A stretch of 13,605 nt of DNA from an uncultured archaeon (GCA_902384455.1 CABMCB010000028.1:1-13605), one strand, 5' to 3'. Shown: positions 1 to 13,605, counted from the stretch's first letter. Program-made: numbers and translations. The notes: generated by a model from the sequence alone, not told the origin.

Positions 1-25
1 CCCCCGGGGGGGGGGGGGGGCGGGC

Positions 26-108
26 GCACGGCGGGACAGACACCTCGTTGCCGAGGGCTAACCACTCTTTTTCCCTTTCGGGGTACCAAGAGCTCGTTAC
101 CGTCGTAC
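26..108 (-). ncRNA. Candidate structured RNA element (multibranch fold with two GNRA tetraloops), unassigned
   Basis: Minus strand reads GUACGACGG UAAC GAG CUCUU GGUAC CCC-GAAA-GGG AAA AAGAG UG GUUA GC CCUCG-GCAA-CGAGG UGUCUGUC CCGCCGUGC. It contains nested stems, GAAA and GCAA loops and a closing stem. No match to an RNA family I recognise, and it lies close to a poor-quality contig end. Confidence 0.35.
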
Positions 109-410
109 TACCCTTTAGTATCCTGGTCAAGCCGCCCTCGCTCACGCGAGTAGGCCATGTACTTGTAGACCTTATTCTTCTTCGCCTGCTGAGCCTCCCG
201 GTCAAATACACCTGGGAGGTCGACACCAAATTCTGTCAGCATTTCAGCCACGGCAATGATGTCGTTAATTTCTTGGGCAAGCTTTTGCCTATTTGTCGGG
301 CCAGCGACATAGAAATCATCCAGCCCAAATCGGTGGCTTTTCCCAACAAGCTGGACTACCTCTCCACACTCTTCAGAAAGACAACTGAGTAGGTAGTCTT
401 CGGCGTTCAA
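108..410 (-). CDS. MazG-like all-alpha NTP pyrophosphohydrolase (phage type), 100 aa
   Basis: LSEECGEVVQLVGK...RQKLAQEINDIIAVAEML fits the EExxE...ExxD metal-binding pattern. ATGA overlap with the upstream DUF932 gene at 407-410. Confidence 0.8.
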   Translation of the reverse strand: MNAEDYLLSCLSEECGEVVQLVGKSHRFGLDDFYVAGPTNRQKLAQEINDIIAVAEMLTEFGVDLPGVFDREAQQAKKNKVYKYMAYSRERGRLDQDTKG

Positions 411-1405
411 TTCCGGTCCGTCCCGAAGGAGTACAGCAGGTCGCCAGCCGCCTTCTCCAGATTCTGGGCCGTGTAGAGAGAAGCCTCGTCACGGGCGGTT
501 TGGGTGATGGCGTTGTAGATGTCGTAGAAGTTGAAGTCTGTCCCGCGCTCCTTGGCTTCCAACTCCATGTTCTTCAAGACCTCGGCCATGCGACGACCGG
601 AGGCAAACTTGGACAACTTATCCTTGGTGCGAATCCAGCCATTGGCGTCCACTTTCTTGTTCTGCAGGCGAATAAGAAACTCGCTGTCGGTCTGGGACAT
701 GCGCTCCAGAATCCGCTGGTAGCCCTTGTCGAATATGTCCCAAACGGTGTCGGGATTGACCTTCTTCTGGCTGAAGCTGACACCCCCGCCCATCGACACC
801 GGAAGCACAGCACCGTTGGTGCAGACGAGGCGGTACAGGTAGGCTTCCGCGCTGAGCTGGAATCGGTCGATGTCGGAAGTACTCAAAGCCACTCCGATTT
901 GGGTGATGTCGCCTTTGTCGACCGCCGTCACCTTCTGGTCGGAAACGAACGAGGCCGTCAGACTGTCGCCGTCGTAGAGGATGCGAGCAGGGATAAGGCC
1001 TACTTCCGCCGCCTTACGAAGACGGCTGGTCAAGTCCGAGGAATCAAGCTTGACGTAACTTGGAGAAAGGATGCCTCGGACCTCTCCGTCCTGGGAGCGG
1101 ACCATGACTTCGAAATCGCCGTAGGTGTGAAGAAGACGGTTGACGGAATCGTAGAGCAGGTCGTTGGGGATGGCGTTGGCGTAGTGGTAAGGCATCCCAA
1201 GGTGGGAGAGCAAGTCACGCATGCCGCTTTCGCGCACCGCGAGGCCCGCGCTCGAACTCATCGACTTCACCAGGAGTTTGTCCTGTTCCAGCTTCAAATC
1301 ACCGAGACGGGAAACCACGTCCTCGTTCTTGTGGGACTTCACCAAGTCCGAAAGCTCACTGACGGTTGCCGGGCGCTTCGTGGGCGGAACCACAAGACGA
1401 ATCAT
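407..1405 (-). CDS. DUF932-family phage/plasmid protein, 332 aa
   Basis: Motifs VRGILSPSYVKLD, GDITQIGVALSTSD, YLYRLVCTNGAV and FYDIYNAITQTAR are typical of DUF932 proteins. GGAGGT RBS at 1413-1418. Confidence 0.8.
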   Translation of the reverse strand: MIRLVVPPTKRPATVSELSDLVKSHKNEDVVSRLGDLKLEQDKLLVKSMSSSAGLAVRESGMRDLLSHLGMPYHYANAIPNDLLYDSVNRLLHTYGDFEVMVRSQDGEVRGILSPSYVKLDSSDLTSRLRKAAEVGLIPARILYDGDSLTASFVSDQKVTAVDKGDITQIGVALSTSDIDRFQLSAEAYLYRLVCTNGAVLPVSMGGGVSFSQKKVNPDTVWDIFDKGYQRILERMSQTDSEFLIRLQNKKVDANGWIRTKDKLSKFASGRRMAEVLKNMELEAKERGTDFNFYDIYNAITQTARDEASLYTAQNLEKAAGDLLYSFGTDRN

Positions 1406-1439
1406 GGCCTATACCTCCAAAGTTTCTTCCAGCGAGGAC

Positions 1440-1468
1440 AATGTACCAGAGATTAAGGAAAAAGTCAA
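1440..1468 (-). promoter_or_regulatory. Sigma70-type promoter for the DUF932-MazG unit
   Basis: TTGACT-17 nt-TACATT with an extended -10 TGn (TGG TACATT), about 35 nt upstream of the ATG at 1405. Confidence 0.65.
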
Positions 1469-1617
1469 CCTTGAGGCTTTGCGTCGACTTCCAGGTTGTG
1501 CATCAAGTCCAAAGCGATACGGATTCCGTCACACACGCTGTTGTCAAAATCGTTATAGAAATCAGACTTCTGGCTCAACTGGCCCTTCAGAGCTTCCCAA
1601 GCACTCTTGTAATCCAT
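1465..1617 (-). CDS. Small hypothetical protein, 50 aa (not in the ORF track)
   Basis: GAGGA RBS, then ATG MDYKSAWEALKGQLSQKSDFYNDFDNSVCDGIRIALDLMHNLEVDAKPQG*. It fills the gap between the tRNA and the DUF932 promoter on the coding strand. Confidence 0.65.
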   Translation of the reverse strand: MDYKSAWEALKGQLSQKSDFYNDFDNSVCDGIRIALDLMHNLEVDAKPQG

Positions 1618-1631
1618 GGTTTTCCTCAATT

Positions 1632-1706
1632 TGGTTGCGGGGGGAGGGTTCGAACCTCCATACCGGGGTTCAAAGCCCCGTGGCCTACCAATTAGCCGAC
1701 CCCGCA
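1632..1706 (-). tRNA. tRNA-Gln (anticodon UUG), 75 nt, CCA encoded
   Basis: TGCGGGG TC GGCT AATTGGTA GGCC A CGGGG CTTTGAA CCCCG GTAT GGAGG TTCGAAC CCTCC CCCCGCA A CCA forms a complete cloverleaf with a U1-A72 pair, as in bacterial tRNA-Gln. Confidence 0.96.
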
Positions 1707-1796
1707 GATTGACTTCCCCAGGCCTACAGTATAGGCCCTGATTTGCATTCTACATGCCTTTTTTTCGAAGATGTCTTTTAAAACCATCAGGAACTA

Positions 1797-2213
1797 CTAC
1801 CCCCTGATGTCTTCCTTGCGAAATGACGCTTTGGGTGGTGGGGCAGGTTGAGGCTTTTCCTGTGGTTTTTCAACAGTTTCTTGGGGTTTCCGGTAGCTCC
1901 TACTTTGGTACTTCTCCCAGTTTGGAATGTGATAGGTGCCTGTCCCTGCCTCTTTCACTAAAAACCCAAGAGTAACAAGGCTTTTAAGAACTTCTGGGTT
2001 AATCCGAGCATCCCGACAAATCTCGTCCTCGGTCAGGTTATGGCCCAAATCACTCAGGAAGTAGCCGTCCTTGAACTTGACGTTGGCCAGGCATAGTACC
2101 CTGACATAGGATAATTCTACTGCATCGCCAGCAGAAATCAGTTTGCTGTCAGTAAGCCACTTCCGTCCCCACATCTTGAACCAACCACCTTCGCTGCCGG
2201 GTCGTCTTGACAT
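1797..2213 (-). CDS. Phage replisome-organiser/replication-initiator N-terminal-like (winged-helix) protein, about 138 aa
   Basis: WFKMWGRKWLTDSKL...YVRVLCLAN...GYF...LTEDEICR...LVTLGFL...YHIPNWEKYQ resembles the N-terminal domain of phage replisome organisers. The ATG at 2213 with a GAAAGGA RBS is preferred over the ORF-track TTG at 2240. Tandem TAG TAG stop. Confidence 0.7.
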   Translation of the reverse strand: MSRRPGSEGGWFKMWGRKWLTDSKLISAGDAVELSYVRVLCLANVKFKDGYFLSDLGHNLTEDEICRDARINPEVLKSLVTLGFLVKEAGTGTYHIPNWEKYQSRSYRKPQETVEKPQEKPQPAPPPKASFRKEDIRG

Positions 2214-2298
2214 AGACTGTCCTTTCGCTATAGTCTGCAACAGTATACACCGAATTACGAATTAAAAGTAGAATTTAATTCCTCTTTTCTTCTCTTGT

Positions 2299-2334
2299 AT
2301 CTACATCTTCATCTACATCTACATCTACATCTAT
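2299..2334. repeat. Hexamer tandem repeat (ATCTAC)x6, two variant units
   Basis: atctac atcttc atctac atctac atctac atctat. Confidence 0.95.
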
Positions 2335-2351
2335 GGACAGAACTAGAGTTC

Positions 2352-2423
2352 CTTTTAATCCCTCTTTTAATTCGTCTTTTAATTCGTCTTTTAATTCGTC
2401 TTTTAATTCGTCTTTTAATTCTC
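2352..2423. repeat. 12-bp tandem direct repeats (CTTTTAATTCGT), iteron-like; candidate replication origin
   Basis: Four perfect copies (2364-2411) flanked by two imperfect ones (2352-2363, 2412-2423). AT-rich and adjacent to the initiator-like gene. The repeat is observed directly; the origin function is inferred. Confidence 0.85.
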
Positions 2424-3926
2424 CTTTAAACTATCGACATTCTCAAGGAGGGCCTCTTTGTCGATGAGGCTGACCCTCATGGTAAGTAGTTGTCGGACAT
2501 CTTCGTCTGACAGGTGTTCCAGCCCAGTACCGTTCTCGTTCATGTAGTTGGCCAAGGCCCCCTTCCGCTTGACGTGGGCCAGGACGTTCTCCTCAACCGT
2601 GTCCTCGGCGTAGAACTTGTGGATGCACACCGACTTGAAAGTCGAGTCCATGCGCTTGATGCGGGACCTAATCTGGTGCTCCAAGCTGGGGTTATATACC
2701 GAGTTGATTTCAATGAGGTGACGAGCCTCAGGCCAGTTCTTACCACGAGCCCCAGCCATCGTGATTCCAAGGCAGTCAAGCTTCCCTTCCTTGAAGGCGT
2801 CCGAATGCCGGTCGCGTGTGTCCTTGTTCTTGCCGGTATAAAACCCAACCTTCTTCCCGGCGTTCTTTAGAATCTTGGCCACCGCAAGCAGAGGGTCCAG
2901 GTAGGTTGAGTAGAAGATGAAAGGCTCATTGAAAGATTGGACCAATTCCAGGATAGCCTCACCCTTGGCCGAAATCTTCTCGGGGTCTTCCTCCTCAGCC
3001 CACCTACGCATCTTACCATCACAGATACGAAGCAGGTTGTAGAGCAAGAGCGACCCCTTAATCTTCCGCTTCTCAAACAGCTCCACCTGTTCGATGTACT
3101 CTTTCTTCTGCCCGGCCTTGAGGTGAACGGGGATGGTGTGAACAACCTCTTCAGGCATCTGGATTTCAACGTCGGAGTAAGTGCGACGGAAGTAGTACTT
3201 GGAGAGTTTGGTCTTGAGGTCCCGGATAGACTGGAGAGACTTGGCTCCCTTGATGACAAGGTCGTATTTGAGGGTATGATATCTTGTCCGGTAGTATCTC
3301 TTCTCCGTCTCACAGTAGGTCATGATGTAGTCTTCGTAGTTTCCGAAGAATCCATGTTCCAGGAGTTCGCCCATGGAGTAGGCGTCCTGAAGTCCATTTT
3401 CAATGCTGGTGGCGTTCAAAACCACCACTCGATTAGCCTTGTCTACGAGTTCACGGGCAGCACCAAACGTTTTCGATTCTACGTTCTTGATGTAGCTGGC
3501 CTCGTCAATGATGATATTCTGGAAACCCACCGTCCGCAGGTAGCTGATGCGGCTTAACAGGGTACTGTAGCCGAGTACAAGAGCATGGTTCTTCACATGG
3601 AGACATTTACCGTCCCGGTCAGAGGTCCAGAAGATAACCGGCTTTAAGGGAGTGAATTTTTTAAAGGCACGGAACCAGTCTTCCTGCATGCTGTTCGAGC
3701 AGAGGACCATGGTCTTGTTGAGGGGCAGTTCCCCAAGGTCGGACAGGTAGTTGAGGAGGGCTACCGACTGGACAGTCTTGCCAAGACCAGTATCGTCCCC
3801 GATGATAATGCGGGGATGGAGGTAAGCGGCAATAACCCCGGCCTTTTGGAAGGCACGGAGTTCCCCTTTAAATGAGGGTATAGTCAGCTCCGGATTCTTA
3901 ATGGAGCGGATTTGGGTAAGGTCCAT
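2415..3926 (-). CDS. SNF2-family (SF2) helicase/ATPase, divergent, 503 aa
   Basis: Q motif LRAFQKAGV, Walker A DDTGLGKT, Walker B IIDEAS, motif III region LNATSIEN, FRRT, C-lobe AGARGKNW...YNPSLEHQIRSRIKRM and EDTVEE. Confidence 0.9.
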   Translation of the reverse strand: MDLTQIRSIKNPELTIPSFKGELRAFQKAGVIAAYLHPRIIIGDDTGLGKTVQSVALLNYLSDLGELPLNKTMVLCSNSMQEDWFRAFKKFTPLKPVIFWTSDRDGKCLHVKNHALVLGYSTLLSRISYLRTVGFQNIIIDEASYIKNVESKTFGAARELVDKANRVVVLNATSIENGLQDAYSMGELLEHGFFGNYEDYIMTYCETEKRYYRTRYHTLKYDLVIKGAKSLQSIRDLKTKLSKYYFRRTYSDVEIQMPEEVVHTIPVHLKAGQKKEYIEQVELFEKRKIKGSLLLYNLLRICDGKMRRWAEEEDPEKISAKGEAILELVQSFNEPFIFYSTYLDPLLAVAKILKNAGKKVGFYTGKNKDTRDRHSDAFKEGKLDCLGITMAGARGKNWPEARHLIEINSVYNPSLEHQIRSRIKRMDSTFKSVCIHKFYAEDTVEENVLAHVKRKGALANYMNENGTGLEHLSDEDVRQLLTMRVSLIDKEALLENVDSLKEN

Positions 3927-3963
3927 CGTCCACCTAAGTTGTCACAATAATCCGTAAATTACT

Positions 3964-3993
3964 ATTATAACCCTGAGATTCCGTGAAAGTCAA
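3964..3993 (-). promoter_or_regulatory. Sigma70-type promoter for the helicase/replication module
   Basis: TTGACT (3988-3993)-18 nt-TATAAT (3964-3969) in the intergenic gap upstream of the ATG at 3926. Confidence 0.75.
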
Positions 3994-3996
3994 CCC

Positions 3997-5142
3997 TTAG
4001 GAGTTGTACTGGAGCTGGGTCGAGAGGTCGAGGGAAGCAGCCGTAGGTACCAGGAAGTTCGTCAGCGTGATATACAGAGCGGGAGCCGTAATCTCGTAGG
4101 TTGCCCCTTGGATAAGGTTGAGGGACACAAACCCAGAAACATCCGTCTTGGCAACAATGTCTTCCTTGGTTGCCAGCATGCCGGTACCTGGAGTGAAGGG
4201 GAAGTTCGAAACCAGCTTTGCCCGAAGAATCTCTCCAACCACGGGAACCCCGGTAGCGTCGACCATGTAACAGTAGCAAGTGCAGACGCTCGGGATGTTG
4301 GACACTGGCTGGAAAGAAGCCCCTGTGATGTTGACAGTCTGGTTACCCGTAACGACCAAAGTATAGGGTTGAGTACCAAAGGTGTAGAACGGTTTGTAAA
4401 ACAAAACCTGAAAGGTTTCAGGAATGAGGAAGGTTCCAGGAAGTCCCACGACGAACTGACCGTTTGTGTCCGTCCGACCCACAGCAACAGTAATGGCTCC
4501 TGTGCTGTTTTTGATGGTTACGAAAACATCCGGAATAGGAAGACTGGAACCGTCCAGGATATTAAAGGTCACCATGCTCGAACCTACGGCGGGTTGAACC
4601 GCCGCAAGAATAGAATCCAGCTTGGCATTGATAGTAACCATGTACGCATCCAGACTGGATTGCGTAGCCATGTTGGCTTCGATGTTTTCAACATGTCCGT
4701 CAACTTCCACCAAGAGAGTTTGGGAGGCGATGTCCGAAGAGTCGATTGGAATGGCGGGGTTGACGAGAATCTTGGAAGCAACAGCCTGAGCGATAGCCAG
4801 TGTGTTTACGTTGGCTTCGATGTCTGAGAAGAGAATTTCATCAACAGCGTTACCAGGAAAGGAGGGGTTCGGGTTAGTGTAGTACGCAATGTAGGTGTTG
4901 GTGGCTGTATCCCCGCCTTGGCTATTAAACGAAACCCGATAGAGGCCTGGTTGGTTAACTGCATCTACTTCGGCAAGCGCTACTGGGGTGGGGGTGGCAG
5001 TAAATCCGTTCGTTCCGTTCCAATAAGCCAGGTCAGACTTACGCTGGACCAGGACAACAGGAGATTGTCCAATAACGCCACCCGTGGCGTCAATGATGAG
5101 CAGGTCGAGAGGAATGCTTGTGCCGAGAGGTACAACGTTCAC
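3997..5142 (-). CDS. Putative virion structural protein with carboxypeptidase-regulatory/prealbumin-like beta-sandwich domains, 381 aa
   Basis: GTG start with AAGGA RBS. Repeated pattern VTFNILDGSSLPIPDVFVTIKN...GRTDTNGQFVVGL and YMVDATGVPVVGE...AKTDVSGFVSLNL..GATYEI, with a central amphipathic helix (LDAYMVTINAKLDSILAAV). The structural role is inferred. Confidence 0.6.
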   Translation of the reverse strand: MNVVPLGTSIPLDLLIIDATGGVIGQSPVVLVQRKSDLAYWNGTNGFTATPTPVALAEVDAVNQPGLYRVSFNSQGGDTATNTYIAYYTNPNPSFPGNAVDEILFSDIEANVNTLAIAQAVASKILVNPAIPIDSSDIASQTLLVEVDGHVENIEANMATQSSLDAYMVTINAKLDSILAAVQPAVGSSMVTFNILDGSSLPIPDVFVTIKNSTGAITVAVGRTDTNGQFVVGLPGTFLIPETFQVLFYKPFYTFGTQPYTLVVTGNQTVNITGASFQPVSNIPSVCTCYCYMVDATGVPVVGEILRAKLVSNFPFTPGTGMLATKEDIVAKTDVSGFVSLNLIQGATYEITAPALYITLTNFLVPTAASLDLSTQLQYNS

Positions 5143-5167
5143 GCTTAAATCCTTTTAATTGGCTATT

Positions 5168-5183
5168 AAAGCCCAAGATTTAA
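5168..5183 (-). promoter_or_regulatory. Intergenic motif TTAAATCTTGGGCTTT (copy 1), possible phage-specific promoter/operator
   Basis: 15/16 identical to 6321-6336. Both copies sit just upstream of an RBS of a late-type gene. Confidence 0.45.
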
Positions 5184-5189
5184 GGGAAC

Positions 5190-5699
5190 TTACTTCTCCG
5201 GCCACCCTTCAGGAATAGCAGGTTTTGGGGGTTCTTTTGTAAGCTGGTCATAGAGCTTATTCACGTCCATGGTGGCTTCGAGGTGTGAGACATCCTCGGC
5301 AATACCCGTAACCTGAATATCGTGGGCCTTCCCAGCGATACGGTCACACAGAGCTTCTACCACAGGCGGAGTGAACTTACGAGCCGCAAAGTATGTCCAC
5401 GCGAAGATGAAGGCTGCCAGAATCATCATCCCGAAGGTGATGTATCCGAGTACGGCAGAAGCAGCCAGTTTGATGGTTGCCAGTTTGAGGAGGAGATTCA
5501 TGGACTTGATAAGAATCCAGGTCATAATTCCGGCGAACACCCCAGCAACCGAGAAGATGTCGACGAACATCATGAGGAGCCGGTAACCCAGTACGGCGTA
5601 CCACGGGTCACGTCCAGCTACTTTTTCCCATCGGCTGTATTCAGCCTGTTTCTCGTTGTTCACTGCTCGGATGGATGTTGCCATTTGAACCCTCGTCAT
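5190..5699 (-). CDS. Membrane protein, putative holin, 169 aa
   Basis: Long hydrophobic segments (AVLGYRLLMMFVDIFSVAGVFAGIMTWILI; LAASAVLGYITFGMMILAAFIFAWTYFAA) and a charged C-terminus. ATGA overlap with the endolysin. The holin call rests on context. Confidence 0.55.
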   Translation of the reverse strand: MTRVQMATSIRAVNNEKQAEYSRWEKVAGRDPWYAVLGYRLLMMFVDIFSVAGVFAGIMTWILIKSMNLLLKLATIKLAASAVLGYITFGMMILAAFIFAWTYFAARKFTPPVVEALCDRIAGKAHDIQVTGIAEDVSHLEATMDVNKLYDQLTKEPPKPAIPEGWPEK

Positions 5700-6307
5700 G
5701 CGTAGGCCTCGTCGATGGTCTTTGTTCCAAAAACCACGTTACGGAAGAGGTCCATGTCCCAGGCAGACCCTGGGCAGTCTTTGTGTACCGGCTGCTTCAA
5801 GAGCACGAACGTCTCGCGGTGTCCGATGATTTGTAAGTTGGTGCGGAGGCGGTCATACCAGACCTTCCGCATGTACTGGCAGGCGAGAGCTGCCATTTCG
5901 AATTTCTCTTTAGACGGTTTGACCTTTTGGAAGTTACCGATGATGCAGAGGCCAATCCCGTTTGTGTTGAACCCTGCCGCATGAATGCCCCTCTTGTAGA
6001 GGGTGTGTCCCATCATGAAGTTGAGCTTTCCGTTTGCCTCTTCAATCCCGTAGTTGTAGCCAATGTCATCCCAGGGAGCTTCAACAACCTTCCCTGCGGC
6101 TTGAGCCTCTTTCGCTTCCTCTTCCGTGATGCTGTTCCCGTCCACGCGCCACGACATGTGGTATTTCCGAATAGCATCCCAGTTTACTGTCTTACCATCC
6201 TCAGTAAGGCTGTGGTGTACGACCACGTACTTCTTCTTGGCCAGTTCTGGATTTTTGAAATCCAGAGAACTCAGTTGTTCGTAGAGGTTCGTAATGAAAG
6301 TAGCCAT
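5696..6307 (-). CDS. N-acetylmuramoyl-L-alanine amidase (Amidase_2, T7-lysozyme/PGRP-like) endolysin, about 203 aa
   Basis: Zn-ligand motifs VVVHHS, WDDIGYNY, GIHAAGFNTNGIGLCIIGNF, IIGHRE and KDCPG. The start is probably the ATG at 6307 (GAGGA RBS at 6313-6317), not 6391, which overlaps the upstream gene. Confidence 0.92.
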   Translation of the reverse strand: MATFITNLYEQLSSLDFKNPELAKKKYVVVHHSLTEDGKTVNWDAIRKYHMSWRVDGNSITEEEAKEAQAAGKVVEAPWDDIGYNYGIEEANGKLNFMMGHTLYKRGIHAAGFNTNGIGLCIIGNFQKVKPSKEKFEMAALACQYMRKVWYDRLRTNLQIIGHRETFVLLKQPVHKDCPGSAWDMDLFRNVVFGTKTIDEAYA

Positions 6308-6320
6308 CGTTATCCTCGTA

Positions 6321-6336
6321 AAATCCCAAGATTTAA
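6321..6336 (-). promoter_or_regulatory. Intergenic motif TTAAATCTTGGGATTT (copy 2)
   Basis: Near-identical to 5168-5183. It overlaps the stop codon of the upstream gene and precedes the endolysin RBS. Confidence 0.45.
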
Positions 6337-6761
6337 TGCAAGTTGCCCGAGTAGCTTTGGAGTGCTTTGATAACCTCATCAGGAGCGACAAAAGCGTTGG
6401 GATTGTAAATGTCCCCCTCCCACATATCGAACTGGTTTGGACGAAGGTATCCCCTGTTCTTCAGAAGATTGATGTTTTCTTCATGTCCAAAGATGAGAGG
6501 GTCCGAGGTCCCCCAAAGAACAATAGCCTTGACTCCGATGGACCAGCAGAAGTGCTGAAGGAAACTGTCAACACAAATGACGTAGTCGGCACTCTTCAGA
6601 AGCTTCTCCAGTTCGTCAAAAGGCTCTTTGACCACCTCTACGAGCTCGTACTTCGGTCGAAGGGCATCAAGAAGCAGGTCCCAATACGGGTAGTCCTTGG
6701 CGGAGCGGTTTCCATTCCTCAACGGTTTTACCCCCCGGGAATAGACAATTAAAGGCTTCAT
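6333..6761 (-). CDS. GT9 (heptosyltransferase-like, GT-B) C-terminal domain protein, 142 aa
   Basis: AKDYPYWDLLLDAL...DELEKLLKSADYVICVDSFLQHFCWSIGVKAIVLWGTSDPLIFG matches the GT9 C-terminal KxW/YP...DSxxxH...LF/WGxT/S.P pattern. ATGA overlap with the upstream gene. Confidence 0.8.
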   Translation of the reverse strand: MKPLIVYSRGVKPLRNGNRSAKDYPYWDLLLDALRPKYELVEVVKEPFDELEKLLKSADYVICVDSFLQHFCWSIGVKAIVLWGTSDPLIFGHEENINLLKNRGYLRPNQFDMWEGDIYNPNAFVAPDEVIKALQSYSGNLH

Positions 6762-7792
6762 TCAGCCACCCCCGTCATTTTGGCGTATGCGTGTTTCATT
6801 TCAGTGGTCCACTTGTGGTCAATGCACCACCTAAAGATGTTGAATCTGTCGAGGTTACCAAGTTGGTTGTAGGCGTCCGCGATACTGCGGAGTTCCAGGC
6901 CTTCGCCCTTAAAGAGTTCGGGATAGCAAACATACAAGATAATCTTGTAGTCCTTGTACTTCTCTTTAATCTTTGGAAGCAGGCTCTTAAAGACGATGGT
7001 GTCCCCCATACCACAGTCCAGGACAAAACACTTCTCTTTCTTCGGTACTCCCACCCCATACTCCCGAAGGCGCTCTCGGAAGAGCTTTTCATCATTGTCC
7101 CAATCCTGTTGTTTCCCAGCGGCTCGAATGCCTCCCACCCCCGACCTGAAATGATAAGTCACTGCCGCACTATCCACAATGAGTCGGTATTTCTTCTTAA
7201 AGATACCATAGGAGTGTAGGGTTTCCTCACGGTGGGCTACGGGGCTAAGGTCCCTTTCAAAGCTGTTGATTCCCTTGCGATAAAGGTAGGAGCTGTAGAG
7301 GTGTTCTACTTCCTTGACACCCTTCCAGCGAAACCACTGACAGTTTGCACGGTCGATGCTGTTAAGGGTATTGGGAAGAACTTCCATCCTGGGAGCGTCT
7401 GGGGGAATGACCAACCCAGCCACAGCGCCTACCGGATGCTTTCCAGGTTTATTTACGAAGTGTGATTCTAAAATCTGAAGGACGTTGGGCTCAGCAATCT
7501 CGTCATCGTCAATTCTCCACACCAAGTCCAAGGCTTTTTCCTGGATTAGCTGGTGACCGACGTGCTGCCCTCGTCTCTGGCCGAACTCAACCCCCCATTC
7601 AATGCCCTTGGTGTTGAGTAGGGTGAAGATGTACTGGTATGTCTGAATCTCCCGAAGGTCTTTAGGGTTGGAAGAATCGTCGTAGATGATGAGCCTATCC
7701 GGCTTTCGAGTCTGCGTGATAACAGACATCAAAGTCATGGGGAGAAGCTCGTAGCGGTCTTTGGTAGGAATGCCTACGGTGATATGGGCCAT
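6758..7792 (-). CDS. GT2 (GT-A) glycosyltransferase with a C-terminal GT9-like N-domain, 344 aa
   Basis: ITVGIPTKDR, IIYDDSS, DxD motif WRIDDDE and HREET. The C-terminal ~90 aa (6758-7035) VLDCGMGDTIVFKSLLPKIKEKYKDYKIILYVCYPELF resembles the GT9 N-terminal (G/S)xGD motif. TAATG overlap with the upstream gene. Confidence 0.82.
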   Translation of the reverse strand: MAHITVGIPTKDRYELLPMTLMSVITQTRKPDRLIIYDDSSNPKDLREIQTYQYIFTLLNTKGIEWGVEFGQRRGQHVGHQLIQEKALDLVWRIDDDEIAEPNVLQILESHFVNKPGKHPVGAVAGLVIPPDAPRMEVLPNTLNSIDRANCQWFRWKGVKEVEHLYSSYLYRKGINSFERDLSPVAHREETLHSYGIFKKKYRLIVDSAAVTYHFRSGVGGIRAAGKQQDWDNDEKLFRERLREYGVGVPKKEKCFVLDCGMGDTIVFKSLLPKIKEKYKDYKIILYVCYPELFKGEGLELRSIADAYNQLGNLDRFNIFRWCIDHKWTTEMKHAYAKMTGVAE

Positions 7793-9822
7793 TAGACCTT
7801 CTCGTATTTGAGGTTTCTTCCAAACACGTCTTCGCCATTGGCGATTCTTTGGGCGATGACTACGGGATTCTTGAATTCTGGCTTGTTGTACTCTTGGTGA
7901 GCTGTATCTTCAATCTTCTTGATGATACGAGTTACGTCCCCGAAGTAGGACAGGTGCTTACCTGCGTTGGGAATTTGAGGGGCGTCGTGACTGTACCGAG
8001 CACCACAGGGAGTCAGTTCCTTGAGCTTCTTGTAAGTAAGAATCTTTCCCTCGAACCACATGTCCTTGGCTCGGGTGTGCTCATCGTAGTAGTACAAGTC
8101 CATTTCAAGCGACCGGATTCCATCCTCGGGCTTGAAGCTCTTGATAGCTTCTGGTGTAGGGATTTCATCACAGTCCGAAACAACAATGATGTCGTTGTCC
8201 TGGCAGGTGACCAAGCCGTTCATGATGAAGTTGCGTTGGTACCGTTCCAGAGCCCACGCATCCGAGGTATCGGGAAACTTCTCCACCACTAAGTACGTAA
8301 TCTTGTCCAAGTACTTAGAAAAGCGATTCAGGTTGTTGTGGAAGGTAAGGTCTTTGGGCTTGTTGGCATGGGTAAACAAAGCTTCGACAATGACGAAACG
8401 GTCCACTGTGCTGTAGAGCTCCGTCAAACGGCGTTCGAGAATATCAAGCTCGTTGTTGAACGGGAAGCAGTCGAAGATGCAAGGAGGGCGAAGGCTCTCA
8501 GACTGTTTGATGTCCTTTTTCTCGCAGTACCAGATTGTCGTGGCGTCCCCGCAGTAGACGTTCTCCAGGCATTTGTAGACGGCCTTGTTGACGCCCTCCC
8601 AGGCTCCCAAGTCGTGTCCACAGAAGATACCGCCATCCGCCAGGACCGAACCCCAAGCTTTGATGTCCTGGGTGAGTTCTTCTTCCGTGTGCCCAGCGTC
8701 AATGAAAATCATGTCCGCTTTGAGCCCCTTCTCCTTGAAGAAGTCGGCAGCGTTCTTGGAGGACATGCGGATAGGGATTATCTTTCCTTGAGATACAAGG
8801 TCGATGTTCCCCTGGAAGAACTCGTAAATGGCGTGGTCACCATCACGCATCTTGGCAGAAGCATGGTTGGTGTTCTGTTCCGCAACACTCCCATTCCAGG
8901 TGTCGACACAATATACGACACCCCCCTCCATCGAGTTGTCCCCGAGGGCACGAGAGGACTTTCCGTGCCAAGACCCTACTTCGATAATAACCTTGCGCTT
9001 CTTGGCTTCGGTAGCCAGCCACTTAAGTTCGATTTCACTCATGAAGCCGTCCAGCAGTTTGGCTCTTTCAATATCCACAACTTCAGTGAGGTGGGTGGCA
9101 GGAACTCTCACTTCAGGGGAGGTGGCTTTTTTCGCCCCTGAATTGTATCGAGTACGAAGAATCTCATTGTTCTTCTTGAGAAGCTCTTCTCCGCCCGTCC
9201 AGTTCTTGAAGGTGACATTCCCTTTGTGGAAGATGGGGAACTGCCCAACCATCTGCTTGGAGTTGTCATTGGCATAAGTGTTGGAAGGACACACCTGGAT
9301 AATCTTAAACCCAGCGTCCTGAATCTTGCAGCAGAAATCAGTGTCTTCACCGTAGCCTGGGCTGAAGATTTCATCCAAGATTCCGAAGCGGTCGAACATT
9401 TCCCGCTTGATGCAAACACAAAACCCAATGAGAAAGTCTCGGTCAGCTTCGGGGCAGTGAGTCAGCATAGGGCCCGTCATACCTACCGTAGAGTCAGAGA
9501 AAGGCTCCAGGAGGATATCAACCCACTTATTAAACGGAGGGTAGATTACGGTGTCATTGTTGAGGAGGATGATATAGTCACCCGCAGCTCTTACGATTCC
9601 TGCGTTTGTGGACTTGGTATAGCCCATACCTTCATCAAACCATACGAGATTGAATGGTTCCCCTAGGCTTTCAACATACTCCTTAGTGTTGTCTTTACAC
9701 CCGTTGGCCACCACGATAATCTCGGTTTGGGTAAGGTCCGTATTTGCCTTGAGAGACTCTAGGCAAGGCTTTAGTAGGTCCTCACAGTGGTTGTAGGTCG
9801 GAATGACAACGGAGACTTTCAT
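7792..9822 (-). CDS. Tri-domain fusion: GT2 glycosyltransferase + class I SAM methyltransferase (Methyltransf_24-like) + GT17 (MGAT3-like beta-1,4-GlcNAc transferase), 676 aa
   Basis: GT2 (~9140-9822): VSVVIPTYN, LLNNDT, GYGEDTDFC. MTase (~8510-9075): IEVGSWHGKSS, CVDTW, MIFIDAGH, GGIFCGHD. GT17 (~7792-8480): IFDCFPFNNELDILERRLTELY...FVIVEA...ERYQRN...SDCDEIP...HLSYFG...KIEDTAHQE. Confidence 0.88.
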   Translation of the reverse strand: MKVSVVIPTYNHCEDLLKPCLESLKANTDLTQTEIIVVANGCKDNTKEYVESLGEPFNLVWFDEGMGYTKSTNAGIVRAAGDYIILLNNDTVIYPPFNKWVDILLEPFSDSTVGMTGPMLTHCPEADRDFLIGFCVCIKREMFDRFGILDEIFSPGYGEDTDFCCKIQDAGFKIIQVCPSNTYANDNSKQMVGQFPIFHKGNVTFKNWTGGEELLKKNNEILRTRYNSGAKKATSPEVRVPATHLTEVVDIERAKLLDGFMSEIELKWLATEAKKRKVIIEVGSWHGKSSRALGDNSMEGGVVYCVDTWNGSVAEQNTNHASAKMRDGDHAIYEFFQGNIDLVSQGKIIPIRMSSKNAADFFKEKGLKADMIFIDAGHTEEELTQDIKAWGSVLADGGIFCGHDLGAWEGVNKAVYKCLENVYCGDATTIWYCEKKDIKQSESLRPPCIFDCFPFNNELDILERRLTELYSTVDRFVIVEALFTHANKPKDLTFHNNLNRFSKYLDKITYLVVEKFPDTSDAWALERYQRNFIMNGLVTCQDNDIIVVSDCDEIPTPEAIKSFKPEDGIRSLEMDLYYYDEHTRAKDMWFEGKILTYKKLKELTPCGARYSHDAPQIPNAGKHLSYFGDVTRIIKKIEDTAHQEYNKPEFKNPVVIAQRIANGEDVFGRNLKYEKV

Positions 9823-9901
9823 GTAAGTTCCTTTGAATTGACAATTTCAAGCAGGAGTGTTATACACTCGGTATTTGTCTGGTGTAAAATACAAAATAAA
9901 A

Positions 9902-10183
9902 TTAGGATGTAGCTGAAACACCAACAAAAAGGCCATTTTGAGAATTATCTTCAAAAGACGCTTTGTTTTCCGTAATCCAGTCACTCAACCAAGAAGAGCA
10001 CTCGTTAGTTGTACTGAAAGTTGAAATAGGAACAGTCACTGTATACCCAAGGTAGCTTCCTCCAATATCAACAGAAATAGAGATATAATAGTTCGTTCCG
10101 TCATCCGCACAACTGGTAATGGTTGCCGTGTATTTTACTTTTTTCTTCGATGCCACGGTACTCTCCGTTTTAGTTGGTGCCAT
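9902..10183 (-). CDS. Hypothetical protein, 93 aa
   Basis: ATG with GGAG RBS, 15 nt after the fibre gene stop. Ser/Thr-rich and visibly AT-richer than the left arm. No motif recognised. Confidence 0.7.
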   Translation of the reverse strand: MAPTKTESTVASKKKVKYTATITSCADDGTNYYISISVDIGGSYLGYTVTVPISTFSTTNECSSWLSDWITENKASFEDNSQNGLFVGVSATS

Positions 10184-10198
10184 TAAAGCACTCCGGTA

Positions 10199-13100
10199 TT
10201 AGGTTTCCCTTGTTTTAACTGTTACGTAGAGACGACCAACCGCGTTAATGTGTGTAGTGGTATCTGTTTCGTTAGTGAACTGAATTCCCCAGGCCTGATT
10301 TGCTGTAAGGGCGAGAGACAGACCTGTGACACTTCCAGTAAAGAGTGCGTTGGTTCCAAGATTGTTATTAGTTTGAACACTTGCCAGAGGGGTGATGTTG
10401 ATGCGTTGTGTTGACACCAAGGTGCGTCCGCCAACTTGGTTTGTGTAGATGTCGATACGGACGGAAGCGGAAGCACCGACAGGTGTCGAGTTAATAGCTG
10501 CCTGGCAGCAAGTTAAGCTGATGTCTGTAATGTTACAGTTGGCGAGAGCAACATAAGGGTCGAGAGCTCCGTTCTCGATGTTATTCGAGGGGTCTGTTGT
10601 TGGGTAAGGTTGAGTAGACCCCGCAGCTTTATTCATTAAGCCAGTAGTGCTATTAGCTTGGCTACTGAGAGAGAAGTGCCAATACCCAACACTTTGACCC
10701 ACACCGGAGTATCCAGAATACCCAGAGGTACCAGCACCGCTGTATCCAGAATATCCAGACGGGCCAGAATATCCCGAGTACCCCGAGATACCAGAGCCAG
10801 AGTACCCACTGAATCCGGAAGGTCCCGAGTAGCCAGAATATCCAGACGGGCCAGAATATCCAGAGTACCCACTGAAACCAGAAGGTCCAGAATACCCAGA
10901 GTATCCGGAGAGGCCGCTGTATCCAGAGTACCCAGACTGGCCGGTATAGCCGCTGTATCCGGACTGACCTGTGTATCCGGACTGACCTGTGTATCCGGAG
11001 TATCCAGATGGGCCAGAATATCCGGAGTATCCAGACGGACCCGAGTAGCCAGAATACCCAGACTGTCCTGTGTAACCAGAGTACCCGGAATCACCGGAAT
11101 AGCCGGAGTATCCGGAAAATCCTGTGTATCCAGAGTATCCGCTTGCAGAGGGGTAGAGGTCCGGATACATGTAAGAGAAGTCCGAAGAGTTGATGAGAGT
11201 GAACTGGGCCGGAGAAGATGTACGAATGTTTTGTCCGTGGATAATCCCTGTTCCAGTAGAGAATGTAGACCCTTCTGCATTGACAAGGGACACATTGGAC
11301 ATGGTGCAGTAGATGTTTCCAGGGGAAGGCTGGGCGAACCCTCCAATAACTTCCAGGGAGTTTGTCTGAACAAAATCCGTATTAAGGACATGGCTGAGAT
11401 TAAACGACCCCAAGGTATTCATTGTCGAGTAAGCTGAGGTGTTAATCACTCGACAGTTGTAGAGAATACCTTCAAAATCGGCCATGATGGTATTCGAACC
11501 GTCAACGGGAGTAGAGCCCGTTGTTTCGAAAACGCTGTCCGAGTAGTAATTTCCGTTCCTGCTGGAAGTGAATCCACCGTCGAATCGGAAGTTTGAATTC
11601 AGTACTGTAATCTCAGACGACTCTGTCCACAGGTTACATCCGTAAGTTGTTACAGTAGCTGTATCAACCGAGCACCTGTCAATCAAACCGCGAGTAGCAA
11701 AGCCCACGACCTTTTGGAAGACATTACCAATCCCGTTCTGTCCCGATGTGAGCCACGTAAATCTGCAGCTTTGAAAGACACCGCCCGCGAAGTCTTGAAC
11801 CATGATTTCGTTATTAGTGGCGGTTGAGTCAAGAATGCAGTCCGTGAATTGAGCTGCTGCATAGCCGAGACAGGATTGAGTGCTTTCAATCACGCAGTTA
11901 TCAAAACGGACTTTGGCACTCCAGATGTATTTACGAGCACCAGCACCGTCAATAAAATAGTCTTGAATGACAGGGCCATTTGCGTACACCGCACAGTCGT
12001 AAAGAGTAGACCCTGTATACTTGATAGTCAGGTTACTGATTTGATTTTCTGCATTTACGGAATCGTTGATGTTGAGGACGTTTGTTACCGAACTTGTAAT
12101 AACGGTAGTATCGGGGTCTTGACCAATGAGGTCGATGTAAGCTCCGTTAGTCAGTGCCGTCAGGTCTAAGTTTTCATTATAGATGCCGGGAAGAATGAAG
12201 GCTGCTCCGTGTTGAGTAGCCGACAAAGAAAGCGTGTCCAGATAGGTAATGGCAGCGCCGATGGTGAGGTAAGGTCCTCCCACGTTTCCATCATTGCCTG
12301 TTTGGGAAACAACAACAAAGAACCCATTGAGTCCCGTACCGGAGTAACCGCTGAATCCGCTGTACCCAGAGTATCCAGACTTTCCAGTATAACCACTGTA
12401 CCCAGAAGGCCCGGAGTATCCAGAATATCCACTGTAACCAGACTGGCCGGTATAACCACTGTAACCTGACCATCCCGTATAGCCGCTGTAGCCGGACTGA
12501 CCTGTGTAGCCACTGTAGCCGGACTGACCTGTGTAACCACTGTATCCAGAGTATCCAGATGGCCCGGAGTATCCAGAATACCCGGAAGGTCCAGAGTATC
12601 CAGAATAACCAGACTTCCCTGTATACCCACTGTAACCTGACTCACCTGTGTAGCCACTGTAACCGCTGTGACCCGATGTTCCAGTATATCCGGAGTAACC
12701 AGAAACACCAGAACCACTGTAACCCGAGTAGCCCGATGCTCCCGACCCACCCGCGATAGCTGCGACCACGAAAGAAACAGAACGTGGAGTAAAGGTGATA
12801 CCGTCAACCGTGTAGCTCTTCATGAAAAGTTCGAGGTAATCACCCGAATTGACTGAAGCTACACCGACAGAAGCTACGGTAGTGAGAATTCCTGGAACAG
12901 ACTGAGTATCGACTTCAAAGCCATCAAACGAACTTCCGTTGTTATAGACTTTCAATTCAAGCAAATCAGCCGTCAGTGAATCTGTAGAGTATACAACGGT
13001 AGCAATGATGGCATAAACGCCTGTAGAGTTACAAGTCAGTTTTCCGTTTACGGCATCTTGGGTCCAACCGTTTGTTTCTCCGAGCTGCCAAGGAAGAGTT

Positions 13101-13605
13101 GAGCCGAGCTGGTAGTAGGTACCATGCGTTGTAAACGCAACGGTATTCGTTGTGTTGTCGTCAAAGTACAATTCAGAGTAAGCGGCAGCACCTGTAGTTC
13201 CTGCAGGACCTTGAGGGCCACTGTATCCGGAATACCCAGAGAAACCACTCTCGCCTTGGTAACCGCTATATCCAGACGTACCAGAGCCAGAGTAGCCGCT
13301 GTATCCGGAAACACCCGAGCCAGAATAGCCGGAGTACCCAGACTGACCTGTGTAACCACTGTATCCAGAATGGCCAGAGTACCCGGAATATCCGAATCCT
13401 GAGTAGCCGCTGTATCCGGGAACACCCGAGCCGGAGTAACCACTATACCCGGAGGGTCCAGAGTAACCGGAGTATCCAGAAGGACCAGAATAGCCGGAGT
13501 AACCCGATTAACCCGAATACCCGGACAGGCCAAGTCCAGAATATCCAGAATCACACCAATAGCAGCAGTATCCGGAAACGAAAGAACCAGAGTAGCAGGA
13601 GTAAC
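10199..13605 (-). CDS. Large collagen-like (Gly-Tyr-Ser repeat) fibre/receptor-binding protein with C1q/BclA-like and pectin-lyase-like beta-helix domains; 5'-partial
   Basis: The frame of the 990-aa ORF stays open upstream of the TTG at 13171 to 13507 (at least 1102 aa). The SGY pattern continues in frame past a lone TAA (13508-13510) to the window end. C1q/BclA-like domain ~12755-13190 (GKLTCNSTGVYAIIATV...VNSGDYLELFM); beta-helix ~11150-12325 (VSQTGND...PYLTIGAAI...ILPGIYNENL...IDLIGQDPDTTVI); C-terminal beta-rich domain ~10199-10690. Confidence 0.85.
10700..11140 (-). repeat. Coding (Gly-Tyr-Ser)n triplet tract 3
   Basis: SGYSGYTGFSGYSGYSGDSGY...SGYSGYSGVG. Includes an exact 18-bp tandem duplication (ggactgacctgtgtatcc) near 10961-10996. 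Confidence 0.95.
12335..12740 (-). repeat. Coding (Gly-Tyr-Ser)n triplet tract 2
   Basis: SGASGYSGYSGSGVSGYSGYTGTSGH...SGFSGYSGTG. Near-exact 27-bp tandem units at about 12488-12541. Confidence 0.95.
13190..13605 (-). repeat. Coding (Gly-Tyr-Ser)n triplet tract 1 (truncated by the window end)
   Basis: Manual translation: ...SGYSGYSGPSGYSGYSGPSGYSGYSGSGVPGYSGYSGFGYSGYSGHSGYSGYTGQSGY...GPQGPAGTTGAA, ending in classical collagen triplets GPQ-GPA. Confidence 0.92.

What the first reader, a model, noticed from the sequence alone, without database searches (positions are those of the whole stretch)
6333..13605. Candidate virion-fibre glycosylation system: Ser/Tyr-rich collagen-like fibre plus a dedicated glycosyltransferase/methyltransferase operon
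Seen in sequence: a fibre-like gene with three long (G-Y-S/T)n tracts, giving a hydroxyl residue at nearly every X and Y position. It is followed on the same strand by three translationally coupled genes carrying four GT modules (GT2, GT17, GT2, split GT9) and a SAM methyltransferase, and then directly by the lysis cassette. Established: GT2, GT9 and GT17 build glycans; some phages glycosylate virion proteins with GTs encoded in the structural region; bacterial collagen-like BclA and serine-rich repeat adhesins are O-glycosylated by adjacent GT clusters. Inference: the operon builds a methylated oligosaccharide on the Ser/Thr (or Tyr) of the GYS tracts. This could stabilise a Pro-poor triple helix or shield the virion. 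I know of no characterised GYS-collagen/GT17/MTase system.
Basis: partly seen in the sequence, partly recalled or inferred. Interest (0 to 1): 0.85.

Follow-up and report, generated by a model that had tools for sequence, protein, structure and literature searches.

The report
Phage serine-collagen fibre with sugar-transferase operon
A large uncultured tailed phage encodes a collagen-like tail fibre made of Gly-Tyr-Ser triplets directly followed by a conserved set of sugar-adding and methylating enzymes, a pairing that recurs in many unrelated phage fibres and suggests, without chemical proof, that these phages sugar-coat their own fibres.

Summary
On the minus strand lie: a collagen-like fibre gene with three Gly-X-Ser/Thr tracts (120 triplets; X = Tyr 61%, Y = Ser 79% + Thr 12.5%), a 93-aa ORF, a GT2–Methyltransf_24–GT17 fusion, a GT2 fused to the N-half of a GT9, a separate GT9 C-half, then an amidase and a 3-TM protein.

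Corrections:
- The fibre runs off the contig end and carries an in-frame TAA 100 nt from that end.
- Its N-terminus lies on another contig, beside a contractile-tail module.

- Of 22 IMG/VR loci with the GT cluster, 14 hold a Gly-X-Ser ORF. The other 8 break at most 2.6 kb upstream of the cluster.
- In an independent DNA scan for (Gly-Tyr-Ser/Thr)4, 17 of 39 Ser-type loci carry the cluster against 0 of 66 Thr-type loci.
- The adjacent fibres fall into 12 groups with unrelated globular domains.
- The enzymes have no membrane segments.

Best reading (about 0.6): cytoplasmic O-glycosylation of the Y-position serines, with methylation of the glycan. No chemistry has been seen.

I found no description of this module in print. 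This scan noted the same kind of system earlier on other DNA (three notes).

The parts
10199..13605 (-). Collagen-like tail-fibre gene, 5' part cut by the contig end. Three Gly-X-Ser/Thr tracts alternate with globular domains. Stop TAA at 10199-10201.
   Evidence: Open frame and composition. Pfam Collagen E 1.3e-32. PHROG tail fiber families, e.g. phrog_5073 E 7.6e-43.
13508..13510 (-). In-frame TAA inside tract 1, about 100 nt from the contig end. It is probably an assembly or variant artefact of a CAA (Gln) codon in a G-Q-S triplet.
   Evidence: position; the equivalent stretch at the start of contig C68 reads ...SGQSGYSG.... No start codon lies between this stop and 13171.
13184..13504 (-). 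G-X-S/T tract 1
12332..12751 (-). G-X-S/T tract 2
10730..11140 (-). G-X-S/T tract 3
9902..10183 (-). 93-aa ORF of unknown function between the fibre and the GT genes. Its only relative found is in L001, where it follows the GT cluster.
   Evidence: No Pfam or PHROG family. phmmer hit in L001 4538-4807, E 7.7e-25.
7792..9822 (-). 676-aa three-domain enzyme: GT2 (aa 1 to about 230; nt 9133-9822), Methyltransf_24 (aa 280-404; nt 8611-8985), GT17 (aa 431-668; nt 7819-8532). No membrane segment.
   Evidence: Pfam. Invariant motifs in 30 relatives: N88/D90, E159-D160, G283-W285-G287-S289, D375, D550-D552-E553. Hydropathy.
6758..7792 (-). 344-aa protein: GT2 domain (aa 1 to about 250) fused to the N-terminal half of a GT9-like GT-B enzyme (aa about 251-344; nt 6761-7042).
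   Evidence: Pfam GT2 E 2.2e-7. Invariant R-x-D95-D96-D97 and G261-x-G263-D264 in 21 relatives. 537 cluster representatives at E <= 1e-30.
6333..6761 (-). 142-aa GT9 C-terminal (donor-binding) half, a separate gene whose ATG overlaps the preceding stop (ATGA).
   Evidence: Pfam PF01075, 27.3 bits (cut-off 22). 20 of 24 relatives match PF01075. Profile hits WaaC 2h1f at E 1.3e-4. Predicted to bind the GT9N half.
5696..6391 (-). Amidase_2 endolysin candidate. The likely true start is the ATG at 6307.
   Evidence: Pfam Amidase_2 E 1.7e-11. phrog_822 amidase. Translation.
5190..5699 (-). 169-aa protein with hydrophobic segments (holin-like, not verified). Relatives follow the GT cluster in L002 and L005.
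   Evidence: Hydropathy segments at about aa 35-72 and 76-107. phmmer hits L002 E 2e-23 and L005 E 3.5e-7.

Best explanation
The window is the end of the tail-fibre module of a large contractile-tailed phage. I read the three GT genes as a virion-fibre glycosylation system.

Proposed mechanism:
- The enzymes are soluble and act in the infected cell's cytoplasm.
- They attach sugars to the serines (and threonines) at the Y position of the Gly-X-Ser collagen-like tracts of the phage's own fibre proteins.
- The conserved core, GT2-GT9N plus GT9C, acts first. GT9N and GT9C together make one split GT-B enzyme.
- The GT2-MTase-GT17 protein then extends the glycan and O-methylates a sugar.

Shown here:
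- The genes, domains and conserved motifs.
- Absence of membrane segments.
- The operon-like order.
- The tight, Ser-type-specific linkage of cluster and tract across divergent phages.
- A model-supported contact of the two GT9 halves.

Inferred:
- The acceptor.
- The order of action.
- The sugars.
- The benefit. Candidates are helix stabilisation in a Pro-poor collagen, protease or antibody shielding, and adhesion.
For: 1. Context. All genes lie on one strand with 1-nt and 4-nt start/stop overlaps. They come after tail sheath, baseplate and fibre genes on the adjoining contig and before the amidase.

2. Cluster to tract. Of the 114 loci fetched with the fusion protein, 22 have the GT2b/GT9N unit.
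- 14 of these 22 hold a Ser-type G-X-Y ORF of at least 8 triplets.
- The other 8 have a contig end 20-2562 nt upstream of the cluster.
- 0 of the other 92 loci hold a Ser-type tract.

3. Tract to cluster. Of the 120 loci from a DNA scan for (G-Y-S/T)4, 17 of 39 Ser-type loci hold cluster homologues. So do 0 of 66 Thr-type, 0 of 5 mixed and 0 of 10 unclassified loci. Fisher p = 3e-9, not corrected for relatedness.
- With at least 1 kb held downstream of the fibre: 15 of 22 Ser-type against 0 of 29 Thr-type.
- The cluster usually starts 4-516 nt downstream on the same strand.
- Whole-contig searches add 5 of 19 Ser-type contigs and 0 of 24 Thr-type contigs, two of the latter complete.

4. The link is to the tract and not to one fibre gene. 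The non-collagen parts of 39 Ser-type ORFs from 32 loci fall into 12 homology groups. Only L001 matches the window's globular domains.

5. GTs are not a general neighbour of collagen-like fibres. Among 150 of 242 neighbour ORFs of Thr-type fibres, no GT family had 2 or more members.

6. The enzymes are soluble: no 19-residue window above KD 1.6 in any of the three.

7. The family is large and phage-borne. It has 537 cluster representatives at E <= 1e-30. None of 34 loci from 185,579 species genomes had the fused architecture.

8. Split GT9. 136 of the best 150 representatives end within 30 residues after GT9N, and 14 have GT9C fused.
- Complex model: score 0.71, best of 3 controls 0.00. That mark was reached by 58 of 80 solved complexes and 2 of 110 mismatched pairs.
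- The three runs agree in at least 97% of contacts, and the partner's pLDDT is at least 87.
- The interface includes the invariant G-x-G-D loop 261-264 and His70.
- This pass may reflect likeness to solved single-chain GT-B enzymes.

9. Precedents.
- The soluble chlorovirus enzyme A064R carries a GT domain and a methyltransferase domain and acts on its capsid protein. GT17 genes are listed among chlorovirus capsid-glycan enzymes (PMC5408694, passages).
- Heptosyltransferases of the TibC type hyperglycosylate autotransporters (PMC4358343, abstract).
Against: - No glycan, mass or expression datum exists for any member. Linkage is circumstantial.
- Some Ser-type fibres lie on contigs with no GT2b-GT9N homologue: L163 (69 kb), L210 (43.6 kb, with 5.7 kb held downstream), L211 (223 kb), L213 (70 kb) and L226 (33 kb). 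These records are estimated 20-54% complete. In L147 the cluster is 43 kb from the tract that was found.
- No fibre-GT fusion protein was found: 0 of 150 representatives carry a G-X-Y run.
- The nearest solved relatives of the GT9 C-half by sequence are LPS heptosyltransferases WaaC and WaaF. TibC did not appear even at E <= 10.
- The counts come from related phages and overlapping samples, so they are not independent events.
- The published reading of GTs in myophage tail-fibre regions is modification of the host O-chain (PMC7029224, passages).
Confidence: 0.6

Rival explanations
1. The enzymes remodel the host's envelope glycans during infection: LPS core or O-antigen, capsule or teichoic acid. 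This would block superinfection or stop progeny from sticking to debris. They lie next to fibre genes only because the host-recognition region collects such accessory genes.
For: - GT9 is the LPS heptosyltransferase family, and WaaC and WaaF are the nearest solved relatives of the C-half.
- The N-terminal GT2 gives a weak match to GtrB-like O-antigen conversion (phrog_841, E 5e-8, aa 1-90).
- This is the published interpretation for GTs in the tail-fibre hypervariable region of pelagimyophages (PMC7029224, passages).
- Fold neighbours of the GT2b domain include TarP, a wall-teichoic-acid GlcNAc transferase.
Against: - It does not explain why the cluster tracks Ser-type tracts (17 of 39) and never Thr-type tracts (0 of 66).
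- It does not explain why the cluster stays next to fibres with 12 unrelated sets of globular domains.
- None of the three enzymes has a membrane segment. Among the 7 window proteins scanned, the only one with hydrophobic segments is the holin-like ORF. No flippase- or GtrC-like partner is present.
- No cellular genome among the 34 loci found had this architecture.
Confidence: 0.15
2. The enzymes glycosylate another phage target, such as capsid, tail tube or sheath subunits or the phage DNA, or they build a free glycan. The G-X-S fibres are merely co-inherited neighbours.
For: - In mycobacteriophages the glycans sit on capsid and tail-tube C-termini (statement in PMC12619734 citing Freeman 2023).
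- Phage GTs that hypermodify DNA are common (same passage).
- Some cluster-bearing contigs show no tract in the sequence held: 8 of 22.
Against: - Tract-type specificity and adjacency are as above. The cluster usually starts within 4-516 nt of the fibre stop.
- There is no base-modification gene in the operon.
- Short GYS tracts also occur in two further proteins of this phage. That fits a tract-directed enzyme better than a capsid-directed one.
Confidence: 0.1
3. The linkage is historical synteny in one phage lineage and has no functional coupling.
For: - All loci come from metagenomes and may belong to one broad clade of large myoviruses.
- GT2b identities to the window are 39-64%.
- Counts are not phylogenetically corrected.
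Against: - The order is rearranged yet the linkage is kept. The fibre lies downstream of the cluster in L017 and L199 and on the opposite strand in L021.
- Other neighbours are not kept. The amidase, orf381 and SNF2 have no relatives in any of the 22 loci. TM169 has relatives in 2 and orf93 in 1.
- The enzymes keep invariant catalytic motifs over this divergence.
Confidence: 0.08

Closest known systems
Mycobacteriophage virion glycosylation (Freeman et al. 2023; paper not held. I saw only the summary sentence and reference in PMC12619734.)
   Same: Phage-encoded glycosyltransferases modify the phage's own structural proteins.
   Different: - There the glycans are reported on C-termini of capsid and tail-tube subunits. 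Here the candidate acceptor is a collagen-like Gly-X-Ser tract in fibres.
- The enzyme set here (GT2-MTase-GT17, GT2-GT9N, GT9C) has not, to my knowledge, been described there. That statement is from recall and was not checked.
BclA of the Bacillus exosporium, and BclA3 with SgtA of Clostridioides difficile (BclA: search listing and abstracts; SgtA-BclA3: named in earlier scan note e1-6087385 and recalled, not checked)
   Same: - A trimeric collagen-like surface filament with a hydroxyl residue at the Y position of G-X-Y.
- It is O-glycosylated with an oligosaccharide capped by a methylated sugar. Anthrose is 2-O-methylated (abstract of PMC6222408).
   Different: - Those are bacterial spore proteins with mostly G-P-T triplets (recalled). 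Here the protein is a phage fibre with G-Tyr-Ser triplets.
- In this data set Thr-type viral tracts never carry the cluster.
Chlorovirus PBCV-1 A064R and the capsid (Vp54) glycosylation enzymes (PMC5408694, passages and table legend)
   Same: - A soluble, virus-encoded multi-domain enzyme joins glycosyltransferase and methyltransferase domains and acts on a virion protein in the cytoplasm.
- GT17-family genes are listed among chlorovirus capsid-glycan enzymes.
   Different: - That is a eukaryotic virus with N-linked glycans on the major capsid protein.
- Domain families and order differ.
- There is no collagen-like acceptor and no split GT9.
Bacterial autotransporter heptosyltransferases TibC/AAH (PMC4358343, abstract)
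   Same: Enzymes related to LPS heptosyltransferases that hyperglycosylate many sites of a repetitive surface protein in the cytoplasm.
   Different: - TibC was not matched by the GT9C profile even at E <= 10.
- Those enzymes are single-chain dodecamers that act on beta-helical adhesins. Here the GT-B is split, and its N-half is fused to a GT2.
Mimivirus L230 collagen modification (PMC9614988, passages)
   Same: A virus-encoded enzyme glycosylates virus-encoded collagen-like proteins.
   Different: L230 hydroxylates Lys and adds glucose to hydroxylysine. Here there is no hydroxylase, Lys is rare in the tracts (2 of 120 X positions), and the candidate acceptor is Ser.
Split GT-B glycosyltransferases such as Alg13/Alg14 (recalled, no call)
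   Same: The two Rossmann-like halves of one GT-B enzyme are made as separate polypeptides that must associate.
   Different: The family is different (GT1-type UDP-GlcNAc transferase). Here the N-half is unusually short (about 90 residues) and is fused to a GT2 domain.

Membership tests
Collagen triple-helix repeat (PF01391) | Uninterrupted Gly-X-Y periodicity matching the family model | tested here: met
   E 1.3e-32, 111.8 bits against a cut-off of 27.2, in 5 stretches. 120 triplets in runs of at least 4.
Collagen triple-helix repeat (PF01391) | Formation of a trimeric triple helix, usually helped by Pro/Hyp or charge pairs | not testable with these tools
   Pro fills only 13 of 120 X positions, and Y is Ser or Thr in 110 of 120. 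No trimer model was run.
GT2 (PF00535) | Match to the family model above the curated cut-off and an acidic DXD-type motif | tested here: met
   Fusion N-terminus: 74.3 bits (cut-off 23.3). Second GT2: 31.4 bits. Invariant N88/D90 and E159-D160. Invariant D95-D96-D97. The AF2 model has a GT-A fold whose neighbours are ppGalNAc-T, TarP and RmlT.
GT17 (PF04724; the characterised member is GnT-III) | Match to the family model above the cut-off | tested here: met
   97.6 bits against a cut-off of 26, covering profile positions 59-299 of 348. Invariant D550-x-D552-E553.
GT17 (PF04724; the characterised member is GnT-III) | Transfer of beta-1,4-GlcNAc to a mannose acceptor | not testable with these tools
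Donor and acceptor are unknown.
Methyltransf_24 (PF13578), class I SAM methyltransferase | Family match and a glycine-rich SAM-binding motif | tested here: met
   59.1 bits against a cut-off of 26.3. Invariant G283-W285-G287-S289, D307 and D375. The nearest solved chain is 6g7d, 'Methyltransferase domain protein', E 9.9e-5. That this is a sugar O-methyltransferase is my recollection only.
GT9 (PF01075, heptosyltransferases, GT-B fold) | C-terminal nucleotide-sugar-binding domain matching the family | tested here: met
   27.3 bits against a cut-off of 22. 20 of 24 relatives match. The profile hits WaaC at E 1.3e-4 and WaaF at E 0.018.
GT9 (PF01075, heptosyltransferases, GT-B fold) | N-terminal acceptor domain with the Gly-Asp loop that carries the catalytic base | tested here: inconclusive
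   There is no Pfam hit on aa 251-344. An invariant G-x-G-D is present, and it contacts the C-half in the complex model. That this Asp equals the WaaC catalytic base is recalled, not aligned. The N-half is only about 90 residues.
GT9 (PF01075, heptosyltransferases, GT-B fold) | Both domains on one polypeptide | tested here: not met
   The enzyme is split between two genes here, and in 136 of the 150 best representatives. It is fused in 14 and in L001.
Gtr-type O-antigen conversion (GtrA flippase, GtrB, GtrC) | Membrane-bound GtrB with C-terminal TM helices plus GtrA and GtrC membrane partners | tested here: not met
   The only match is a weak N-terminal one to phrog_841 (E 5e-8, aa 1-90). The GT proteins have no hydrophobic segment, and no polytopic partner exists among the 7 proteins scanned.
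Phage virion glycosylation systems (working class) | Phage-encoded GTs inside the structural module | tested here: met
   The order is sheath, baseplate, fibres (C68), then fibre, GTs, lysis (window).
Phage virion glycosylation systems (working class) | Glycan demonstrated on a virion protein | not testable with these tools
   No isolate or proteomic data exist. Only one DNA run holds a small share of the stretch.

The most novel reading that the evidence does not exclude
Gly-X-Ser collagen tracts are a portable glycosylation tag of large environmental phages. A phage-specific, obligatorily split GT9-like enzyme, whose N-half is fused to a GT2, recognises the tract and starts Ser-O-glycosylation. 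Variable add-on modules (GT2, methyltransferase, GT17) then build lineage-specific methylated glycans. The result would be mucin-like 'glyco-collagen' fibres, a widespread and so far undescribed class of viral glycoprotein. The short GYS tracts in an NHL-repeat-like (judged by eye) baseplate-region protein and in a vWA-like (judged by eye) protein of this phage would be the same tag.
Probability: 0.45. Interest if true: 0.8.

Novelty: new variant of a known kind. Interest (0 to 1): 0.66.

Why it matters
Protein glycosylation of phage particles has been shown experimentally in very few cases. If this module does what the linkage suggests, hundreds of uncultured large phages coat their host-recognition fibres with self-made sugars: the core enzyme has 537 clusters at 50% identity.

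Consequences if true:
- It would change how fibre-receptor binding, stability and immune or protease resistance of phages are modelled.
- It would give a natural proline-free, serine-glycosylated collagen scaffold.
- It would give a compact enzyme set for glyco-engineering.
- It would assign a first function to bacterial/phage GT17 homologues and to a conserved split GT-B enzyme.

It is directly testable by co-expression in E. coli.

Tried and rejected
- Near-identical DNA in GenBank phages: none. A protein search there gave only single-domain matches of at most 36% identity.
- PDB sequence search with the fused L001 GT2b-GT9 protein: 0 hits.
- Foldseek with the whole 470-aa model was dominated by the GT-A domain, so it says nothing about the GT9 part. 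I ran no further search on a GT9-only model.
- Sequencing runs: no RNA holder is listed. One DNA run holds a 0.07 share of the words. I did not lay it.
- Terminase_6N and Gp23 family searches of the MAG: no match, and the Gp23 control rang nowhere. The phage's class beyond 'contractile tail' is open.
- The promoter/terminator scan of 3900-10400 gave only weak intragenic matches. It shows no clear terminator between fibre and GT genes and no evidence either way.
- A literature search for PDB code 6G7D found nothing relevant. The Freeman 2023 paper is not held.
- Neighbours of Ser-type fibres without the cluster (45 ORFs): no other GT family, mostly upstream structural genes. No alternative enzyme set was seen, but most of these loci are cut just downstream of the fibre.
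- A Rosetta-stone fusion of tract and GT: not found (0 of 150).
- The 5 bacterial MAG loci with 'full-length' tblastn rows (L083, L084, L087, L088, L094) hold separate GT17 and GT2 genes. They lack the fusion, GT2b-GT9N and any tract.
- Supplementary files of papers were closed and may hold gene tables relevant to GTs in tail-fibre regions.

Full report
WHAT IS THERE

The window is one whole 13,605-bp contig (C28) of a 2.41-Mb, 103-contig MAG. All convincing genes lie on the minus strand. In the direction of transcription they are:
- A long fibre frame, 13603 to 10199.
- A 93-aa ORF, 10183-9902.
- A 676-aa protein, 9822-7792.
- A 344-aa protein, 7792-6758.
- A 142-aa protein, 6761-6333.
- An Amidase_2 protein, 6391/6307-5696.
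- A 169-aa protein with hydrophobic segments, 5699-5190.
- A 381-aa ORF without any family, 5142-3997.
- An SNF2-type helicase, 3926-2415.
- tRNA-Gln(TTG), 1706-1632.
- A phrog_1362 protein, 1405-407.

Pfam results:
- The 676-aa protein holds GT2 (E 1.4e-20), Methyltransf_24 (E 9e-16) and GT17 (E 1e-27), in that order.
- The 344-aa protein holds GT2 (E 2.2e-7).
- The 142-aa protein holds the C-terminal half of GT9 (E 2.8e-6, above the curated cut-off).

Gene boundaries overlap by 1 nt and by 4 nt.

THE FIBRE

Translated from 13603, the frame has three Gly-X-Y tracts separated by globular parts of about 145, 395 and 175 residues.
- In 120 triplets, X is Tyr 73 times, Pro 13 and Gln 8. Y is Ser 95 times and Thr 15.
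- Codon usage inside the repeat is varied, so the pattern is held at protein level.
- Pfam Collagen scores E 1.3e-32, and several PHROG tail-fibre families match.

First, the frame runs off the contig. It also contains an in-frame TAA at 13508-13510 with no start codon between it and the TTG at 13171.

Second, contig C68 begins with the matching piece on the same strand. That piece is an ORF starting M-A-G-V-I-Y-I-P-P... and continuing in GYS triplets until the contig end, where the sequence degenerates.
- The stretch equivalent to the window's ...SGYSG*SG... reads ...SGQSGYSG... there. The TAA is therefore most simply a CAA variant or an end-of-contig error.
- C68 continues with fibre-like proteins, a gp6-like baseplate wedge (phrog_6, E 1.3e-44), other baseplate proteins and a tail sheath (phrog_279, E 3.5e-43).
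- Its far end overlaps the start of contig C4 by 127 bp.

The element is thus a contractile-tailed phage of at least 142 kb. The GT genes sit at the very end of its tail-fibre module, in front of the lysis genes.

IS THE PAIRING MORE THAN CHANCE?

I ran it in both directions.

Direction 1: starting from the enzyme.
- The three-domain protein has many full-length relatives. 97 of the 120 listed cover at least 94% of it at 41-75% identity.
- With an alignment of 30 of them I fetched 80 viral and 34 cellular loci.
- The next gene (GT2 plus GT9 N-half) is present in 22 loci, all viral: L001-L021 and L023. The GT9 C-half is present in 19 of those 22.
- 14 of the 22 hold an ORF with at least 8 consecutive G-X-Y triplets whose X/Y residues are mainly Ser with Tyr or Phe.
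- In the other 8 the contig ends 20-2562 nt upstream of the cluster, and no G-X-S run of at least 4 triplets is present in what is held. This is what one expects if assemblies break in the repeat, as this window's contig does. It is not proof.
- None of the remaining 92 loci has a Ser-type tract. Seven have other G-X-Y types.
- The five bacterial MAG loci that looked full-length hold separate GT17 and GT2 genes only.

Direction 2: starting from the repeat.
- A degenerate DNA pattern for four Gly-Tyr-(Ser/Thr-like) triplets found at least 120 stretches in IMG/VR. The scan stopped at its limit.
- Classified by the Y position, 39 are Ser-type, 66 Thr-type, 5 mixed and 10 unclassified.
- Homologues of the window's GT genes occur in 17 of 39 Ser-type loci and in none of the other 81. 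Fisher p = 3e-9, uncorrected for relatedness.
- Where at least 1 kb downstream of the fibre is held, the figures are 15 of 22 against 0 of 29. The cluster typically begins 4-516 nt after the fibre's stop on the same strand.
- Searching whole contigs added 5 of 19 Ser-type records (4 of 12, 1 of 7) and 0 of 24 Thr-type records, two of them complete genomes. 31 records were not held and not searched.
- Thr-type tracts are common, also in giant-virus MAG contigs. Their neighbours show no GT family with two or more members among 150 of 242 ORFs scanned.

IS IT ONE CONSERVED FIBRE GENE OR THE TRACT ITSELF?

After masking the G-X-Y runs, the globular parts of 39 Ser-type ORFs from 32 cluster-bearing loci fall into 12 unconnected homology groups. 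Only L001 matches the window's globular domains.

The other neighbours are not conserved:
- The amidase, orf381 and helicase have no relatives in any of the 22 loci.
- The holin-like ORF has relatives in 2, and orf93 in 1.

The relative order also changes:
- The fibre lies downstream of the cluster in L017 and L199.
- It lies on the opposite strand in L021.

What stays constant is 'Gly-X-Ser tract next to GT2-GT9N/GT9C'. X varies between Tyr, Phe and Ile from locus to locus, while Y is Ser in 79-97% of triplets. If the tract is the substrate, the Y-position Ser is the acceptor and Tyr is not.

COUNTER-EXAMPLES

- Ser-type fibres on contigs of 33-223 kb without the core enzyme: L163, L210, L211, L213 and L226. 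These records are estimated 20-54% complete.
- L210 holds 5.7 kb downstream of the fibre without the cluster.
- In L152 the cluster is 7 kb downstream, and in L147 it is 43 kb from the tract found.
- No protein fuses a tract to the enzyme: 0 of 150.

THE ENZYMES

None of the three has a hydrophobic segment. All domains keep invariant acidic or SAM-binding motifs across relatives of 38-77% identity.

The core unit GT2-GT9N is a large family: 4714 representatives at E <= 0.001 and 537 at E <= 1e-30 in a 1.84-billion-protein library.
- Of the best 150, 136 end within 30 residues after the GT9 N-half, and 14 carry the C-half fused. L001 also carries it fused.
- 90 of the 150 carry further domains that match the profile of the three-domain fusion upstream in the same protein.
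- The split of this GT-B enzyme is therefore the rule and not a frameshift in this window.

Structure and complex models:
- An AF2 model of the fused L001 protein is confident (mean pLDDT 90.5). Its fold neighbours are GT-A enzymes, led by polypeptide GalNAc-transferases and TarP. That ranking is not specific.
- The GT9C profile finds WaaC (E 1.3e-4) and WaaF (E 0.018), but not TibC.
- The complex model of GT9N (aa 245-344) with GT9C scores 0.71 against 0.00 for the best of 3 controls. That mark was reached by 58 of 80 solved complexes and 2 of 110 mismatched pairs.
- The runs agree in at least 97% of contacts, and the partner's pLDDT is at least 87.
- The interface brings the invariant G-x-G-D loop against invariant His70 and residues 89-94.
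- GT-B enzymes are solved as single chains, so this pass may reflect that likeness.
- By sequence, the N-terminal GT2 of the fusion is nearest to solved GT2 enzymes that include GalT1 (5hea) and GmaR (22ao). The MTase domain is nearest to 6g7d. What those proteins do is my recollection only.

HOW IT MOST LIKELY WORKS

Late in infection the fibre and the enzymes are made from one transcription unit. The soluble enzymes then decorate the Ser/Thr-lined surface of the collagen-like segments before or during trimer assembly.

Steps that are inferred:
- The acceptor.
- That the conserved GT2-GT9N/GT9C pair starts the glycan.
- That the GT2-MTase-GT17 protein extends and methylates it.
- The identity of the sugars.
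- The benefit.

Stabilisation of Pro-poor triple helices by glycosylated Thr is known from other collagens (recalled), so it is a reasonable benefit. Shielding or adhesion are equally open.

RIVALS

Host-envelope remodelling is the usual reading for GTs in myophage fibre regions (PMC7029224), and it fits the LPS ancestry of GT9. It does not explain the tract-type specificity or the lack of membrane parts. Another virion or DNA target, or mere synteny, are less likely for the reasons given in their entries.

KNOWN RELATIVES AND NOVELTY

Known analogues:
- Phage virion glycosylation is known from mycobacteriophages (cited in PMC12619734).
- Collagen-like glycoproteins with methyl-capped glycans are known from the Bacillus exosporium.
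- A soluble viral GT-plus-methyltransferase enzyme and viral GT17 genes are known from chloroviruses.
- Viral collagen glycosylation is known from mimivirus L230.
- Heptosyltransferase-type protein hyperglycosylation is known from TibC.

Five full-text searches found no paper that describes a Gly-X-Ser fibre coupled to this enzyme set. One paper speculates in general terms that GTs near tail genes glycosylate tail proteins of archaeal viruses (PMC11706807).

This scan itself has noted the same kind of system on other DNA: e1-6087385, e1-5740953 and e1-5786002. Those are unchecked AI notes and not independent support. My counts were made independently here.

VERDICT

The glycosylation of the fibre is well motivated but unproven. 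I rate it a new variant of a known kind.

Noticed in passing
window 13508-13605, and contigs C68 (L115 1-550) and C4 of the same MAG: The contig breaks inside the GYS repeat. C68 starts with the fibre's N-terminus, and its far end overlaps C4 by 127 bp. The phage therefore spans at least C28 + C68 + C4, about 142 kb. Both repeat-side contig ends carry stop codons and odd residues, typical of assembly ends.
   Followed up: partly
G000 C68 6495-8726 (-) and C4 56107-56865 (-): Two further proteins of the same phage carry short GYS tracts of 7 triplets. One is a 727-aa protein beside the baseplate genes whose repeats look NHL-like by eye. The other is a 253-aa protein with a DxSxS motif that looks vWA-like by eye. 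They may carry the same tag as the fibre.
   Followed up: no
Loci L118-L237 (IMG/VR): Gly-Tyr-Thr collagen-like proteins are more common than the Ser type (66 against 39 of 120 loci). They also occur on giant-virus MAG contigs. They never have this GT cluster, and among the sampled neighbours no GT family occurs in 2 or more of them.
   Followed up: partly
L024, L026, L029, L031, L033, L035: Phage loci that have only a stand-alone GT17 homologue (about 40% identity to aa 446-676) carry Thr/Ala/Pro-type collagen-like ORFs 8-9 kb downstream.
   Followed up: no
window 6336-6761 (-), alignment A3: The GT9 C-half of the window, and of L002, L004 and L005, lacks a segment of about 15 residues (consensus ...QIGxxGExQxVxDFR...) that is present in the other 20 relatives.
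   Followed up: no
whole MAG (G000): Earlier scan notes call this MAG an Altiarchaeota archaeon. Yet these contigs encode a contractile-tailed phage with an Amidase_2 (muramoyl-alanine amidase) lysin. The phage is probably mis-binned or infects a bacterium of the same community. No 24-mer is shared with other contigs except the C4 overlap and one repeat.
   Followed up: partly
window 3997-5142 (-) and 9902-10183 (-): A 381-aa ORF after the lysis genes and the 93-aa ORF between the fibre and the GT genes match no Pfam or PHROG family.
   Followed up: no
window 1632-1706 (-): A tRNA-Gln (anticodon TTG) lies between the helicase region and a phrog_1362 gene.
   Followed up: no
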